Source of the DNA: a virus | Taxonomy: Duplodnaviria; Caudoviricetes | Length of the DNA: 64,000 nt | Virus record (IMG/VR): IMGVR_UViG_3300021958_000023 | Location: 1 to 64,000 of that record | Reading direction: 5' to 3' (one strand) | Part shown: piece after piece, positions 1 through 64,000 of the stretch | Layout of the letters: the number at the start of each line of letters is the position of its first letter | Numbering within the stretch: the stretch's first letter is position 1 | Notes under the pieces: model-generated | The model's database searches: none | What the model saw: only the letters and a program-made list of their open reading frames with translations | What the model was told of the DNA's origin: nothing | Made by a program: the position numbers and the translations under genes

Positions 1-1
1 C

Positions 2-3000
2 TCAGCCTCTACCGCAAATGAGGCTGACAATCGTCCCACAATTGATACTGACACCTATTTTACACTCACCTCAAACATCACTTCAAATACTGATACAGGT
101 CGTGGAACCTATCAGGCAGGACCAGTGGTAGCCTATGACTGGGAATCAACACACTCACTCTATCTCTCATCTGGCACAGTCAACGCTGCCACAGATCAAA
201 TCACTTGGACTGCGCACGGACTCTACAGCAACTTCTGCCTACTCTTTAACACTCCGCGCAAAGGCGAGAGTGATGGTGGCATGACTGATGGAACTGTCTA
301 CTATGTGACACGCATTGATGATGATACTTTTGAGCTCTACTCAGATATTGCGCGCACCTCAAAGGTGAATCTCACCACTCCTCTTAACACCTATGGCTTG
401 TGCCGTCTTGGACTTGTATATCGCATCTACTCGTCTACTGGACAGACACGTCGTACAATATATACTTCAACTGCTGGAGGTACAGAGAATCGTTATGCAG
501 GATACTTCTATATGAATAATCCAAAGAATTCATACTCACTGCGCACAATTAACCTCTCATCCTACTTTTCAAATCCCATTGGAACCGTTCGTGTAAACAA
601 TATCTACACCTATGGTGATTTAGGCGGTTATCGTGAGTTTATGTATCACTACTTTCAATACAACACACCTGCGAGAAACTACTATCAACGATATAATGGG
701 TATATCTATCCTAACTTAGAGTTGAATGGTAACTCTGTCTACACATCAGGTTCTAACACCTATATGCGTTGGTCGATCTATATCCGTTCGTCAGTGAGTT
801 ATATCTACTATCGTTTGTATCTTACAAATACATATACCGTAGCTCCTACCACAGAGGCTGATTTTTCTTATTCAGGATCTGACCTCTATGGTGAAGCCTA
901 TGGAGCAGGACTAGTAGCTCCAGATCGTCTTATCGCGTTTCAGGGAGACGATCCGTCGAGCACCTACGCATACTCCTCAGAACAGTTTTCGTATCTAGCA
1001 AATCAGCGAGAAAAAGGCAGACACGGAACTATTGCTGCACAGTATAACTATCCTCTTGCTAGCACAGACGAAGCAGGCAGTTTTAATGTAGGTTATAACT
1101 CTTCTACAGTAACACCAGGAACTGCTTCAGAGATATTCTATATATTTTCAAGAACACTCACATCAGCCAGAAACACCATCTATGCTCCGAATCACGGTAT
1201 CGCTTCTGGAGCCACAGTATTTCTTGTAATTCCGTCAACAGAGTATGCAGCAGGAGAACGTTTCGTTTTCTCTGACTCTACTGGTAACTCAACTACTATC
1301 AATCAGGCCACTATTGAGGCAACTGTTACAGTAGTCACCGCAGACATAATTAAAGTGACTCTAGCAGTCACTCCGAATACAGATGACATTCAGTCATTTC
1401 CAAGTGCCTTTTCAATTGAGTATCGTGTTCAAAACTCGCTCTACAACTCAATCTACATTCTAAACCACAAAATCTCTGGTACAGCTCGTGCTCAGTATTT
1501 TGCAGAAGGTAATGATGAAGGCAATCGTGTGTATCAAATTACTGCGGATGGATCTGCAGCATTTTTATTCACAGAGTATGATATTGGTGATAACATCTCA
1601 AACCCGTCACTCACTCTCTATCGTGGCGAAACATATAGATTTGATTTAAATGCTTCTGGACATCCATTCTACTTTACTACTGATAACGGAGCTGGATACT
1701 CGGCTGGAGGATATGTAGGAGAGTATACCACAGGAGTATCAAACTCACGTTCCGAAACTGGAAATGTAGTATTTGCAGTAGGTGCTTCTACTCCTCACAC
1801 ACTCTACTATCAGTGTGGTGTGCATGCACTCATGAATGGAACTGTTGAAATTCGTGACAAAGGTGTTGAAATTGGCGGTCTGTCTAATGGTCAGTTCTAC
1901 GAAATTTCACGTGCAACTGATTCTCGTATCACTCTACGCGCTCTTAACACAGTATCTGCGTCAAATGTCACTGGAGCAATTGGTGCTGCTAATAATAACA
2001 CTGTCACATACTTTGTAGACATTGAAACACCTCTTGGATCTGCTGTTACAACTGCTTCGATTACAAAAGTAGAGTTCAGAGGTGACTTTGGTAATCAGAA
2101 CGAATATGTTGTGATGAGTTTTAGTGATGGCGATGAATATTTTGTTGGTACAAGCGGTCAAGATACTTCAAACTACTTAACAGAAGGATTCTTTGGAACT
2201 AAAAATATCTCTCAAATTCTAAAAACTGAGGGTGGAAAAGTAGGATTTGATGTAACAATTAACCCAACTTCACAGGTTAACTTTGGTCGCTACTTAGCCG
2301 GAAACAAATACTATGAAATCAGATTTACTGTGAGCGGAGATGCTGGTACTGTGACTCTTAACACAGCCTCAACTAGTGGTAAACAGGAGTTTATTGTTGA
2401 TTCAGTAGTTGGCGCCTATGATGGAGTTTTCCCAATCACCACAACACCAAGTCCAAAAACATTTACCTTTGAGTCAGACTTTAAGATTCCAAGAAGACAC
2501 TATGACTTTATTTCTTCAAATGTAGACACTGGAACTGGAGTAATCACTCTCATTGATGATCATAACCTTGTGACTGGAGAAGAACTTACCTACTCACCAG
2601 GACAAAATGACTCAATACTTACAGCTGGTGAAGGTGGTAATGTATTTGCAATTAGTATTACCGCTAACACATTTGCTCTTGCTGACTCTTCTCAAAACGC
2701 GCTTAACAATTCAAAACTATCACTCACTGCTCCAACAGGAACTCACACAGTAAGAAGTGATGGTATCGTTAAACTTGTTACTGGAACTGGTTTGATCAGT
2801 GTAGCAGCTAACGGAACTTCAGTGACTGGAACTGGTACTTCATTCTTAACTGATTTCAAGCGTTTTGATGATATCTATATTCCAACCGATGGTTATATTC
2901 AGCCATTTACAGTAGATCAGATTACAACTGATTCTAATATGACACTCTATGATGCAACTCCAGCACTAGCAGCTAATGTGACCTATCAATATTCAACACA

Positions 3001-4906
3001 GTTAATTCTACGTCCAGACGGTTATTCTCTACACCTTCCATTTGACGGTGGTGTTGACATTACAGCCGGAACTTCGCCAAACTCAAAAATTACTCGTCAA
3101 ACACGTAAGTATTTTAGATATCAGTCTGGTAAAGGTATTCAAAACTCAGTTGCGATTAACTTTAATCCAGCAAAGATTATGCAAGACTTAATTAAAACCA
3201 GTGGTAATGTTGCTACTGTAAATACTCAAGAAGCGCACAATCTAAAAGTAGGTGATGAAATTACAATTGACGGAGCTGTGGTAACTACAGGTAATAACTA
3301 CTTTAACGGTGATTTTGCTGTCAGTGAAACTGCTAATGATTTCCAATTCAAGTATGTAATGGAAGCAGAACCAACACAAGCAAAAGCAGGAGGATTTCCA
3401 ACCTATGTTAGAAAATCATGGTTAGATTCTTATGTTCGCACAGGAATGTTTGATGATCAGAATGGATTCTTCTGGGAGTTTGATGGTCAAAAACTCTACT
3501 GTGTAAGACGCTCCTCAACACTGCAGATTGCAGGATCTGTCAATGTAACTCGTGGTTCTCAAGTTGTAGAAGGAGTGCTAACCTCATTTACTACTCAGCT
3601 TTCAAGAGATGATAAAGTAGTAATTCGTGGACAAACCTATCAAATTGTAGAAGTATCCTCAGATCTTCGCATGGTTGTGCAGCCTGCTTATCGTGGAGTA
3701 ACAGCCGCAAAAGTTAAAGTAACTAAAACTGTCGATACTCGCATTCCACAAGACGAGTGGAATTTAGATGTAGCAGACGGAACAGGCCCAAGTGGATTCG
3801 TTCTTAATACTACAAAGATTCAGATGGCCTACTCAGACTTCTCTTGGTATGGTGCAGGTAAGATTCGTTTTGGGTTCAAAGACCAAAAAGGTCATGTGAA
3901 GTATGTGCATGAGTTTAGACACAACAACCGTTTGAATGAATCATACTTTAGATCAGGTAACCTTCCAGGACGCTATGAAATTGAAAACGGTCCACAAGCT
4001 ACAACAGCTCCAACTCTCTTCCACTTTGGTACTTCTGTAATCATGGACGGAACATTTGATGATGATAAGGCCTATCTATTTACTCGTCAATCTCGTCCAA
4101 TGGCTTATACTAATGGTGGTTCGTCATCGTTTACCTCAAGTGCTGTTTCTACTTTTGAACAGATTACTCTAAATGGTAAGCGTGTGTATGTGTATTCTAT
4201 TCCAGTATCTAATGTAAACGCAGCTGCTACCACAGTAGGTGACCAGATTCGAGATGCTAGTAATGCAAACTTACCAGAAGGAACCTATGTTACACAGATT
4301 AAAGTTGATGGATCGAACTCAAAGATTTATACTAACTATCCAGCATTAGCTACACAGCCTTCTGCAGCTATCTATAATGATATCTCAAGTGGTGCAACAA
4401 TCACAGTTGGAGAACAAGAAGCAATTGACCTAACTCGTCCTCTACCGCTCGTTAGTTTGAGACTAGCTCCTTCAGTTGACTCTTCACTAACAGGATCAGT
4501 TGGAGAGCGTGAAATTATTAACCGAATGCAGCTAGCTCTAAAACAGGCTGGTATTACAACTAATCAGGGTGTAGAAGTGTTCTTGATTATTAATGCACTT
4601 CCATCTCAACTCTCATTTGAAGATGCTGACAAACCATCACTCTCAGAGATTATTGAGCACTCAGCTGGAGAAACATTAACTGGTGGTACAACAATTCTAG
4701 CTACAAAAGCTTCTGCCGGTTCTGTAGAAATTGACTTAGCAGAGTTGTTAGAGCTTGGTAACTCAATCTTAGGTGGTGATGGAATCTTCCCAGCTGGTCC
4801 TGACCTTCTTACAGTTGCTGTGCAGCCACAGTCTACGGCTTCAGTGACCTACTCAACTCCTTTTGAAGTCAGTGGTAAAATTTCATGGTCTGAATCTCAG
4901 GCATAA
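2..4906 (+). CDS. Very large virion structural / tail-associated protein (5' end lies outside the window) with an internal cupredoxin-like domain
   Basis: Frame is open from position 2; T/S/G-rich beta composition; GHPFYF...YYQCGVHALM motif; C-terminal region typical of marine T4-like structural proteins. Confidence 0.75.
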   Translation, partial: SASTANEADNRPTIDTDTYFTLTSNITSNTDTGRGTYQAGPVVAYDWESTHSLYLSSGTVNAATDQITWTAHGLYSNFCLLFNTPRKGESDGGMTDGTVYYVTRIDDDTFELYSDIARTSKVNLTTPLNTYGLCRLGLVYRIYSSTGQTRRTIYTSTAGGTENRYAGYFYMNNPKNSYSLRTINLSSYFSNPIGTVRVNNIYTYGDLGGYREFMYHYFQYNTPARNYYQRYNGYIYPNLELNGNSVYTSGSNTYMRWSIYIRSSVSYIYYRLYLTNTYTVAPTTEADFSYSGSDLYGEAYGAGLVAPDRLIAFQGDDPSSTYAYSSEQFSYLANQREKGRHGTIAAQYNYPLASTDEAGSFNVGYNSSTVTPGTASEIFYIFSRTLTSARNTIYAPNHGIASGATVFLVIPSTEYAAGERFVFSDSTGNSTTINQATIEATVTVVTADIIKVTLAVTPNTDDIQSFPSAFSIEYRVQNSLYNSIYILNHKISGTARAQYFAEGNDEGNRVYQITADGSAAFLFTEYDIGDNISNPSLTLYRGETYRFDLNASGHPFYFTTDNGAGYSAGGYVGEYTTGVSNSRSETGNVVFAVGASTPHTLYYQCGVHALMNGTVEIRDKGVEIGGLSNGQFYEISRATDSRITLRALNTVSASNVTGAIGAANNNTVTYFVDIETPLGSAVTTASITKVEFRGDFGNQNEYVVMSFSDGDEYFVGTSGQDTSNYLTEGFFGTKNISQILKTEGGKVGFDVTINPTSQVNFGRYLAGNKYYEIRFTVSGDAGTVTLNTASTSGKQEFIVDSVVGAYDGVFPITTTPSPKTFTFESDFKIPRRHYDFISSNVDTGTGVITLIDDHNLVTGEELTYSPGQNDSILTAGEGGNVFAISITANTFALADSSQNALNNSKLSLTAPTGTHTVRSDGIVKLVTGTGLISVAANGTSVTGTGTSFLTDFKRFDDIYIPTDGYIQPFTVDQITTDSNMTLYDATPALAANVTYQYSTQLILRPDGYSLHLPFDGGVDITAGTSPNSKITRQTRKYFRYQSGKGIQNSVAINFNPAKIMQDLIKTSGNVATVNTQEAHNLKVGDEITIDGAVVTTGNNYFNGDFAVSETANDFQFKYVMEAEPTQAKAGGFPTYVRKSWLDSYVRTGMFDDQNGFFWEFDGQKLYCVRRSSTLQIAGSVNVTRGSQVVEGVLTSFTTQLSRDDKVVIRGQTYQIVEVSSDLRMVVQPAYRGVTAAKVKVTKTVDTRIPQDEWNLDVADGTGPSGFVLNTTKIQMAYSDFSWYGAGKIRFGFKDQKGHVKYVHEFRHNNRLNESYFRSGNLPGRYEIENGPQATTAPTLFHFGTSVIMDGTFDDDKAYLFTRQSRPMAYTNGGSSSFTSSAVSTFEQITLNGKRVYVYSIPVSNVNAAATTVGDQIRDASNANLPEGTYVTQIKVDGSNSKIYTNYPALATQPSAAIYNDISSGATITVGEQEAIDLTRPLPLVSLRLAPSVDSSLTGSVGEREIINRMQLALKQAGITTNQGVEVFLIINALPSQLSFEDADKPSLSEIIEHSAGETLTGGTTILATKASAGSVEIDLAELLELGNSILGGDGIFPAGPDLLTVAVQPQSTASVTYSTPFEVSGKISWSESQA

Positions 4907-4915
4907 GGAGGTTCT

Positions 4916-6229
4916 GTGTCCAAACGAATTACAGTAAAACGCTCTGCTAACGCTACTGCAATAGAGTCAAATGGAACACTAGTTTGGGATTTTGAAGCAT
5001 ATAAACTTCGAGTGCACGACGGCGCCACAGAAGGCGGTCGTGCATTTTCTTTTACTCCCACAGGTTTTGGATATGTATTTCCAACTCCAGCTCCTGTAGC
5101 AGTTGCTGCTCGTAATAATCAAGGTGATACTTTTGGATACACTTTTTACGCAGCTCCTCAATTCTCGCTTACAGATCCTGTCACGACCGAAAAATATGCT
5201 TATGCTAGTGAGACTCCTGCAACAGTTAATACACCAACTAAAACTGGAGCAGCAAAGTTTGGATGGAGTTCGCGTGAAGGATATGGATATACCGCCTTTG
5301 GGTATAACTGGCCTACCTCAACTGCAAACTCTCCTTTTATCAATCCCACGCCTGTTTACAGTATAGGACCTTCTAGTGTAGAAGCGATTGCTTTTGCGTC
5401 TGATACTTGGAGTGTTAAATCAACAGCTCCATACTTTCTCTATACATCCTTTCCTGGTAGTGGGGCGCCAACTAACTTTCAGCGTCATACAAACTATAAT
5501 ACTAGCGGCGGACAGTCGTTAGCAGGACCATCAGATGGGTTTGTATTCGGAGGTAAAACTCCACGCTCAGGACCAGGAGTCAATCCAACTACTCGTTCTT
5601 ACTATCACCTTGAACAGTTTGGAGGTAAACGAGTTCCTTTTTCAGCAGATGATACAGTGCAATCCATGCCAAATTATCCATACCAGGAAAATACTACACG
5701 CCATGGATTTGCATCAGAAGACTTTGCCTATCTAGCAGGAGGCACAAATGTTAATCCTGATGGGTCTCCAGCATTTCTATATTATCCAGGCTCAAGCACT
5801 TCAGTAAATACAACTCAAGTTGATAAAATGGCTTTTTCTAACTACGCATGGAGTGCAAACATTGCAGATACAGGAACTGCAAGCTCTCGTAATGGTTTAT
5901 CACATAATTCTAATGAAGCAGGCTATGTAACAGGAGGTTCAGGACCTTCAGGAGCTGTTTATAACATAGCGAAAATGCCTTTTACTTCAGACACTCCTTT
6001 TACAGTGCTTTCAGGAGCAATTAGCACACCTACAGGACCTCCTTCATTTGTTGTAAATGGCCCATCAACTTCTTCAACTGTTTATGGTTTTTCAGTAATA
6101 CAAAATCCCTATAGTCCTCTATATCAGAGTGTTACTAGATTTCCTTTTTCTTCAGAAGATACTTTTACAGATGTTGGAGAACTAAACAACAACAACAATA
6201 AAAACAGTCCAAGTTATATTGCAAACTAA
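4916..6229 (+). CDS. Tail fibre/adhesin with Mtd_N-like N-terminus and Kelch-like propeller repeats
   Basis: KRITVKRS...LRVHDGATEGG N-terminus; repeats such as RFPFSSEDTFTDVGEL; GGAGG RBS before GTG start. Confidence 0.65.
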   Translation: MSKRITVKRSANATAIESNGTLVWDFEAYKLRVHDGATEGGRAFSFTPTGFGYVFPTPAPVAVAARNNQGDTFGYTFYAAPQFSLTDPVTTEKYAYASETPATVNTPTKTGAAKFGWSSREGYGYTAFGYNWPTSTANSPFINPTPVYSIGPSSVEAIAFASDTWSVKSTAPYFLYTSFPGSGAPTNFQRHTNYNTSGGQSLAGPSDGFVFGGKTPRSGPGVNPTTRSYYHLEQFGGKRVPFSADDTVQSMPNYPYQENTTRHGFASEDFAYLAGGTNVNPDGSPAFLYYPGSSTSVNTTQVDKMAFSNYAWSANIADTGTASSRNGLSHNSNEAGYVTGGSGPSGAVYNIAKMPFTSDTPFTVLSGAISTPTGPPSFVVNGPSTSSTVYGFSVIQNPYSPLYQSVTRFPFSSEDTFTDVGELNNNNNKNSPSYIAN

Positions 6230-6237
6230 GAGGAACT

Positions 6238-7335
6238 ATGGCAACAATTAAAGTATTACGCGGAAACACATCATCAATTGCAAACTATGCTGGTCAGGCA
6301 GGTGAAGTAGCGCTCAACTATGAAACAGGCAATCTAGTGTTCTGGACAAATACTGCAAATACATACTATACTCTAGCGAGAGAAGGGGCTGATACACCTA
6401 TTTATACTCCTCTACAAGGATCTACTTCAGGGTACTCTGCAGGCGGCTCTAATCCCCCATCTACCCCAACCTATACTAATATTATAGATAAGTTTCCTTT
6501 TTCATCAGATACTTCTGCAACAGATATTGCTAATCTAACAACAGTTAAAATAGGAATGGCAGGACAAAAAGGGTCAACTCATGGTTATTTTAGCGGAGGT
6601 TCGGTCGATATCCCAACTCAGGGTTCCGATGATCAAATTCAAAAATTTTCTTTTACTAGCGATTCAGATGCAGTAAATATTGGAACTTTAACAGGCGATA
6701 GACATTATACTTCTGGGCAGTCTAGTCTTACACATGGATACACTTCTGGCGGTATAGATTGGGTACCAACACCCTTCTCCCTTACCTATGTAGATACTAT
6801 TGATAAGTTTCCTTTTTCTTCAGATACAAATGCAAGCGATGTAGGAGAATTAGGTGTAACAGGGGGAGGACCTGGAGTAGCCGGAGGATCCTCACAAACG
6901 CACGGTTATGTAGTTGGAGGAGGAACGCCTACGCTTGCAGTTCGAGATGCAATACAAAAATTTTCTTTTTCATCTGACTCTTCTTCTATAGATGTAGGAG
7001 AAATAGGAGTAGATCATCCAAATGCTATGGCTGTGTCTTCAAGTACAAATATTTACATGTATGGACAGTTCCCAAGCCCTTATACTGGACCAGCTACTGC
7101 AGTACGTAAAGCTCCTTTTATATCAGATACTCCTGCAACTGAAGTTTTACAAATGGCGGCGGCAACGTACCAAGGCGGCGGAGCAAGCTCTACTACTGAT
7201 GGATATTTTCTTGGAGGTCGTTATGGTCCAGTAGTTGATTTTATACAAAAGTTTCCTTTTTCATCTGATACAGATGCAGTTGATATAGGAGAATTAGTAC
7301 TCGGGCGTTTTTGGATAACAGGAAATCAAACATAA
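6238..7335 (+). CDS. Tail fibre/adhesin with KFPFSSDT..DVGEL propeller repeats
   Basis: MATIKVLRG..GQAGEVALN N-terminus; about 6 repeats of GY..GG...KFPFSSD. Confidence 0.7.
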   Translation: MATIKVLRGNTSSIANYAGQAGEVALNYETGNLVFWTNTANTYYTLAREGADTPIYTPLQGSTSGYSAGGSNPPSTPTYTNIIDKFPFSSDTSATDIANLTTVKIGMAGQKGSTHGYFSGGSVDIPTQGSDDQIQKFSFTSDSDAVNIGTLTGDRHYTSGQSSLTHGYTSGGIDWVPTPFSLTYVDTIDKFPFSSDTNASDVGELGVTGGGPGVAGGSSQTHGYVVGGGTPTLAVRDAIQKFSFSSDSSSIDVGEIGVDHPNAMAVSSSTNIYMYGQFPSPYTGPATAVRKAPFISDTPATEVLQMAAATYQGGGASSTTDGYFLGGRYGPVVDFIQKFPFSSDTDAVDIGELVLGRFWITGNQT

Positions 7336-9854
7336 TGGCAACAATTAAGTGGAAACGAGCAAACAAAACTTCTCATGCTAACAACTATTTGGGAGCAAAT
7401 GGCGAAGTTGTGATTGACATGGAACAGAACCGCATATTTTTATATGACGGCTCAAATGCCTATGTCAGTAACACTTTTGTGAGCGCTCCTGGTACAACAT
7501 ACACACCTCCTGTAGTGGAAGAAGAAATAACAGTTGCTTGGTCTCTATCTACTCTTACAGGCACAGAATCTACTGGTGTATGGGCCTCTCCTCCTGTTGG
7601 TTATGCTATATCCGTTTCTCCAGATGGTAAAAACTACTTCACAATTGATGGTGGTAACGATTCAGTATTTCAATGGAAATCAGATGTAGCTAATGATTTA
7701 GCTAATGCGCGTATATATACACGGCATTTTGTTGAATATGATGGTGTGGGTATGTCTCCTGTAGATTTAGACTTTAGGTCAGACGGAAAAGCTATGTATC
7801 TGCTTGACAATACCTTAGATTCGATTTTTGAATTTCCACTAGCAGAACCATGGGATCTTAAAACTATCAAATGGATAAACCAAGCTAATGCTAGAAGTGT
7901 AGTTTCAGAGTTAACAGTTCCCTCAGCTCTTCATGTAAGAAGCAACAGCTATTTTTATGTTTTAGGATCTACAACCGACACAGTTTATGAGTATTCATGG
8001 GTTGCAGGAAACGCAGCCAGTGCTACTGCAACTGGTGCTAGTTTTTATATTGGAGGTCAAGAAACTGCTCCACAAGGCCTATCATTCAAACCAGATGGCA
8101 GTGAGATGTATGTTACTGGAACAACAGGAGATGATATCAATAGATATATAATGACCACTCCTTGGGATATTGCTAATGCTTCGTTCGATACAGAATATGC
8201 TTTAGGAACAACTACTGGACAAAATCCAGGCGGTTTATATATAACCAACAATCATCTCTATACTGCTAGTAGCACGCAAGATAATGTGCAGTTATGGACA
8301 ATGAGTTCAGAGTGGGATTTATCTACAAGAAGCCATGTAGCTAATCTTTCAACTTCGTATGATATGGGTGGTACTGGAGACAGTTCTGACATCTATGGAT
8401 TAAGATTCTCTTCAGATGGGCTCAATCTTTACTTAGTAGACCTTAGAAGAGTAGCGCAGTGGAAACTTGATGTTCCTTGGGTTTTAAGTAGTGCCTCAAA
8501 CAAACCGTATGCAGTGTTAAACACTGAAGGAGGTATGGGCTTTTATAATTTATTTGGCCTAGCCTTCAAATATGATGGAACTAAAATGTACCCAATGAGA
8601 GATCCTCAACTAGGAGAATATAATTTAAGCACTGCTTGGGATCTTTCGACTGCTACTTATGTAGGAGTTGGAAACATCAACTCAACAGGATCTCCTTATG
8701 ATGTTGAATGGAGCTATAACGGTAATTATCTCTATCTTGTAACTAGCACTACAGTCTATCAATATGATGTATATTCAGCTGTTGGAGATAGTGGAAGATG
8801 GAGTGTTTCTGCATTGGGTAGTACCGTTGTTACAACAGTCACTGCTGGATCTTGGAAAACTATACGAGTAAGCGATGATGGTAATTTATCTTATTGGACG
8901 CAAACAAACGGAACTATAGATGTCTATGAACTTTCAACTCCTTATGATTTGTCATCAACACGCACATTAAAAGCATCTATCGGCACAGGCTCTGGATCAG
9001 GTTATGGGCATGGCATACTTGTAGACGGCGGAAGTAAAGTAGTATGGGGACAAGGTCCAGCAAGCATACTGAGATCTGCTAACTTAAGAGTAGCAAATGC
9101 AGCCTATGATAGTTCTACAATCACATTTAACGAACTAGACGCTTCTTCTATCTCTACCTCATGGAGAGATATAGTAGTTAAAGATGATGGAACTCGTATG
9201 TGGGGAGTAGAAGTCTCAGGAGATACAGTTCAACAATGGAATCTTTCTGAAGCCTATAATGTGGCATCAGCTACTGCAAATGGTAGTTTTTATGTTGGTT
9301 CACAAGAACTATTACCAAATGGTATTTGTTGGTCTGCTAATGGAACAATATTTTACATAACAGGAGGCAATGATACAGTCTACAAATACGATACTACTGT
9401 TGCTTGGGATATTAATTTTGCCTCTTATACTAGTGATTCTAAAGTGTTAGGAGGCGATATATATAGTTTTGTTATTACTCCAGACGGTTTATCTATGTAT
9501 GCAGGGACAAATTCTGTTATGCAAAAATGGGTAATGGATACACCACATGACATCATCAATGCAACACAGGTTTGGAGCGATGATCCAGCAGATTTTTTAA
9601 ATAACAGAGCTTATAATCTACAATATAATAGTGATGGCACTAAACTGTGGTTAATGGACTACCAAAAACATTCCATCCGCGAGCTTAAATTGGCTGTTCC
9701 TTATGATTTAGACTATATGACTATAGACGAAGATTATGTATGGCAGTTTGATACTGCAAATGCTGTAATAGGTGCTTGGGTAAGTGAAAGTGGTAATGTA
9801 GTTTTTGGAATAGATCTCAGTAGTAATAAAATCACAGGATTTAGAGGCAACTAA
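7335..9854 (+). CDS. Tail fibre/adhesin with beta-propeller repeats (F..DG..MY / LST.WDLS)
   Basis: ATG overlaps the upstream TAA (TAATG); Mtd_N-like start MATIKWKRAN..GANGEVVID; many WD(I/L)S repeats. Confidence 0.7.
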   Translation: MATIKWKRANKTSHANNYLGANGEVVIDMEQNRIFLYDGSNAYVSNTFVSAPGTTYTPPVVEEEITVAWSLSTLTGTESTGVWASPPVGYAISVSPDGKNYFTIDGGNDSVFQWKSDVANDLANARIYTRHFVEYDGVGMSPVDLDFRSDGKAMYLLDNTLDSIFEFPLAEPWDLKTIKWINQANARSVVSELTVPSALHVRSNSYFYVLGSTTDTVYEYSWVAGNAASATATGASFYIGGQETAPQGLSFKPDGSEMYVTGTTGDDINRYIMTTPWDIANASFDTEYALGTTTGQNPGGLYITNNHLYTASSTQDNVQLWTMSSEWDLSTRSHVANLSTSYDMGGTGDSSDIYGLRFSSDGLNLYLVDLRRVAQWKLDVPWVLSSASNKPYAVLNTEGGMGFYNLFGLAFKYDGTKMYPMRDPQLGEYNLSTAWDLSTATYVGVGNINSTGSPYDVEWSYNGNYLYLVTSTTVYQYDVYSAVGDSGRWSVSALGSTVVTTVTAGSWKTIRVSDDGNLSYWTQTNGTIDVYELSTPYDLSSTRTLKASIGTGSGSGYGHGILVDGGSKVVWGQGPASILRSANLRVANAAYDSSTITFNELDASSISTSWRDIVVKDDGTRMWGVEVSGDTVQQWNLSEAYNVASATANGSFYVGSQELLPNGICWSANGTIFYITGGNDTVYKYDTTVAWDINFASYTSDSKVLGGDIYSFVITPDGLSMYAGTNSVMQKWVMDTPHDIINATQVWSDDPADFLNNRAYNLQYNSDGTKLWLMDYQKHSIRELKLAVPYDLDYMTIDEDYVWQFDTANAVIGAWVSESGNVVFGIDLSSNKITGFRGN

Positions 9855-9855
9855 T

Positions 9856-9879
9856 AAAAAAGAGGGCTTGCGCCCTCTT
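9856..9879 (-). terminator. Intrinsic terminator at convergent gene junction
   Basis: AAGAGGGC-GCAA-GCCCTCTT followed by a T-run on the minus strand. Confidence 0.8.
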
Positions 9880-9904
9880 AAGTTTGTCTCTAAGAGACAT
9901 AGGA

Positions 9905-10114
9905 TTATTCTAGTCCAAGTTCACGCCAAGTAGCTCCTTCAACCACACAAGTCACATCCCCATAAGCATTGACTGCATATAACGATCCAATATCATATGT
10001 CTTACCCATGAAGTGTAGAAAATGCTTTTTTGCTTCTTCAAGTGAGTCAAAAGTTTCTGTCCACCCCATTGGGTCATCAATCGACCGATAGAAAAAAGTG
10101 ATATTATCACTCAT
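9905..10114 (-). CDS. Hypothetical phage protein
   Basis: ORF in a tightly packed minus-strand cluster. Confidence 0.55.
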   Translation of the reverse strand: MSDNITFFYRSIDDPMGWTETFDSLEEAKKHFLHFMGKTYDIGSLYAVNAYGDVTCVVEGATWRELGLE

Positions 10115-10293
10115 CTACTTGCGCTTCTTTGCAAGTGCTTCTTCGCGTGCTTTAATACGCGCAACAGTCCAAGGTTGTTTAACCTGTAGTCCTTCGATGC
10201 GTGCTTTAATTTCTGCGTGATTGAACTGTGGCTCAGTCACAATCTTGCCATTTTTAACCTTCAATCCACAATCAAGTGTTACGCCTTCATACA

Positions 10294-10668
10294 TTATTGA
10301 ATCTCCCATTCACAAATTTCTGCTACGGCTGGATGTTCATTCATAAATTCATCCATTTGATCTTCAGTCACATAGTATTGTAATGCACAATACAAATTCA
10401 CAACCATATCCCAAGTATCATCGTCTTCTGGTCCTTCAGCTAGAGAAACCATAAACTCTTGTAGTGAGGATATAGTTACTGCATCTTTTTGTTCTGGTGT
10501 TAATTCTATCTGCATCGTTTTACCTTTCTCTAACTCTTTTCGAGCCATATCAACAATGATATCTTTTGCATTTATAACTACCCACTGATAACCATGTGTT
10601 ATTATCATTTCGGTTAGTCTGCCGTGATCTATGAGTTTTAGCCTATCATCATTAGCCATCTCAGCCAT
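10294..10668 (-). CDS. Hypothetical phage protein
   Basis: ORF with GAGGTGG RBS, abutting its neighbours. Confidence 0.55.
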   Translation of the reverse strand: MAEMANDDRLKLIDHGRLTEMIITHGYQWVVINAKDIIVDMARKELEKGKTMQIELTPEQKDAVTISSLQEFMVSLAEGPEDDDTWDMVVNLYCALQYYVTEDQMDEFMNEHPAVAEICEWEIQ

Positions 10669-10886
10669 TATACCACCTCTGAATAAGGTGTTTTATACCA
10701 GAGATCATACATATAAGGCATACTTGGACCCCACACATCTTCTACTGCGCACTCTACTGCTTCAGTTGGAGAAAGTTCGTCACTGTGATATTCCGCCCAA
10801 AGACAATCTTCCAAGTCATCAGATGAAAGACCAAAAGCCTTTACACAAACTACATCTACCTGTTTTTTCCACTCGTCAAATTTCAT
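10668..10886 (-). CDS. Hypothetical acidic phage protein
   Basis: AAGGAG RBS; upstream TTGCTT-N17-GATAAT promoter. Confidence 0.6.
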   Translation of the reverse strand: MKFDEWKKQVDVVCVKAFGLSSDDLEDCLWAEYHSDELSPTEAVECAVEDVWGPSMPYMYDLWYKTPYSEVV

Positions 10887-11106
10887 CCTATGCTCCTTTT
10901 TTCTGATTATGATAAATTATCTCATAAAAATAGGCTTTAAGCAAGTTTAAGATTTATTTTGTTGGAACTGATATTTAAGAACTTCTGCTTCTTTTTTAGA
11001 AGGAACGGCACGAGCATTGACAATATCTCCTGTAGAGTCACGCTCAATCACTTGCCACATCTTTGCAGGGTAAGCAGGTTGCCAATCATTCTTAAACTCA
11101 AACACT

Positions 11107-11364
11107 TCAATGTATGGCGTTGGACTCATGATAAATATCCTCTGCATGACCCATCACTGAATGACCATAAGTCCAGTGACCGTTATCCATTGACACTACC
11201 CACATACCTCGATAACTGACAGGTATCTCTTCTACAGAGTCTCCATATTTTGGATCTTGTGGAGTAGTTTTCTCAATCACTTTAATCTTAGCAACTCCAT
11301 GACGAGTTAAGATTGTATCACCAATTGAATAGTATCCTTGTCGTTTCATTGTGTTAGCGCCCAT
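11107..11364 (-). CDS. Hypothetical phage protein
   Basis: ORF track; gene packing. Confidence 0.5.
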   Translation of the reverse strand: MGANTMKRQGYYSIGDTILTRHGVAKIKVIEKTTPQDPKYGDSVEEIPVSYRGMWVVSMDNGHWTYGHSVMGHAEDIYHESNAIH

Positions 11365-11511
11365 CCTGGAAGTAAGTTGTAGATTTTAAGAAAATGAACA
11401 ATGATAATTGTAAAGAGAGGCGTACCAGCCATTAGTGCTGCATATATAAAGTCTCTTGGTTCCATTCTCATTTCCTTATTTTTTATAGAATATCAAATAA
11501 AAATATAACTG

Positions 11512-12081
11512 TCAAGCCACATCTTTTTCTAAATGGTAGGGATGCTCACAAATAACGATACCAGCATCTTCATATCTCTTTGCTGCAAGTTCCATATCTT
11601 CGGTAAAAGGAAGTAGTCGATCATTCTCAGAGTTTAAGATAATAGTTACTTTTGAGTATGTCCACATCCATTCTCTTAATTTTTCAAGTGTCCAGCCATG
11701 ATCTCGAACTCCTTTTTTAGGAATAATCATCGGATACTCATGTTCACAAGTAAACCAGCGAGAGTTAATTCCTTTGCGATTTGGAATTCGAGAGTTACAA
11801 ATTTGACGGTGAGTTGGTGGTTTGCCTTGACGCTCTTCTGTCATCTCATCTTTCAATTCTTGATACTTAAAGAGTGCTTCTGATGACCACATTTTACACC
11901 ATTGAATGAGAGAAGCTGTATTAGAGTGGACAGCAGTAGTTTCACAAGAAATAATATCTGAAGCACCTCTCAAACAACGATCTAACACATGATATTGATA
12001 TTTTGGAAGTAGAGGAGTCTCCATACAAGAGTAGGCTATATTAATCCAAGTATTTGCTTGTAGTTGCCAATCATCAGTCAT
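11512..12081 (-). CDS. Hypothetical protein, possible His-Me/HNH-like nuclease
   Basis: EHEYP...ENDRL...RYEDAGI pattern; start chosen at MTDDWQ, overlapping the upstream stop. Confidence 0.4.
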   Translation of the reverse strand: MTDDWQLQANTWINIAYSCMETPLLPKYQYHVLDRCLRGASDIISCETTAVHSNTASLIQWCKMWSSEALFKYQELKDEMTEERQGKPPTHRQICNSRIPNRKGINSRWFTCEHEYPMIIPKKGVRDHGWTLEKLREWMWTYSKVTIILNSENDRLLPFTEDMELAAKRYEDAGIVICEHPYHLEKDVA

Positions 12082-12695
12082 TTGTCTAAATCCGCTGAAA
12101 TTATGTAACGATTTGAAGTGCTCTGTCCCGCACAAGGTCTATGCCAATATTCGCTGTGCCAAATATACCAAGTAAAAGGTTTAGGATGAATCTGAAACTT
12201 GATAGCATCTGGATTCGTATTAGGATCACGATCTGCAAACTCGGTTCCAGAAATATTTATATCATAGTCTTCTGGTATATGAGCATAATACACTCCAGAA
12301 CACCAAGGAGTAGTTGCAACAGTGTGTTGATGCCATTGATGATCTCTCGTAGAGAGGTCTATACTATCTAGATCTTGTCCAGTTTCTAATGGAGTTTCAG
12401 AACTAAAACGAAGACCCCATGATATAATATCACGAAACCCAACCTCTTTACCTAAAAAAGAAAAGCAAGATATAAGATATGTTAATCTAAATCTCATCAT
12501 CTCATAAGAATCAGGAGCATAGTCAAACAAAATAGAGTTTGTTTGGTATTTTGGAGCACCTCGTTGCCACAAATCTTTTACATCTATTAGATGGTCAATA
12601 ATTGCACAAGCTACTCTATTATCTTCATCAGTTAGAAACCTACTAAAATCAAACTCTTGAATATTAAGACCAGCTGGGTTATCAATTAGTGCCAT
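12078..12695 (-). CDS. Putative 2OG-Fe(II) oxygenase (TIGR02466-like)
   Basis: WHQH...CSGVYY...WHS.YWH...RY.IS motif. Confidence 0.7.
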   Translation of the reverse strand: MALIDNPAGLNIQEFDFSRFLTDEDNRVACAIIDHLIDVKDLWQRGAPKYQTNSILFDYAPDSYEMMRFRLTYLISCFSFLGKEVGFRDIISWGLRFSSETPLETGQDLDSIDLSTRDHQWHQHTVATTPWCSGVYYAHIPEDYDINISGTEFADRDPNTNPDAIKFQIHPKPFTWYIWHSEYWHRPCAGQSTSNRYIISADLDK

Positions 12696-13137
12696 TTACA
12701 ATCTCTAAAAGAACAGGGCCAACAATCCAATACTCACAGTCAATATACTCAAAACCGTGTTCATCTAACCACTCATGATAGTCATAATTCCACTTTTCTT
12801 CTTCTTCTTCAAGTTTAGTTTTGTAGAATTCTAATTTCTCAAGTCGTTTTTCGTCACGACCCATTGGATGAAATTCAACATCAGAAGCTATGCCATCCCA
12901 TACTTCTTCTAGTTCAAAATTATCGTAGGCGGAAATCTCAGTATTCATCATCCAATCATCCTTAGCTGAATCTGCAACTAAGCGATCATATTCTGATTGT
13001 GTCATATCAATATAGAAAGTTCCCCAACGCCAAAGATCGTCTTTAACTGCTTCAACAGTTTTATCTTCATTAAAGTAGTAAGAAATTTCTGAAATAGACT
13101 TTTTAGATTGCGGCTCAACCTTCACTCTTAGCGTCAT
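12682..13137 (-). CDS. Hypothetical acidic phage protein
   Basis: ORF overlapping its neighbours. Confidence 0.6.
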   Translation of the reverse strand: MTLRVKVEPQSKKSISEISYYFNEDKTVEAVKDDLWRWGTFYIDMTQSEYDRLVADSAKDDWMMNTEISAYDNFELEEVWDGIASDVEFHPMGRDEKRLEKLEFYKTKLEEEEEKWNYDYHEWLDEHGFEYIDCEYWIVGPVLLEIVNGTN

Positions 13138-13510
13138 AAACCTTTACCTTCCAACCCATTGTGATTTCATCAGGAATTAGTGTATATGTAACATCGTCAT
13201 AGGCATTTTCTCCTTGCGAAGAAATCCACTCTTGTAGATGTGCTTGAATATATACATGAGGATCATCAACATCTCCTAAGTTAAACTCATAAACTAGTTT
13301 ATTATCATCGCCATTAAACATATTATCAGCAGTGATTACAACAACATCCCAATTGATACCAATAGAAGCATCATGATTGTGTTTAATTGCGTGAAGCACC
13401 TCTCTAGCTTGGTCTACAGTTAAGTTTGGTCGCATTTCTAATACATCATCCACACTCCAAGTAACTGTAATCTCGTCAGAGCTGCTATCATATGAATTTA
13501 ATACTCCCAT
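13115..13510 (-). CDS. Hypothetical phage protein
   Basis: GGAGG RBS; W..DDV...RP.LT..QAREVL motif seen in phage proteins. Confidence 0.6.
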   Translation of the reverse strand: MGVLNSYDSSSDEITVTWSVDDVLEMRPNLTVDQAREVLHAIKHNHDASIGINWDVVVITADNMFNGDDNKLVYEFNLGDVDDPHVYIQAHLQEWISSQGENAYDDVTYTLIPDEITMGWKVKVYDAKSEG

Positions 13511-13519
13511 TTTATCCTC

Positions 13520-13822
13520 CTATACTGAGCTTGCAGTTGCTAAGGGTGTTACAACTGAGCTATCATGATAATCACCATTACTCTGGTATTTTCTAGTAAC
13601 TTCTTCTTTTTGAAGCACTCCATTATAGTAACGATAAGTAGTTACAACTTTCATCACAACTCCTGCAGTGCTAGCTTCAAATGCACTTTTCAAAGGACCA
13701 TCTCCTTCAATCATTTCTACCTTTGGAGTTTCATGCAAAGGTTGTCCAAAACTGTAGTTTATTGTATAAGGTTCCATTATGCTACCTCTTTCAATTCTTC
13801 TGGTTTTTCTGACTTGTGCCAA
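13520..13822 (-). CDS. Hypothetical phage protein
   Basis: ORF track. Confidence 0.5.
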   Translation of the reverse strand: MAQVRKTRRIERGSIMEPYTINYSFGQPLHETPKVEMIEGDGPLKSAFEASTAGVVMKVVTTYRYYNGVLQKEEVTRKYQSNGDYHDSSVVTPLATASSV

Positions 13823-13949
13823 ACATTATTTTCACAATCATGCCAGAGAGGAAACATCAAATTTTCTTTTGTTGTCTCTGGCTTAACTGCGAGTTGGCTA
13901 CAATGCTTACAACGATATGATATTGATACTGCTACGTCCATCTTATTCA

Positions 13950-14675
13950 TTATGTAGGCTTACCCCATTTTTTTACTAGTTGTGATGGTGCTTCTACTGA
14001 GTCTTTCTCTAAAAGAACCATGCCGTTGAAGAAATGAATTCCAGTGGTTTGTCTTGGAAATTCTGATACATTAGTATACTCTGTATCACGCTTCCAATGA
14101 GGCTCACGGAATTGATTATCGTCCATTTGATTAGCCTGCCACTCGTCAAGTCGTTGAATCATTGTCTGCATCATTTCCATAAAGGTAGGTTGACAATTGA
14201 TATGTGTCGTTCGATAGTTAAGATAGGTATCTTCTACAAAATAGAGAGAACCAGCAGGCATACGACTGTATAGAGTTTTGAAGATAGTTCTTTGCGAGTT
14301 TGTATAGTGAGTATCGTCAATCAATACATCAATACGACCAAGACGGTTATAAAGTTTAGCCAAGTAACCATCATCTTCGTAATCACCCTGTTCACTAAAT
14401 ACACCTGCCTCAGCTAGTTCTGTAGGGTCTTTTTCTGAGTATTTATACACCTGAAAAACACGAAAGTCTTCAAGACCCCAAGATGATAGTAAGCGATGAA
14501 ATAACAACCCAGAGTCAATACTCTCACTAAAATTTACAAGAGTAAAAGTTTCTCCCTCAATCGGCTCATGCCCTGTTAAAAATCTGTCGTAGACAGATAG
14601 GTGATGCGCCCATTTATCTAAACCTAGATAGTTTTGGTCTAGCATCTGTTCATAAATTTCTGTAACTGATTTCAT
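13950..14675 (-). CDS. Class I SAM-dependent methyltransferase-like protein (degenerate motif I)
   Basis: KWAHHLSVYDR...IDVLIDD.H....Q..F..LY...G.LYFVED pattern. Confidence 0.6.
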   Translation of the reverse strand: MKSVTEIYEQMLDQNYLGLDKWAHHLSVYDRFLTGHEPIEGETFTLVNFSESIDSGLLFHRLLSSWGLEDFRVFQVYKYSEKDPTELAEAGVFSEQGDYEDDGYLAKLYNRLGRIDVLIDDTHYTNSQRTIFKTLYSRMPAGSLYFVEDTYLNYRTTHINCQPTFMEMMQTMIQRLDEWQANQMDDNQFREPHWKRDTEYTNVSEFPRQTTGIHFFNGMVLLEKDSVEAPSQLVKKWGKPT

Positions 14676-14741
14676 TATATCCCTCCAAAATAGAATTACA
14701 GTGTATTATAGCATTTAATACACTGTAAGTCCAGAACTTTG

Positions 14742-15428
14742 TTAATTGCTTGCTTCTTGCTTATGAAAATTGTCCCACTCGTGAATATAGTCTTCTCCGT
14801 GTTTTTCCAAAAACTCTTCACGGCTTAGACGCTCTTCAGTAAGATCATTCTCACGCTCATACTCATCAATGCACTCATACTCATATTCATACGCATCCAT
14901 CAACCACTCTGGTGCATCAGAGTATTTACGATTAGTGAGCTCAAAAGTTTCTTCACCCTCCGCAGAAGTAAAATATCCGATAAAAGCCATACCAGGCTCA
15001 CAGTAATTCGCTTCTACATTCCACTCTTGATCGGTAGCAGATTGATATACACCAGTTGGAGGAGACCAAGCAGAATCAAACCAGAATGAGATAGTAAGCG
15101 AGTCTTCATCAATAGTTGCAGCATCACGATCTACATTAGGTTCCCACTTAGTTCCCCAGTTTGAAACACGAAAATCCCACCAACTAGGCATACTAAACTT
15201 GTCTTGTTTATGCAACTCAGGATAGGCTGGAAAGATTTTGGTATTATCGTAGTCAGGCTCAGGAACAAAATATCCACAGAAACCTGCTGGTTCTTCTCGG
15301 TCTCGGTCTGTCACATCCTCTTCTGGAGGAGTCCAGTCCCAATGACGATTCATATGCTCAACAAAGTTGGCAAACGCCTGAGTGCTTGGGGCAGTAAATG
15401 TTACATAGTTAGAACACCAGTTAGGCAT
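14742..15428 (-). CDS. DUF1281/Api92-like ferredoxin-fold phage protein
   Basis: MPNWCSN...NWGTKW...FDSAWSPP...YCEPG. Confidence 0.7.
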   Translation of the reverse strand: MPNWCSNYVTFTAPSTQAFANFVEHMNRHWDWTPPEEDVTDRDREEPAGFCGYFVPEPDYDNTKIFPAYPELHKQDKFSMPSWWDFRVSNWGTKWEPNVDRDAATIDEDSLTISFWFDSAWSPPTGVYQSATDQEWNVEANYCEPGMAFIGYFTSAEGEETFELTNRKYSDAPEWLMDAYEYEYECIDEYERENDLTEERLSREEFLEKHGEDYIHEWDNFHKQEASN

Positions 15429-15502
15429 AGAAAAACTCCTTCATCCAAATTTTTATCATATAAATAATATATCAAAAAAATAAGAAACAAGCAATAATAA
15501 AG

Positions 15503-15578
15503 TGGTGCTGAGTAGAGGACTCGAACCCCTAGCCTCTGGAGTACAAAACCAGTGCTCTACCAGTTGAGCTAACTCAGC
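15503..15578 (-). tRNA. tRNA-Thr(UGU)
   Basis: Cloverleaf, GGTTCGAGTCC T-arm, anticodon TGT, encoded CCA. Confidence 0.95.
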
Positions 15579-15781
15579 TACTTGGTCATCTTCCAATAAA
15601 TAGATTTTTTATCGTTATGATCTGTAATTACAATGGCGGGATTACCTCCTGGAACCTGTCGTCCGACATATTTCCAAGAATAACCTGCCGCACGGTTTTC
15701 TTCTACTCGTTCAAAAAATTCAGCATTGTCTGAAACGAACAATACCCCCATCAATAGTAGTGCAATCATTTTATAATCCAA
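15578..15781 (-). CDS. Hypothetical small secreted/membrane protein
   Basis: Hydrophobic N-terminus. Confidence 0.5.
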   Translation of the reverse strand: MDYKMIALLLMGVLFVSDNAEFFERVEENRAAGYSWKYVGRQVPGGNPAIVITDHNDKKSIYWKMTK

Positions 15782-16092
15782 TCTGTGTTCAACCAGTCAG
15801 TTTCTTCCGGCATCATTTCTACTTTGTCGCCGTGCAGTTCTTGTAGTTGTGTCCAAATATGAACATTATTAATTCTCAAAGTATAAGAATTTTTACCACA
15901 ACAATACACTGAACCACTCGAACCGGCAAAGTAATAAGCTATATCATCTTCTGTTACAGCAGTAATGCCACTATTTATTTTCCAACTGTCTCCGTCAAGA
16001 TAACCACCGCTCCAACCAGCAAGCACACGATAGTGCGGTTCATCACCTTTCATTTTGATGACAACCCAATTGTCTGGTTTATACTCAGTCAT
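15766..16092 (-). CDS. Conserved phage hypothetical protein
   Basis: PDNWVV...YRVLAGWSGGYLDGDSWKINSGI motif. Confidence 0.7.
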   Translation of the reverse strand: MTEYKPDNWVVIKMKGDEPHYRVLAGWSGGYLDGDSWKINSGITAVTEDDIAYYFAGSSGSVYCCGKNSYTLRINNVHIWTQLQELHGDKVEMMPEETDWLNTDWIIK

Positions 16093-16093
16093 T

Positions 16094-16471
16094 CTATCCT
16101 TTACTCCAAAACTTCCACCAAGACTTCTTATTCTTTACACTTTTCATATCTGCATGAATAAACTCAGGATTGTAGTCTTGGGTAAGATAATACTCAAGAG
16201 CAGCTCTAGCCAAAGCACACTGAATTGGTGTGTCTCCACAGCTTGAGTATGCTTTTAGTTTGAGTAAATCTTTTTCAGTAAGGCTTTTACCCCAGTAATC
16301 AATCAATCCTGTAGCGGCAGATTTTATATCTTCTTGATATTCAATTGCATCAATGTCTAGGTCTCCCCAAAAATCATTTCCTAGCACAGGCTTCTCCTTC
16401 TTAATTGGCGCTTTCATAGCAACTTCTAGTTGCTTATTAGCATAGCGCGGTTTTATATCTTTATAATCCAT
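16094..16471 (-). CDS. Hypothetical phage protein
   Basis: ORF track; gene packing. Confidence 0.55.
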   Translation of the reverse strand: MDYKDIKPRYANKQLEVAMKAPIKKEKPVLGNDFWGDLDIDAIEYQEDIKSAATGLIDYWGKSLTEKDLLKLKAYSSCGDTPIQCALARAALEYYLTQDYNPEFIHADMKSVKNKKSWWKFWSKG

Positions 16472-16809
16472 CAGATGTAAATCTCATTCATTTTTAGTAT
16501 CTCCTTGATATCATCTACTGAGAGTGCTTTAACAAAGCACATGATTAGCACATCACGATCAAGAGTGCCTTCTTCAATTGCTTCTAGCACACGATCTTTA
16601 ATATCTTCCCATACTTCTTCTATTCTGATGATATACTTTTCTTCAAGCTCATCTATATCATCAAACTCTAGTCCCTGATTGCGTAAGTATTTCATTAAGT
16701 TCCATTTTGTAGGAAACTTAATAACATCACCCTCTTCATCTAGCAGGTATTCTCTGCCATTTAGAGAAATGCCGTGTGGGTATGTATATGCTAAATAATA
16801 ATCAGCCAT
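16471..16809 (-). CDS. Hypothetical phage protein
   Basis: GISLNGREYLLD motif; gene packing. Confidence 0.55.
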   Translation of the reverse strand: MADYYLAYTYPHGISLNGREYLLDEEGDVIKFPTKWNLMKYLRNQGLEFDDIDELEEKYIIRIEEVWEDIKDRVLEAIEEGTLDRDVLIMCFVKALSVDDIKEILKMNEIYI

Positions 16810-16972
16810 TAGAAACTCTTTAGTAGGTCAGATATTGTATTTTCAAGATCATGATTCTGTTGCTCAATTTGATCAATCTCATTTCTGAGTTCTTGAATAC
16901 GCTCTTTGCGTTGTTCCATAACAGTTTTCAATTCATCAAGCACAGTTGATAGTTTTCCAGTTAAATCTTCCA

Positions 16973-17611
16973 TTAGTTCCACTCATAATCAGTTAAATTT
17001 TCATCTGCCCAATCACAAACACTAGGCACATCAGTCATTTCAACATTACACCACGGATCTGTAATAACAAGTTCGTATCCTCGAAACATTACATTGCCAC
17101 TGTGCATATCAAGTTTAGTAGCGCTCATATAGTCATCACTATAAGTAAGATCTTCTGCATCTTCTTCAGTGAAAGCATCAGTCCATCTAACAATGTAGTC
17201 CATCAACTCAACTAGAGCAAATATATTAGGAAACTGTTCAGGAAGTTTCTTTGCTCGTTTAACAAACTTCTTTCTGCTAATTTCACCATATAAGTATTGA
17301 CGAACTGCTTCAAAGGCTGCTTCACGATTTGCATACACAGGACAAGAGTCTTGTAGGCGCTCCATTACACAAACATAGTATTCATTGTTATAGTCAATGT
17401 AAAAGGATTTTACTTTAGGAACACAAGGATTATCTTGCATCTTAGCAATAATTTGTTCATAGTAAGTAATCCAAGGATCGCTCATGTTATTACCAATTTT
17501 AATAACAGTATCATCTCTTGCAAATGACTCTAGAGCAGCAGAATAACATCCTGCGCCCAAAACAGTATTACCAGCTTTAGCAGTATTCTTAATCAAACGA
17601 TATGCTGTCAT
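16973..17611 (-). CDS. Ser/Thr protein kinase, T7 gp0.7-like
   Basis: LGAGCYS Gly-loop, VIKIG, DMHSGNVM catalytic loop, ITDP; own promoter TTGCCT-N17-TATTAT. Confidence 0.8.
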   Translation of the reverse strand: MTAYRLIKNTAKAGNTVLGAGCYSAALESFARDDTVIKIGNNMSDPWITYYEQIIAKMQDNPCVPKVKSFYIDYNNEYYVCVMERLQDSCPVYANREAAFEAVRQYLYGEISRKKFVKRAKKLPEQFPNIFALVELMDYIVRWTDAFTEEDAEDLTYSDDYMSATKLDMHSGNVMFRGYELVITDPWCNVEMTDVPSVCDWADENLTDYEWN

Positions 17612-17665
17612 TACTCATCCTTTCATATTATATATAATAATATCAAAAAAATGGGTAAAAGGCAA

Positions 17666-17929
17666 CTAGTCTTTTAAATCCTCAAATGATGAAATAGAGT
17701 TTTCAACTACTTTAATAACCCAGGCTCCGATATACTGATTGAAAGATTCCCAATCAAAATCTTCAGATTCCCAATCAGGATGAATAACAACATCGTATTT
17801 TAGAATACCGTCTCCACTATCATCTGGAGCATCTTCTAGTGTCATTTCACCATCAATTTTCCATACTACACCTTCAAACTGTTCATTATCAGTAACAGTA
17901 ATCCAAGGCCATTCTAGTGTTTCAGTCAT
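17666..17929 (-). CDS. Hypothetical acidic protein
   Basis: AAGGAG RBS. Confidence 0.55.
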   Translation of the reverse strand: MTETLEWPWITVTDNEQFEGVVWKIDGEMTLEDAPDDSGDGILKYDVVIHPDWESEDFDWESFNQYIGAWVIKVVENSISSFEDLKD

Positions 17930-18088
17930 GTTATACTCCTTAAATAGTGTTGCAGACTAACCGTTGATCTGCGCGTGTCTATTAAGCGACAAACCTACCC
18001 AGGTGGCACCATCTGCTCGGTTATTAAGAGGGAGCAGAACCTCTCTTCTTTTTGCGTCTTTTTCTTAAACGAGAATAAAGACGAGTCA

Positions 18089-18346
18089 CTACTTCATCTC
18101 TAATTTTTTTAATAAATCTTCGCTTCTTTCTAGCTGCTTCTGATGAGTGAATTCTTTTTCCTCTTTCCATCCTATCAACCCCCAACCATGATTTGCGATT
18201 GCGTTCAAGATAATAGCAAGGCAAGTAAGAATGTGTAACACCACCCACCCAGTACGAATAATTGCAACTCTGTCAGCTTTATTGTTGTCTTCATATGCTT
18301 TTACTCCTATTGACTTGCACCAGTATTCCCACATATTAAATTCCAA
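18089..18346 (-). CDS. Hypothetical membrane protein
   Basis: W.YWCKSIG.KA...AD.VAIIRT plus a transmembrane helix. Confidence 0.55.
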   Translation of the reverse strand: MEFNMWEYWCKSIGVKAYEDNNKADRVAIIRTGWVVLHILTCLAIILNAIANHGWGLIGWKEEKEFTHQKQLERSEDLLKKLEMK

Positions 18347-18701
18347 ACACTAAATAAGTATACAATAAGTAACAAGAAAAATGAAGTGCTTGATCAACTC
18401 CTTGAACAGTCCAAAACTTCTGAGTATCAAATTTTAGATTCATTCTACGAGAAATTAGTGTTTTGTTATGATCAATTACAAAGTGCAATACATAATCTAT
18501 GATAGCAATGTAGAAGGCAGTTGTCAAATTAAAAGTGAATGCTAAAGTCACCAGTAGTGTAAGAATTGCATGATCTAGCGCGTGTATGTAACCTTTTGAA
18601 TTTTTCAAATCTCCTTTGCCTGCTTTTGGTAATCTTGCTTGTAAAACTAAATCAGCAAGAGTATGCTTCAAAAATAGGCAAAATAAATATAATGTGGTCA
18701 T
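18336..18701 (-). CDS. DUF3307-family membrane protein
   Basis: KHTLADLVLQ...HA..H...HFVID...DQALH. Confidence 0.75.
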   Translation of the reverse strand: MTTLYLFCLFLKHTLADLVLQARLPKAGKGDLKNSKGYIHALDHAILTLLVTLAFTFNLTTAFYIAIIDYVLHFVIDHNKTLISRRMNLKFDTQKFWTVQGVDQALHFSCYLLYTYLVFGI

Positions 18702-19324
18702 TTAACTCCTTTACAAACAAAACTAGTAAAACACCAGTCAGCATCAAATATATAACAATTCTGAAACCCTAGTATATTAAAAGTATCAAAATACCATTCA
18801 GGAGAGTTGATATTCATTATTTGATCTACAGTTTGTTGTTTTTCAATAATTTGACTATCGCTAACACCATTTTTTCTCTTTAATTCATGATAAAACTGTA
18901 GTGGATATGAGTCTTTACTTGTTTTATCACTGACTATTAAACAGCCGTTAGGATTTAGTCTGTGTTTAATTTTTTTCAAGTATCTAATCTTGTTTTCTAT
19001 AAAATGTAGTGTCCAATTCACAATAACGACATCGAAAGTTTTATCAATGTTAAAACGGTCATCATGTATATAGGTTATGCCTAGATTTTTGGGACATCTA
19101 TGTAGCATATTCTTATTTTCGTCTACTCCATAAAGATTAGTAAAACCTTTGTGATGAAGTTGAATTAAAGTTTCTCCTACTGCACAACCTACATCAACAA
19201 TAGCTGCGTCAGTAGGATACTCTGAACAGATATCAAGAGTTTTCTTGATAACCATATCATAATTAGGAATATGTTGTCGTGCATGAGCAGGAAAAACTTC
19301 TGCTAAATTATCAAATAAATACAT
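18698..19324 (-). CDS. cmoA: CmoA-like SAM-dependent enzyme (carboxy-SAM synthase family)
   Basis: HIPNY, DVGCAVG, NWTLHFI, LNPNGCLIVSDK, KRKNGVS..QI.EK; the longer ORF-track start lies inside tRNA-Leu, so ATG 19324 is used. Confidence 0.7.
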   Translation of the reverse strand: MYLFDNLAEVFPAHARQHIPNYDMVIKKTLDICSEYPTDAAIVDVGCAVGETLIQLHHKGFTNLYGVDENKNMLHRCPKNLGITYIHDDRFNIDKTFDVVIVNWTLHFIENKIRYLKKIKHRLNPNGCLIVSDKTSKDSYPLQFYHELKRKNGVSDSQIIEKQQTVDQIMNINSPEWYFDTFNILGFQNCYIFDADWCFTSFVCKGVK

Positions 19325-19330
19325 ACTAGT

Positions 19331-19415
19331 TGGTGCGCCTGGAGGGACTTGAACCCCCACGCCGTGAAGCACTAGAACCTAAATCTAGCGTGTCTACCAA
19401 TTTCACCACAGGCGC
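19331..19415 (-). tRNA. tRNA-Leu(UAG)
   Basis: Class II cloverleaf, anticodon TAG, CCA. Confidence 0.95.
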
Positions 19416-19421
19416 TTTGTC

Positions 19422-19613
19422 TTACTTATCAACAGGCAGTGAGTTATAGTCTTTAAGAAGTTCTATTACGTCATCAATAGAATCAACTATGATTTTGGTA
19501 GTTTCATAGTCGTCTTCAAAAGTGCGACCCCCAACTTCCATCATATAACCATTGTCATAACGATGAAAGTATGCAGTCTCATTTACTTTTTTAAGTTTAT
19601 CACTTATCTTCAT
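19422..19613 (-). CDS. Hypothetical phage protein
   Basis: ORF track; YDNGYM.EVGG motif. Confidence 0.6.
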   Translation of the reverse strand: MKISDKLKKVNETAYFHRYDNGYMMEVGGRTFEDDYETTKIIVDSIDDVIELLKDYNSLPVDK

Positions 19614-19908
19614 TATTTTCCCCTTTCTTTGAAAATGAAATTACATTAGATGTTTTACTAAGTCGTTCAAAAGTTTTATCAACTTCTCTCATTATTTTAT
19701 CAAATCGTTCTTCTTCTTCTTCAAAATCCATCTCTACACCTGCCTCAATAGAAACATAGTCGTCCATATCAATATAAAACCCTGATGCTCGTAAAAAGTT
19801 TTCAAAAGCATTTAATACTTCTTCAAGAGAAGCATCATGGGGTAAAGATATTTTTACATCGTAAGATGATCTTTCAGATTTATAAGTAAATGTATATCCG
19901 TCTTTCAT
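19600..19908 (-). CDS. Hypothetical phage protein
   Basis: GGAG RBS; L.EVL.AFENFLRASGF motif. Confidence 0.6.
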   Translation of the reverse strand: MKDGYTFTYKSERSSYDVKISLPHDASLEEVLNAFENFLRASGFYIDMDDYVSIEAGVEMDFEEEEERFDKIMREVDKTFERLSKTSNVISFSKKGENNEDK

Positions 19909-19924
19909 AGGTATCTCCTAAAAT

Positions 19925-20001
19925 TGGTATCCCGTAGGGGATTCGAACCCCTGATCTTCGCCGTGAAAGGGCGATGTCCTAGGCCGCTAGACGAACGGGA
20001 C
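19925..20001 (-). tRNA. tRNA-Glu(UUC)
   Basis: Cloverleaf, anticodon TTC, CCA. Confidence 0.95.
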
Positions 20002-20241
20002 TTAGTGATAAGTTTTATCTTCAAACTCAATTGGTTTTATCTGAAGAGCATTACGAGTAATATATTTCATTATTCTAAGATACTCATTGTCATCTTCATG
20101 AACTGTTCTGCAAAGTTTTTGGCTTACTGCTAACATAGTGCTAGAAACTAGTATTGGATCATGTGTTTCGCACAAATCTAGCATTAAGTCATAAAACTTA
20201 TAATAAACAGTTTCTACTTCATCCTTTTCTTTCATTCTCAA
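20002..20241 (-). CDS. Hypothetical phage protein
   Basis: ORF between tRNAs. Confidence 0.5.
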   Translation of the reverse strand: MRMKEKDEVETVYYKFYDLMLDLCETHDPILVSSTMLAVSQKLCRTVHEDDNEYLRIMKYITRNALQIKPIEFEDKTYH

Positions 20242-20510
20242 CCTTTCGTTATAGTAGCAAGTTTTTTCATAATAACTGTTACTTGTTCTTGAGAAAGATA
20301 AGGAATCACATCATCATAAGGAGGTTCTCCTCCTACTTTATGAATACCAGGAAGTTGTACGAAAGGACCGTCTACTCCTAGAAATACAGCAACTTCGTAT
20401 AGAGATTTGTTAGGCTCTTTAATCACACTAAGTTCGTAATCACCGAAAATAGCCTTAGCTTGAATTCCGCCATACGAAGTTTCTTCAAATTTTAAATCTT
20501 CAAATATCAT
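20238..20510 (-). CDS. Hypothetical phage protein
   Basis: GAGG RBS; YELSVI...LYEVAV...DDVIPYL motif. Confidence 0.6.
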   Translation of the reverse strand: MIFEDLKFEETSYGGIQAKAIFGDYELSVIKEPNKSLYEVAVFLGVDGPFVQLPGIHKVGGEPPYDDVIPYLSQEQVTVIMKKLATITKG

Positions 20511-20528
20511 CTTATCCTCTCAAATTGA

Positions 20529-20599
20529 CACCGGTGCAAGGAATCGAACCCCGACTTACGGGTTTGGAGCCCGTCGTGCTACCACTACACTACACCGAT
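20529..20599 (-). tRNA. tRNA-Trp(CCA), no encoded CCA end
   Basis: Cloverleaf, anticodon CCA, G73 followed by TCA. Confidence 0.9.
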
Positions 20600-20600
20600 A

Positions 20601-20677
20601 TGGAGATCTCGGAAGGATTCGAACCCTCAACCTTCAGATTCGTATTCTGATGCTCTAATCCATTGAGCTACGAGATC
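20601..20677 (-). tRNA. tRNA-Arg(ACG)
   Basis: Cloverleaf, anticodon ACG, CCA. Confidence 0.93.
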
Positions 20678-20826
20678 GTTTTAATTGTTTATACATTCTT
20701 ATATAGTATTCTAATGTTTTTGGGTAGTTTTCTACATTTCCAACTGACCTATTTGCTAGCCAGTTCACAAACTCTGCCACTTCATCTTTTTCTTCTATAT
20801 AATCACTCGGTGATCGTTTCATTATT

Positions 20827-20920
20827 TGGTACTCCTGACAGGATTTGAACCTGTATCGCTCTCTAATCTGGAGACTGTGCCGAGTATAAGCCGGGTGTTT
20901 TACCATTAAACTACAGGAGT
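20827..20920 (-). tRNA. Atypical tRNA-Ile(UAU) with a long extra arm
   Basis: ACTCCTG/CAGGAGT acceptor, A73, CCA; anticodon loop CTTATAC; 24-nt variable region containing hairpin TCTC-CAGATTA-GAGA. Confidence 0.85.
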
Positions 20921-20922
20921 GT

Positions 20923-21008
20923 TGGTGCCCCCAGCGAGACTCGAACTCGCACGACCTAAGGTCTCAGGATTTTAAGTCCTGTGTGTCTACCAATTCCACC
21001 ACAGGGGC
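20923..21008 (-). tRNA. tRNA-Leu(UAA)
   Basis: Class II cloverleaf, anticodon TAA, CCA. Confidence 0.95.
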
Positions 21009-21086
21009 ATTTGTTCTACTATAGATCCTATCATAATAAAAACTAAACCATACTGTATAGTTTTTAATAATGTATAGGTTATTAAA

Positions 21087-21338
21087 TCACTCATCTATTC
21101 TCCCATCACAATACAGAGGAGACTCTGGATTATCATAGTAATTATCCCAGGCTTGTTCGTCCCAATAATCGTCTAACTCTTGTTGAATTATATCCCAATG
21201 CTCAACAGCGGCACGATACTCAATAGAGTATGTTCCAAACTCTTTGATCGCAAGATCAATAAAAGTGCTACGATCTACATTGTAATGTTCTTGAGCGAAC
21301 TCTTCTCCGTGCATTGTCATTGCTTTAACTTTGCCCAT
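21087..21338 (-). CDS. Hypothetical phage protein
   Basis: MGKVKA start; GGAG RBS. Confidence 0.55.
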   Translation of the reverse strand: MGKVKAMTMHGEEFAQEHYNVDRSTFIDLAIKEFGTYSIEYRAAVEHWDIIQQELDDYWDEQAWDNYYDNPESPLYCDGRIDE

Positions 21339-21538
21339 TAAATAACTCCGTCCTCTTGTAGTTTTTTGATTCTTCTGTATTCTAACAAATCAAATAGCAA
21401 GTATGCAAGAAAAAAACCATATAAGCTGTAGATAACTCCAAGCATACTGGGAATAAGTATCAGAAGCATACTAAATCTAAAGAAATAAGGACTAACATAA
21501 CTTCTTGGTAGTGCATACATTGGCCATCTATCGTCCAC
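21338..21538 (-). CDS. Hypothetical membrane protein
   Basis: Two hydrophobic segments. Confidence 0.45.
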   Translation of the reverse strand: MDDRWPMYALPRSYVSPYFFRFSMLLILIPSMLGVIYSLYGFFLAYLLFDLLEYRRIKKLQEDGVI

Positions 21539-21950
21539 TTGATATCCTATCTATTAAAGCTGCTATAATTACAAGGGGTAAGAATACAATAAAAAATATT
21601 GTTCCAACAATGCCCATTCCTTCGTCTTTAGTTTCTTCTTTAGTTCCGCTGCCTGATGCAGCACGAACCCAGTATACTCCGCTTGAGTGGTTTTTTGGTT
21701 TTAATCCAGCTTGTCTCATTCAAAAATTCCTTCTTTTACTAGATAGTTATCAAGAGTTCTTCGTAACGATACAAGCACATTATCCCAATAATTATAGCTC
21801 CAAGAACCTTCTTCGCATCGGTCTCTGACTTTAGCTACTCCATCCATTCTTTTTAGGTAAAGATGTATTACTACTTGGTTTTTCATTTTGACCTCTCAAT
21901 CATTCATAACTAATAATATCAAATTATGAATCATTTGGCAAGCAAGAAAT

Positions 21951-21977
21951 AAAAAAGGGAGCCCGAAAGCTCCCTTT
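21951..21977 (-). terminator. Intrinsic terminator after hsp20
   Basis: AAAGGGAGC-TTTCGG-GCTCCCTTT plus T-run. Confidence 0.8.
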
Positions 21978-21999
21978 GAATTTGATATGCCAAGACTGG

Positions 22000-22431
22000 T
22001 TACTTGATTTCAATGAGCTTCGGCTTTTTCTCTTCTGGAATGATACGTTCTAGTTCTACATAAAGCATACCATTCGTCATCTCTGCTGAATTAACAACAA
22101 TGTCATCAGCTAGGGTAAACTTACGGCGGAACTTACGCTGTGAGATTCCTTTGTGTAGCCATTCCCACTTATCGTTTTCAACAACATTTTCTGGATTATG
22201 CTCAACTGTAAGCACTCCATCAGCAATTTCTAGTTTCAAATCTTCTTTTTTAACACCAGCTAGTGCCATTTCAATTTGAAACTTGTTACCGTCTTTAATA
22301 ATGTTGTATGGTGGAAAAGCTGTAGAAGTAGCCTGATGAGTCATGTAACGATTCATATCGTCAAAGATTCTATCAAAGCCAACAGCAAAAGGTGTGAGTT
22401 TATTTAAGTCAAGTGTAGTTAAATGTGTCAT
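22000..22431 (-). CDS. hsp20: Small heat shock protein (Hsp20/IbpA family)
   Basis: FPPYNI, IEMALAG, LHKGISQRKF.RKFTL, NGML.V.LERIIPEEKKPK.I.I; AAGGAG RBS. Confidence 0.95.
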   Translation of the reverse strand: MTHLTTLDLNKLTPFAVGFDRIFDDMNRYMTHQATSTAFPPYNIIKDGNKFQIEMALAGVKKEDLKLEIADGVLTVEHNPENVVENDKWEWLHKGISQRKFRRKFTLADDIVVNSAEMTNGMLYVELERIIPEEKKPKLIEIK

Positions 22432-22541
22432 CTTACATATCTCCTTATTAAGCAAGAATAAAAAAGTAAAGTTCCCACTTAGGCAAACCTTACTGTTATA
22501 ATATAGCAAAAAATTAAGTAGAGAGCAATTAAAATTTTTAA

Positions 22542-23105
22542 TTAACTATATATATGCTCTACTCTATCTAATCCTAGCGTCCAGTCTTTGTCTAACCAAG
22601 GCTTATGAACTGGTGGCGGTCCTGGAGTTCCTTTCACTGCATGAATTTTTATTGTTTCATAGTAGTCAAAATTTAGTAGATGTATTTGAGAACGGGTATA
22701 ACGATGAAACCAATAGGTTGCAATAGTTCCTGTGAGAGGTCTTGCAATACCCATTTCTTTGACCATCTCTTCCCAGTCTTCTATAGGCCAAAAGTAGGTA
22801 TGAGTCCAATCAGTAGGGTAGTTACGCTTCATGTTCGCACCTTTATTATCTCCATTAGCACGAATAATCCACTGTTCGTCTCCTATTCCTCTTGATTCTT
22901 CTTGAAAATAGGCAGGCTGTGATTGGTTATTAAACCAGATATCGCACGATCCCCAACGACGAGAAGAATTAAGACGAACTACAATAGCATCAGTGTGAAG
23001 ATCGCCAACTACTTTAGATCCAGATACTATAATTATAGGTCTATTATCAATAAAATCTATAATGCTATTCAGCATACTCATTCCATAAGTCAGCATATGG
23101 AACAT
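22542..23105 (-). CDS. Glycosyltransferase family 29-like protein
   Basis: IIIVSGS...D.IVVRLN...PLTGT...I.LLNFDYY...H pattern. Confidence 0.45.
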   Translation of the reverse strand: MFHMLTYGMSMLNSIIDFIDNRPIIIVSGSKVVGDLHTDAIVVRLNSSRRWGSCDIWFNNQSQPAYFQEESRGIGDEQWIIRANGDNKGANMKRNYPTDWTHTYFWPIEDWEEMVKEMGIARPLTGTIATYWFHRYTRSQIHLLNFDYYETIKIHAVKGTPGPPPVHKPWLDKDWTLGLDRVEHIYS

Positions 23106-23727
23106 CTTGATAACCTTCTAGCCAAGGACCTCCATCAGTAAAATGAAGAGCGTGAGGAGTAACTGAACTAGAATAGTAATTTACTAACCAGTTCCATTTT
23201 AGAGGTAGATTGCCTACCTCACTTTCATCACACCACTCAAACTGATGTAATTGAGAAGGGGACAAAGAATTCACAACTTCAGGAGTAAGTTCTCGACAAG
23301 CACTATGCTCACAGTTAAAAAGCATGAGTGAACTCCAGTTCTTTTTTGGATAACTGTGATTTTGTTTGCCATTCATTTTTTCTTCATTCCACTCATAGTT
23401 AGAGTGTTGAACCACTTGAACTGCTTTAGTATGATCTCTCATTTCAAGCAAGCTCTCTATATCTTTTAAGAAAATGAAGTCAGCATCACAGTATAGCGCC
23501 CAACTGCTAAAACCGTTTAGTGCAGGAACTAAAAAGCGTGTTAAGGAAAAAGGAGTTGAAGCAAGTTCATCATCTTCTCTATAGTAGATTCCAGAGTTTC
23601 TTAGGTCGTCTTGAGAAAGTCTCACAATCTTAAAAAAGTGAGGAGAAGTCATATTTCTAAACAACGAGTTTTTACAAGCTACGTGTGGCTCTGGATGTAG
23701 TGGGTCATAACCAATGTATATATTCAT
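23065..23727 (-). CDS. Glycosyltransferase (GT-A fold, GT8-like phage family)
   Basis: IYIGYD, STPFSLTRFLVP, YCDADF, YPKKNWSSLMLFNC, LHFTDGGPW. Confidence 0.85.
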   Translation of the reverse strand: MNIYIGYDPLHPEPHVACKNSLFRNMTSPHFFKIVRLSQDDLRNSGIYYREDDELASTPFSLTRFLVPALNGFSSWALYCDADFIFLKDIESLLEMRDHTKAVQVVQHSNYEWNEEKMNGKQNHSYPKKNWSSLMLFNCEHSACRELTPEVVNSLSPSQLHQFEWCDESEVGNLPLKWNWLVNYYSSSVTPHALHFTDGGPWLEGYQDVPYADLWNEYAE

Positions 23728-23890
23728 CTTTTTACTTTCTGTTTTTCATAGTCTTTACTAAGAGCGATTCGATGTTTAAGTTTTCTAACTCCATAATTAG
23801 TATTTTTTACAAGACTAATTGGTTCTTTTGCCATCTCTGACTTGATTGGACCGCCTTCAATGTATTTTACAACTACTGGGGGTGTTTTCA

Positions 23891-24238
23891 TCATAATTTT
23901 TCCTCTACTGTAAATAACTCTGCGACATCAAAATCAACTCCGTTTCCAAACTGAATTACACAAGCCTCATCTGATTCTATATGGAACTCAACAACAGAAA
24001 ATGATCCTGTGTCTGGACTATAAAACCAATATACAGGAACAATAGTAAGATCTCTAGGATTCTCTTCATTAAAACTTGAGTTTCCAAGACCTCCGATGAG
24101 TGCCATCTCATCATTTCCCTCAAGCAACATTCTTACTTCAGCTACACTACCACACTGTATAGGTTTTAGTCTCCACTCAGCTGCTGAAGCTGAGAAAGAT
24201 AATAGTATAAATAGTAAAGTATTAAATATAGTTTTCAT
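23891..24238 (-). CDS. Hypothetical secreted protein
   Basis: Signal peptide ending ASA; KPIQCG...AC motif. Confidence 0.6.
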   Translation of the reverse strand: MKTIFNTLLFILLSFSASAAEWRLKPIQCGSVAEVRMLLEGNDEMALIGGLGNSSFNEENPRDLTIVPVYWFYSPDTGSFSVVEFHIESDEACVIQFGNGVDFDVAELFTVEEKL

Positions 24239-24698
24239 AGTCGTTCGGATCCCAATGTTGGCGGTCTCGAACTAAAATTTCAAATCCTGATCCGCTTAAA
24301 TGAACTCGCTCAATATCGGAAAGGTTAAGGGAGTCCAACTCACCATAATTTTGTAGAACATTAAAGGAAGTTGGTATCTTATCCATATCCCAATCTCTGA
24401 AAGCCACAATGCAAGGGATTGTAGAAAGTTTAGATTTGAGTGATGCTGCAAGTCTTTGTCCTCCATGAGTGCAGACATAGTTACCGTCTTTAAACATTAC
24501 ACAAAGAGGATATCGTAATCCTTCTTTGTTGATGCTATTTATTAGCTTGTTTAATATATAAGCCCAACCTGAATGTCTAGACTTATACCAATTTTCATCT
24601 CTACTGAGTTGATTCTGTATGAGATGTTTATCTAACTCTGCATAGGTTAGTATAAATTTTTGTGTTTCGTCTGTGTTTCCATTAAAAAGAAAAGTCAT
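24222..24698 (-). CDS. ParB/Srx-like N-terminal domain protein
   Basis: L.NSI.KEGLRYP...GGQRL.A...IPCIV. Confidence 0.6.
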   Translation of the reverse strand: MTFLFNGNTDETQKFILTYAELDKHLIQNQLSRDENWYKSRHSGWAYILNKLINSINKEGLRYPLCVMFKDGNYVCTHGGQRLAASLKSKLSTIPCIVAFRDWDMDKIPTSFNVLQNYGELDSLNLSDIERVHLSGSGFEILVRDRQHWDPNDYENYI

Positions 24699-24981
24699 AG
24701 TTTAAAAAGTAGTATTGTCCAACTGTTTTGAAAGTAGTTGCACCGTGAATATCAAACTTTGTTTTTAGATCTTCTTCTCCACTAATAAGAGCAGGACAAT
24801 GCTCTGAGTGAACGATTACAGTTTTACCTTGTATACCGTCCCATGACCACTCTTCTATTCTAAAAGGTATAGAGTCTTTGGTTCCGTAGGCAGCTGATAG
24901 AATAGTAGTTTCATCTTCAACAGGAACAGCTTCAAATAGTTGAAATATCTCTTGTTTATTCATGCTCACCGCCTGGATCAC
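24682..24981 (-). CDS. Hypothetical protein
   Basis: E.WSWDGI.G motif. Confidence 0.5.
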   Translation of the reverse strand: MIQAVSMNKQEIFQLFEAVPVEDETTILSAAYGTKDSIPFRIEEWSWDGIQGKTVIVHSEHCPALISGEEDLKTKFDIHGATTFKTVGQYYFLNYDFSF

Positions 24982-25327
24982 GAGGATCTAACAAAACTCT
25001 TTGACCGTTAATCCACATATACCCACGAGTGCGACTTACCGAATGATAACCATCAGTGCGCAACTTAAAAACCTCTGGATTGTTTTTTGCAACTGTAAAT
25101 GTTCCTACAGTAATAGCAATTGCTGCAAGAATGATAACATGAGCTATAGCTGTGATACCAAAAACCCACATTGATCCAAAATACATTGAAAATACAATAC
25201 ACCACATCCAAGCAAGCACTTGCATTACCATGTGACGAGTATTTAAGTCTGGAATATTGCGTAGTGGATTCAAACGATGATCCATAATAAGATTCCAATA
25301 ATCAACAGTTAAGGTTTTCATCTCCAA
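24956..25327 (-). CDS. Conserved marine-phage membrane protein
   Basis: NPLRNIPD..TRHMVMQVLAWMWCIVF; 2 transmembrane helices. Confidence 0.65.
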   Translation of the reverse strand: MEMKTLTVDYWNLIMDHRLNPLRNIPDLNTRHMVMQVLAWMWCIVFSMYFGSMWVFGITAIAHVIILAAIAITVGTFTVAKNNPEVFKLRTDGYHSVSRTRGYMWINGQRVLLDPRDPGGEHE

Positions 25328-25560
25328 TTCTCCACTCCACCTTGATACGCCTCTGAGAAGTCAAATTCCATTTGATCAGAATAGAAACGCACAGTATCTT
25401 CTGTCATCACACCACTCTCCCAGTTTTCAAGAGCATCGCGCACATACTCTATAGAGTTGTGTGGGTAGGCGATTGTTCCAATCACGCTCCAATCATCAAA
25501 AAAGTCTATCTTCCATATCTGATTATCGCAGTATATTCTACCATGTCTTGCCATTTTCAT
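25318..25560 (-). CDS. Hypothetical phage protein
   Basis: AAGGAG RBS; promoter TTGCAT-N17-TATGAT upstream. Confidence 0.55.
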   Translation of the reverse strand: MKMARHGRIYCDNQIWKIDFFDDWSVIGTIAYPHNSIEYVRDALENWESGVMTEDTVRFYSDQMEFDFSEAYQGGVENWR

Positions 25561-25877
25561 CTCCTTGTTCGCACTTCGTGCGAGCGCTGCCCTCCGATTC
25601 TTCTATCATAGCAAAAAAACCACCTCGATGCAAGCCAAAAATGAGGCGCACGGGTGGCGTGGAACGAGTTGTGATTTCATCACTGTTGTATCAGCTTAGT
25701 GAAATATAGATTGCATGAGAATCATCACTGCCACAACTGGTGTTAAAATTACAAGCATTTTAAGCTGTGCAGTAAATATCTCATTGCGTTTTCGCTTGCG
25801 CATTGAAACTCCGTTTCTTTTTTTCTTCCCTTAGAGTAACATAGATCTGACCTTCAGTCAAAAGTTGAATTCTCATA

Positions 25878-26138
25878 CTAAGAATTTGCGGATTCTAGAA
25901 GGGAATGTAGTGCGACTACGCGGTTCGCAGGCGTGATATCATAGACTTGTCCTAGTGGCTCGCCTAATGACTTGTGTTTGCTAACCATGCGTTGATGCTT
26001 ACAAGGTTTGCGATAGCTGGGACAAGAACAATAATTGCCAACTTGATATACCGCTAGTGGGTAGCGATCGTCTCCCCAAGATGACACTTCATATACGCTT
26101 TTACTGCGTTTCACTAGATACATTTTTTCCCTCTTCAT
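25878..26138 (-). CDS. SWIM zinc-finger protein
   Basis: CSCPSYRKPCKH. Confidence 0.7.
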   Translation of the reverse strand: MKREKMYLVKRSKSVYEVSSWGDDRYPLAVYQVGNYCSCPSYRKPCKHQRMVSKHKSLGEPLGQVYDITPANRVVALHSLLESANS

Positions 26139-26535
26139 GCCAGTTGCCTTGATATAGTCTAAAAATTTCTACTGCCCCACTTGAACGAATGTAGGCGCGT
26201 CCTCCATCTATCATCTGTCCATCATCAAATTTACGATAGTCATGTCGATAACGCGAATACTCATACTCATCATTCACACAGATCATGCCAAACAGTTCGC
26301 GTTCTATCTGATCTGCGGCACAGATATACGGTTTGCCCTCTTTATCATTCCAGTAGAGGCCAAAGTAGTAGTTACCAAATTTAGGATGTGGTGTGTCGCG
26401 ATAAAATATGTCTACAGGATGATTAGAGTCGCTCAGTTCTGAGGTGCAGACATATCGACAAGGTATACCGTCTTCTGAAGTATAGTGTTGCTCAACAGCT
26501 TCTATATCGAAAACAGGATAGTGATTGATTTTCAT
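26101..26535 (-). CDS. Conserved phage hypothetical protein
   Basis: PHPKFGNYYFG...SRYRHDY...IDGGRAYIR. Confidence 0.7.
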   Translation of the reverse strand: MKINHYPVFDIEAVEQHYTSEDGIPCRYVCTSELSDSNHPVDIFYRDTPHPKFGNYYFGLYWNDKEGKPYICAADQIERELFGMICVNDEYEYSRYRHDYRKFDDGQMIDGGRAYIRSSGAVEIFRLYQGNWHEEGKNVSSETQ

Positions 26536-26554
26536 GTGTCACTCTAGTAGTTAT

Positions 26555-26650
26555 AAGGTGAGAAGACGCGTAATCTGCCAAGGCTCCGCTTATGTTTAAC
26601 ATTTTTGGGTTGGCGTTGAGATCCGCAGATGTTGCGTCTCCTCAATTTGT
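26555..26650 (-). ncRNA. Small structured RNA or leader (about 95 nt; RNA-E)
   Basis: Own promoter at 26657-26685; 11-bp closing stem UGAGGAGACGC/GCGUCUUCUCA and inner stem AUCUGC/GCAGAU. Confidence 0.5.
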
Positions 26651-26656
26651 AATTAT

Positions 26657-26685
26657 ATATTATCAAAAATCTCAGCGCCATGCAA
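26657..26685 (-). promoter_or_regulatory. sigma70-like promoter of RNA-E
   Basis: TTGCAT-N17-TAATAT. Confidence 0.6.
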
Positions 26686-26720
26686 GTATAATTTTGCTTA
26701 AATTTATATTTTAGTAAAAG

Positions 26721-27270
26721 TAAAAAGGGCGTAACACGAGGTTACACCCTTTTACCTCTAGAGTTCTGGTGACAGAGCTACTAGATTCTCCTTTTGTGTA
26801 TACTGTCTTTCGTCCGAATCTAATTCAGCGACAAGGCATCCAAAGATGAACAGCTTACCTTAAAAATATAATCTTAAACTAGCCCCGCCTCTCGCCGTTT
26901 AAGCACTCGCACACTTCTCTTACCGAGGAACAACAGGTGGATGAGGTCCGTTGCGTCAACTCGTAAGCCCCCTCTAGCGAGTCTACCTACATAAGGTGTA
27001 GTCGCGAAGTCGAAACTTCCACTACGTCTCCCCCTCGCAGAAGAGCTATGTGAATAGGTGGGAATCGGCTATACCCACAACCTCCTAGTAGATACCTAAT
27101 GATTATCTAATATCTTTCAGAGGAACTTCGCATAGACTAGTTAGGTCTAACTCCTTGTAACTCTGCATCTCTACAGTCTTACAGTGCCACTACAGCTACG
27201 AATCAAGTTCATGTCTCTACGAACATTCTTCCTTGCACTATTCTTGGGAAGAGCGACTTCCCAATCTTTA
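26721..27270 (-). ncRNA. Large structured ncRNA, about 550 nt, ROOL-like (RNA-D)
   Basis: No ORF; own promoter and terminator; many hairpins including GAAGU-UUCG-ACUUC; blocks GUGCAAGGAAGAAUG, UUCGUAG, CUAGUCUAUGCGAAGUUCC and GGACGAAAG resemble ROOL as I recall it. Confidence 0.7.
26722..26753 (-). terminator. Intrinsic terminator of RNA-D
   Basis: AAAAGGGTGTAAC-ctcgt-GTTACGCCCTTTTT. Confidence 0.85.
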
Positions 27271-27276
27271 TAACTT

Positions 27277-27305
27277 ATCTTACCAAAATTTCTTCCAGTA
27301 AGCAA
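27277..27305 (-). promoter_or_regulatory. sigma70-like promoter of RNA-D
   Basis: TTGCTT-N17-TAAGAT. Confidence 0.7.
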
Positions 27306-27307
27306 GT

Positions 27308-28077
27308 AAAAAGTTAACTTATCTACTCCGACCCTCTCGTTTGTTACATAGAGCCACCAATCAGGCTCAGCCTACATAGATAAGTAGTGACCACCACCAA
27401 CCTCGTCAGTCACCAATGAGGCAGCATACACGCTGTTGTTCCTCCCCGACTCGTGAATTGTGTCTCACGACAAGACCCCGCCAGATATCCTGCTTTACAG
27501 CCTACGGCACGGGACTGAGATTTTCGCCATTTCGCTACTCAGTTCAACGAGAGGGACTCTACACCCCCATTGCCGAGACAACTCAGCATCTTACGCTTAG
27601 ATCATCGTTGAGGAAGGTTTTTTTAAGTAGGTTATCCTTACCGAAACTACTCAGAAAGAGGAGAGCGATTAAACTAAGGTCCGTCTATGACTGGACTACC
27701 TGCTCTTTCTTATATAACTGCCTGGTGGCACTAATTGCTCTTACCTAAGTAATCAGACCAGGACTTTCGCTGGCAGCCAGAACTAGTATAAGTTCAGCGC
27801 GAGTGAGGTATTAACGCCCCTCCTAGAACTTCACCGTTACCCCCGTTGGCAAAGGCTATTCTGGCGTCTAGCTTTCTGTTTGACGTGAACCCAGCTAGAG
27901 GGAACGGAACAAGGATATTTATATACCGCCTCCGAGGCAGGGCGGAAGAGAAAGGCTACAGGGCGGTTCCGTCCCTACCGTTGCATCATTAACTGGATTT
28001 AACTTCCGCTAGGAGGTCACTTGCCGAAGCTCGTTCACTCAATCTAGCCCAGAGGATGATGCCTTTCTCAATCTTTA
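27308..28077 (-). ncRNA. Very large structured ncRNA, about 770 nt (RNA-C; GOLLD-sized, family unassigned)
   Basis: Own promoter; GC-richer than flanks; perfect long-range helices 28061-28069/27948-27956 and 27546-27555/27332-27341; many local hairpins; no sense-strand ORF. Confidence 0.7.
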
Positions 28078-28083
28078 TAATGT

Positions 28084-28112
28084 ATTATAAAATATTTTTA
28101 ACCAATAAGCAA
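28084..28112 (-). promoter_or_regulatory. sigma70-like promoter of RNA-C
   Basis: TTGCTT-N17-TATAAT. Confidence 0.75.
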
Positions 28113-28114
28113 AC

Positions 28115-28286
28115 AAAAAATCATGAGCGAGAGTAGTTTCAATACTAGCGAAGAGTAATTTTGAATAGTGCCTAGTGAACTGCGTCATACAATACACATC
28201 GTTGGCGGGTCTTGCGTTCTTTACTCCTAGCACTCGCTCGGTGACTTTGACAGAGGTTTTACAAGAAGGTTATCCTCTGAACTTCT
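28115..28286 (-). ncRNA. Structured ncRNA, about 170 nt (RNA-B)
   Basis: Own promoter; stems CAGAGG/CCUCUG, GAGCGAG/CUCGCUC and GUGCUAG/CUAGGCAC; terminal U-run. Confidence 0.55.
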
Positions 28287-28292
28287 TTATAT

Positions 28293-28321
28293 ATAATACA
28301 AAAACTTTAACCATTAAGCAA
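28293..28321 (-). promoter_or_regulatory. sigma70-like promoter of RNA-B
   Basis: TTGCTT-N17-TATTAT. Confidence 0.7.
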
Positions 28322-28323
28322 CT

Positions 28324-28563
28324 AAAAAGTTGATGGGGAGGATTCTCGCGCCTCCCCAGACTTTGACATTCGAGCACGGGTCTTTGGTTGACTAGCCTTC
28401 TCTACTTTGTCTTAGTCTATACGCGGTGGAATTGTCGATACCACAGAACGCTGTTTCTATCGTATGAAACTAGTACGACTGATAATATTGCTTACGACTA
28501 GGGGCAGACAAACCTACCGTCGCGAGCTCGGTGAGTTGCAGCTAGGCTTCTCGCTCAATCAGT
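28324..28563 (-). ncRNA. Structured ncRNA, about 240 nt (RNA-A)
   Basis: Own promoter; 3' hairpin GGGGAGG/CCUCCCC then a U-run; no ORF. Confidence 0.55.
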
Positions 28564-28569
28564 AAATAT

Positions 28570-28598
28570 ATAATATAAAATTTTTAAGCGCGAAGCAA
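28570..28598 (-). promoter_or_regulatory. sigma70-like promoter of RNA-A
   Basis: TTGCTT-N17-TATTAT. Confidence 0.7.
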
Positions 28599-28599
28599 T

Positions 28600-28806
28600 T
28601 TAAAAATTATTATAAATTGTAGTTGCCCTGTCGCTAAATGCTATATTATAAACCTCTTCAAACCCGTCTTCTCGCATATAGGCTTCTTCGTTATGCCAGA
28701 GTCGCTTAATATAGCCATCATAACTAGTATAGGCTATATGGTCAGAAGTAATATAACCTTTGACCATATAGAATATTCTGTGCATCTCTTTATGACTAGT
28801 CTTCAT
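28600..28806 (-). CDS. Hypothetical phage protein
   Basis: FYMVKG...SYDGY.KRLW.NEEAY.REDGFEE motif. Confidence 0.6.
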   Translation of the reverse strand: MKTSHKEMHRIFYMVKGYITSDHIAYTSYDGYIKRLWHNEEAYMREDGFEEVYNIAFSDRATTIYNNF

Positions 28807-29500
28807 ATATCTCTAACACCTCACGCACTACAGGATGACGCTCAATATCTGCATGACTAAACTCAAGATACTTAATATAGTCTGTTGCTCCATAAGAAAC
28901 TAGACGATCCATAAAGTGAGCTAGCCCATTATTTTCAAATCCATTGTCTGCCTGATCTAGATCACCAGTTAAAATAAACTTTGATCCTTCGCCTAGTCGA
29001 GTAAGTAACATTTTTACTTGTTCGCGAGTTGCATTTTGCATCTCATCAGCAATTACCCAACAGTGTTTAAAAGTTCTGCCTCGCATATAAGCAAGAGGAG
29101 CTACTTCGATCTTTTCTTCTTTCATAAAATACTCCATCTGTTGACGAGAAAAGTAAGAAGCTAAAATATCAGTAATTGGCTTCATCCACGGATCCATCTT
29201 TTCTAGTAAATCGCCTGGTAAGTATCCGTGTTCTTCATCCACTGAAACAGCTGGTCGTGTTATCACAATCTTATCAAACTGTCTATCAGTAAACTCTTCT
29301 GCTCCTTTAGATACTGCTAGTAGGGTTTTACCTGTTCCACTCGGTCCTGTAGCTACAATAACATGAGTATGTATATCGTTCATTAAATTGATATATTCTT
29401 GTTGCTTTTCGTTTTTTGGCGATATAGTTACTTTTTTACTAGGACGAATAGTTGCTAGTTCTGTATCTACTATTTTGATAGAAGCATTTCTTTTTGTCAT
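28796..29500 (-). CDS. phoH: PhoH-family ATPase
   Basis: GPSGTGKT, ITRPAV, GYLPG, AYMRGRTF, DEMQN, LTRLGEGSK; AAGGAG RBS before ATG 29500. Confidence 0.95.
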   Translation of the reverse strand: MTKRNASIKIVDTELATIRPSKKVTISPKNEKQQEYINLMNDIHTHVIVATGPSGTGKTLLAVSKGAEEFTDRQFDKIVITRPAVSVDEEHGYLPGDLLEKMDPWMKPITDILASYFSRQQMEYFMKEEKIEVAPLAYMRGRTFKHCWVIADEMQNATREQVKMLLTRLGEGSKFILTGDLDQADNGFENNGLAHFMDRLVSYGATDYIKYLEFSHADIERHPVVREVLEIYED

Positions 29501-29518
29501 AAATTTCTCCTTAAAGTC

Positions 29519-29549
29519 AAAAAAATAGAGGTCGTCAAGACCTCTATTT
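29519..29549 (-). terminator. Terminator-like hairpin upstream of the phoH RBS
   Basis: AAATAGAGGTC-TTGAC-GACCTCTATTT plus T-run. Confidence 0.65.
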
Positions 29550-29604
29550 ACTACTATTTTCAGTAGTCTTTTAATTGCTTTTCTGTCTTTTTTAGACTGA
29601 ACAC

Positions 29605-30102
29605 TCATGTACTATTCCTTAAATAGTCTAACACATAAGTAGCACTTGATAGTTCAAATGGATCATCTGAAGTATTATCAGATTTTCCTGATTCAATGAA
29701 TGATTTAGTAATATTCATTCCCTCAGTAATAATAGCGTATCTCCAAGAACGGTAACCAAATCCTTTATCAGATTTATTAACTAACATACCCATTTGGCGA
29801 GTAAACTCAGCGTTACCATCTGGAATCATTTTAATATTTGAAATACCTAATTCTTTTGCCCAAGCGTTCATCACAAAAGAATCATTTACAGATAAACAGT
29901 AGATATTTTCAATTCCATATCCTTTAAATTCATCATATAGTAAGTCAAACTGTGGTAAGTGAGTTGATGAGCAAGTAGGTGTAAATGCTCCTGGAAGTGC
30001 AAGCATAATGTTCCTGTCTACAAACATCTCATCTGTAGTTTTTTCTGTCCACTCTCCGTCCTCTCGAATTTTGAATGTTACACTAGGTAATCTCGTTATC
30101 AT
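29605..30102 (-). CDS. Peroxiredoxin (Prx5-like)
   Basis: LPGAFTPTCSSTHLP, SVNDSFVMNAW, RSWRYA. Confidence 0.93.
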   Translation of the reverse strand: MITRLPSVTFKIREDGEWTEKTTDEMFVDRNIMLALPGAFTPTCSSTHLPQFDLLYDEFKGYGIENIYCLSVNDSFVMNAWAKELGISNIKMIPDGNAEFTRQMGMLVNKSDKGFGYRSWRYAIITEGMNITKSFIESGKSDNTSDDPFELSSATYVLDYLRNST

Positions 30103-30256
30103 TATCCCCCTCCTTTCTAAGTTCTTCAATTTGTTTATGGAGATTTTCTATCATATGCTTAAAGGACTGAGTTTCAATCTCTAATCTCAGTAGTTTTTCT
30201 TTAATTTCTTGCATATCTTCTTTAAGTGTATTCATTTTGTAACCTCTTGTCCAGTA

Positions 30257-33121
30257 TTATCCTACTCCAGGTGCTCCGTAACCATATCCGTAAGAAGTAG
30301 AAGCAGGAGTTAATTCTGTAGTACTATCTGCTGATACATATCCAGACGCAAAAGGAAATCTTTCAATACGACCACCAGAAGTAAGCGTAAATCCTGAGTA
30401 TTTACCACTAACAGCAGTTCCAGCAAACTCTGTATCACGAGCTGAAGGAGAGAAAAATCCATTATTTCGTAGAGTTCCATACCACCTATCTCTAAGTTCT
30501 CCATAGCCGACAGATTTTTGACCGCTAGCAAGAGGTATAGTAGCAAAACCAGTTTGATCTTGGTCTGAAGTCATAACATAGCCATTAGTACTCCATGCTA
30601 AAAGTTGTCCGGACACAGGATATTCTGCTAAGTCAGTTTTAGACACAGAGGTAGAGCCTGAAGCTCCTGTAAATTTAGTCACGTGATCATAATCTACGTT
30701 TCCAGCATTTGCTGGGTATTCAGAGCGTCCAGCTATAACATACCCATAGTCCATACTAGCACCTGAAGCTCCACTCATACGAGCTGTATCAATATTATTA
30801 GGTTCTGTAGCTGTAGCTTCAGAAGGAAACGCAAAACGTTCCATAGTATTTACCGCAGTCTGGGATCCGGTGATTCCTCCAGTCCAACCTCCTCCTACAT
30901 AACCTTGATTACTTACACCTAGTGAGAATCCAAAATGGCCAGCACGCCCTGTTGAAAGAGTTGCAACAGACGAAGTAATTGAAGTAGAAGGAAATACAAA
31001 ACGAGAAATAGCAGTTTGCATACCTTCATCTGTAGAACCAGGAACAAATAGCCCATATCCTCCAGCTGAATAAGCATAATTAGTGTTATCTGGAGAAATT
31101 GTTACAGCATGATTAGTAAATGTTTGAGTCTGCCCTAGTGTTCCTGGATCAACTGCTACCCCTGATGATGAAACAAGAGGAAAATAGGTTACTTTTTGAG
31201 TTTTATTTGTCTGAAGCGGTGTAGGGGTTAATGCAGGACCTCCTCCAATAGATGCTCCATAACCAGAAGCTGCAGGGGGTTCCATGTGATTAGTAGCAAA
31301 ACTATTAGGGTCAGTATAGGCCGGTCCTGTAGGAGGATAAGCGTGCCATTTTGAAAAATAAGTGTGTCCAGAAGAAGGAACTGAGATACCATTAGCAGAG
31401 TGTTGTCCTGGTTGGGTTGGCGAAGTATATTCTGAATAGTTTGTAGAAGGTATAGTGCCAGGAGTACCATTGAATCTAACCCATGCAAAACCTCCTCCTC
31501 CTAATTCTGAATAAGTAGGAGTATTTACTACAGGAAAAGGACTATGGTTAAAAGCTTCATGACCAGGAAAAGTCGCTGCTCCAAAACTTAAAGCACTTCC
31601 ATCATAGTAAATTTTTCCATAGGCAGAGGGAAATGCAGGAGCTTTCCAGTTTCCTCCATATCCTTTGTTAACAGTTAGAGAACCGCTTCCTGGATACGCA
31701 GGACCTTGAATAGGTACAAAACCAGGTAATCCTGGTACAGTAGAAGTGTTAGGAACTGTTATTGAATAACCTACGGCACCAGCGCCGTGCATAGCCCCAA
31801 AAGTTCCTGGCCATGCAGATATAGGCCTATTATGCTCTAAACTGGTACCTGCATACCCATCTCCACTATTTGTATGAGTTGGAGACCTAGCATCAGTGCC
31901 TGTAGTAACAGAACCACCAGCGCCCCCATCTCCTGCTGTTGCATACCCGAGTGCGTACATAGCTCTGTCAGCATTAGATAGTTGTGCTGGTTCTGTGGTT
32001 GTGGAAGGAATTGGAACTGTAGGATTAATAGGATGATCCCAGCCAGATCTTGTATACCCTTTTTGAAGCCAGTTTAAAGTAGTTTGAGGACCATTGGTTG
32101 CTCCTGAATAACTAGAAGTTGAGGGAGATGATATAGGAATATAGGTTGAAGGTAAACCAGCAGGAGATCCTGGAGCCCCGCCAGTAACTAGTCCTCCACT
32201 TCCTCCAACAGCTCCTCCTCCTGCTACGACATAGTTAGTTCCACCAACGTTAACTGTTGTTGTTCCTCCAGAAGTTGTAGTAGCTTGCCCTACAGTAATT
32301 GTAACTGGGGTTGAAGGAGTAACAGGTATAGTAGTAGGATAGTAAGCTATGGCTCCTGCACCTCCCCCACCTGCTCCAGACATATCAACTTGATAAGCGT
32401 AGTGAGGCCACCACCAATAACCAGAATCATAAGAAAAAGGAGACTCACCACCACCAGTACCATCTCCTCCAGTATTCATATAAGTTCCAGTTGCTCCTCC
32501 TGCACCAACAGCAGCATAAACATGCATAGTACTAATACCTTGACCAGCAATAGCCCCAACAGTAGAGTTTATAGGAGAATCATATACATAATCAGCTGTA
32601 GGAGCCTTTTTATAGGCTGTATCTGATCCAATAGAGTTGATACCAGTACCAAAACTATTAATACCACGAACTACAAATTCGTGTAGTGTGCCTCCAGGAG
32701 TTGAAGGAATTGTGACAGTTGCTGAAGTAGAAGTAATTGGAGAGCCAAGATAATCAGTAGAAATATAAGTATACGCATCAGTAGAAGGAGAAGGTCTCCA
32801 ACCGACCTGCCAAGTATTAGCTGATTCACCATCTGTATCTGCTGTCCAAGATACATCAATGCCATCAAATACTGCTGCAGCTGTAGAGGCTGTTACAGAG
32901 GGTGCACCGTGAACTGTCGCGCGAAGATCATAAAAGTTTGAAAGAGAAAGCTCCCCAGAAGAAGGGATAGTAGCGCCTGGACCACCACCTAGGCGTTCTC
33001 CAGCTGCTACAACAGAACCGCCAGCATAATAATCACCAAGAGATCCTGGAGCTGTACGAACAGGAGAATAGAGATTTTGAAGATCGGAAATCGAAATTTC
33101 CCCAGAGGTGGGTGTTGCCAT
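30257..33121 (-). CDS. Tail adhesin: fibre-tip N-terminus, FnIII domain, Gly-rich segment, C-terminal propeller
   Basis: MATPTSGEISISDL...LSLSNFY; VSW...FVVRGINSFGTG; GGGGAG runs; RFAFPS/RFPFAS repeats. Confidence 0.7.
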   Translation of the reverse strand: MATPTSGEISISDLQNLYSPVRTAPGSLGDYYAGGSVVAAGERLGGGPGATIPSSGELSLSNFYDLRATVHGAPSVTASTAAAVFDGIDVSWTADTDGESANTWQVGWRPSPSTDAYTYISTDYLGSPITSTSATVTIPSTPGGTLHEFVVRGINSFGTGINSIGSDTAYKKAPTADYVYDSPINSTVGAIAGQGISTMHVYAAVGAGGATGTYMNTGGDGTGGGESPFSYDSGYWWWPHYAYQVDMSGAGGGGAGAIAYYPTTIPVTPSTPVTITVGQATTTSGGTTTVNVGGTNYVVAGGGAVGGSGGLVTGGAPGSPAGLPSTYIPISSPSTSSYSGATNGPQTTLNWLQKGYTRSGWDHPINPTVPIPSTTTEPAQLSNADRAMYALGYATAGDGGAGGSVTTGTDARSPTHTNSGDGYAGTSLEHNRPISAWPGTFGAMHGAGAVGYSITVPNTSTVPGLPGFVPIQGPAYPGSGSLTVNKGYGGNWKAPAFPSAYGKIYYDGSALSFGAATFPGHEAFNHSPFPVVNTPTYSELGGGGFAWVRFNGTPGTIPSTNYSEYTSPTQPGQHSANGISVPSSGHTYFSKWHAYPPTGPAYTDPNSFATNHMEPPAASGYGASIGGGPALTPTPLQTNKTQKVTYFPLVSSSGVAVDPGTLGQTQTFTNHAVTISPDNTNYAYSAGGYGLFVPGSTDEGMQTAISRFVFPSTSITSSVATLSTGRAGHFGFSLGVSNQGYVGGGWTGGITGSQTAVNTMERFAFPSEATATEPNNIDTARMSGASGASMDYGYVIAGRSEYPANAGNVDYDHVTKFTGASGSTSVSKTDLAEYPVSGQLLAWSTNGYVMTSDQDQTGFATIPLASGQKSVGYGELRDRWYGTLRNNGFFSPSARDTEFAGTAVSGKYSGFTLTSGGRIERFPFASGYVSADSTTELTPASTSYGYGYGAPGVG

Positions 33122-35547
33122 TACTTGTCCTCAATTTGAGCTTTTAGTTCTTTTATAGCTTGAATCAGTAGAGGAACTACTCGACCATAGTCTACAGATA
33201 GATAACCATCATCCCTTTCTTTTACTGCTTCTGGTAATACTTCTTTCAATTCTTGTGCTATCACACCAACATCATGACCTTTTAGATGTCCATAGTGAAG
33301 ACCTGCTTCGGAAGCATCCCAATCAAATTCAACACCTTGTATTTGATCTATTTTATCAAGCGCAGAATCAATAGATTTTACGTTGTGTTTCAAACGGTAA
33401 TCTGAAGTATTAAATGCCGAAACATCGCCACCTGCATGAATTGCTCCTTCAACTCCTAAACCACCTTGTGTGATAATTATTGCACCTGTATCTTTAGAAG
33501 TAGATGCGGTGGTGTTTGTTACAGAAAGAGAATCAGATTCAAGAGAAGTGAAGTTACCAGTTCCTTGTGATGCAGCACCAATATTAGTTCCATCAATTGC
33601 ACCGCCATTAATATCTACAGTAGAAATAGTAACTGTTGTACCGTTAAATGTAAATGTAGAAGCGTCTTGTAATTCACCATTAGTACCGGCATAAACAACT
33701 CTTCCAGAAGTTAAGTCTGCAACATTAGCTGAAGCTACTTTTAGTTGAGTTCCTTGTTTAATATGAACATCACCACTTCCATTAGGCGATAAAAGTATAT
33801 CACCATTTGTGTCTGTAGAGCTTATAGTTCTGCCATTAAGTTGTAATTGATCAACACGAATGTCTGTGGCAACAGAGCTAGTACCGATAGTAACACCATC
33901 AATAGCACCCCCATTAATATCAACAGTTTGAGCAGTAAGAGTTGTTCCATTAAAAGTTAAATCTGCGTCAGTTACAAGCTCACCAGAAGTTGTTGTATAG
34001 ACAACTCTACCACTAGTTTGTCCAGTTACAAACACATTTGGAGATCTCAAATCTCTTTGTGGTAAAACATCTCTAGCATAAACATCTTGATAACCAGTAA
34101 CTGAAAGAGATCCTGCAGCTGTACCATCATCAGTAGTGCTAAAAGCAGCCCAACCATCATTTGCTTCATCCCAGATCCATGCCATATTGTCTACAGAAGG
34201 ACGATAAACTAGTAATCCTGCATCATAACTAGCAGGAGCAGACTGATTATTAGCAATAACAATAAAAGGATCTTGTACTAAAAGGTTAGTAGCATCAGCT
34301 GTAAAAGTAGAACCCTGAACTGTGAAATCACCTTGAACAAGCACATCTTGTTCAAAAGTTTTATCAACAGTAAAGTTTTGCGAACCTGAGTGAATAGCTG
34401 TAACATTGTCTTGAACAGTGTTTAATGCAGTCTTAGTAGCAAATGTAGTGTTAGCATACGATCCTGCAGTGTCTACAACTGCTCTTACAACTGTTACATT
34501 ATTTTGAACTGAGTTTACATTAGCAACTTGATCAGTGTGTAGAGTATCAATTCTTGAACCAATTGGAGTTAGATTACTTTGAACACTATCAATATTAGTA
34601 TTCGCTGTTGACGCAAAATAGTCTAAGTTTGCCTTAACAAGATTGATAGATGTATTAGCAGAATCTAAACCAAAGGTTAAAGAGTTTAAAGTTGTATTAG
34701 TAGTAGAGGCATAGTGATGTAAGTTAATCTGAACTTTACCTGCAGCAACATCTTGAGATAATGTTGCCCCTACAATAACAAGATTACCGTTAATTCTTAA
34801 GTTACCATTAATTTGAAATTGAGTATTAGGAACAATACCGCCAGGACCAATAATGACTTGGTCTCCAACCTCATCATTAGCTACATATCTGAAACCATTA
34901 TCACCAACAGTTAACGACTCAGTAATAGTAACAGTATTAGCTCCTTTAATAGCTCCATACATTGTAATATTTCTAAGCTGACTTGCAGGAGATCCTATAT
35001 CCATATAAGATTGAAGAACCGTGATTCCATAATCAGGATCAAAACCATATGTACCAAAATTACGATCTGGAATAATAGAACTATTGGCAGTTAGTATACG
35101 ATTATATTTATAACCATCGCTAAAAAATGCCGCACTATGTGCATGATCTACAGCAAAGTAACCATTATAAGTATCAGCAGGTGGAAAAGCATTATTACTG
35201 GTGAAAGCTGTGCCAAATATCATACGAGCAGTAGTAACAAAAGCGTTACCGTTGTCAGTGATAAATGTCAAACCACCAGTAGAAATTGAGGCATTATTTA
35301 GAATAGGACTATCAATAACAGGAGATCCATTAATTCTAGTTCCAGGGCTCATGTATAGATTTGCATTAATAGTAGCAGGCACACCAATAGGCTCATTAAG
35401 AGTAAGCCCCTCAATGGTTACTGTTGTTATATTTACATTTGATAGACTGGTTTGTACAGTTGCATCACTGATTCCAAGGTTATCTATAGCCCCAGAAATA
35501 TTGTTTGAACCTGTACCACCCAAGGAAACGGGAATTATGGTTGCCAT
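33121..35547 (-). CDS. Long tail fibre protein with C-terminal peptidase S74 intramolecular chaperone
   Basis: DINGGAIDG repeats; SDYRLKHNV...GVIAQE...VDYG..VPLLIQAIKEL; GAGG RBS before ATG 35547. Confidence 0.88.
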   Translation of the reverse strand: MATIIPVSLGGTGSNNISGAIDNLGISDATVQTSLSNVNITTVTIEGLTLNEPIGVPATINANLYMSPGTRINGSPVIDSPILNNASISTGGLTFITDNGNAFVTTARMIFGTAFTSNNAFPPADTYNGYFAVDHAHSAAFFSDGYKYNRILTANSSIIPDRNFGTYGFDPDYGITVLQSYMDIGSPASQLRNITMYGAIKGANTVTITESLTVGDNGFRYVANDEVGDQVIIGPGGIVPNTQFQINGNLRINGNLVIVGATLSQDVAAGKVQINLHHYASTTNTTLNSLTFGLDSANTSINLVKANLDYFASTANTNIDSVQSNLTPIGSRIDTLHTDQVANVNSVQNNVTVVRAVVDTAGSYANTTFATKTALNTVQDNVTAIHSGSQNFTVDKTFEQDVLVQGDFTVQGSTFTADATNLLVQDPFIVIANNQSAPASYDAGLLVYRPSVDNMAWIWDEANDGWAAFSTTDDGTAAGSLSVTGYQDVYARDVLPQRDLRSPNVFVTGQTSGRVVYTTTSGELVTDADLTFNGTTLTAQTVDINGGAIDGVTIGTSSVATDIRVDQLQLNGRTISSTDTNGDILLSPNGSGDVHIKQGTQLKVASANVADLTSGRVVYAGTNGELQDASTFTFNGTTVTISTVDINGGAIDGTNIGAASQGTGNFTSLESDSLSVTNTTASTSKDTGAIIITQGGLGVEGAIHAGGDVSAFNTSDYRLKHNVKSIDSALDKIDQIQGVEFDWDASEAGLHYGHLKGHDVGVIAQELKEVLPEAVKERDDGYLSVDYGRVVPLLIQAIKELKAQIEDK

Positions 35548-35634
35548 CAGTACCTCACAAAAATTCTTGTATAGTGTCATAATACAAGAATTAATCAGGT
35601 TTGGCAATTGGTATTTTTGCTAATTTAGGTATTA

Positions 35635-36156
35635 CTACCTATAAAATATATGGTCATCGATAACAGTGGTTATCTTTTTTTCTTCAGCCCAGTCAGGAGA
35701 TACATAATTAGCATGGTAGTGAGTAGAGCCTTCAGTAAAGTCAAACATATCAGATTTTAGAAATGATCTGATAGTTTCTTTTATCTTCTCATATACAACC
35801 TCGTCTTTAATAGTATCTCTCATACCGTCACAGTACCAAGAAAACTGACAACGATGTCTAATAGGATAGTATACTCTCTCAGAGTCATCTAGTGAAGAGT
35901 CTTTTTTAGTTTTCCAACTTTCTTTAACAGGGCCTTGCAGTATAACTTCACAGACCTCGTTTGGAAAATGTTCACTTTCAACTCTATTAAGGACAACTAG
36001 TACTACCGCTAGTTGTCCTGCTAAAGACTGATTTTTAGCCTCAAAATAAGAATTAGTCGCTAAACAATCTAAATCATTAGTTAGTTTGGGTTCGCTCGTC
36101 GCGTTTGCCTCTCCAATCATGGTTAGGAGCATCAGCGCGCTCAATGTCATCCTCAA
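35635..36156 (-). CDS. Cell wall hydrolase (SleB/Hydrolase_2)
   Basis: CLA.N.YFEA.NQ..AGQ.AV..VV.NRV, CQFSWYCDG, GSTHYHA.YV.P.W, HIFYR. Confidence 0.9.
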   Translation of the reverse strand: MRMTLSALMLLTMIGEANATSEPKLTNDLDCLATNSYFEAKNQSLAGQLAVVLVVLNRVESEHFPNEVCEVILQGPVKESWKTKKDSSLDDSERVYYPIRHRCQFSWYCDGMRDTIKDEVVYEKIKETIRSFLKSDMFDFTEGSTHYHANYVSPDWAEEKKITTVIDDHIFYR

Positions 36157-36883
36157 TGCATTTATCTCCTTGTTGAACCTCTAAAATAAATAGAGGCTCT
36201 GTTGTAGAGTAGTTACAGAGTTGATGCCAAGCACCTTGAGGAATATCAATAGTTTCATGGGTTTTTAGCACCTCTCCAGGAACTACTTTACTATTATAAA
36301 CATAAGCGGTTCCTTTTACTACATACCAGTGTTCGGATCTGTGCTCATGTCTTTGAAAAGAAAGTTCTTTATCAGGTAAAACATGAAGTTCTTTTACTTT
36401 TACAGACCCGTAGTCTTTTAATACTGTCCATGTTCCCCAATCACGAATACAGTGCTCTCCTGCCCAATTAGACAGTAGATGAGAAGATGATTCTGTTTTT
36501 TCACCTCCTATGTTCCATAGCAGTTCGATATCGTTAACTAAACAATAATCTACTTCAGGAACATTTGTATTTCTACGATCTCCTCCATTTGCAAAATAAA
36601 GATCTGCATCTGTATAGAGTTCTTTCATTTTTTTAAGACCATCTAAAGCAGTACCATCACTATCATCCATAATGATTACGTCGTGTACTCCTTTTATAGA
36701 ATTCATAACATACTCTCTATGATCTTCTGTCATAAAGGGTTTTCCTTTTTTATTACTCAACCATCTATCTGAGTTAAGTAATACAATAACCTTACCATAA
36801 GTAGCCGCATCTTCAATCATTTCTAAATGACCTTTGTGAACAGGGTCAAAACCACCACTTACTGCTATATATTTTTCTTTCAT
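36077..36883 (-). CDS. Cytidylyltransferase fused to a cupin (type II mannose-6-phosphate isomerase-like) domain
   Basis: SGGFDPVHKGH, FANGGDR, RDWG, LSFQRHEHRSEHW, EVQ.G..C.EDDIER. Confidence 0.88.
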   Translation of the reverse strand: MKEKYIAVSGGFDPVHKGHLEMIEDAATYGKVIVLLNSDRWLSNKKGKPFMTEDHREYVMNSIKGVHDVIIMDDSDGTALDGLKKMKELYTDADLYFANGGDRRNTNVPEVDYCLVNDIELLWNIGGEKTESSSHLLSNWAGEHCIRDWGTWTVLKDYGSVKVKELHVLPDKELSFQRHEHRSEHWYVVKGTAYVYNSKVVPGEVLKTHETIDIPQGAWHQLCNYSTTEPLFILEVQQGDKCIEDDIERADAPNHDWRGKRDERTQTN

Positions 36884-36898
36884 ATTTTCCTCTATAGT

Positions 36899-36972
36899 TG
36901 GAGCGGGATACGGGAATCGAACCCGTCTCGTCAGCTTGGAAGGCTGTCATAATACCACTATACCAATCCCGC
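36899..36972 (-). tRNA. tRNA-Gly(UCC)
   Basis: Cloverleaf, anticodon TCC, U73, CCA. Confidence 0.95.
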
Positions 36973-36973
36973 C

Positions 36974-37051
36974 TGGCCTCTGCGGGAGGACTCGAACCCC
37001 CGACCCACGGCTTAGAAGGCCGTTGCTCTAATCCAGCTGAGCTACGCAGAG
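36974..37051 (-). tRNA. tRNA-Arg(UCU)
   Basis: Cloverleaf, anticodon TCT, CCA. Confidence 0.95.
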
Positions 37052-37206
37052 TTAATCTAAGTCTATTATCTCTTCTATCTCTTCAACGATTTCTTTTATT
37101 TCTTCTAGTTGAGTCGGAAGATGAACTATCTCATCTTCACAATATAAAACATCTTTTATTTTTAGTAGTAACTCAACTAATTCTGAATGTTGATGAGGGA
37201 GTAGCA

Positions 37207-37407
37207 TTATTCAAAATAGGTATCAAGAGAGTCTATCATATCATCGTATTTAGACACTAGATCTAATTCTTTTTCAATTTCTTCCATGATATCGCCGTGT
37301 TCTCCAATACCAACAGGATTATTGATCAGAATTTCGATATTAGCTATGTGCTTTTCTAGATGACCTTCTAGATGCTTTCTTGTTGCTCGGAGAAGTATAT
37401 CTCTCAT
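37207..37407 (-). CDS. Conserved T4-like marine phage small protein
   Basis: KH.AN.E....NPVGIGEH.DI; AGGAGG RBS. Confidence 0.7.
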   Translation of the reverse strand: MRDILLRATRKHLEGHLEKHIANIEILINNPVGIGEHGDIMEEIEKELDLVSKYDDMIDSLDTYFE

Positions 37408-37542
37408 TTTAGTCCTCCTTAGACCAGTCATATAATTTTTTTGTAACACTATAAGTATAGTCATATATTGCTAACATATGAATTAGTATAACAAAAAGAA
37501 ATATAATTAGCAAGAATGTTTTCATTTTAAATACCCCATTTC

Positions 37543-38082
37543 CTATATTTTTGTTTCTGCTCTCATACCTGGAACTCCATACTGCCCTCTGAGTAATATA
37601 TTAAAACTAATCGTTTTTCTTACCTTACTAGTTACATTTTGCTTAACAAAATGAGGTAACCAGCTAGGAAATATAATAAGTTTATTAGGTAATGCTTGAC
37701 TAAAAGGTAGTATATTATTGTAACGAGCATTTAACTGAAAACTAGACGCAGCAGGTCGGGGATCAATGAATATTGTAGGTTCTCCGTCTGTTATGTAATA
37801 TATACCACTAAATATAGAGTTAGGATGTACATGAATAGGGTGATCTTTTCCTAAGTCATTTACATTACACCACATTTCTGTAATATCTATTTCATATTTT
37901 GTTTCAACTTGTATGTCTTTTAGTATCTCTTCTACATAGCTTATTATTGTTTCCTGTAGTTTAGTATGAGAAACTGATGCCCCATCTTCTAAGTTAGCTG
38001 ACGAAATAAAATTAAAGTTTTTATCACTAAGAACGTGTTTCCACTCATAAACTATGGTAGGAAAAAGAATATTTTTTTCCAT
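37543..38082 (-). CDS. Putative 2OG-Fe(II) oxygenase (TIGR02466-like)
   Basis: FPT, HVHPNS.FSGIYY, IFPSWLPH.V, R.TISFN. Confidence 0.85.
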   Translation of the reverse strand: MEKNILFPTIVYEWKHVLSDKNFNFISSANLEDGASVSHTKLQETIISYVEEILKDIQVETKYEIDITEMWCNVNDLGKDHPIHVHPNSIFSGIYYITDGEPTIFIDPRPAASSFQLNARYNNILPFSQALPNKLIIFPSWLPHFVKQNVTSKVRKTISFNILLRGQYGVPGMRAETKI

Positions 38083-38083
38083 A

Positions 38084-38632
38084 CTAAACCCTACTTGCAG
38101 CAATCATATTAGGTATTTCTGAAGTAATTGCCATCTTTTTGTGTTTTTTATATTCTAGTTCCATCTTTTCTTGATCAGGTAAAAAAGGATTTAGAAACAC
38201 TTCACGAAGTTCTTTGTAAAACATTTTAAACTCTTTACCGTGTGGTTGAACATAGTGCATATGATGAAATCTTTTATGGTTGTATTGTGCTGCATGAGCC
38301 ATTTCATGAGTGATATGGTGTAATAGTTTATGCTCAAGATTATTAGTAAAGAAACCTCCAATTACAGGATCTTTATCAAATGAAGCATATTCATATACCC
38401 GACGAGGAGCGTCATAGTTTTCATCAGGAATTGCAACACTCATAGCGATTGAAATAACAGGTCCTCCGTTTCTCCATCCACCACGAGAACAACGACGCCT
38501 CTTTGACCAATCAAGTTTACACTCTACAAGTGCAAACTTTTCAGCACTAGAGAATCGAGAATACTTGTGAAACCACTTTTCAATATCATTCACATATTGA
38601 TCTGCTAGTTCATTCCAATGTCTACGATTCAT
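38084..38632 (-). CDS. SprT-like zinc metalloprotease
   Basis: HEMAHAAQ...PHG.EFK. Confidence 0.7.
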   Translation of the reverse strand: MNRRHWNELADQYVNDIEKWFHKYSRFSSAEKFALVECKLDWSKRRRCSRGGWRNGGPVISIAMSVAIPDENYDAPRRVYEYASFDKDPVIGGFFTNNLEHKLLHHITHEMAHAAQYNHKRFHHMHYVQPHGKEFKMFYKELREVFLNPFLPDQEKMELEYKKHKKMAITSEIPNMIAASRV

Positions 38633-38847
38633 TTACCTATATCCTTTACATTATTAGCTGTTACAATAGTATAAGCTCCTTTATTAAATGCAGGAGCAGT
38701 TGGAAATATCTTTTTATCTTCCCCACAGTCAAGACACGTTTTATAACCTAGTTTTCTTCTCTGATAAGAAAACTCCTCACCACAATCTATACAGTATACT
38801 GCAAAATTTTTCTTGCCAATATCTGGTTTTAGTGCTATTATAGTCAT
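38629..38847 (-). CDS. Zinc-ribbon phage protein
   Basis: CIDCG...CLDCG...NKGAY. Confidence 0.65.
   Translation of the reverse strand: MTIIALKPDIGKKNFAVYCIDCGEEFSYQRRKLGYKTCLDCGEDKKIFPTAPAFNKGAYTIVTANNVKDIGK
38813..38841 (+). promoter_or_regulatory. Promoter of the radical SAM operon (leaderless start)
   Basis: TTGCCA-N17-TATTAT ending 6 nt before ATG 38848. Confidence 0.65.
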
Positions 38848-39432
38848 ATGTATTTACCTAACCACTTACAAAATTTTTCTACACAGTTGTACGAAAGATA
38901 TAAAAATATAAACCCAGTTGAGATAATAACAAATTATCACTTCATAAGAGATGGAAGAGTTTTCTTCATTGAAAATGGTGAAGAGAATATGGTATTTCCT
39001 GACTCTTATAAAAATACTATATCAAAAATTAAAGCTCATAGCAAGAATACATTTAAAGTAGAAGGTTTTGAAAAGTTTGATGAATATCTTGCAACTGTGT
39101 GTGATAGTAAAACTAAAGATGAATATATAGACTGTCATTTGTATTGGGGTAAAGTGGGAAAATCTAGTTTTATAACCCATGTTGATCCTTACGATGTTGT
39201 AATAGTAATGATTTCTGGCACTAAAAAAATGGTGTTTCCTGATAATAATGAAGAACAAGTACTGAATCCAGGAGATACTGTATATATTCCAGGAAATAAA
39301 GCACACTATGCTAATAACGTAACAGAAAATATTTCTCTAAGTTTTGGTATTAGAAAGTACTATAAATACATAGATTTAAAACTCCAATCATTGCAGATGG
39401 CAGCTGATGCATCATATAACAGTATATCTTAA
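38848..39432 (+). CDS. Cupin/JmjC-like (Cupin_4) hydroxylase
   Basis: H.Y....SSF.THVDPYDV....SGTK...L.PGD.VYIP....H. Confidence 0.8.
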   Translation: MYLPNHLQNFSTQLYERYKNINPVEIITNYHFIRDGRVFFIENGEENMVFPDSYKNTISKIKAHSKNTFKVEGFEKFDEYLATVCDSKTKDEYIDCHLYWGKVGKSSFITHVDPYDVVIVMISGTKKMVFPDNNEEQVLNPGDTVYIPGNKAHYANNVTENISLSFGIRKYYKYIDLKLQSLQMAADASYNSIS

Positions 39433-40459
39433 AACTACAGAAACTTGTCAGTTAAATTGTAAACATTGTTTTACCAACGGGATAAACGGTAGAAAAATAT
39501 ATTTTAACCCTGTTAAGACAGTAGAGTGGATAAATAAATTAAAAACAGCTTATCAAAACAACTCTATACATTTTGAGTTTCACGGTGGAGAACCGTTTTT
39601 AGCCCCAGTTTCGGATATGAAATATGTTGTTGAAAATACAAAACAACTGTGGAACAACGCAAGTTATGGAATGACAAGTAATCTAACTCTTAATCTGGAC
39701 GAAGAAAAAACACAATTTATATTGAAAGATTTAAATGGTATAATAGGCACTTCGTGGGATAAAAGTATCAGATTTACTAACATAAAACAAAAAGAGTTAT
39801 GGGAAAATAATGTAAAATATTTAAAGTCTTTAGGTGTTTATATAACACTATTTGTAAGTGTTACTAAGGAACTTTGCAATACTGATCCTGAAACTATTAT
39901 AGAATATTTTAATAGTTTAGGAGTAGATGAAGTAGATTTTGAAAGACTAACCAATCACGGAAATGCAAAACTACATCCTGAAATTTTTCCGACTAATAAA
40001 GAACAAGATACTTGGTTTTTAAACTTATACAAGTGTAAAACAAAAAGAGAGTGGAAAGATAGTTTTATAGACTCAATAGTAAAAACAAGACTAGCAGGTT
40101 CTCAAACAGCTACTTTTTGCAGAGATTGTGAACAAAAATTATTTACTGTAAATGCAGACGGAACAATTAGTGGATGTCCTAATGCAGCTCCAGAAGAGGT
40201 TTATGGTAATATTGAACAAGACATTTGGGATTTACTTTGGAATCCAAAAAGAAAATATATAATAGCTTGTGAAGCAGCTAGAGATGAAAGATGTTATAGC
40301 TGTGAAGTATTTGATTTATGTGGGAGTGGGTGTCATCAGCTAGACTGGGATGAAACTCATTGCCCCTCTCCTAAAAGTTTATTTAAGCTATTAAAACAAA
40401 CACCTATAAAAGAAATAAAAGAAGGAGCGTATTATGCCAATTCAAAACACTGGGGATGA
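39407..40459 (+). CDS. Radical SAM/SPASM maturase 1
   Basis: CQLNCKHC, FHGGEP, C..C...GCP, C..C.....C...C. Confidence 0.92.
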   Translation: MHHITVYLKTTETCQLNCKHCFTNGINGRKIYFNPVKTVEWINKLKTAYQNNSIHFEFHGGEPFLAPVSDMKYVVENTKQLWNNASYGMTSNLTLNLDEEKTQFILKDLNGIIGTSWDKSIRFTNIKQKELWENNVKYLKSLGVYITLFVSVTKELCNTDPETIIEYFNSLGVDEVDFERLTNHGNAKLHPEIFPTNKEQDTWFLNLYKCKTKREWKDSFIDSIVKTRLAGSQTATFCRDCEQKLFTVNADGTISGCPNAAPEEVYGNIEQDIWDLLWNPKRKYIIACEAARDERCYSCEVFDLCGSGCHQLDWDETHCPSPKSLFKLLKQTPIKEIKEGAYYANSKHWG

Positions 40460-41036
40460 AATTAGTAAAGCAGCAGTTTTACAAAGATTTAATGAAGTCA
40501 TGCGTGACAATATTAATCCTGTTATTGATGTAGGTTCTGGAACACCTTTTACCACTGGAACATACAGGGAGTTGACAAATACAGGGGATGGAGGTATTCC
40601 TATTAATCATGTAGGAGCGCCTACAGTATCTCCTGCTACAACCGGGGGTCTAACAGACACTATTATAGACGCTGCAGGATTAGCCAATTATTTAAGAACT
40701 CTTACTAGAAATTATAGCCAAGTAAGAAAACTAAATTGGAGACTGAGATTTAATAAAACAGGATATCCTAGTGGTAATGGTAATCTGGTTTTAGAACAAA
40801 CAACTACTGACTACATTCATCTAAATGCTGAAACATATAAACAAACAGTTACAGATAATGCTACAACCTATAATATTGAAGAAGGCGATCTAATTGATGC
40901 ATCTGACTTTGAAAGCTATATAGCAGATTTATACTCACAGTGGAGTACTTTAAAAGAAAATACAGTAACAATCTATGTTGATACTTGTCATGCAAGTTGT
41001 CATTCAAACTGTCACGGTTCTAGGGGAAGAAGATAA
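40434..41036 (+). CDS. Candidate modification substrate, virion-like protein with C-terminal (CHxx)3 tail
   Basis: Ends TCHASCHSNCHGSRGRR; AAGGAG RBS; lies among radical SAM genes. Confidence 0.7.
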   Translation: MPIQNTGDEISKAAVLQRFNEVMRDNINPVIDVGSGTPFTTGTYRELTNTGDGGIPINHVGAPTVSPATTGGLTDTIIDAAGLANYLRTLTRNYSQVRKLNWRLRFNKTGYPSGNGNLVLEQTTTDYIHLNAETYKQTVTDNATTYNIEEGDLIDASDFESYIADLYSQWSTLKENTVTIYVDTCHASCHSNCHGSRGRR

Positions 41037-41734
41037 TGAAAGTAATTAAGACTAAGGCACCAATAGATGTTGAATATTTACAAGAATATTTTTCATCTGA
41101 AGAAGAAATAATGTTTGAGTTAATGTATTATGATAGTGATATAAAAGGAAGAACTTTTTTTAACTATGTAGCAAATCTAGACATTAAGTTCAAACTGAAT
41201 TTTTATGAAACCACACAAGAAGAAAGGTATGAGTTATTAGATCTTTACCTTAATTCTAACTCAATAATTTCCTGTAAAGAACTTGAATTGGCATTAACGT
41301 ATTTAGTACTTAAATATAATAACTGTAATGTAGATGACTTATACTCTTTTTCAATTCTTAGTCCGGAGTATGCTGAAAAATTTATAACAGAAAAAATGAA
41401 TAAACTGATGACTGTAACAGAATTTTTAGAATCTTTACCTATTACGACTCTCTCTTTTGTATCCTCTTTAAAAGAGTTTGTAAATCAAGAATTGAAAAAT
41501 TATGATGTAGTAGAAGATACAGATATAATAGGTAAAAATATAATAAATCTGATTAATAATCCTTTTATATTTCAACTGTATGAAACTAGTGGAAGTAGAA
41601 AAAGATATTTTAAGTATTACTCTGAAGAGTATATTTATGATGAAAAAAATCTATACGGCTGGATGACCGACAACGACGTACCCCTCTTAGTTTTTGTATC
41701 AGGAATAGCAGCCGGTGTTCAACCTAGTAAATAA
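41036..41734 (+). CDS. Hypothetical protein (radical SAM operon)
   Basis: TAATG coupling to the upstream gene. Confidence 0.7.
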   Translation: MKVIKTKAPIDVEYLQEYFSSEEEIMFELMYYDSDIKGRTFFNYVANLDIKFKLNFYETTQEERYELLDLYLNSNSIISCKELELALTYLVLKYNNCNVDDLYSFSILSPEYAEKFITEKMNKLMTVTEFLESLPITTLSFVSSLKEFVNQELKNYDVVEDTDIIGKNIINLINNPFIFQLYETSGSRKRYFKYYSEEYIYDEKNLYGWMTDNDVPLLVFVSGIAAGVQPSK

Positions 41735-42851
41735 TGTATATTTAGAATATAATTTTTGTTATACCTCTGAAATACCTAAACTATTAGTAGGGTATGAAGA
41801 GCCTTTGCCAAACACTTGGAATTATTTCAAAGACGCTGATAGTTTATTTGAAAGTAATACTTTAAAAAATATAGATAAAAGTACAGAAATAGTAGTTTTA
41901 GCAAACGAAGATGCTTATAACAAAATATTAATTACATATTTAAAATCAATCCTACCAAACTGCATAGAGCAATCTGCGTATCATTTTTATAAACTTCTTT
42001 TACAAAAACATATCTATTTACACGGAAAATCATGTTTAGCACATGATGACGGATCTACTAATCTAAAATCTCCTTGGAACTCATTAACATTATTATCGTT
42101 AAAGGAATTTAGTAGTATATATAAAACTTGTAGTAAACACTTACTAGATGATTTCTATACAAAAGGAGCTTGTTTAGAACTACACTTAGCTAGTTATTTA
42201 GCAAATACTAAATATAACCATAAAGATATATTATATAAAAAACTATATAATATAGTTGCTGATACAGTATTAAACGAATTAACTTATTGGAAAATGAATG
42301 TAATGTGTCAGTTATTTGAGTTAGGGGATTTAGTTGATAGCATAGAGTATGGCTCTCATTTGTATGAAAATGCAGTTTATGAAGATTTAAAACTACCAAA
42401 AGAATACGATTGGTTAATGGATGGAAATATAAAAGCCTACCCTGACCTAAAGTATGTTAAAGAAAACTATGATCTAAAAACTCTATTTAGACTTTATAGA
42501 AAATCTGTAATGAAGTATGGTCACAATGGATTTTATAATAGTGAAGTTTTAATGGAAAAGTTCATTGAAGGTAACTTAGGATTAAGAGACATAATAAATA
42601 TCGATATTAACACAATTTATGCAGGTGGAAATATTGGAGAATATCAATATCAAGATAGAACTACTCACTACTTATTAAGATATTTCTATCTCTTAGCAAC
42701 AGAAAAAAGATACGATAAACTATCTGAGTATTCTTTAGAAACTACTGACAAAGTATTTAAACCTTTTATAAATGAATATAAAAGAAATAAAAAAATTCCG
42801 AAAGAATGGAATTTAACAGACCACCACAGTTTTAGAGAAGGCTATGTATAA
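41715..42851 (+). CDS. Hypothetical protein (radical SAM operon)
   Basis: 378-aa ORF overlapping its neighbours. Confidence 0.7.
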   Translation: MFNLVNNVYLEYNFCYTSEIPKLLVGYEEPLPNTWNYFKDADSLFESNTLKNIDKSTEIVVLANEDAYNKILITYLKSILPNCIEQSAYHFYKLLLQKHIYLHGKSCLAHDDGSTNLKSPWNSLTLLSLKEFSSIYKTCSKHLLDDFYTKGACLELHLASYLANTKYNHKDILYKKLYNIVADTVLNELTYWKMNVMCQLFELGDLVDSIEYGSHLYENAVYEDLKLPKEYDWLMDGNIKAYPDLKYVKENYDLKTLFRLYRKSVMKYGHNGFYNSEVLMEKFIEGNLGLRDIINIDINTIYAGGNIGEYQYQDRTTHYLLRYFYLLATEKRYDKLSEYSLETTDKVFKPFINEYKRNKKIPKEWNLTDHHSFREGYV

Positions 42852-43833
42852 CACAGTCATAGATAAAAAAGCGTCCACTCTGGGAGAGGTTATTGTAACA
42901 CTGTTTGAACACTGTAATCTTGCGTGTAGTTTTTGTTCTCAAAATCATAATTCATTTGAGGGTGTGGAATCCATCCCAGAAAAATACTTTGCGATAAAAA
43001 GCGTCTATGAAAACTTACGCTCACAAAATAAAGAACAATTTTCCTTTCATTTTATGGGCGGAGAGATTTTGAGTGATTCAGTTTCAAATCAAATTTTGAA
43101 TAAAATTGAAGATTTAATTCTTAGATGTCAACAATCATTTGAAAACAGTGAATTTCTAATAACTTCTAATATGATATGGAGTGATAGAGATAGGGTAAGA
43201 CAAATGCTAGATAGGCTAGAAATTAAACTAGCAGTCAGCTATGATCCTGCGGGTCGCTTTAATACTACTCAACTAGAACAGTTTATGTCTAATGTTGAGT
43301 ATTTTAAAGATTATATCACCACAGTAAATATAATTCTAACAGCTCCTAATATTTATAAATTTTTAGGTAATGATATAACAGGTTTTGAGTATCTATATGA
43401 TAACTTTAATATATATTTTGATTACTATACTCCTGAAAAAAACGCTAGTATAAACTGTCCTACAGATGTAGAGTTATTAGAAATATTCAAATATTTGTCT
43501 AGTAATTATCCTAAAGTAGCACCTATAAACAAGTATTTATCTGGAGATACTAGGAAAAATTTAACCTGTCAAAGAACAAAGGTAATAGCTGCTAATGGAG
43601 AAATAGGTCACTGTAATTTATTAGTTGGAGGCAACTATAGAGCATTAGCACATGATAGTAGAGATAAGATGGAAGCTAAATGGATAGAAGGATTTAATTG
43701 CTTAATGTGTGATCATTTTACTAGATGTGGGTTGGGGTGTTTTCAAGAAAACCATATTTTACCTGAAAAAAGTACTATGGAGCATTGTTGGATTAAAGAC
43801 TATTGGGAATGGTTAGATGGAACTTATAATTAA
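42844..43833 (+). CDS. Radical SAM/SPASM-type enzyme 2
   Basis: CNLACSFC, FMGGE, C-terminal CLMCDHFTRCGLGC. Confidence 0.9.
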   Translation: MYNTVIDKKASTLGEVIVTLFEHCNLACSFCSQNHNSFEGVESIPEKYFAIKSVYENLRSQNKEQFSFHFMGGEILSDSVSNQILNKIEDLILRCQQSFENSEFLITSNMIWSDRDRVRQMLDRLEIKLAVSYDPAGRFNTTQLEQFMSNVEYFKDYITTVNIILTAPNIYKFLGNDITGFEYLYDNFNIYFDYYTPEKNASINCPTDVELLEIFKYLSSNYPKVAPINKYLSGDTRKNLTCQRTKVIAANGEIGHCNLLVGGNYRALAHDSRDKMEAKWIEGFNCLMCDHFTRCGLGCFQENHILPEKSTMEHCWIKDYWEWLDGTYN

Positions 43834-44890
43834 ACCAACAGAACGTTGTAACTTTAAATGTACCTTTTGCTCTAGTACAAAAATTGCTGATTCTAAATCT
43901 GTAGAATTAGAGCATGAAAAAATATTTGCTTTTTTAAGAAGATTTCCTGATACTAATACTATTATTGTAAACGGTGGTGACCCTCTAATGATGACACCTG
44001 ATTACTATTGGAAAATAATAGATTACTTAAATGAACACGGCTTGAATACTACTATATCTTTAACGACTAATCTATGGCCGTTCTATAAAAATCCGACTAA
44101 ATGGATTGATCTTTTGAGTCATCCTAGAGTAGGGGTTTGTACCTCTTTTCAATATGGAGGAGGTAGATTAAAAGGAGATTTTTCAGAGTTTACTGAAGAA
44201 GACTTTTGGAATGTTTCAGATAAAATGTTAGAACTCGTAGGTTACCGTCCTGATTTTATCTCAGTAATAACAAAAGAAAATGAAGATCAAGCTATTGACA
44301 ATGTAAGATTAGCTAAAAAAATGGGAGTAGTGTGTAAACTAAACTATGCTGTTGCAAGCGGTCCAGAAATTAGATTTCTTAATGGAATTAAGATGGGATT
44401 AGAAAACTATACCTATCTACTTGCAGATATATATGAAATTTATCTTAAAATTTATAAGCTAGGACTTGCTGATTGGGAATATAACACTACTCAACTACTA
44501 AAAAGATTTTCTTCTAATACTACTTGTCCACAAAACAGACGTTGTGATGAAAATATTAGAAACCTAAATCCAGGAGGTGACTACTATTCTTGCGGAGCAT
44601 TTGGAGATGACAAAGAGTATGAAATAGATTTTGATAAAGAGATGAATCAAGATAAAGTAGAAACTCCTTTACAAAAGTCTATAGAACTACTATCTTTAAA
44701 ACAATCTTGTTTTACTTGTCCTATGTTTAAGATTTGTAATGGATGTAAAAAAACTACTAGTGATTTGAAAAGATTAAATTTAGTAGAAACACACTGTAAA
44801 AAAATGAAGAAACTAGCGCCTGACATAATAGAAATATGTAATTTAAAAACAAAAGTAACGGAGTATATAGATGAGTCAATATACACATAG
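43817..44890 (+). CDS. Radical SAM/SPASM-type enzyme 3
   Basis: IIKPTERCNFKCTFC, NGGDP, CP....C...YSC, CFTCPMFKICNGC. Confidence 0.92.
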   Translation: MELIIKPTERCNFKCTFCSSTKIADSKSVELEHEKIFAFLRRFPDTNTIIVNGGDPLMMTPDYYWKIIDYLNEHGLNTTISLTTNLWPFYKNPTKWIDLLSHPRVGVCTSFQYGGGRLKGDFSEFTEEDFWNVSDKMLELVGYRPDFISVITKENEDQAIDNVRLAKKMGVVCKLNYAVASGPEIRFLNGIKMGLENYTYLLADIYEIYLKIYKLGLADWEYNTTQLLKRFSSNTTCPQNRRCDENIRNLNPGGDYYSCGAFGDDKEYEIDFDKEMNQDKVETPLQKSIELLSLKQSCFTCPMFKICNGCKKTTSDLKRLNLVETHCKKMKKLAPDIIEICNLKTKVTEYIDESIYT

Positions 44891-45668
44891 AAAACTATGG
44901 CCTACCCCTATTTTATTAGGAAGTATTGATAAAGAATTAGCCAAAGATTTATTTAATTATATACTGAATAAGTATCATAATCCTGATGAAAAAACAGAAG
45001 TATTTAATCTGTTTTCTATCGGTGAGCCTCTTTTAGATAATCTATATAAAAACCATATTGTTCCTGCTACAAAAGAATATATTAAAAATAATTTATTTCA
45101 GTCTAACCATTATGAAATAAATTCTTATGCGTGGGCTCACGTATTGCCACAAGGACAAAATGTAGGTATTCATAATCATCCTAATAATCATATAAGCGGT
45201 ACTATATGGTTAAACGATCATGATAGTCATCTTTTAATGGTCGATCCAAAAGGTAATTCTAATATGATGGATTTTGGATATCTAGATTTAGAAATGTTAA
45301 CTAAAATGGGTATGACTGTTGGGAATGATGAAATTAGACATAACCATACTTCTAGATATAACGAGTTTGGAAGACAGATGAATAATAGCACACTAGACTT
45401 CACAGGACTTTTTGGTGATTATGTTGATACATTTGATAAACCAACTAGATCAGTAAATCCAACTAACATCACTATTAAACCAGAGCTTGGTAAGTTTGTA
45501 TTATTTCCATCTTGGGTATGGCACGAAGTAGAACCAAACCAATCTAAAATGCCTAGAATTAGTATTTCTTGGGATACTAGAATTACTCCAAAGATAAAAA
45601 AAGAGCATAATATTCATCATGAACAAGACATTAGAATATTAGGAGATGTTCTTGATATACAGAACTAA
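44871..45668 (+). CDS. Putative 2OG-Fe(II) oxygenase (TIGR02466-like, with insertion)
   Basis: WPTP, HNHPNN.ISG, LFPSWVWHEV, RISISW. Confidence 0.85.
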   Translation: MSQYTHRKLWPTPILLGSIDKELAKDLFNYILNKYHNPDEKTEVFNLFSIGEPLLDNLYKNHIVPATKEYIKNNLFQSNHYEINSYAWAHVLPQGQNVGIHNHPNNHISGTIWLNDHDSHLLMVDPKGNSNMMDFGYLDLEMLTKMGMTVGNDEIRHNHTSRYNEFGRQMNNSTLDFTGLFGDYVDTFDKPTRSVNPTNITIKPELGKFVLFPSWVWHEVEPNQSKMPRISISWDTRITPKIKKEHNIHHEQDIRILGDVLDIQN

Positions 45669-46071
45669 GAAAGCTGATATTAATGATTTACAAATATTAG
45701 TAGCTTTATCATATAATATGATAAAAGATGAGCGGTATGAACGAGATGATTTAGTTTATATTATAAAAAATGATATAATTGAAATACTATATTTCAATAA
45801 TATAGCTATTGGATACTATACCGTAATTAATCATGAGAAGGGTAAGTACTTAGAAACTATATTAATTGATAAAAAATATCAAGGAACAGAAGCAGTATAT
45901 CAATTATGTAATAAAGCAGTTAACCCTATTAATGGAAATCCTTTATGGGGTTTAAGTAGATATAAACGAGTTGATATATTATTGAAAAAATATGGTTTTG
46001 AACCAAAAGAATATGAAACAATTAAAGGAAGAAAGTACAGATGGTGGATAAACCGTTTTCAGTCTCAATAA
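45646..46071 (+). CDS. GNAT-like acetyltransferase
   Basis: IGYY...YLETILIDKKYQG...LLKKYGF. Confidence 0.6.
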   Translation: MFLIYRTKKADINDLQILVALSYNMIKDERYERDDLVYIIKNDIIEILYFNNIAIGYYTVINHEKGKYLETILIDKKYQGTEAVYQLCNKAVNPINGNPLWGLSRYKRVDILLKKYGFEPKEYETIKGRKYRWWINRFQSQ

Positions 46072-46958
46072 ACCCTAGTTACTTTTGTAATTTTAGATGT
46101 GATTTTTGTTATCTAACTCCTGAACAACTAGGAGACCAGAAAAAAATTGATCTTAAAAAATTAGATAAATTACTTTCTGAAGTGCCAAAAATAGATCATA
46201 TAGATTTATACGGCGGAGAAATAGGAGCATTAAAAAGGAGTTATTATGAAGACCTTATCAAAACAATACGCAATTGGTATTCTGACACTATCAACATTAA
46301 TACTAATTTTTCTATGCTTGACGACAGATTCTTCGAGGATGGAATCTCTCTTTCCGTCTCATATGATTTTTCAGCAAGAGAAAAATCTAATCTAGTATAT
46401 AATAATATGTTAATGAGCCCTGTGCCTCTCTCGGTTCTTATCTTAGCTTCAGCTGAAGTAGTAAAAATGGATGTAGACTATATGATTAAACAATTAAATA
46501 TGTGTAAATCAGTAAAGTCAGTTGAAATAAAGCCATATTCTATAAATCAAGCAAATGCTCATTTAGTAACTCATAGAGAGTTTGAGTTATTTGTGTCTCA
46601 GTGGATTGATAGTCCTATAGAAAAACGGTTTGAGTTTCAAAACTTGAGAAGAATTGAACGAAGTGTCAAGAAGGAGTATAGTGCTTGGTCTGATGATCAT
46701 ATCTATATTACTCCTAATGGAAAGTTTGCTGTATTAGAGTTTGATCAAAACGATAGAGAATATTTTATGGAATTACCGAGTTACAACGCATTTGAACAAT
46801 GGGCGTGGAGAGAGAAAAGAACACTATCTACAATATGTCAAAACTGTAGTTGGGTAGGACATTGCTTAACAGAACACTATAGACAAGTAAAAGATTTAAA
46901 ACATAGTTGTAATGGTTATATAAATCTTTTAACAAAGTACCAACATGATTTTATATAA
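46041..46958 (+). CDS. Radical SAM enzyme 4
   Basis: CNFRCDFC, YGGE, C-terminal CQNC.....C..H...SC. Confidence 0.9.
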   Translation: MVDKPFSVSINPSYFCNFRCDFCYLTPEQLGDQKKIDLKKLDKLLSEVPKIDHIDLYGGEIGALKRSYYEDLIKTIRNWYSDTININTNFSMLDDRFFEDGISLSVSYDFSAREKSNLVYNNMLMSPVPLSVLILASAEVVKMDVDYMIKQLNMCKSVKSVEIKPYSINQANAHLVTHREFELFVSQWIDSPIEKRFEFQNLRRIERSVKKEYSAWSDDHIYITPNGKFAVLEFDQNDREYFMELPSYNAFEQWAWREKRTLSTICQNCSWVGHCLTEHYRQVKDLKHSCNGYINLLTKYQHDFI

Positions 46959-47454
46959 AGACGTTTTAGAAAATGGTTTTGCTTTCAGTGAAATTAATCT
47001 AAATCCTATTGCTAAAGATTTAGAATCTTTAGAGTTTTATGAAAACGAAGATAGAAAACCAGGAGTTGAAGTAAGCTGGTCTACTTTTGGTATGCCTAAA
47101 AAAGTTAATAACTACTTAATACATAGTTTAAAAAACGTATGTGATGATTACATAGGTTCCTTAATAGATAAAATAGACACATTTGAAGCGTATAAAACAG
47201 AAGTAAAAGAATATACACAGCTTCACAGCGATTCTTCTTTTGGAGGGCTGATACAAATTATGGTCTACTATATTAAGGGAGATTTAAAGGGTAGAAACTT
47301 TTTATATGGAAAAGTAAGCAGAATAGATAGTATAGTTCCTTATACAGGACTAGTTATAGTATCTGATCAACTAAATAAAGAGTGGTTACATGGCACTAAC
47401 CCACTAATAAATCCGTGTTTTAATTTATGTATAACAGCGATAACTCCAAGATGA
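46945..47454 (+). CDS. 2OG-Fe(II) oxygenase-like protein
   Basis: LHSD...Q.MVY...G..F...WLHG (HxD...H triad). Confidence 0.65.
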   Translation: MILYKDVLENGFAFSEINLNPIAKDLESLEFYENEDRKPGVEVSWSTFGMPKKVNNYLIHSLKNVCDDYIGSLIDKIDTFEAYKTEVKEYTQLHSDSSFGGLIQIMVYYIKGDLKGRNFLYGKVSRIDSIVPYTGLVIVSDQLNKEWLHGTNPLINPCFNLCITAITPR

Positions 47455-48134
47455 ATAAAAAAGAATTTTATAAGAAAGAACATTTTTCTAAAAAGAACTG
47501 GTTACATGACAATGGTAGAGTAAACGCTACAGTATCAGGAAATAACTGGGTAGGAGTATCTATATCTCCTTATATGAAAGATTTTAAGTCTCAAGTAGAT
47601 CCAGGAATTTGGCCGTTGGTTGAGATACTAACTAAAAAAGGATATTTAACTTGTTCATCTTGTGAAGGGCATGATTGGATGGAAGAATCTTTTGTAGTAG
47701 TGTGTTTTGGGTCTAGAGATTCAAGAGATCAATTTGCTAAACAAGTAGTAAAAGCACACATACCTCAATACCGAGTATTCTATCAAGAATCACAGACTAA
47801 TATAAATCTTTATGATCCATTCAATAATTATCATGAATTAATGGATGATCCTACAATGGATGAAACTCAGAATTGGTTTAAAGTAAAAGATAAACTATAT
47901 TTTACAAAAGTTGAAGACGATATACCAGAAGAAATTATAGAAAAAGAAGCAGAAAACTGGAATCACTGTTTTGGTAGAAAATATAAACGATGGTACTATT
48001 GTCGACTTCTAATTGGGGGTGCAGTACTAAACGGTAAGACTCCCACAACACTATGTGTACACTGGACTCGTTATTTTTGGATAAAAAAATTAGCTAGTTT
48101 TATTGAAAGAAAGGTATCTAATGGCTTTGACTGA
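47427..48134 (+). CDS. Hypothetical protein with TYW3-like SSCxG motif
   Basis: VDPGIWPLVEIL..KGYLTCSSCEGH. Confidence 0.5.
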   Translation: MYNSDNSKMNKKEFYKKEHFSKKNWLHDNGRVNATVSGNNWVGVSISPYMKDFKSQVDPGIWPLVEILTKKGYLTCSSCEGHDWMEESFVVVCFGSRDSRDQFAKQVVKAHIPQYRVFYQESQTNINLYDPFNNYHELMDDPTMDETQNWFKVKDKLYFTKVEDDIPEEIIEKEAENWNHCFGRKYKRWYYCRLLIGGAVLNGKTPTTLCVHWTRYFWIKKLASFIERKVSNGFD

Positions 48135-48771
48135 GAAATTTAGAGAAATACAATATGATTCTGATAATCTTATAGAGTATTCTTACCATGCAAACGATAC
48201 ATCTAAAGAAGTATTAGAACTAAAAAATAAACTTTACACAATTTTTAAAGAAGAAAGTGCTGCTGACTTAGCTTTTAAACACGATATGATCAGCTATCAT
48301 TCTAAAAATGGAACTACTTATGAAGAAGATGCTATTGTAGTTGTTTATTCTGAAAAATGTCCTTTTTATTTAAGAGAAGAGTTTAATCTAAAAGATTTTA
48401 ACTCTTTAGACTTTTATGCAATAAAATATTTCTTAAATAGTAAAAAAAGAGTATTAAAAACGTATGATGCAGATATGTATAATTATGAAATACCCCAACT
48501 CCCTCCTAAATCAGCTATCGGTAATCAATTTGGTGTTGGAAGAACACACGGAATTGAAAAAGAGTATAGAGATGTTTACTTTTTTAACTCTAATGATATG
48601 ATGGTAGGGTATTTTTGGGGAGATTGGATTCCTAAAATAGAAGAACCATATAAAAATCCCGCAACTAAATGTTACGGGATTACTTACGAAGAAGGAATCA
48701 AAGATGTTTTAAAGTTAAAACGTTACCTGTTTCCTTTTCATTATGAAATGTCTGATCTAACTTTATTATGA
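48121..48771 (+). CDS. Hypothetical protein (last gene of the operon)
   Basis: ATG overlaps the upstream gene; converges on the gene ending at 48766. Confidence 0.65.
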   Translation: MALTEKFREIQYDSDNLIEYSYHANDTSKEVLELKNKLYTIFKEESAADLAFKHDMISYHSKNGTTYEEDAIVVVYSEKCPFYLREEFNLKDFNSLDFYAIKYFLNSKKRVLKTYDADMYNYEIPQLPPKSAIGNQFGVGRTHGIEKEYRDVYFFNSNDMMVGYFWGDWIPKIEEPYKNPATKCYGITYEEGIKDVLKLKRYLFPFHYEMSDLTLL

Positions 48772-49332
48772 TTTTCTCTCAATAGTAAAAGAAACAGGGG
48801 GTGGATTAGGAGCAATATTAAAACTAATAATAGCTTTTGGTATATCTTTATCTATATGTCTATTACTAGTATGTCCTATAAAAGATGGAAATATTATCAC
48901 ATCTCCTTCGTCCACTGTTGGAGTTACAGAATCTATATTACCATCATAAGGAGTTCCAAAAGGGCTATAAAAACTAGTACCCCCACTAGGAGGAACATCA
49001 ATATACAGAATAGCACTATAGCCTAGAGCTCCATGATTATGATAAGGATGAGATCCTCCATAGGCATAGTGTTGAAACCACATCTCACTAATTATAAGTT
49101 TTTCTAACCCTACCTGTTCTTTCCATTCAAATAGTTCTTTTTCTATAGTTTGAAACACAAATTTTGTGTATTGCTTTTTACTAAGGTTTTCCCAAAAGTC
49201 TGTAGCTATACCTGTATTTTCATCTACACCTATTGCAGGTAGTAACGTAAGCAATTCTTCTTTTTTATTTTTCCAATCAGAAACTCTAAATCTCCAATAA
49301 GGAACTCTAAATAAGTCTCTTTGTTGTATCAT
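48766..49332 (-). CDS. Putative 2OG-Fe(II) oxygenase (TIGR02466-like)
   Basis: MWFQ, HNHG..GYSAILY, IFPSFIGH, IISFN. Confidence 0.85.
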   Translation of the reverse strand: MIQQRDLFRVPYWRFRVSDWKNKKEELLTLLPAIGVDENTGIATDFWENLSKKQYTKFVFQTIEKELFEWKEQVGLEKLIISEMWFQHYAYGGSHPYHNHGALGYSAILYIDVPPSGGTSFYSPFGTPYDGNIDSVTPTVDEGDVIIFPSFIGHTSNRHIDKDIPKAIISFNIAPNPPPVSFTIERKS

Positions 49333-50027
49333 ATATCGCCTATCATTGGAAAAATTTCTGCAATTACTTTTGCACAAGCGTGTGCAATTTCCATGTGTTC
49401 TAATTGTGTTCCATTAGCTCCACGTAGATCGATATAGTGAATCCATGAACGTAAAGTACCGTTCATATATAAACGTGTTTTAGTCAATCCTTCTGGTAAC
49501 ACAACACGAGCCTGTTCTTTAGCAATACCGTTTTCTATAGCCCAATTGTATGCGTTACTAGCTGCTAGAATAACTTGATCTTGTTTAGACAACCATTGTT
49601 GTTGTAAAGCAGCTTGTTCTTTGCTTTCTAACTCACTGTCTTCTAAAGAGATACTATTTTGTCTATTCTTTTTATCTTGTAATCTCGCATCTCTACGAGT
49701 AAAAATTTCTCCTAAACTTTTAGGATTAGCGTAACGCTGACTAAACTCTTGAAATGAAAAAGAACGATGACGCACAATTTGATGTGCGATATCACGAGTA
49801 GTTTCAATTTCTAAACACACATTTACCATCTCAAAAGGAGACCAATGTTTATGTTGCATTAAATAGTATAGTAGCTTTTCAGAAGTTTCTTCATTGATTT
49901 GATTTCCTGGATTAGAAACTCTTGCACAATAGGCAACTAGTCCTTTTATATCTCTTACACTACTGTTAGTATCAAATAGTTCTTTAGATACTGTACTATA
50001 AGAAACTAATTTAACTTTCGTATCCAT
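49329..50027 (-). CDS. thyX: FAD-dependent thymidylate synthase
   Basis: HWSPFE, RHRSFSFQEFSQRY, AKEQAR.VLP, GTLRSW.HY. Confidence 0.96.
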   Translation of the reverse strand: MDTKVKLVSYSTVSKELFDTNSSVRDIKGLVAYCARVSNPGNQINEETSEKLLYYLMQHKHWSPFEMVNVCLEIETTRDIAHQIVRHRSFSFQEFSQRYANPKSLGEIFTRRDARLQDKKNRQNSISLEDSELESKEQAALQQQWLSKQDQVILAASNAYNWAIENGIAKEQARVVLPEGLTKTRLYMNGTLRSWIHYIDLRGANGTQLEHMEIAHACAKVIAEIFPMIGDI

Positions 50028-50346
50028 TATTTTCCTCTATTTTTTCTGCTCTAATTTTTTCATACTCTTTAAAATCAGATTCCAAAACATCATGATTATG
50101 CAAAGCCAAAAGCCCGTAGTGTATAATTTTTAATAAGTCTTGACGATTTTTACCTGATTTTTTACCGTATCTTTGGGAGTATTTCATTATATTACCTATA
50201 GCGAAACCCTCACCTTGTCCAGAGTCGATAATAAACTCTGTGGCTTGAAACTTATTCAAAGAGTAATGCTGAGTATAAGTTTTATCTATATACTCAGCAA
50301 TCTCCTGTAGTAGAGCAGGCTCGTTGTATTTATAGTCTATGCTCAT
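50011..50346 (-). CDS. DUF3310-like conserved phage protein
   Basis: YI..TY..HY...F.IGN..KY..RYGKK...DL.KI.HY. Confidence 0.75.
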   Translation of the reverse strand: MSIDYKYNEPALLQEIAEYIDKTYTQHYSLNKFQATEFIIDSGQGEGFAIGNIMKYSQRYGKKSGKNRQDLLKIIHYGLLALHNHDVLESDFKEYEKIRAEKIEENNGYES

Positions 50347-50609
50347 GCAGTTCTCATTTTAATTTGAGCAGGACGTGGAAATCCCCACACATCATTAGTT
50401 TTTACTCTAATAAAGCGTTTATTTGTTTCTTCTTTATTAGGATTTTCTACGGTAATCCAAGGGTTTTCACCTTTAGCCCAATGTTTAGTAATATTTGCTG
50501 TTTTCCAATCAGCAGAACGTTCACGCCTACACATCTTAAGAATTTTCTTAGATACGCTAGAGCGCTCACCTTTAGATACATAATGTTTTCCAGATGACTT
50601 TTTTGCCAT
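50343..50609 (-). CDS. Conserved basic phage protein
   Basis: YVSKGER...W.KG.NPWIT..NPN..ETNKRFI. Confidence 0.65.
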   Translation of the reverse strand: MAKKSSGKHYVSKGERSSVSKKILKMCRRERSADWKTANITKHWAKGENPWITVENPNKEETNKRFIRVKTNDVWGFPRPAQIKMRTA

Positions 50610-50651
50610 AACAATCTCCTCTTGATTTTCTATATTCTAACAAATATAGAA

Positions 50652-50846
50652 CTAACAAGCAAGATGATTGTTACTTTTATTGAATACTGATTGGTAGGGA
50701 ATTTCATAAAGCTCATTACTTTGATCAAATGCGTTTATACATTTTTCACAATGTAAAAGAGAAGTGGGAAAAAATGTCCCACTTCCTATAATAGTGTTTT
50801 GCTTTGTTTCACAATACGGACACTTAACTGTTGCTACGTAATACAT
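50652..50846 (-). CDS. Small zinc-ribbon protein
   Basis: CPYC...CEKC. Confidence 0.5.
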   Translation of the reverse strand: MYYVATVKCPYCETKQNTIIGSGTFFPTSLLHCEKCINAFDQSNELYEIPYQSVFNKSNNHLAC

Positions 50847-51564
50847 GCTCTATTTTGTTTTTATACTTTGTCATGCTATGGTCATATATGCCATCAAAAA
50901 GTTGAAACTTTTTTAACGCCGTGCTACGGCCTCTCCACCCGTCTTTAAACTTTTGCCAGGCGGTTGGTTTTCTTATATTTCCATAGTGGTTAATATAACA
51001 TAGATTACCATAATGTTTGTATCCTAGCAAGCAAAAAGGTACTTTGGGAACAAGATCGTTATTATTGACAAACCTATAGTGTGTAAAGGTTTGCTGCTTG
51101 CACCAAACTCTATTTCCAACTCTAGGAGAGCCGAAACTATACACAGTACAGTCTTTAATTCTAGAACCAGCTAGAGTAGCTAAAGCTCCTCCTAAAGAAT
51201 GTCCACATACTATAATAGGGTTATTCTTGCTGGACTCTATCCATTTTACAATGTTTGCCCATACATCGTCTAAAGACTCTTTAAAACCAAAATGAACTCT
51301 TCCAGTAGTATCTGATTTAGTTTTCCACCCTCTTAAATCAGCCTGTATGTCTTTAAATTTATTTGGTTCTGTTCCTCTAAAAACAATATAGTTATAACCG
51401 TTTAAAACGAAGCAAGCTGCTTCAGTTCCATCATGTTTAAAAAATTCAAAATCACCTATGCCTCCTAATTGAGAAATTTTAGATAACATCTCTTCTTTTG
51501 GAGAATATACATAAGCAGCAGCCGCTGCACAAATAGCAGCTTGGTTCAAAGTTGTCGCATCCAT
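50824..51564 (-). CDS. Class 3 lipase
   Basis: FRGT, VHFGF, GHSLGGALA, FGSPRVG, DLVP, DH. Confidence 0.92.
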   Translation of the reverse strand: MDATTLNQAAICAAAAAYVYSPKEEMLSKISQLGGIGDFEFFKHDGTEAACFVLNGYNYIVFRGTEPNKFKDIQADLRGWKTKSDTTGRVHFGFKESLDDVWANIVKWIESSKNNPIIVCGHSLGGALATLAGSRIKDCTVYSFGSPRVGNRVWCKQQTFTHYRFVNNNDLVPKVPFCLLGYKHYGNLCYINHYGNIRKPTAWQKFKDGWRGRSTALKKFQLFDGIYDHSMTKYKNKIEHVLRSNS

Positions 51565-51572
51565 GTCAGCAC

Positions 51573-51896
51573 CTATTTCTTTTTAAGCGCATCAGCACCA
51601 AAAAAAGCAGATACTAATACTGCAATAGATGCAAAATATGTTGGAGCGATATCAGCAATTAAATTTGCTGCAGTATCAAGGCCTAGTAAAGATGTTAAAG
51701 CAATACCGATTGGATATACTAATAGACCAAAAAGAGAAAACCAGGCCATTTTACGAATAGCATCTCTTTGAGCGTCATTATCTTCTAGTTCTTTACGTTT
51801 AAACTCTAGATACATCTTATGTTCTTCTGGAGTTACTACGCCGTCGCCATCACTATCAGCCGGGTGATACCCAGCTTTCTGAATTTCTTCCGTCAT
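51573..51896 (-). CDS. EF-hand-containing two-TM membrane protein (holin-like)
   Basis: DSDGDGVVTPEE loop; two hydrophobic helices; lysis-gene context. Confidence 0.55.
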   Translation of the reverse strand: MTEEIQKAGYHPADSDGDGVVTPEEHKMYLEFKRKELEDNDAQRDAIRKMAWFSLFGLLVYPIGIALTSLLGLDTAANLIADIAPTYFASIAVLVSAFFGADALKKK

Positions 51897-51915
51897 TTTT
51901 CATCCTTTCATTCTT

Positions 51916-52242
51916 TTAAGAATCTTGGTAATTATTATTCTTATCTTGAGGGTTTTGTTGTTGTTGTATTCTAATAGTATCTTCAAGTAGTACTATTCTA
52001 TTTTCAAGTTCATCAATTTTCTTTGTGACATATGGATACTTCTTTCTCCATGCATCGGTCGGTTGTTCAAACCATGTCCAACCGTATTTAGCAACAAGAT
52101 AATCGAGGAACTGATCTAATTTAGCATAGCACCATAGACCAGCTCTCGTATCTTTAAAATATGCTAGGAAGGCTGCGCCAAGAAGTGAGCCTCCTATAGC
52201 TGTATATATCCATAGCGTATCTTCAAACATTCTCGCGATCAT
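51916..52242 (-). CDS. Membrane protein in lysis region
   Basis: N-terminal transmembrane helix; C-terminal coiled coil. Confidence 0.55.
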   Translation of the reverse strand: MIARMFEDTLWIYTAIGGSLLGAAFLAYFKDTRAGLWCYAKLDQFLDYLVAKYGWTWFEQPTDAWRKKYPYVTKKIDELENRIVLLEDTIRIQQQQNPQDKNNNYQDS

Positions 52243-52363
52243 ATGTTTTTCCTAATCCATCTAAATGCTGCATAGGCAACAAGTAAAACTACGATTGTTC
52301 CAATGCCATCGAACCAAGATGTTTCATTCATGGCATGAATAAGATCTGATGTAAACCAATCCA

Positions 52364-52789
52364 TTATTCACACCATCCTTCTTTTGTACCCCCGTCATAA
52401 GGGCGAGCTAATCCAGCATTAATTATCTCATCTTTATAAAGTTTACCATCGAGATAAACATCAACTAATACACGTCCTCCATATTTATCCCATTTTAGAT
52501 TAGCAAATTCAATTTTCTCTGCTTCTCTAAATAGTTTATTAGCTAGTTCTCTGGCTTTTAAAGCTAGCTTCTTTTCTTCATCACACTCAGCACGAATTTC
52601 AGGAGTATCAATTCCTAAAATTCTGACGCTCATTTTTTGAAGAGGTTCTGGAAGTGAGGGGGCAGTTACATAACAAGTATCTCCATCATAACAAAGATTG
52701 TTTCTGTATTCTCTCATTTGTAAAAAATCATCTGCTACAGCCTGTGATACTACAAACAACATTGCAAACATAATTAAATAATATTTCAT
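52364..52789 (-). CDS. Thermonuclease (SNase family) with signal peptide
   Basis: YDGDT, VRILGIDTPE, DKYGGRVL, GLARPYDGG. Confidence 0.9.
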   Translation of the reverse strand: MKYYLIMFAMLFVVSQAVADDFLQMREYRNNLCYDGDTCYVTAPSLPEPLQKMSVRILGIDTPEIRAECDEEKKLALKARELANKLFREAEKIEFANLKWDKYGGRVLVDVYLDGKLYKDEIINAGLARPYDGGTKEGWCE

Positions 52790-53184
52790 TTCTTTTCCTC
52801 TTCCTTTTCTGCTGTTACAGCCTCTTCATAGTAAACTATAATTTCAATTTGTTGATTAATATATCTTTTTAACTCTGCAACGTTTAATGCTAGATTTTCA
52901 TAATCACGCATACTCAAAGCAACAAAAGCAATAGTTCCATATTGCTCTTCATACTCTTTTAAGAATACATCTAGTGTGTCTTTAGTAACTACTCGAACTC
53001 GGGTATCAGTTAGTTGTAGTGGTTTCGGTCTCGACACTTTCGGTATCTGAACTTGCTCCACTTTCGTTACTACTTTGATTTCCGGTTCCGGTGTCCTCCC
53101 TACGCAACCACTCAGGAAGATCATACTCGTTAATATTACCAGTGTCGTCCATAAAGCTACGCCAAAGTTTTGCTGTTGCACCAT
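52786..53184 (-). CDS. Outer-membrane spanin-like lipoprotein
   Basis: Lipobox LSGC, Pro-rich, overlaps the 3' end of the i-spanin-like gene. Confidence 0.65.
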   Translation of the reverse strand: MVQQQNFGVALWTTLVILTSMIFLSGCVGRTPEPEIKVVTKVEQVQIPKVSRPKPLQLTDTRVRVVTKDTLDVFLKEYEEQYGTIAFVALSMRDYENLALNVAELKRYINQQIEIIVYYEEAVTAEKEEEKK

Positions 53185-53509
53185 TCATCTTTCCTTCTAA
53201 TTCTGCAGCGTCTTTTAAAGCGTCTTGAACTAGGTTCATTCTGCTTAGTTTACCACGAAGTTCATCGCCATAAGCTTCAGCTTTTTGTAAATCTGCTGCT
53301 AATTGAGTATTTAACTCTTGCATCTTTGCTGCATTTTGTTGTAAAGAGGCAATACTTGCTTCAGCAGTTTCAACTGCTCCTTCAAGTTTTGCATTATTTT
53401 CTCTTAAAGTTGCTATAGTAGCTTGGGTAGTATCATAATAATACTTAGCTGCATATCCAACACCACCCAAAGCCATAATTATAACAACTAGAATATATAT
53501 TCTAATCAT
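53006..53509 (-). CDS. Inner-membrane spanin-like protein
   Basis: N-terminal transmembrane helix plus long coiled coil; downstream of endolysin. Confidence 0.65.
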   Translation of the reverse strand: MIRIYILVVIIMALGGVGYAAKYYYDTTQATIATLRENNAKLEGAVETAEASIASLQQNAAKMQELNTQLAADLQKAEAYGDELRGKLSRMNLVQDALKDAAELEGKMNGATAKLWRSFMDDTGNINEYDLPEWLRREDTGTGNQSSNESGASSDTESVETETTTTN

Positions 53510-53600
53510 TGCCTACCTTTACCGGTTAAATATTGAGGGTTATTATCTATATTAAACCATTTTTTTAAAAATCTGTCAAATAGTTCTTCTAACCAACTCA

Positions 53601-54041
53601 TCAGATTGCTCTCATACGCGCTACTAGTCTTTCTGCACGATTAGTTACTTGTTTGTACCAACGAGAATCAACCATTTCATCTGCTGCACGATTCCAATCA
53701 CGTGCATCAACACCTGCTTTCATGCCTTTAAATTTTGAGAGACGTGGATAACCGAGGTTAAACATCATATTTGCTATGATTCTTTGAGCTTCTTCTGGCA
53801 AATCGGCAAACTCTGGGTAAAGCTTGTCGCAGTCAGACAAGACTGTTTGGATATCCTGTTCGAAGGCTTCATTGCATCTAGACTCATCAACGGGCGTTCC
53901 GACTTCCCAACCGTGTTCGGGGTCATCATCGCGAACAAGATGACCAATGCCAAAAGTAGGCAAACCAAGGTGGTCCAAATAAATTTCATGTACCACACCT
54001 TCATCATGTGCTATTTCCTCTCTCAATTTTTCTAGGTTCAT
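53601..54041 (-). CDS. Endolysin, T4-lysozyme-like (GH24)
   Basis: DEG...IY.DHLG.PT.GIGHL, NM.FNLG, DSRWY.QV.NRA. Confidence 0.92.
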   Translation of the reverse strand: MNLEKLREEIAHDEGVVHEIYLDHLGLPTFGIGHLVRDDDPEHGWEVGTPVDESRCNEAFEQDIQTVLSDCDKLYPEFADLPEEAQRIIANMMFNLGYPRLSKFKGMKAGVDARDWNRAADEMVDSRWYKQVTNRAERLVARMRAI

Positions 54042-54164
54042 TTTTAATCCTTTCTTCAAGTTGTTTTTTCTGTTTTTGCCACCATTGAGCTCTAGCATCT
54101 ATTTCTTTCATTTCACAGATGCCACATTGTTTATCAGGAAGGCAATCTGAGCAACTATAATGCA

Positions 54165-54371
54165 TTAAAAGTTACTCATATTAAAAGACTCTGATCCAAT
54201 AGTTTTTTCCATATAACAATTGTGATCTGGTTTATCTTTCATTTGAGCTACCCAGTTTAGCTCTTGAATACAGCGATTATACCACTGTTTATCGTGAGGG
54301 TCATGGGCTTTGTTCATATCTTCTTGTAGTTGTTGAATTCTAGTTTGAATATAGCGATCTTGTTTAGTCAT
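54165..54371 (-). CDS. Hypothetical phage protein
   Basis: GGAGG RBS; WYNR.IQEL.W. Confidence 0.6.
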   Translation of the reverse strand: MTKQDRYIQTRIQQLQEDMNKAHDPHDKQWYNRCIQELNWVAQMKDKPDHNCYMEKTIGSESFNMSNF

Positions 54372-54382
54372 CTACACCTCCA

Positions 54383-54523
54383 CTATGATCTATCAGGCTC
54401 CACATCAGATGGTAGTCCATTATAAGGGTCTTCATGAGTTTTACCACAATCACAAACATCACAACCGCAATCACAAGAATCCCAGTTACAATGACAATCG
54501 TGTCCACATTTTTTACATTTCAT
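54383..54523 (-). CDS. Metallothionein-like 46-aa Cys-rich protein (below the ORF-track cutoff)
   Basis: MKCKKCGHDCHCNWDSCDCGCDVCDCGKTHEDPYNGLPSDVEPDRS; 9 Cys; fills the gap between neighbouring genes. Confidence 0.6.
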   Translation of the reverse strand: MKCKKCGHDCHCNWDSCDCGCDVCDCGKTHEDPYNGLPSDVEPDRS

Positions 54524-54524
54524 T

Positions 54525-54758
54525 TTATGTTCCTATTTTAGATATATCTAGTTGATCTATTTGTTGTTGAGTAAGACACAACAGTGTATGTCCTTTTTGG
54601 TTTGGTTCTAATAATAAAATGTCTTGTTTTACACTTGGTTCATTAATATAATAATTCATACAGTTTTCTTTAGTAGAAAAAGAAGGAGATGTCATTTTAT
54701 GAATATTTATCTCTTCTGTATTATTAAAATAAACTAATGCAATGATAAACCACTTCAT
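54525..54758 (-). CDS. Hypothetical small protein
   Basis: MKWFII..F.TKE.C motif. Confidence 0.5.
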   Translation of the reverse strand: MKWFIIALVYFNNTEEINIHKMTSPSFSTKENCMNYYINEPSVKQDILLLEPNQKGHTLLCLTQQQIDQLDISKIGT

Positions 54759-54759
54759 A

Positions 54760-55758
54760 CTATGTTTGAGCTCCTACTGATCCCATTATCCCTACAGAAA
54801 CAGTAAGTTCTCCGACATCTTGATAATTACCATCCGTACTAAAAGAATATTTTTCCATTACATCCGCAAAACCACCTCCGATAGCATATCCAAAAGTAGT
54901 AGAAGAAAGTCCTTGTGCCCCGTCTCTATTTGATGATAGGTCTCCTACATCAGTACCTGTTATCGAACTACCAAACGCAAATTTCTGAATTACGTTCCAT
55001 GCTAGACCACCACTACTTACACCGCCGGCTCCATATCCGTGAGTAGTGCTAGAAGCTCCAGCAAATCCTCTGCCTGTGAAGGCAATCTCTCCTACATCGG
55101 TACTAGAGGTGTCGGTACTAAAAGGAAACTTATCAATAACATCTGTATAAGCAGGCCAGCCTCCAGAAGCATAACCATCTGTGGAAGAAGATTGACCTGA
55201 CCTATACTGATTATTAGTTATTGAAAGTTCTCCTATGTCTGAAGCAGGAGAATCAGTACTAAAAGGAAATTTTTGCATTACATCAGCAATACTGTTTGAT
55301 AAGTAGCCTCCTGTAGTATATCCATTTGTTGATGATGATTGAGAAGCAGTATATGCTAAAGTGCCTGTCAGTTCTCCAACGTCTGTTGCATTTGTTTCCG
55401 AAGAAAAAGGAGTTTTCTGAATAATATCGTATCTAGTAGGAGAATTTAATTCTCCTCCCATAGCATAAGCATCTGTAGAAGATTGAGCACCCGCAATAGA
55501 ATAAGATGGATTAATCAAAGTTGAACTAGTAGAAGAAGGAGAATCTGCTGTAAAATCAATTTTGTGAATAGAGTTATAAGTATAAGCCCCACCAAAGGCA
55601 TAACCAAATGAAGAACCTTGAAATGAATAAGTAGGGGGCGATGTGTAAACACCAGTAATCCACTCAAATGACGCATTGTTTGCTACCCATATCAGGTTGG
55701 ATCCAGGCTTGGCGCCCGTAGTATCTAATGCATTTATACTAACTAGTTTAATAGACAT
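54760..55758 (-). CDS. Adhesin paralogue with KFPFSTD..DVGEL propeller repeats
   Basis: Six repeats matching those of 6238-7335. Confidence 0.7.
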   Translation of the reverse strand: MSIKLVSINALDTTGAKPGSNLIWVANNASFEWITGVYTSPPTYSFQGSSFGYAFGGAYTYNSIHKIDFTADSPSSTSSTLINPSYSIAGAQSSTDAYAMGGELNSPTRYDIIQKTPFSSETNATDVGELTGTLAYTASQSSSTNGYTTGGYLSNSIADVMQKFPFSTDSPASDIGELSITNNQYRSGQSSSTDGYASGGWPAYTDVIDKFPFSTDTSSTDVGEIAFTGRGFAGASSTTHGYGAGGVSSGGLAWNVIQKFAFGSSITGTDVGDLSSNRDGAQGLSSTTFGYAIGGGFADVMEKYSFSTDGNYQDVGELTVSVGIMGSVGAQT

Positions 55759-55767
55759 CTATACTCC

Positions 55768-57270
55768 TTAAGGGTAAGTATTTCCCCATTTAATTCCGAC
55801 TCCTCCAACTTGTCCATTGCCACCGCTTGTAGCAAGGTTTTTAGCATATCCGCCAGGATAAGTACCGAATGAAGGACGGCCAATATACAACATTCCTGAT
55901 CCGGCTCCTCCGCCTCCGCCACCATGAAATGGTCCTGGAGGTGATCCATCTCCGCCAACTGATGATCCGTGTGATAGCGTATAAGGAGGAGCTCCTCCTG
56001 CTCCGCTAGGGCCTTTACCTGTTAATCCTACTCCGCCACCTGCTCCTCCTGTAAGGACATAGGCTGGAAAAAATGGAGAAGTTGTGTTAAAGAAATAAGA
56101 GCGAGATGCTTGACCTCCACCACCACCACCAGCAGGTGCGGGGCTTCCACTACCATTACCCGTATCAACAAAAGGATAATAACTGCCTAAGCTTCCTCCT
56201 CCGCCACCAACACCTTCATATCCAGCAGCTCCCCCACCGCCTCCGCTAGAGATTGAGGGATTTATGTTAAAGCTACCTGATTCAGCATTACCATCATCTG
56301 ACCAACTTCTTCCTCCAACTCCACCTCTGTATTCTCCTGTTGTTCCTGTAATTGTTGGATCAAAAACAAAAGGGGTACTATTAGCTGGGTTTGAGCCTGC
56401 CGATCCAGTGCTGTATCGAGGTACAAGAGTTGATAACCCTCCAACTCCTCCGCCTGCAGAAACTAATGTAGTTCCTCCTCTAGCTATATAGGATGCTCCA
56501 CCATTACCTCCTGCATTTCCTGCTGAGCCATAAACAACACTCCCGCCATTGCCTGCAGCGCCTACAACAACAGTTAAACTTTCTCCTGGAGTAACAGGAA
56601 TCGAATTAGCCCAAGCTAAGTCTCCGCCATTTCCGCCCTTGCCTTGATAATGACTAGGAGAATACATAAGATTAATTTCTGGAGTAAATGGAGAGTTAGC
56701 CGGTGCTCGTGGAAAACCACTGTATGGAGAGCGAGCAGCTCCTCCACCACCTCCGCCTCCGCCTACTACTACAGCACTAATACTTTCAACACCTTCGGGG
56801 ACAACAAAAGTATGGCTTCCAGCAGTAGTAAAATAATTAGATCCTACAGGATCTTGGCTGCTATCTAATATAGTAATAGAAGTATTCACACGTGGATAAC
56901 TATCTAAAGTAATGGTTAAGGTTTCTGTTCCTTCTGTAGTTAAATCTTCTGACGTATTTAAAACAATAGATTCAGCGTTTCCTGTATAAAAAGCTCCTAT
57001 TAAAGGAGCTGAATTAATATCAGCAGAAGAAACTCCTGTAATTGTATAAGCAAAAGATTCTCCATCAGGAGCTCTATTACCATGCTCAAGAGTTATATTA
57101 ATTGATTGGCCTTCATTTACAGAAGTTACATTACTAGAAAGAGAGACAGCATAGGCCCCTGTAGATACCCATTCAAGAGCATTATTAGAGCCTACATAGA
57201 CTAATTCCGCCTCTACTATAGAAGTAGGAGGGCCAGATAACTGAGAAATATCAAATCTTCTCAAACTCAT
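55768..57270 (-). CDS. Gly-rich tail-fibre/adhesin-like protein with an Ig/Calx-like domain
   Basis: SVNEGQS...TEGTETLT.TL; VVGGGGGGG; GGGGGAG runs. Confidence 0.65.
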   Translation of the reverse strand: MSLRRFDISQLSGPPTSIVEAELVYVGSNNALEWVSTGAYAVSLSSNVTSVNEGQSINITLEHGNRAPDGESFAYTITGVSSADINSAPLIGAFYTGNAESIVLNTSEDLTTEGTETLTITLDSYPRVNTSITILDSSQDPVGSNYFTTAGSHTFVVPEGVESISAVVVGGGGGGGGAARSPYSGFPRAPANSPFTPEINLMYSPSHYQGKGGNGGDLAWANSIPVTPGESLTVVVGAAGNGGSVVYGSAGNAGGNGGASYIARGGTTLVSAGGGVGGLSTLVPRYSTGSAGSNPANSTPFVFDPTITGTTGEYRGGVGGRSWSDDGNAESGSFNINPSISSGGGGGAAGYEGVGGGGGSLGSYYPFVDTGNGSGSPAPAGGGGGGQASRSYFFNTTSPFFPAYVLTGGAGGGVGLTGKGPSGAGGAPPYTLSHGSSVGGDGSPPGPFHGGGGGGAGSGMLYIGRPSFGTYPGGYAKNLATSGGNGQVGGVGIKWGNTYP

Positions 57271-57617
57271 TATTTTCTCCTATTAATGCCTCTAGTATAT
57301 TTTTGAGACTTTGGAGGTGATTTTTTTGAACCACTTGGTCCTGCCCAATATACCTTATCTGCCCAATAAGCTGCACTCATTTTGCCTTTTGCAATATTAC
57401 GTGCATGACGAGCTTTAAAAGAGCGTCTTGCTTCTGGTGAATAGTTATGACCCATTGAAGAGTCACCGAAATGGATTAGTTTAATTTTCTCGCCTTCTTT
57501 AGCAAGCACCATTCCTTTTTTGCCTGTTCGATCACTTCTACGTGGTTTGTTAAAACCAGCAAAAGTACGACCTGCATACTTAATCTTGCCTGAAGGGGTT
57601 CTTTCATATTTTGCCAT
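57270..57617 (-). CDS. Conserved basic marine-phage protein
   Basis: FAGFNKP...VLAKEG..IKLIHFG...RRSFKARH...AAYWA. Confidence 0.7.
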   Translation of the reverse strand: MAKYERTPSGKIKYAGRTFAGFNKPRRSDRTGKKGMVLAKEGEKIKLIHFGDSSMGHNYSPEARRSFKARHARNIAKGKMSAAYWADKVYWAGPSGSKKSPPKSQKYTRGINRRK

Positions 57618-57634
57618 TTTTCTATCCTTTGTTG

Positions 57635-58741
57635 TTAAACTTGAGCACCTGTTGCTACATTAAAAATTCGAGCTCCAATTTCTCCTACATCTGTTGCTGG
57701 AGCATCAGCACTAAAAGGAAAACTTTGAATTGAGTTTACTGAATTAGTATTAACAGCAGGTGAATATGATCCTCCTAATGAGTAACCGCTACTAGTAGAA
57801 CTAGAAGGAGCATTGTAGTATACTCCTTGAACTAGCTCTCCTACATCAGAGCCGTTTGAATCGTTAGAAAATAAAAATTTATGTATAGTATTAGTAGCTG
57901 CAGGAAAAGGAGATCCTCCCGCATAGTATCCTGCTAATGCTGAGGATACAGAAGTTCCACGATCTGTCTGAGGGTACGAAACAAAAGAAGATGTTTGGGT
58001 TGTTTCTGTAGCGTAAGAAAATTTTATCACAGCTGTAGCTGGAGGTCCTATAGGAGTAAGAGCATTAAATAAAAATGCTTCCGTAGGCGTTCCTGTAGCA
58101 GCATAGTAACCTGCATTAGCTAATTCTCCTACATCAGTTGCCGGAGTAGTAGAAGAAGCAAAAGGAAATTTTGAAATAGTATCTAAATTTCCTACTGGAT
58201 ACGGAGTGGTATAAACTGGAACGTCGTTTTGTCCTCCGTATCCTCCATAAACATAACCAGTATCGGAAGACGAGGACCCTGCTTTATTATATCCTGTATA
58301 CTGTGTCCAAATAGTAGCTAGAGCATAGGTATCAGAAGCATAACTAATAGACCAAGAAGCTCCTCGAATATTAAAAGGTTGAGGTTGTGGATATATTGGA
58401 TGACCTATTTCATAAGCATAGTCCGTTCCTGATACTCCTATTGAAGCACCTGCGGTTCTTGATTCAGGACCTAGTAATGGAGTATCTCCAATATTAGTCT
58501 GCGTAGCTTCATTTGCAAAAGAAAATTTAATAGCATCTGACGGTAAATAGGGAGAAGTTGGTCGATATGTTCCTCCTATTTTATAACCATAAGTTTCTCC
58601 TTGCATAGTAGGAACAGGAGCTTTAAATATAGAATCAGTTGAAGAAATTGCTTCAAAACCGTTAGCAGTGTGTGCTACTCTATAACCATCTTGAACGTTG
58701 GCAGGAACTTGAATATATGCAAGAGGTATTTTTTTGGTCAT
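57635..58741 (-). CDS. Adhesin paralogue with KFPFAS..ATDVGEL propeller repeats
   Basis: Repeats as in 6238-7335; AAGGAG RBS. Confidence 0.7.
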   Translation of the reverse strand: MTKKIPLAYIQVPANVQDGYRVAHTANGFEAISSTDSIFKAPVPTMQGETYGYKIGGTYRPTSPYLPSDAIKFSFANEATQTNIGDTPLLGPESRTAGASIGVSGTDYAYEIGHPIYPQPQPFNIRGASWSISYASDTYALATIWTQYTGYNKAGSSSSDTGYVYGGYGGQNDVPVYTTPYPVGNLDTISKFPFASSTTPATDVGELANAGYYAATGTPTEAFLFNALTPIGPPATAVIKFSYATETTQTSSFVSYPQTDRGTSVSSALAGYYAGGSPFPAATNTIHKFLFSNDSNGSDVGELVQGVYYNAPSSSTSSGYSLGGSYSPAVNTNSVNSIQSFPFSADAPATDVGEIGARIFNVATGAQV

Positions 58742-58750
58742 CTAGCTCCT

Positions 58751-59572
58751 TTAAGCTGGGACAGATATTGTTCCTGCCATGCTGCTGTGGTATTGACAGT
58801 TATAGTAATAAGTTCCTGTTGAGGGTACAGTCCAATCTACGTTGCCAACTTCTTGTCCGTTAGTTCCATTAGTGCCTGTTGCTTGATTTCCAGTTCCTGT
58901 ACTATTAACCGTTTTTACATAGAAAGGGTGTCCTGATGCGTTAACTGCAAATCTAACTTTGTCTCCAGCATAAAATGTTAATGTTGGATTACTAGTTGAT
59001 GAATTAACTGTGCCATTTCTATCACTGCCTGAAAAATTATATGCGCTAGCAAAGTCGTTTGTAACAGATAGAGTATAATCAGGGCTGAATGTAGTAGAAG
59101 TAGAAGTATCTGCAATAGATACACTATTACTCAATCCGCCTGTTAATGCTCCTACACTATCATAAGTATCTAAAGTAAGAGTTAGAGTTTCTGGTCCCTC
59201 AGTGGCGGCATCTGATGCAAGAGTAAATGTAACCTGTCCTTGATCAGAAGTTAATGTAATCGATCCTGAAATGCTTCCCGCGCTTAAATCTGCAGAGTCA
59301 ATCCCAGTTACACTATAACCTACTGTGGTGCCATTTACTGAATTAGCTGTATTAACAGTAAAAGTAACTGACTGACCTTCGTCTATCGAAGCTGCACTAG
59401 TTGTAAGTGTGTTATACCTAATTCCTGTATCTACATAGTCAAATATAGAATCAGTTGGAGAAATAAATTCAATTTTATTATTAGCCTGTACATAAACAGC
59501 TTTATAACCGTCTTGTGCAGCTACAAAACTACTAACATCTATTTGTGAAATATCTAATTTTGTAGTGCTCAT
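58751..59572 (-). CDS. Virion-like protein with an Ig/Calx-like domain and a C-terminal cupredoxin-like domain
   Basis: IDEGQSVTFT...TEGPETLTLT; GHPFY...YYYNCQYHSSM. Confidence 0.65.
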   Translation of the reverse strand: MSTTKLDISQIDVSSFVAAQDGYKAVYVQANNKIEFISPTDSIFDYVDTGIRYNTLTTSAASIDEGQSVTFTVNTANSVNGTTVGYSVTGIDSADLSAGSISGSITLTSDQGQVTFTLASDAATEGPETLTLTLDTYDSVGALTGGLSNSVSIADTSTSTTFSPDYTLSVTNDFASAYNFSGSDRNGTVNSSTSNPTLTFYAGDKVRFAVNASGHPFYVKTVNSTGTGNQATGTNGTNGQEVGNVDWTVPSTGTYYYNCQYHSSMAGTISVPA

Positions 59573-59916
59573 ACTGCAAAGCTTTCTCCACATCCACACT
59601 GTGCTGTTGCATTTGGATTTACTACTTTTAAGTAAGAGCCTCCTAGCTCTTTTACATAATCAATAGTACATCCTGCTACAAACATTTCAGCCATAGAATC
59701 TAAGACTAAAACATCTTCAATAACTGATCCTAGCGTAGTATCTTCTGTAAAATCCCATTTATATTGAAACCCAGAGCAACCACCTCCTGTTACAGAAAGG
59801 TAAACATATTTTTTATTGTGCATACTAATCATCTCTGATAAGTAATTTTTAGCACTTTCAGAGACGTTAATGATAGATAAAATTTTATGTTTTTGCAAGT
59901 GTTCTACTACACTCAT
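59569..59916 (-). CDS. iscA: A-type Fe-S cluster carrier (IscA/HesB)
   Basis: GGGCSGFQY, IDY, NPNA...CGCGESF. Confidence 0.92.
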   Translation of the reverse strand: MSVVEHLQKHKILSIINVSESAKNYLSEMISMHNKKYVYLSVTGGGCSGFQYKWDFTEDTTLGSVIEDVLVLDSMAEMFVAGCTIDYVKELGGSYLKVVNPNATAQCGCGESFAV

Positions 59917-60122
59917 CCATATCTTCCTTTTTCTTGATATTGATCGTATAGTTTTTTAACTAAGTTCCATTTATTTGTAGTAAGTTTGCCGTATCTCATT
60001 TGATCAGAAATCAAACTGCGAATTAATCGAGCATCTGCATCTGTCAAATTCGGACGACTCATAAAATAAGTTTCAAGTTTTCTATCTATATAATTTTTAC
60101 CTTTTTTCCACATTTTTGTCAA
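59913..60122 (-). CDS. Hypothetical protein
   Basis: ORF overlapping its neighbours. Confidence 0.5.
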   Translation of the reverse strand: MTKMWKKGKNYIDRKLETYFMSRPNLTDADARLIRSLISDQMRYGKLTTNKWNLVKKLYDQYQEKGRYG

Positions 60123-60799
60123 CCTTTATTTTTTTGCATTTTATGAAATTGTAGTATTCGACTTCTTAAATCAGAAAAGTGATGAACAGCACTAGCTTCA
60201 AATATTTGGGGTTCTCCATTTTCTACTGTAATCACAATAGCTAAATGACGAATATCTGTTCCATACATTTCATTATGAGCAAAAGCATATGCTGTGCCTT
60301 GTAAAAAATAGTCTTTAATTTGTTTCACATATTTCTTGCGGCGCGAAGTTTTAAAATCAATAATAGCAGGTTTACCTTTCCAAATACCTATCATATCAGA
60401 ACGTCCTGCATATTTTAATTTCTTACTCCAAAGAACTGCTTCTTGTCCCCAAATTTCTTCTATACCAGTTGAAACAGCTTTTATGAGATTGCGGGTCATC
60501 TGAGCTGTTACAAGTTCTTGTTTAGCAAGCTCCTCTGTAACATCTTCCCCATTAAAATAGTGTTCAGCTATCTCGTGAACAATAGTACCACGATCAGTTG
60601 CTTCCTTTGATACTCTACGAGCCTCTTCTTCTCCTACTTTATCTATCCAAGCCTGTAACCAGGTTTTATCAGCTGTTTTGCCTAATAGTGTAGTTATGCT
60701 AGCATAGTCTCCGTCTGGGGTAAAATAAGTTCTACCTGTTTCAAGAGTTTCTGCTTTAATAGTAGTTTTATAGTCGTATTTATTTAAATTTTCTAACAT
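60119..60799 (-). CDS. PD-(D/E)XK exonuclease (Cas4-like phage family)
   Basis: SITTLL, RGT.VH, E..LWS..L.YAGRSD, IIDFKTS, Q..AYA. Confidence 0.88.
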   Translation of the reverse strand: MLENLNKYDYKTTIKAETLETGRTYFTPDGDYASITTLLGKTADKTWLQAWIDKVGEEEARRVSKEATDRGTIVHEIAEHYFNGEDVTEELAKQELVTAQMTRNLIKAVSTGIEEIWGQEAVLWSKKLKYAGRSDMIGIWKGKPAIIDFKTSRRKKYVKQIKDYFLQGTAYAFAHNEMYGTDIRHLAIVITVENGEPQIFEASAVHHFSDLRSRILQFHKMQKNKG

Positions 60800-60909
60800 A
60801 GTTTAATTATATATTAATTTAGTTTTTTTGGCAAGCAATTTATGAAAGAAAGGGCGCCTTTATAGACGCCCCGATAATTGTTCATTTTCTTCTTCAGTGT
60901 ATGGCCACA

Positions 60910-61080
60910 TTATTTTTCTTCTCCACACATTAAGTATTTTGCTTCTTCATAGTATCCCATTTGTGCTAATGCACTTGCTGCTCTTGCACGACCGATACTC
61001 TCTGTAATACTCATTAGTTTATTTCCAAACGAAACTACTGCTTCGCAAAATACACAATATGTTGCTGTAATTGTTGTCAT
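60910..61080 (-). CDS. Small hypothetical protein (56 aa)
   Basis: MTTITATYCVFCE...GRARAASALAQMGYYEEAK; ATGA coupling. Confidence 0.6.
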   Translation of the reverse strand: MTTITATYCVFCEAVVSFGNKLMSITESIGRARAASALAQMGYYEEAKYLMCGEEK

Positions 61081-61208
61081 AGCCAAATTCCTTTTCTCTG
61101 AAGTTCTTTCATTCTATTTTCTAGATCTACATGATCTGTTGCTTTTGCTAGATATTTTGTTGCAGGATCAATCCAAAGATTGTTCCACCATTTTTTAATA
61201 TTTTTCAT
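61077..61208 (-). CDS. DUF3563-like small protein (43 aa)
   Basis: MKNIKKWWNNLWIDPATKYLAKATDHVDLENRMKELQRKGIWL. Confidence 0.6.
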   Translation of the reverse strand: MKNIKKWWNNLWIDPATKYLAKATDHVDLENRMKELQRKGIWL

Positions 61209-61360
61209 TAAAAATTAACTCCTCTTATAGGCGGTTTTCCTTGTTTTAACATAAACTGATACGCCCACTCCCAGTCTTTGCCATATTCTACTTGAGCCCA
61301 ACGCTCAATACTGTTTTCATAATTAGGTCTAATAAACATTCTTTCAAATAATTTTTTCAT
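61208..61360 (-). CDS. Small hypothetical protein
   Basis: RWAQVEYGKDWEWAY; GAGG RBS before ATG 61360. Confidence 0.55.
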   Translation of the reverse strand: MKKLFERMFIRPNYENSIERWAQVEYGKDWEWAYQFMLKQGKPPIRGVNF

Positions 61361-61390
61361 TTTTGCCTCACAAATAAAATGCACACACGC

Positions 61391-61506
61391 AAAAAGGCTC
61401 TGCGACAAATTGTCACAGTGCCTAACTTAGTTTATAGATTTGCTTGAGGAAAGCAATACCCTGTGTCTATCCACAGCGCCACCGCTTTTGAGGCATGGGT
61501 TATGCC
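61391..61506 (-). ncRNA. Candidate structured sRNA or attenuator ending in an intrinsic terminator
   Basis: Four consecutive hairpins; the last is GGCACUGUGACA-AUU-UGUCGCAGAGCC-UUUUU. Confidence 0.45.
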
Positions 61507-61515
61507 GAGAATGAA

Positions 61516-61764
61516 TTAGTCAAATAAATGAACTAATTCTAATACCGCTTGATTTTTTTCTTCAAGTTCTTCTTTATTTCTTTTATGAATTGCTGAAGCT
61601 GCTGCTCTTACAACAGACGGAGCCAATCCATAATCAGCTTTGAGTTTTTTAACAATCTCATTGACTGTTTCTCTTGCTGCTTCGATTTCGTACATTACAT
61701 CAACAATAGAGTTGATAGCTGCTTTTACTTCTTCTTTATCAATTTGTACTATTGATTCTGACAT
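61516..61764 (-). CDS. DsbA/GapR(DUF2312)-like dsDNA-binding protein
   Basis: All-helical 82 aa; E...E...EI...LK..YGL.P.V.R pattern. Confidence 0.55.
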   Translation of the reverse strand: MSESIVQIDKEEVKAAINSIVDVMYEIEAARETVNEIVKKLKADYGLAPSVVRAAASAIHKRNKEELEEKNQAVLELVHLFD

Positions 61765-62191
61765 CGGTTCCCCCTACTACTTTAAATCCTTGTCTTACTA
61801 TTTCTGGTTTTCTTCTAATGATTCTTTCTTCTTCTAAATCTTGCATTATCAATTCAAATAAGTCTTCTACAGATTCTTTTGTGTGATAAACAGTATTATT
61901 AGAAGAAACGCGCTTAAGCTCTGCTAAAGGTTCTAATGATCCTTGTAGTGCTTTTTTCAATACTGTATTTGCTACAATTAAGTTTGCTGAACCGATATAC
62001 TTAAGATCATAATCATCTTCTTCTATTTCTAACTCTTCTTGGTCTTCTTCTTCATAAATAGATAAGTCTCTATTATTAACTAGTTCCCAAGTATCTGCTT
62101 GAAATAATACCCCACTATCATCATCATACAAATCTGCTGGTAAATCTTCTAATATTTCAACAATCTTCTTTTTTAAATCATCATAGTTCAT
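61739..62191 (-). CDS. Hypothetical acidic protein
   Basis: ORF overlapping its neighbours. Confidence 0.55.
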   Translation of the reverse strand: MNYDDLKKKIVEILEDLPADLYDDDSGVLFQADTWELVNNRDLSIYEEEDQEELEIEEDDYDLKYIGSANLIVANTVLKKALQGSLEPLAELKRVSSNNTVYHTKESVEDLFELIMQDLEEERIIRRKPEIVRQGFKVVGGTDVRINSTN

Positions 62192-63048
62192 TTCTGTACT
62201 TCAGGGGAGTAATAAGTAGTTCTACCGTCATCAAGTTTTATTTTAGCAACAGGGTTACCGTATATATCTGTCTTACGACCGTAGATCATAACCCTATTAT
62301 CCCATCTTGCTTCTAACATTTCTTTGGGGTTAGAAGGAAATCTGGTATACTTACCGTGATTATTATACAGATCACTATAATTTCGTATAGTAGATCCTCC
62401 TGATTCATAACTACTTTTTAGTACTTTTTTCACTGCTTCATACAGTTTCATTAGTTCATCGTCTGAACAAGATTCAATAGTTCTTCTTGGATCTATTCCT
62501 GCTAAAAACAGTGCTTCGCTTTTATAGATATTTCCAACACCAGAAATATTTTTCTGATTCATTAAGAATTTTACCATAGAATTTTTATTCCGTCTACGAG
62601 AAATTTCTAACCATTCTGAAGATTGGCATGGATCATTTAGCATATCTGGGCCTATTTCAGAAAGTTTTTTCTGCAAAGCTAACTCTGCATTATCACGAGT
62701 GAAAAACTTTAATGTTCCAAAATTTCTCATATCTGAATAGAAAATTTCTGATCCATCACTGAAGCAAAATTTTACACGAGCATACTTATTATCTTCTGTC
62801 TTAAAAGTGCCTGACATTCCAAGAGTAATAAAGATTGTATCACTATGATCTGTCATCAAATAAATGAACTTGCCTTTATTATTTACTCCAGCTACCGTTT
62901 GTGGTAGTATATCTAAAAAAGCATTATAACCATCTGGCGCTTTTTTAGTATATCTTCCTGTAAGCAGTTCAATATTAGTAAGTTCTTTATTGGCACAAAA
63001 AGAGTGTAGTTGTTTTGCTACAATAGTACATTCTGGTCCTTCAGGCAT
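62188..63048 (-). CDS. mutM: Fpg/Nei DNA glycosylase-AP lyase (zincless finger)
   Basis: N-terminal PEGPE, KGKF, LGMSG, D.RNFG, GPD, GVGNIYKSE, GRTTYY.PEVQ. Confidence 0.92.
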   Translation of the reverse strand: MPEGPECTIVAKQLHSFCANKELTNIELLTGRYTKKAPDGYNAFLDILPQTVAGVNNKGKFIYLMTDHSDTIFITLGMSGTFKTEDNKYARVKFCFSDGSEIFYSDMRNFGTLKFFTRDNAELALQKKLSEIGPDMLNDPCQSSEWLEISRRRNKNSMVKFLMNQKNISGVGNIYKSEALFLAGIDPRRTIESCSDDELMKLYEAVKKVLKSSYESGGSTIRNYSDLYNNHGKYTRFPSNPKEMLEARWDNRVMIYGRKTDIYGNPVAKIKLDDGRTTYYSPEVQK

Positions 63049-63313
63049 TATCAATTCTCTTTAAAAGTTCATAATAAGACTTAGTTAATTCAGCATTGTC
63101 TAGTTTTAGAGCCTCAATTTGAGACTCTAATTCTCCAATTTTTGCTCGTAGATAAGGATTCTCATAGTCTAATTTATGTTTCTTATCTAGTTTTTGAGCT
63201 TCAATTTCTGCTGATTCTTCTCTTAATCTTCTTTGCATATAATTATGATAAGACTCTCTTTGGTTTTCTGACATTTTCAACAATCCAATCTCTATAACCT
63301 GGGCTATTTTCAA
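63041..63313 (-). CDS. Hypothetical coiled-coil protein
   Basis: ORF overlapping its neighbours. Confidence 0.5.
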   Translation of the reverse strand: MKIAQVIEIGLLKMSENQRESYHNYMQRRLREESAEIEAQKLDKKHKLDYENPYLRAKIGELESQIEALKLDNAELTKSYYELLKRIDNA

Positions 63314-63605
63314 GAAAATAAATTTCTTTTTTAACTTCTACAATCGAGTTAGCAAATATTACATTTAGGAAAAACTGATGCCACGGATTTTTAAAATTAA
63401 AAACATTAGATAGTTTTTCATCACTAAAGGTAGAATAAAATTTATTATTCTGTGCAGGATGGGTATAAAACCATTTTTTATCTTGAAGTTTAGTTAACAA
63501 GATACTAATAGAATTAACAACGGCTTCTAATTTTTCTTCTTCTGTTGCTTTATAGTTAACAATCTTATTAACTCTTCTCAAAGCAAACTCATATGGGTTT
63601 AACAT
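63243..63605 (-). CDS. Hypothetical protein
   Basis: AAGGAG RBS. Confidence 0.55.
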   Translation of the reverse strand: MLNPYEFALRRVNKIVNYKATEEEKLEAVVNSISILLTKLQDKKWFYTHPAQNNKFYSTFSDEKLSNVFNFKNPWHQFFLNVIFANSIVEVKKEIYFLENSPGYRDWIVENVRKPKRVLS

Positions 63606-63620
63606 TTTTTCTCCTTGTTA

Positions 63621-63905
63621 TTAGATATGAACAATATAAACTGCACGGTCTGGAGCGTGTGCTCCCCACAGTACTTTCTTATCATAATACACTTTCTTTT
63701 CTACTGAGTCAAGAAATGTATTAATTTGGTCAACTACTTTGTTATATCTATTTGCTTGCATTTCATTTACTACTTCATACCGAGCTTCTTCTAACCAGTT
63801 TAGTGCTTCTTTTGGGTTCCATTTAGCTAAATAATATACATTAGTTAGAATAGCATCAAGTGAATAATAACCTTTAAATACTCCAAATCCTGATGATTTT
63901 GCCAT
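63621..63905 (-). CDS. Hypothetical protein
   Basis: AGGA RBS. Confidence 0.55.
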   Translation of the reverse strand: MAKSSGFGVFKGYYSLDAILTNVYYLAKWNPKEALNWLEEARYEVVNEMQANRYNKVVDQINTFLDSVEKKVYYDKKVLWGAHAPDRAVYIVHI

Positions 63906-64000
63906 TTATTTTCCTATGAGTTTTGAATTAGTGGTAATTGAATATTAATTAAATCTTCGTAACAATTAATAATAAATCTAGCGTATGCAATATCTCCTAA

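Follow-up and report, generated by a model that had tools for sequence, protein, structure and literature searches.

Radical S-adenosylmethionine (radical SAM)/SPASM maturation is known for small RiPPs and for a few cellular proteins: sulfatases, QhpC, and, since 2026, the defense effector HxsA. In the bacterial HXS antiphage system (HxsA effector with HxsB, HxsC, and HxsD; PMC13128918), the substrate is a full-size protein of 214 amino acids rather than a short peptide, which carries tandem His-x-Ser units rich in basic residues and is matured by two radical SAM enzymes plus a small noncatalytic partner. The modification sits on an S-H-R-S-S unit, and the effector blocks phage DNA entry. Triceptides are RiPPs with three-residue cyclophanes, in which SPASM radical SAM enzymes cross-link an aromatic residue to an acceptor two positions later; the C2 of His can be the donor, as in the products of HaaB and HtkB (PMC11499958). 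In ranthipeptides, PapB links Cys of PapA to Asp/Glu or to a C-terminal carboxylate (PMC12373016), and the CXXX-repeat radical SAM target family (TIGR04115 maturase, PF27846 target) has Cys at a four-residue period next to a SPASM maturase. SPASM enzymes also act on folded proteins, as anSME does on sulfatases and QhpD does on the QhpC subunit. Metal-binding His repeats at phage fiber and spike tips, such as HxH in T4 gp37, are short repeats of metal-ligand residues in virion proteins that need no maturation enzymes, are internal to trimeric fibers, and lack Cys, Ser, and a basic end. No report of radical SAM maturation of a virus particle protein was found.

The locus analyzed here lies in a window of 64,000 nucleotides (positions 1 to 64,000 of IMG/VR record IMGVR_UViG_3300021958_000023, a phage record of 173.5 kb in total). 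The gene at 40434-41036 (+) encodes a 200-amino-acid protein (P0001) whose only three Cys residues (185, 189, and 193) lie within the last 16 residues as C-H-A-S/C-H-S-N/C-H-G-S, followed by R-G-R-R at the exact C terminus. The tail (residues 185 to 200) is coded by 40986-41033 (+). The three units use different codons, so this is not slippage, and the (TGY CAY N6)x3 pattern occurs once in the whole phage record and never in the reversed control. A Shine-Dalgarno sequence, AAGGAG, is present at 40422-40427 (+), 6 nucleotides before the ATG. Its predicted pairing with the anti-Shine-Dalgarno sequence is -9.2 kcal/mol, compared to -6.4 to +1.0 kcal/mol for the other 12 genes of the operon. Thus, what the preliminary description had observed, a Cys-His tail of four-residue period and the clearest Shine-Dalgarno site in the operon, is confirmed. 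Its interpretation, that the protein merges the Cxxx-repeat and His-Xaa-Ser precursor signatures with a virion-like, fiber-like body and is an abundant substrate of the neighboring enzymes, is only partly supported.

Membership in the described families was not supported. The three H-x-S/N triads followed by R-x-R-R resemble the tandem units of HxsA, and HXS is the closest analog, but P0001 and its homologs from Atu_ph07, RSL2, and P0070 (a further homolog) had no NCBIfam hit, including to the HxsA model (TIGR03979), even at an E value of ≤10. The first radical SAM enzyme of the operon (rSAM1) scored 35.2 bits against HxsB (cutoff, 370), the third (rSAM3) scored 33.3 bits against HxsC (cutoff, 267.9), and no HxsD hit was obtained among the first ten operon proteins (38848-46958), the three distal genes being outside this NCBIfam scan. 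In addition, each phage unit begins with an invariant Cys, the motif is strictly C terminal, no Pfam peptidoglycan-binding domain was detected, the N terminus does not read like a signal peptide (judged by eye), and the module has four to seven radical SAM enzymes plus cupin and 2OG oxygenases. It is encoded by phages, with a product inferred to enter the particle, whereas HXS is a bacterial defense against phages. The aromatic-x-acceptor motif of triceptides is present three times, as H-x-S/N, but matches of rSAM1 to cyclophane synthases were weak (YhhB, 45 bits against a cutoff of 445; FxsB, 31 against 370; AmcB, 29.5 against 425; XyeB, 22 against 450), the substrate would be a 200-amino-acid protein with a predicted fold rather than a leader-core peptide, and the invariant Cys and basic end have no counterpart there. 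PapB was the best named match of rSAM1, at 60.6 bits against a cutoff of 340, but there is no Asp or Glu in the last 16 residues. Scores against TIGR04115 were 25.8 bits (rSAM1) and 19 bits (rSAM2) against a cutoff of 350, and the phage tail has only three units, each with an invariant His. P0001 had no Pfam hit at an E value of ≤10, in a copy of Pfam that may not include PF27846, and although the nearest named ESM-Atlas cluster was the Cxxx-repeat target family, the similarity of 0.82 is below the level that is meaningful. anSME was the second-best match of rSAM1 and rSAM3 (56.1 and 45.3 bits against the TIGR03942 cutoff of 349), and the QhpD family also matched (36 against 453). The last tail unit, C-H-G-S-R, recalls the sulfatase C/S-x-P/A-x-R motif, but its third position is G/S/N in the family rather than P/A, and no sulfatase or dehydrogenase domain is present.

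P0001 is the founding member of a large, unnamed family that was found only in phages. A word-indexed search returned 76 homologs, and a profile search returned 786 clusters at 50% identity. No Pfam or NCBIfam model or solved fold describes the family; only phrog_35144 (function unknown) matched, and only over the tail. A full-text search for the tail motif returned only noise, and no paper describing the family or the function of the module was found. Members were found in marine T4-like contigs, the jumbo phages Atu_ph07 and pPa_SNUABM_DT01, RSL2-like phages, and a few binned metagenome contigs; cultured carriers are Atu_ph07, RSL2, RSF1, FLC6, S13, and pPa_SNUABM_DT01. Megablast of the operon against cultured phages gave no match.

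Lack of tail conservation, or frequent occurrence of homologs without radical SAM genes, had been named in advance as grounds for rejecting the interpretation, and neither was found. The motif CH..CH..CH.SR.RR was present at the C terminus in 198 of 224 homologs, and the others are near variants, which keep the H-x-S/N triads, or are cut. Ser or Asn at +2 from His was found in 196, 194, and 198 of the 198 canonical tails for the three units. Bodies are only about 30% identical, yet a profile from which the tail had been removed still recovered only tailed proteins (37 of 37 new hits). It is possible that the tail is instead an unmodified metal site (Zn, Fe, or an Fe-S cluster bound by three Cys and three His, possibly shared between subunits) of a virion protein, and that the neighboring enzymes act on something else, such as another virion protein, a sugar, or DNA bases. 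Cys and His at a four-residue period would line up on one face of a helix, and phage radical SAM enzymes with nonprotein substrates exist, for example in thymidine hypermodification (PMC8989533). However, a plain metal site does not explain why Ser/Asn and the R-x-R-R end are as fixed as Cys and His, or why two-Cys variants keep three H-x-S/N triads. Thus, this alternative seems unlikely.

The gene lies in a conserved module. The first gene, 38848-39432 (+), encodes a cupin/JmjC-type oxygenase (PF08007; E value, 2.4e-11), centered about 1.27 kb upstream of the tailed gene. rSAM1 (39407-40459, +), directly upstream and overlapping the tailed gene by 26 nucleotides, has CxxxCxxC at residue 14 and a SPASM CxxCx5Cx3C motif (TIGR04085; E value, 5.4e-9). 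It is a median of 49% identical across loci whose tailed-protein bodies are 30% identical. The start of g232 (41036-41734, +; phrog_20767), a partner protein of unknown fold, overlaps the stop of the tailed gene (TAATG). The g378-family protein (41715-42851, +) had no Pfam or PHROG match but occurs at a fixed offset. These are followed by rSAM2 (42844-43833, +), a radical SAM/SPASM enzyme; rSAM3 (43817-44890, +), with PF04055 (E value, 2.8e-10), a SPASM domain, and a median identity of 60% across loci; a 2OG-Fe(II) oxygenase (44871-45668, +; PF13759; E value, 4.4e-19), whose family is present in 60 loci; a 141-amino-acid protein (45646-46071, +) with no family match, shared by BLAST only with the close relatives (loci L004-L007); and rSAM4 (46041-46958, +), a radical SAM enzyme with a partial C-terminal Cys motif and a median identity of 54% across loci. 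Three distal genes (46945-48771, +; 169, 235, and 222 amino acids) had no Pfam or PHROG match and are only patchily conserved, the first being shared only with L004-L007 and the other two being found in roughly a dozen loci each. The CxxxCxxC motifs of rSAM1 to rSAM3 lie at residues 11 to 24, and their SPASM motifs are the hallmark of peptide- and protein-modifying radical SAM enzymes. The genome has exactly four radical SAM genes, all in this operon, and exactly one such tail.

Homologs are almost never found away from radical SAM genes. In 88 loci, the order is cupin, rSAM1/SPASM, tailed gene, g232, g378 family, and then more radical SAM enzymes, and clustering gave the core as radical SAM genes in 88, the tailed gene in 88, g232 in 84, the g378 family in 74, and the cupin in 73 of the 88 loci. 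Of 87 tailed open reading frames with upstream DNA, 74 have a radical SAM gene directly upstream, and 77 of 86 have g232 directly downstream. The exceptions are tandem second copies, split forms, rearrangements inside the same module, and one contig in which a divergent CxxxCxxC protein follows. The translational coupling of the tailed gene between rSAM1 and g232 in nearly every locus across unrelated phage lineages is also not explained by a plain metal site, and the SPASM type of the enzymes is a further point against it. Another possibility is that P0001 is an accessory of the enzymes rather than their substrate, such as an Fe-S cluster carrier or scaffold or an electron donor that supplies the four or more cluster-rich radical SAM enzymes. 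Three Cys plus His at a C terminus resemble the ligand sets of Fe-S scaffold and carrier proteins, and marine T4-like phage genomes rich in radical SAM genes also carry Fe-S assembly genes (PMC5332604). However, no similarity to any Fe-S carrier family was detected in the Pfam and NCBIfam searches, the fixed Ser/Asn and R-x-R-R would be left unexplained, and some lineages have tandem duplicated copies or copies fused to Gly-rich display domains. This is the least likely of the alternatives considered.

The fiber-like impression of the body was not borne out by the single-chain model or by fold searches. Thr (13.5%), Asn (8.5%), and Gly (8.5%) are prominent, but the repeated segments claimed earlier are only partly real: residues from about 67 to 100 and 142 to 175 resemble each other (z score, 4.2; 1 of 500 shuffles), while the N-terminal segment does not (z score, 0.95). 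The AlphaFold2 model (pLDDT, 73; pTM, 0.72), of a single chain, is a compact alpha/beta domain with a disordered loop at residues 41 to 54 and a flexible tail at residues 192 to 200; the disordered tail is a further point against an unmodified metal site. Foldseek against the PDB returned nothing at an E value of ≤0.001, the best VIA-wide Z score was 3.8, and BFVD returned only uncharacterized family members, so the fold has no known relative that would place it in the particle. g232 has a confident model (pLDDT, 88.6) but no PDB match by sequence or fold. Its best hit had a Z score of 5.4 over 55 residues, a few radical SAM barrels aligned to its first 58 residues at Z scores of 3 to 4, which is not significant, and an ESM-Atlas search found nothing. 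The tail of P0001 also contains two overlapping C-x3-C-H strings, which recall variant heme c attachment sites. This reading was rejected because the N terminus, judged by eye, does not read like a signal peptide, the neighbors are cytoplasmic radical SAM enzymes, and no Ccm genes were seen among the proteins scanned.

Evidence on localization comes from published virion proteomics of the cultured jumbo phage Atu_ph07 (PMC6102473, Table S5). The Atu_ph07 ortholog, AUZ94952.1, is gp170, as determined by gene count between the anchors gp125, gp132, gp140, gp143, and gp180 and by the identical mass of 31.89 kDa. It was detected in virions with 8 unique peptides and 35% coverage, in a single phage whose particles were only PEG purified and in a table that also lists some nonstructural proteins (RNR, RecA-like, and SSB), so copurification of an abundant soluble protein is not excluded. 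gp170 was most abundant in the top gel band (band 1), although other 30- to 32-kDa proteins peaked in bands 7 and 8 and the 117-kDa sheath peaked in band 2. The band 1 peak could reflect a noncovalent, SDS-resistant oligomer, and under the metal-site alternative a stable oligomer would explain it. The radical SAM, cupin, and g232 orthologs (gp165, gp168, gp169, gp171, and gp172) are not listed, which argues against an accessory role for the tailed protein. The virion-like character suggested in the preliminary description is supported by these mass spectrometry data on one ortholog rather than by any fold match. A virion table for the jumbo phage phiRP31 lists 32 proteins, but phiRP31 was not among the phages matched in our searches and no tailed homolog could be identified in it, so it gives neither support nor contradiction.

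It was also considered that the protein might be a precursor with a very large leader, from which the 16-residue tail is modified, cut off, and released as a small RiPP or a peptide-derived cofactor or metallophore, in the manner of PqqA or MftA, with the body discarded. An invariant C-terminal core next to a SPASM enzyme and several oxidizing enzymes recalls the PQQ and mycofactocin pathways, and the strong Shine-Dalgarno site fits a stoichiometric precursor. However, no peptidase belongs to the conserved module; the SprT-like gene at 38084-38632 is shared only with five loci. The body, a predicted folded domain, is kept in hundreds of lineages, accepts inserted or fused Gly-rich domains, and is found in the Atu_ph07 virion preparation. 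Furthermore, the conservation of the "leader" is far below that of the "core," the reverse of typical RiPP precursors. This explanation is doubtful.

These results suggest, with moderate confidence, that P0001 is a virion-associated protein in which a poorly conserved body of about 184 residues carries a flexible tail, (Cys-His-x-Ser/Asn)x3-Arg-x-Arg-Arg, that is the dedicated substrate of the maturation module inherited with it. This reading is also favored by the Shine-Dalgarno site, the strongest in the operon, and by the precedent of HxsA, a full-size protein with HxS repeats matured by two radical SAM enzymes. The invariance of the tail, the synteny, the phage-only distribution, and the virion detection of the ortholog were established by the analysis, whereas the modification itself, which has not been observed, its chemistry, and its role in the particle are inferred, as is every step of the following mechanism. 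Late in infection, the abundant protein would be made in the cytoplasm, and the SPASM-type enzymes (rSAM1 above all, then rSAM2 to rSAM4) would abstract hydrogen atoms in the tail and install covalent cross-links. All matches of the enzymes to characterized maturases were far below the curated cutoffs, so the reaction type can only be proposed. The most likely products would be three-residue His-to-Ser/Asn C-C cyclophanes on the three H-x-S/N triads, as in triceptides and HxsA, and/or Cys thioethers; an anSME-like conversion of Cys to formylglycine on the last unit is also possible. The cupin/JmjC and 2OG oxygenases would add hydroxylations, and g232 and the g378-family protein would act as noncatalytic partners that present the substrate. 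The matured protein would then enter the particle while the enzymes stay behind, and the rigid, basic, reduction-resistant C-terminal knot would mediate a very stable, possibly covalent or metal-bridged, attachment or contact.

A more far-reaching reading, which remains tentative, is that this would be the first case of a virus structural protein matured by radical SAM chemistry, in which a module carried by phages of several unrelated lineages builds a covalently cross-linked, basic, possibly metal-binding knot, in effect a RiPP embedded in a protein, at the C terminus of a particle protein. The knot would give the particle an SDS-resistant, perhaps covalent, joint or an envelope- or DNA-contacting tip, and would be the phage-side counterpart of HxsA. 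In this view, about 10 kb of a 173-kb genome, and up to seven radical SAM genes in some jumbo phages, would be devoted to one 16-residue tail that is conserved across hundreds of phage lineages from oceans, soil, sewage, and plant-pathogen phages. If confirmed, this would add a new kind of virion chemistry and a new enzyme-substrate set for cross-linking chemistry on folded proteins, and would explain the radical SAM clusters that several phage genome papers only list (PMC5332604, PMC8066314, PMC11898562, PMC5468394).

A T4-type late promoter, TATAAATA, is present at 39361, but the motif occurs at chance frequency in the window (10 found, 9.2 expected) and was not considered further. A search with the Gp23 capsid Pfam model gave no signal, in the controls either, and was uninformative. 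Genes flanking the module are not conserved. In support of the virion reading, the module commonly sits between structural genes: a giant DUF4815 protein in 40 loci, the gp176 family in 56 loci (gp176 is itself a virion protein of Atu_ph07), and an LtfC-like domain protein.

The ORF at 40434-41036 on the plus strand was translated into 200 residues without an internal stop. The protein has three cysteines, at residues 185, 189, and 193, which are arranged as C-H-A-S, C-H-S-N, and C-H-G-S, followed by R-G-R-R and the stop codon. The three units use different codons. The degenerate DNA pattern for (Cys-His-x-x)x3 occurred once in the 173.5-kb phage record that holds the stretch studied here and never in the reversed control. 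The sequence AAGGAG at 40422-40427 is predicted to pair with the anti-Shine-Dalgarno sequence at -9.2 kcal/mol, compared to -6.4 to +1.0 for the other twelve genes of the operon, in agreement with the preliminary description, in which this was considered the clearest ribosome-binding site of the operon. Thr, Asn, and Gly are enriched in the protein. However, of the repeated segments in the preliminary description, only residues ca. 67-100 and 142-175 were significantly alike (z 4.2), and the N-terminal segment was not. The observation of a C-terminal Cys-His tail was therefore confirmed, although the internal repeats are only partly real.

Thirteen overlapping plus-strand genes extend from 38848 to 48771. 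In order, they encode a cupin/JmjC protein; rSAM1, a radical SAM/SPASM enzyme; the tailed protein; g232 (41036-41734; phrog_20767, unknown function); a 378-aa protein of unknown function (41715-42851; referred to as the g378 family); rSAM2 and rSAM3, both of the SPASM type; a 2OG-Fe(II) oxygenase; a 141-aa protein of unknown function; rSAM4; and three further proteins of unknown function. The four radical SAM genes are the only ones in the genome. The annotated ATG of the cupin gene (38848) abuts the start of a 72-aa minus-strand ORF (junction at 38845-38850), with no intergenic base and no Shine-Dalgarno site. Cupins at other loci are 150 to 175 aa, and thus the true start may lie downstream. 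The structural genes of the phage are those of a T4-like myovirus, and the neighbors on the other strand include a tail fiber with an S74 chaperone domain and a cell wall hydrolase. Two further 2OG-Fe(II) oxygenases and a SprT-like metalloprotease also flank the operon on the opposite strand (37543-38632 and 48766-49377), but they are not conserved with the module in other lineages.

In order to evaluate whether the tail is conserved, homologues were collected with a word-indexed search, which found 76, and with a profile search of 1.84 billion representatives, which found 786 clusters at E<=0.001, of which 440 were at E<=1e-10. Of the 224 sequences collected at that point, 198 end exactly in CH..CH..CH.SR.RR. 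The other 26 are close variants with S to N or A at position -5, one extra residue before R-x-R-R, or only two Cys, or they are cut or frameshifted. The two-Cys variants keep H-x-S/N triads, three in two of them and two in a third, which points to His-x-Ser/Asn, and not only Cys, as a unit under selection. One alternative, that the tail is an unmodified metal site and that the neighboring enzymes act elsewhere, is considered unlikely. Because the first profile contained the tail, a second profile was built from bodies only (residues 1-183). This profile found 60 proteins, and all 37 that were new carry the tail. Bodies are about 30% identical to that of the protein studied here, and in the 22-sequence full-length alignment only two body positions (G61 and A80) are invariant besides the tail.

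In order to determine whether the gene travels with radical SAM genes, 80 IMG/VR loci, three cultured-phage loci, and six binned contigs were compared. Of 87 tailed ORFs with enough upstream DNA, 74 have a radical SAM gene directly upstream, and of 86 with enough downstream DNA, 77 have g232 directly downstream. The exceptions are explained. They include second copies of tandem pairs (loci L067, L068, and L071; 8631-10144), split forms with an inserted Gly-rich domain (L031, L034, L036, and L054), and rearrangements within the module (L028 and L035). At the remaining locus, the binned contig L090, two short copies (137 and 140 aa; 7830-8665) directly follow a fiber-like gene of at least 2,608 aa and precede a divergent CxxxCxxC protein. 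Thus, the two findings that had been named beforehand as able to refute the preliminary interpretation, a tail not conserved in homologues and homologues commonly found without radical SAM genes, were not obtained.

All-against-all clustering defined a core of radical SAM enzymes (88 of 88 loci), the tailed gene (88), g232 (84), the g378 family (74), the cupin (73), and 2OG oxygenases (60). Recurrent flanking genes encode a giant DUF4815 protein (40 loci), the gp176 family, relatives of the virion protein gp176 of Agrobacterium phage Atu_ph07 (56 loci), a B12-binding radical SAM enzyme (32 loci), and an LtfC-like domain protein (28 loci). The DUF4815 and gp176-family genes are illustrated by locus L012 (774-6899 and 7122-8516). 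The phage studied here has only a relative of the gp176 C-terminal domain, 70 kb away (114725-115087 of genome record G000). Other flanking genes are not conserved. rSAM1, rSAM3, and rSAM4 (49 to 60% identity) are much better conserved than the body of the putative substrate, g232, or the cupin (26 to 31%).

The family was found only in phages. A scan of 185,579 species genomes gave six loci, all on contigs of metagenome bins. Four of these show other genes of the module alongside the tailed gene, and one (L090) has only the divergent CxxxCxxC protein downstream. Cultured carriers belong to unrelated lineages: the Rak2-like Agrobacterium jumbo phage Atu_ph07 (and probably Sinorhizobium phage Phosso, in which only a g232 homologue was matched); Pseudomonas phage pPa_SNUABM_DT01; and the Chiangmaivirus group, comprising Ralstonia phages RSL2, RSF1, RsoM3USA, and the FLC4 phages and Burkholderia phages FLC6, FLC8, and S13. 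The genome papers for these phages list the cupin, radical SAM, and 2OG genes only as accessory genes or genes of unknown function, and a large review of jumbo phage genomes does not discuss them. The phiKZ-related Ralstonia phages phiRP12 and phiRP31 carry genes annotated as radical SAM, Fe-S oxidoreductase, MoaA, and MgoB (PMC5468394). These are probably the same module under misleading names, although no tailed protein could be identified in these phages.

Published proteomic data provided insight into whether the protein is in the particle. The orthologue in Atu_ph07 is AUZ94952.1, which was identified as gp170 by counting genes between the published anchors (gp125, gp132, gp140, gp143, and gp180). 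Its computed mass, 31.89 kDa, equals the value printed for gp170. Table S5 of PMC6102473 reports gp170 in virions with 8 unique peptides and 35% coverage, present in gel bands 1 to 9 and most abundant in band 1. In the same table, proteins of 30 to 32 kDa peak in bands 7 and 8, and the 117-kDa tail sheath peaks in band 2. Thus, this protein runs mostly as a species well above its own mass, which fits a covalent or SDS-resistant assembly. However, the stock was PEG purified, and a few nonstructural proteins are also listed. The orthologues of the radical SAM enzymes, the cupin, and g232 are absent from the table, whereas gp176 and gp177 upstream are present. Two further alternatives are that the protein is a large-leader precursor of a released peptide or cofactor, which seems unlikely, or that it is an Fe-S carrier or accessory of the enzymes, which seems less likely still. 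Each of these, like the unmodified metal site, fails to explain part of the conservation pattern or the virion detection, but none is excluded by the available data.

The AlphaFold2 model (pLDDT 73, pTM 0.72) predicts a compact alpha/beta domain, in which the tail leaves the last strand and is flexible. The loop at residues 41-54 is disordered. It lies in the stretch between the N-terminal helix and the rest of the domain, where relatives carry insertions. One form, a 453-aa protein (P0114), has a Gly_rich_2 domain fused in front of the whole family domain in one ORF. In the split form, found in four contigs from different samples (L031, 9004-10372; also L034, L036, and L054), a 308-aa ORF holds the N-terminal helix of the family plus an inserted PF21722 Gly_rich_2 domain, and after a stop and a frame change, a 140-aa ORF carries the rest of the body and the tail. 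This may be a true split gene or a programmed frameshift. No solved structure was found to resemble the model, and the only matches among viral models were uncharacterized relatives.

The simplest account of all the evidence, and the most likely, is that this is a virion protein whose tail is the substrate of the module. The tail is invariant and strictly terminal while the body drifts, the gene is translationally coupled to SPASM enzymes, the cassette moves as one unit between phage lineages, and the orthologue was detected in virions whereas the enzymes were not. The preliminary interpretation, a virion-like protein serving as an abundant substrate of radical SAM enzymes, is thus partly supported. 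The constancy of the tail, its linkage to the module, the restriction to phages, and the detection of the Atu_ph07 orthologue in virions come directly from the data, whereas modification of the tail, its chemistry, and its role in the particle are inferred. Several types of reaction are possible. The H-x-S/N triads fit the three-residue cyclophane logic of triceptides and of HxsA (PMC11499958, PMC13128918). The Cys could form thioethers; PapB is the best named match of rSAM1, and PapB can even use a C-terminal carboxylate (PMC12373016). The last unit recalls the sulfatase formylglycine motif. However, all enzyme matches are far below the curated cutoffs, and thus the system was not assigned to any of these families. 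No Pfam or NCBIfam model, solved structure, or paper was found for the family. In this view, the system works like the known radical SAM maturation of proteins but differs in motif, in enzyme complement, in being phage encoded, and in the destination of the product.

Other components of the module may bear on how the putative substrate is handled. Neither g232 (predicted structure, pLDDT 88.6) nor the g378 family has a detectable family, and no PDB relative was found for g232; as core members of the module, they are candidates for substrate-presenting partners. The B12-binding (class B) radical SAM enzyme of about 570 aa that is present in many versions of the module (L011, 7193-8920, and 31 other loci) is absent from the 64-kb stretch studied here; its presence suggests an extra methylation step in those lineages.
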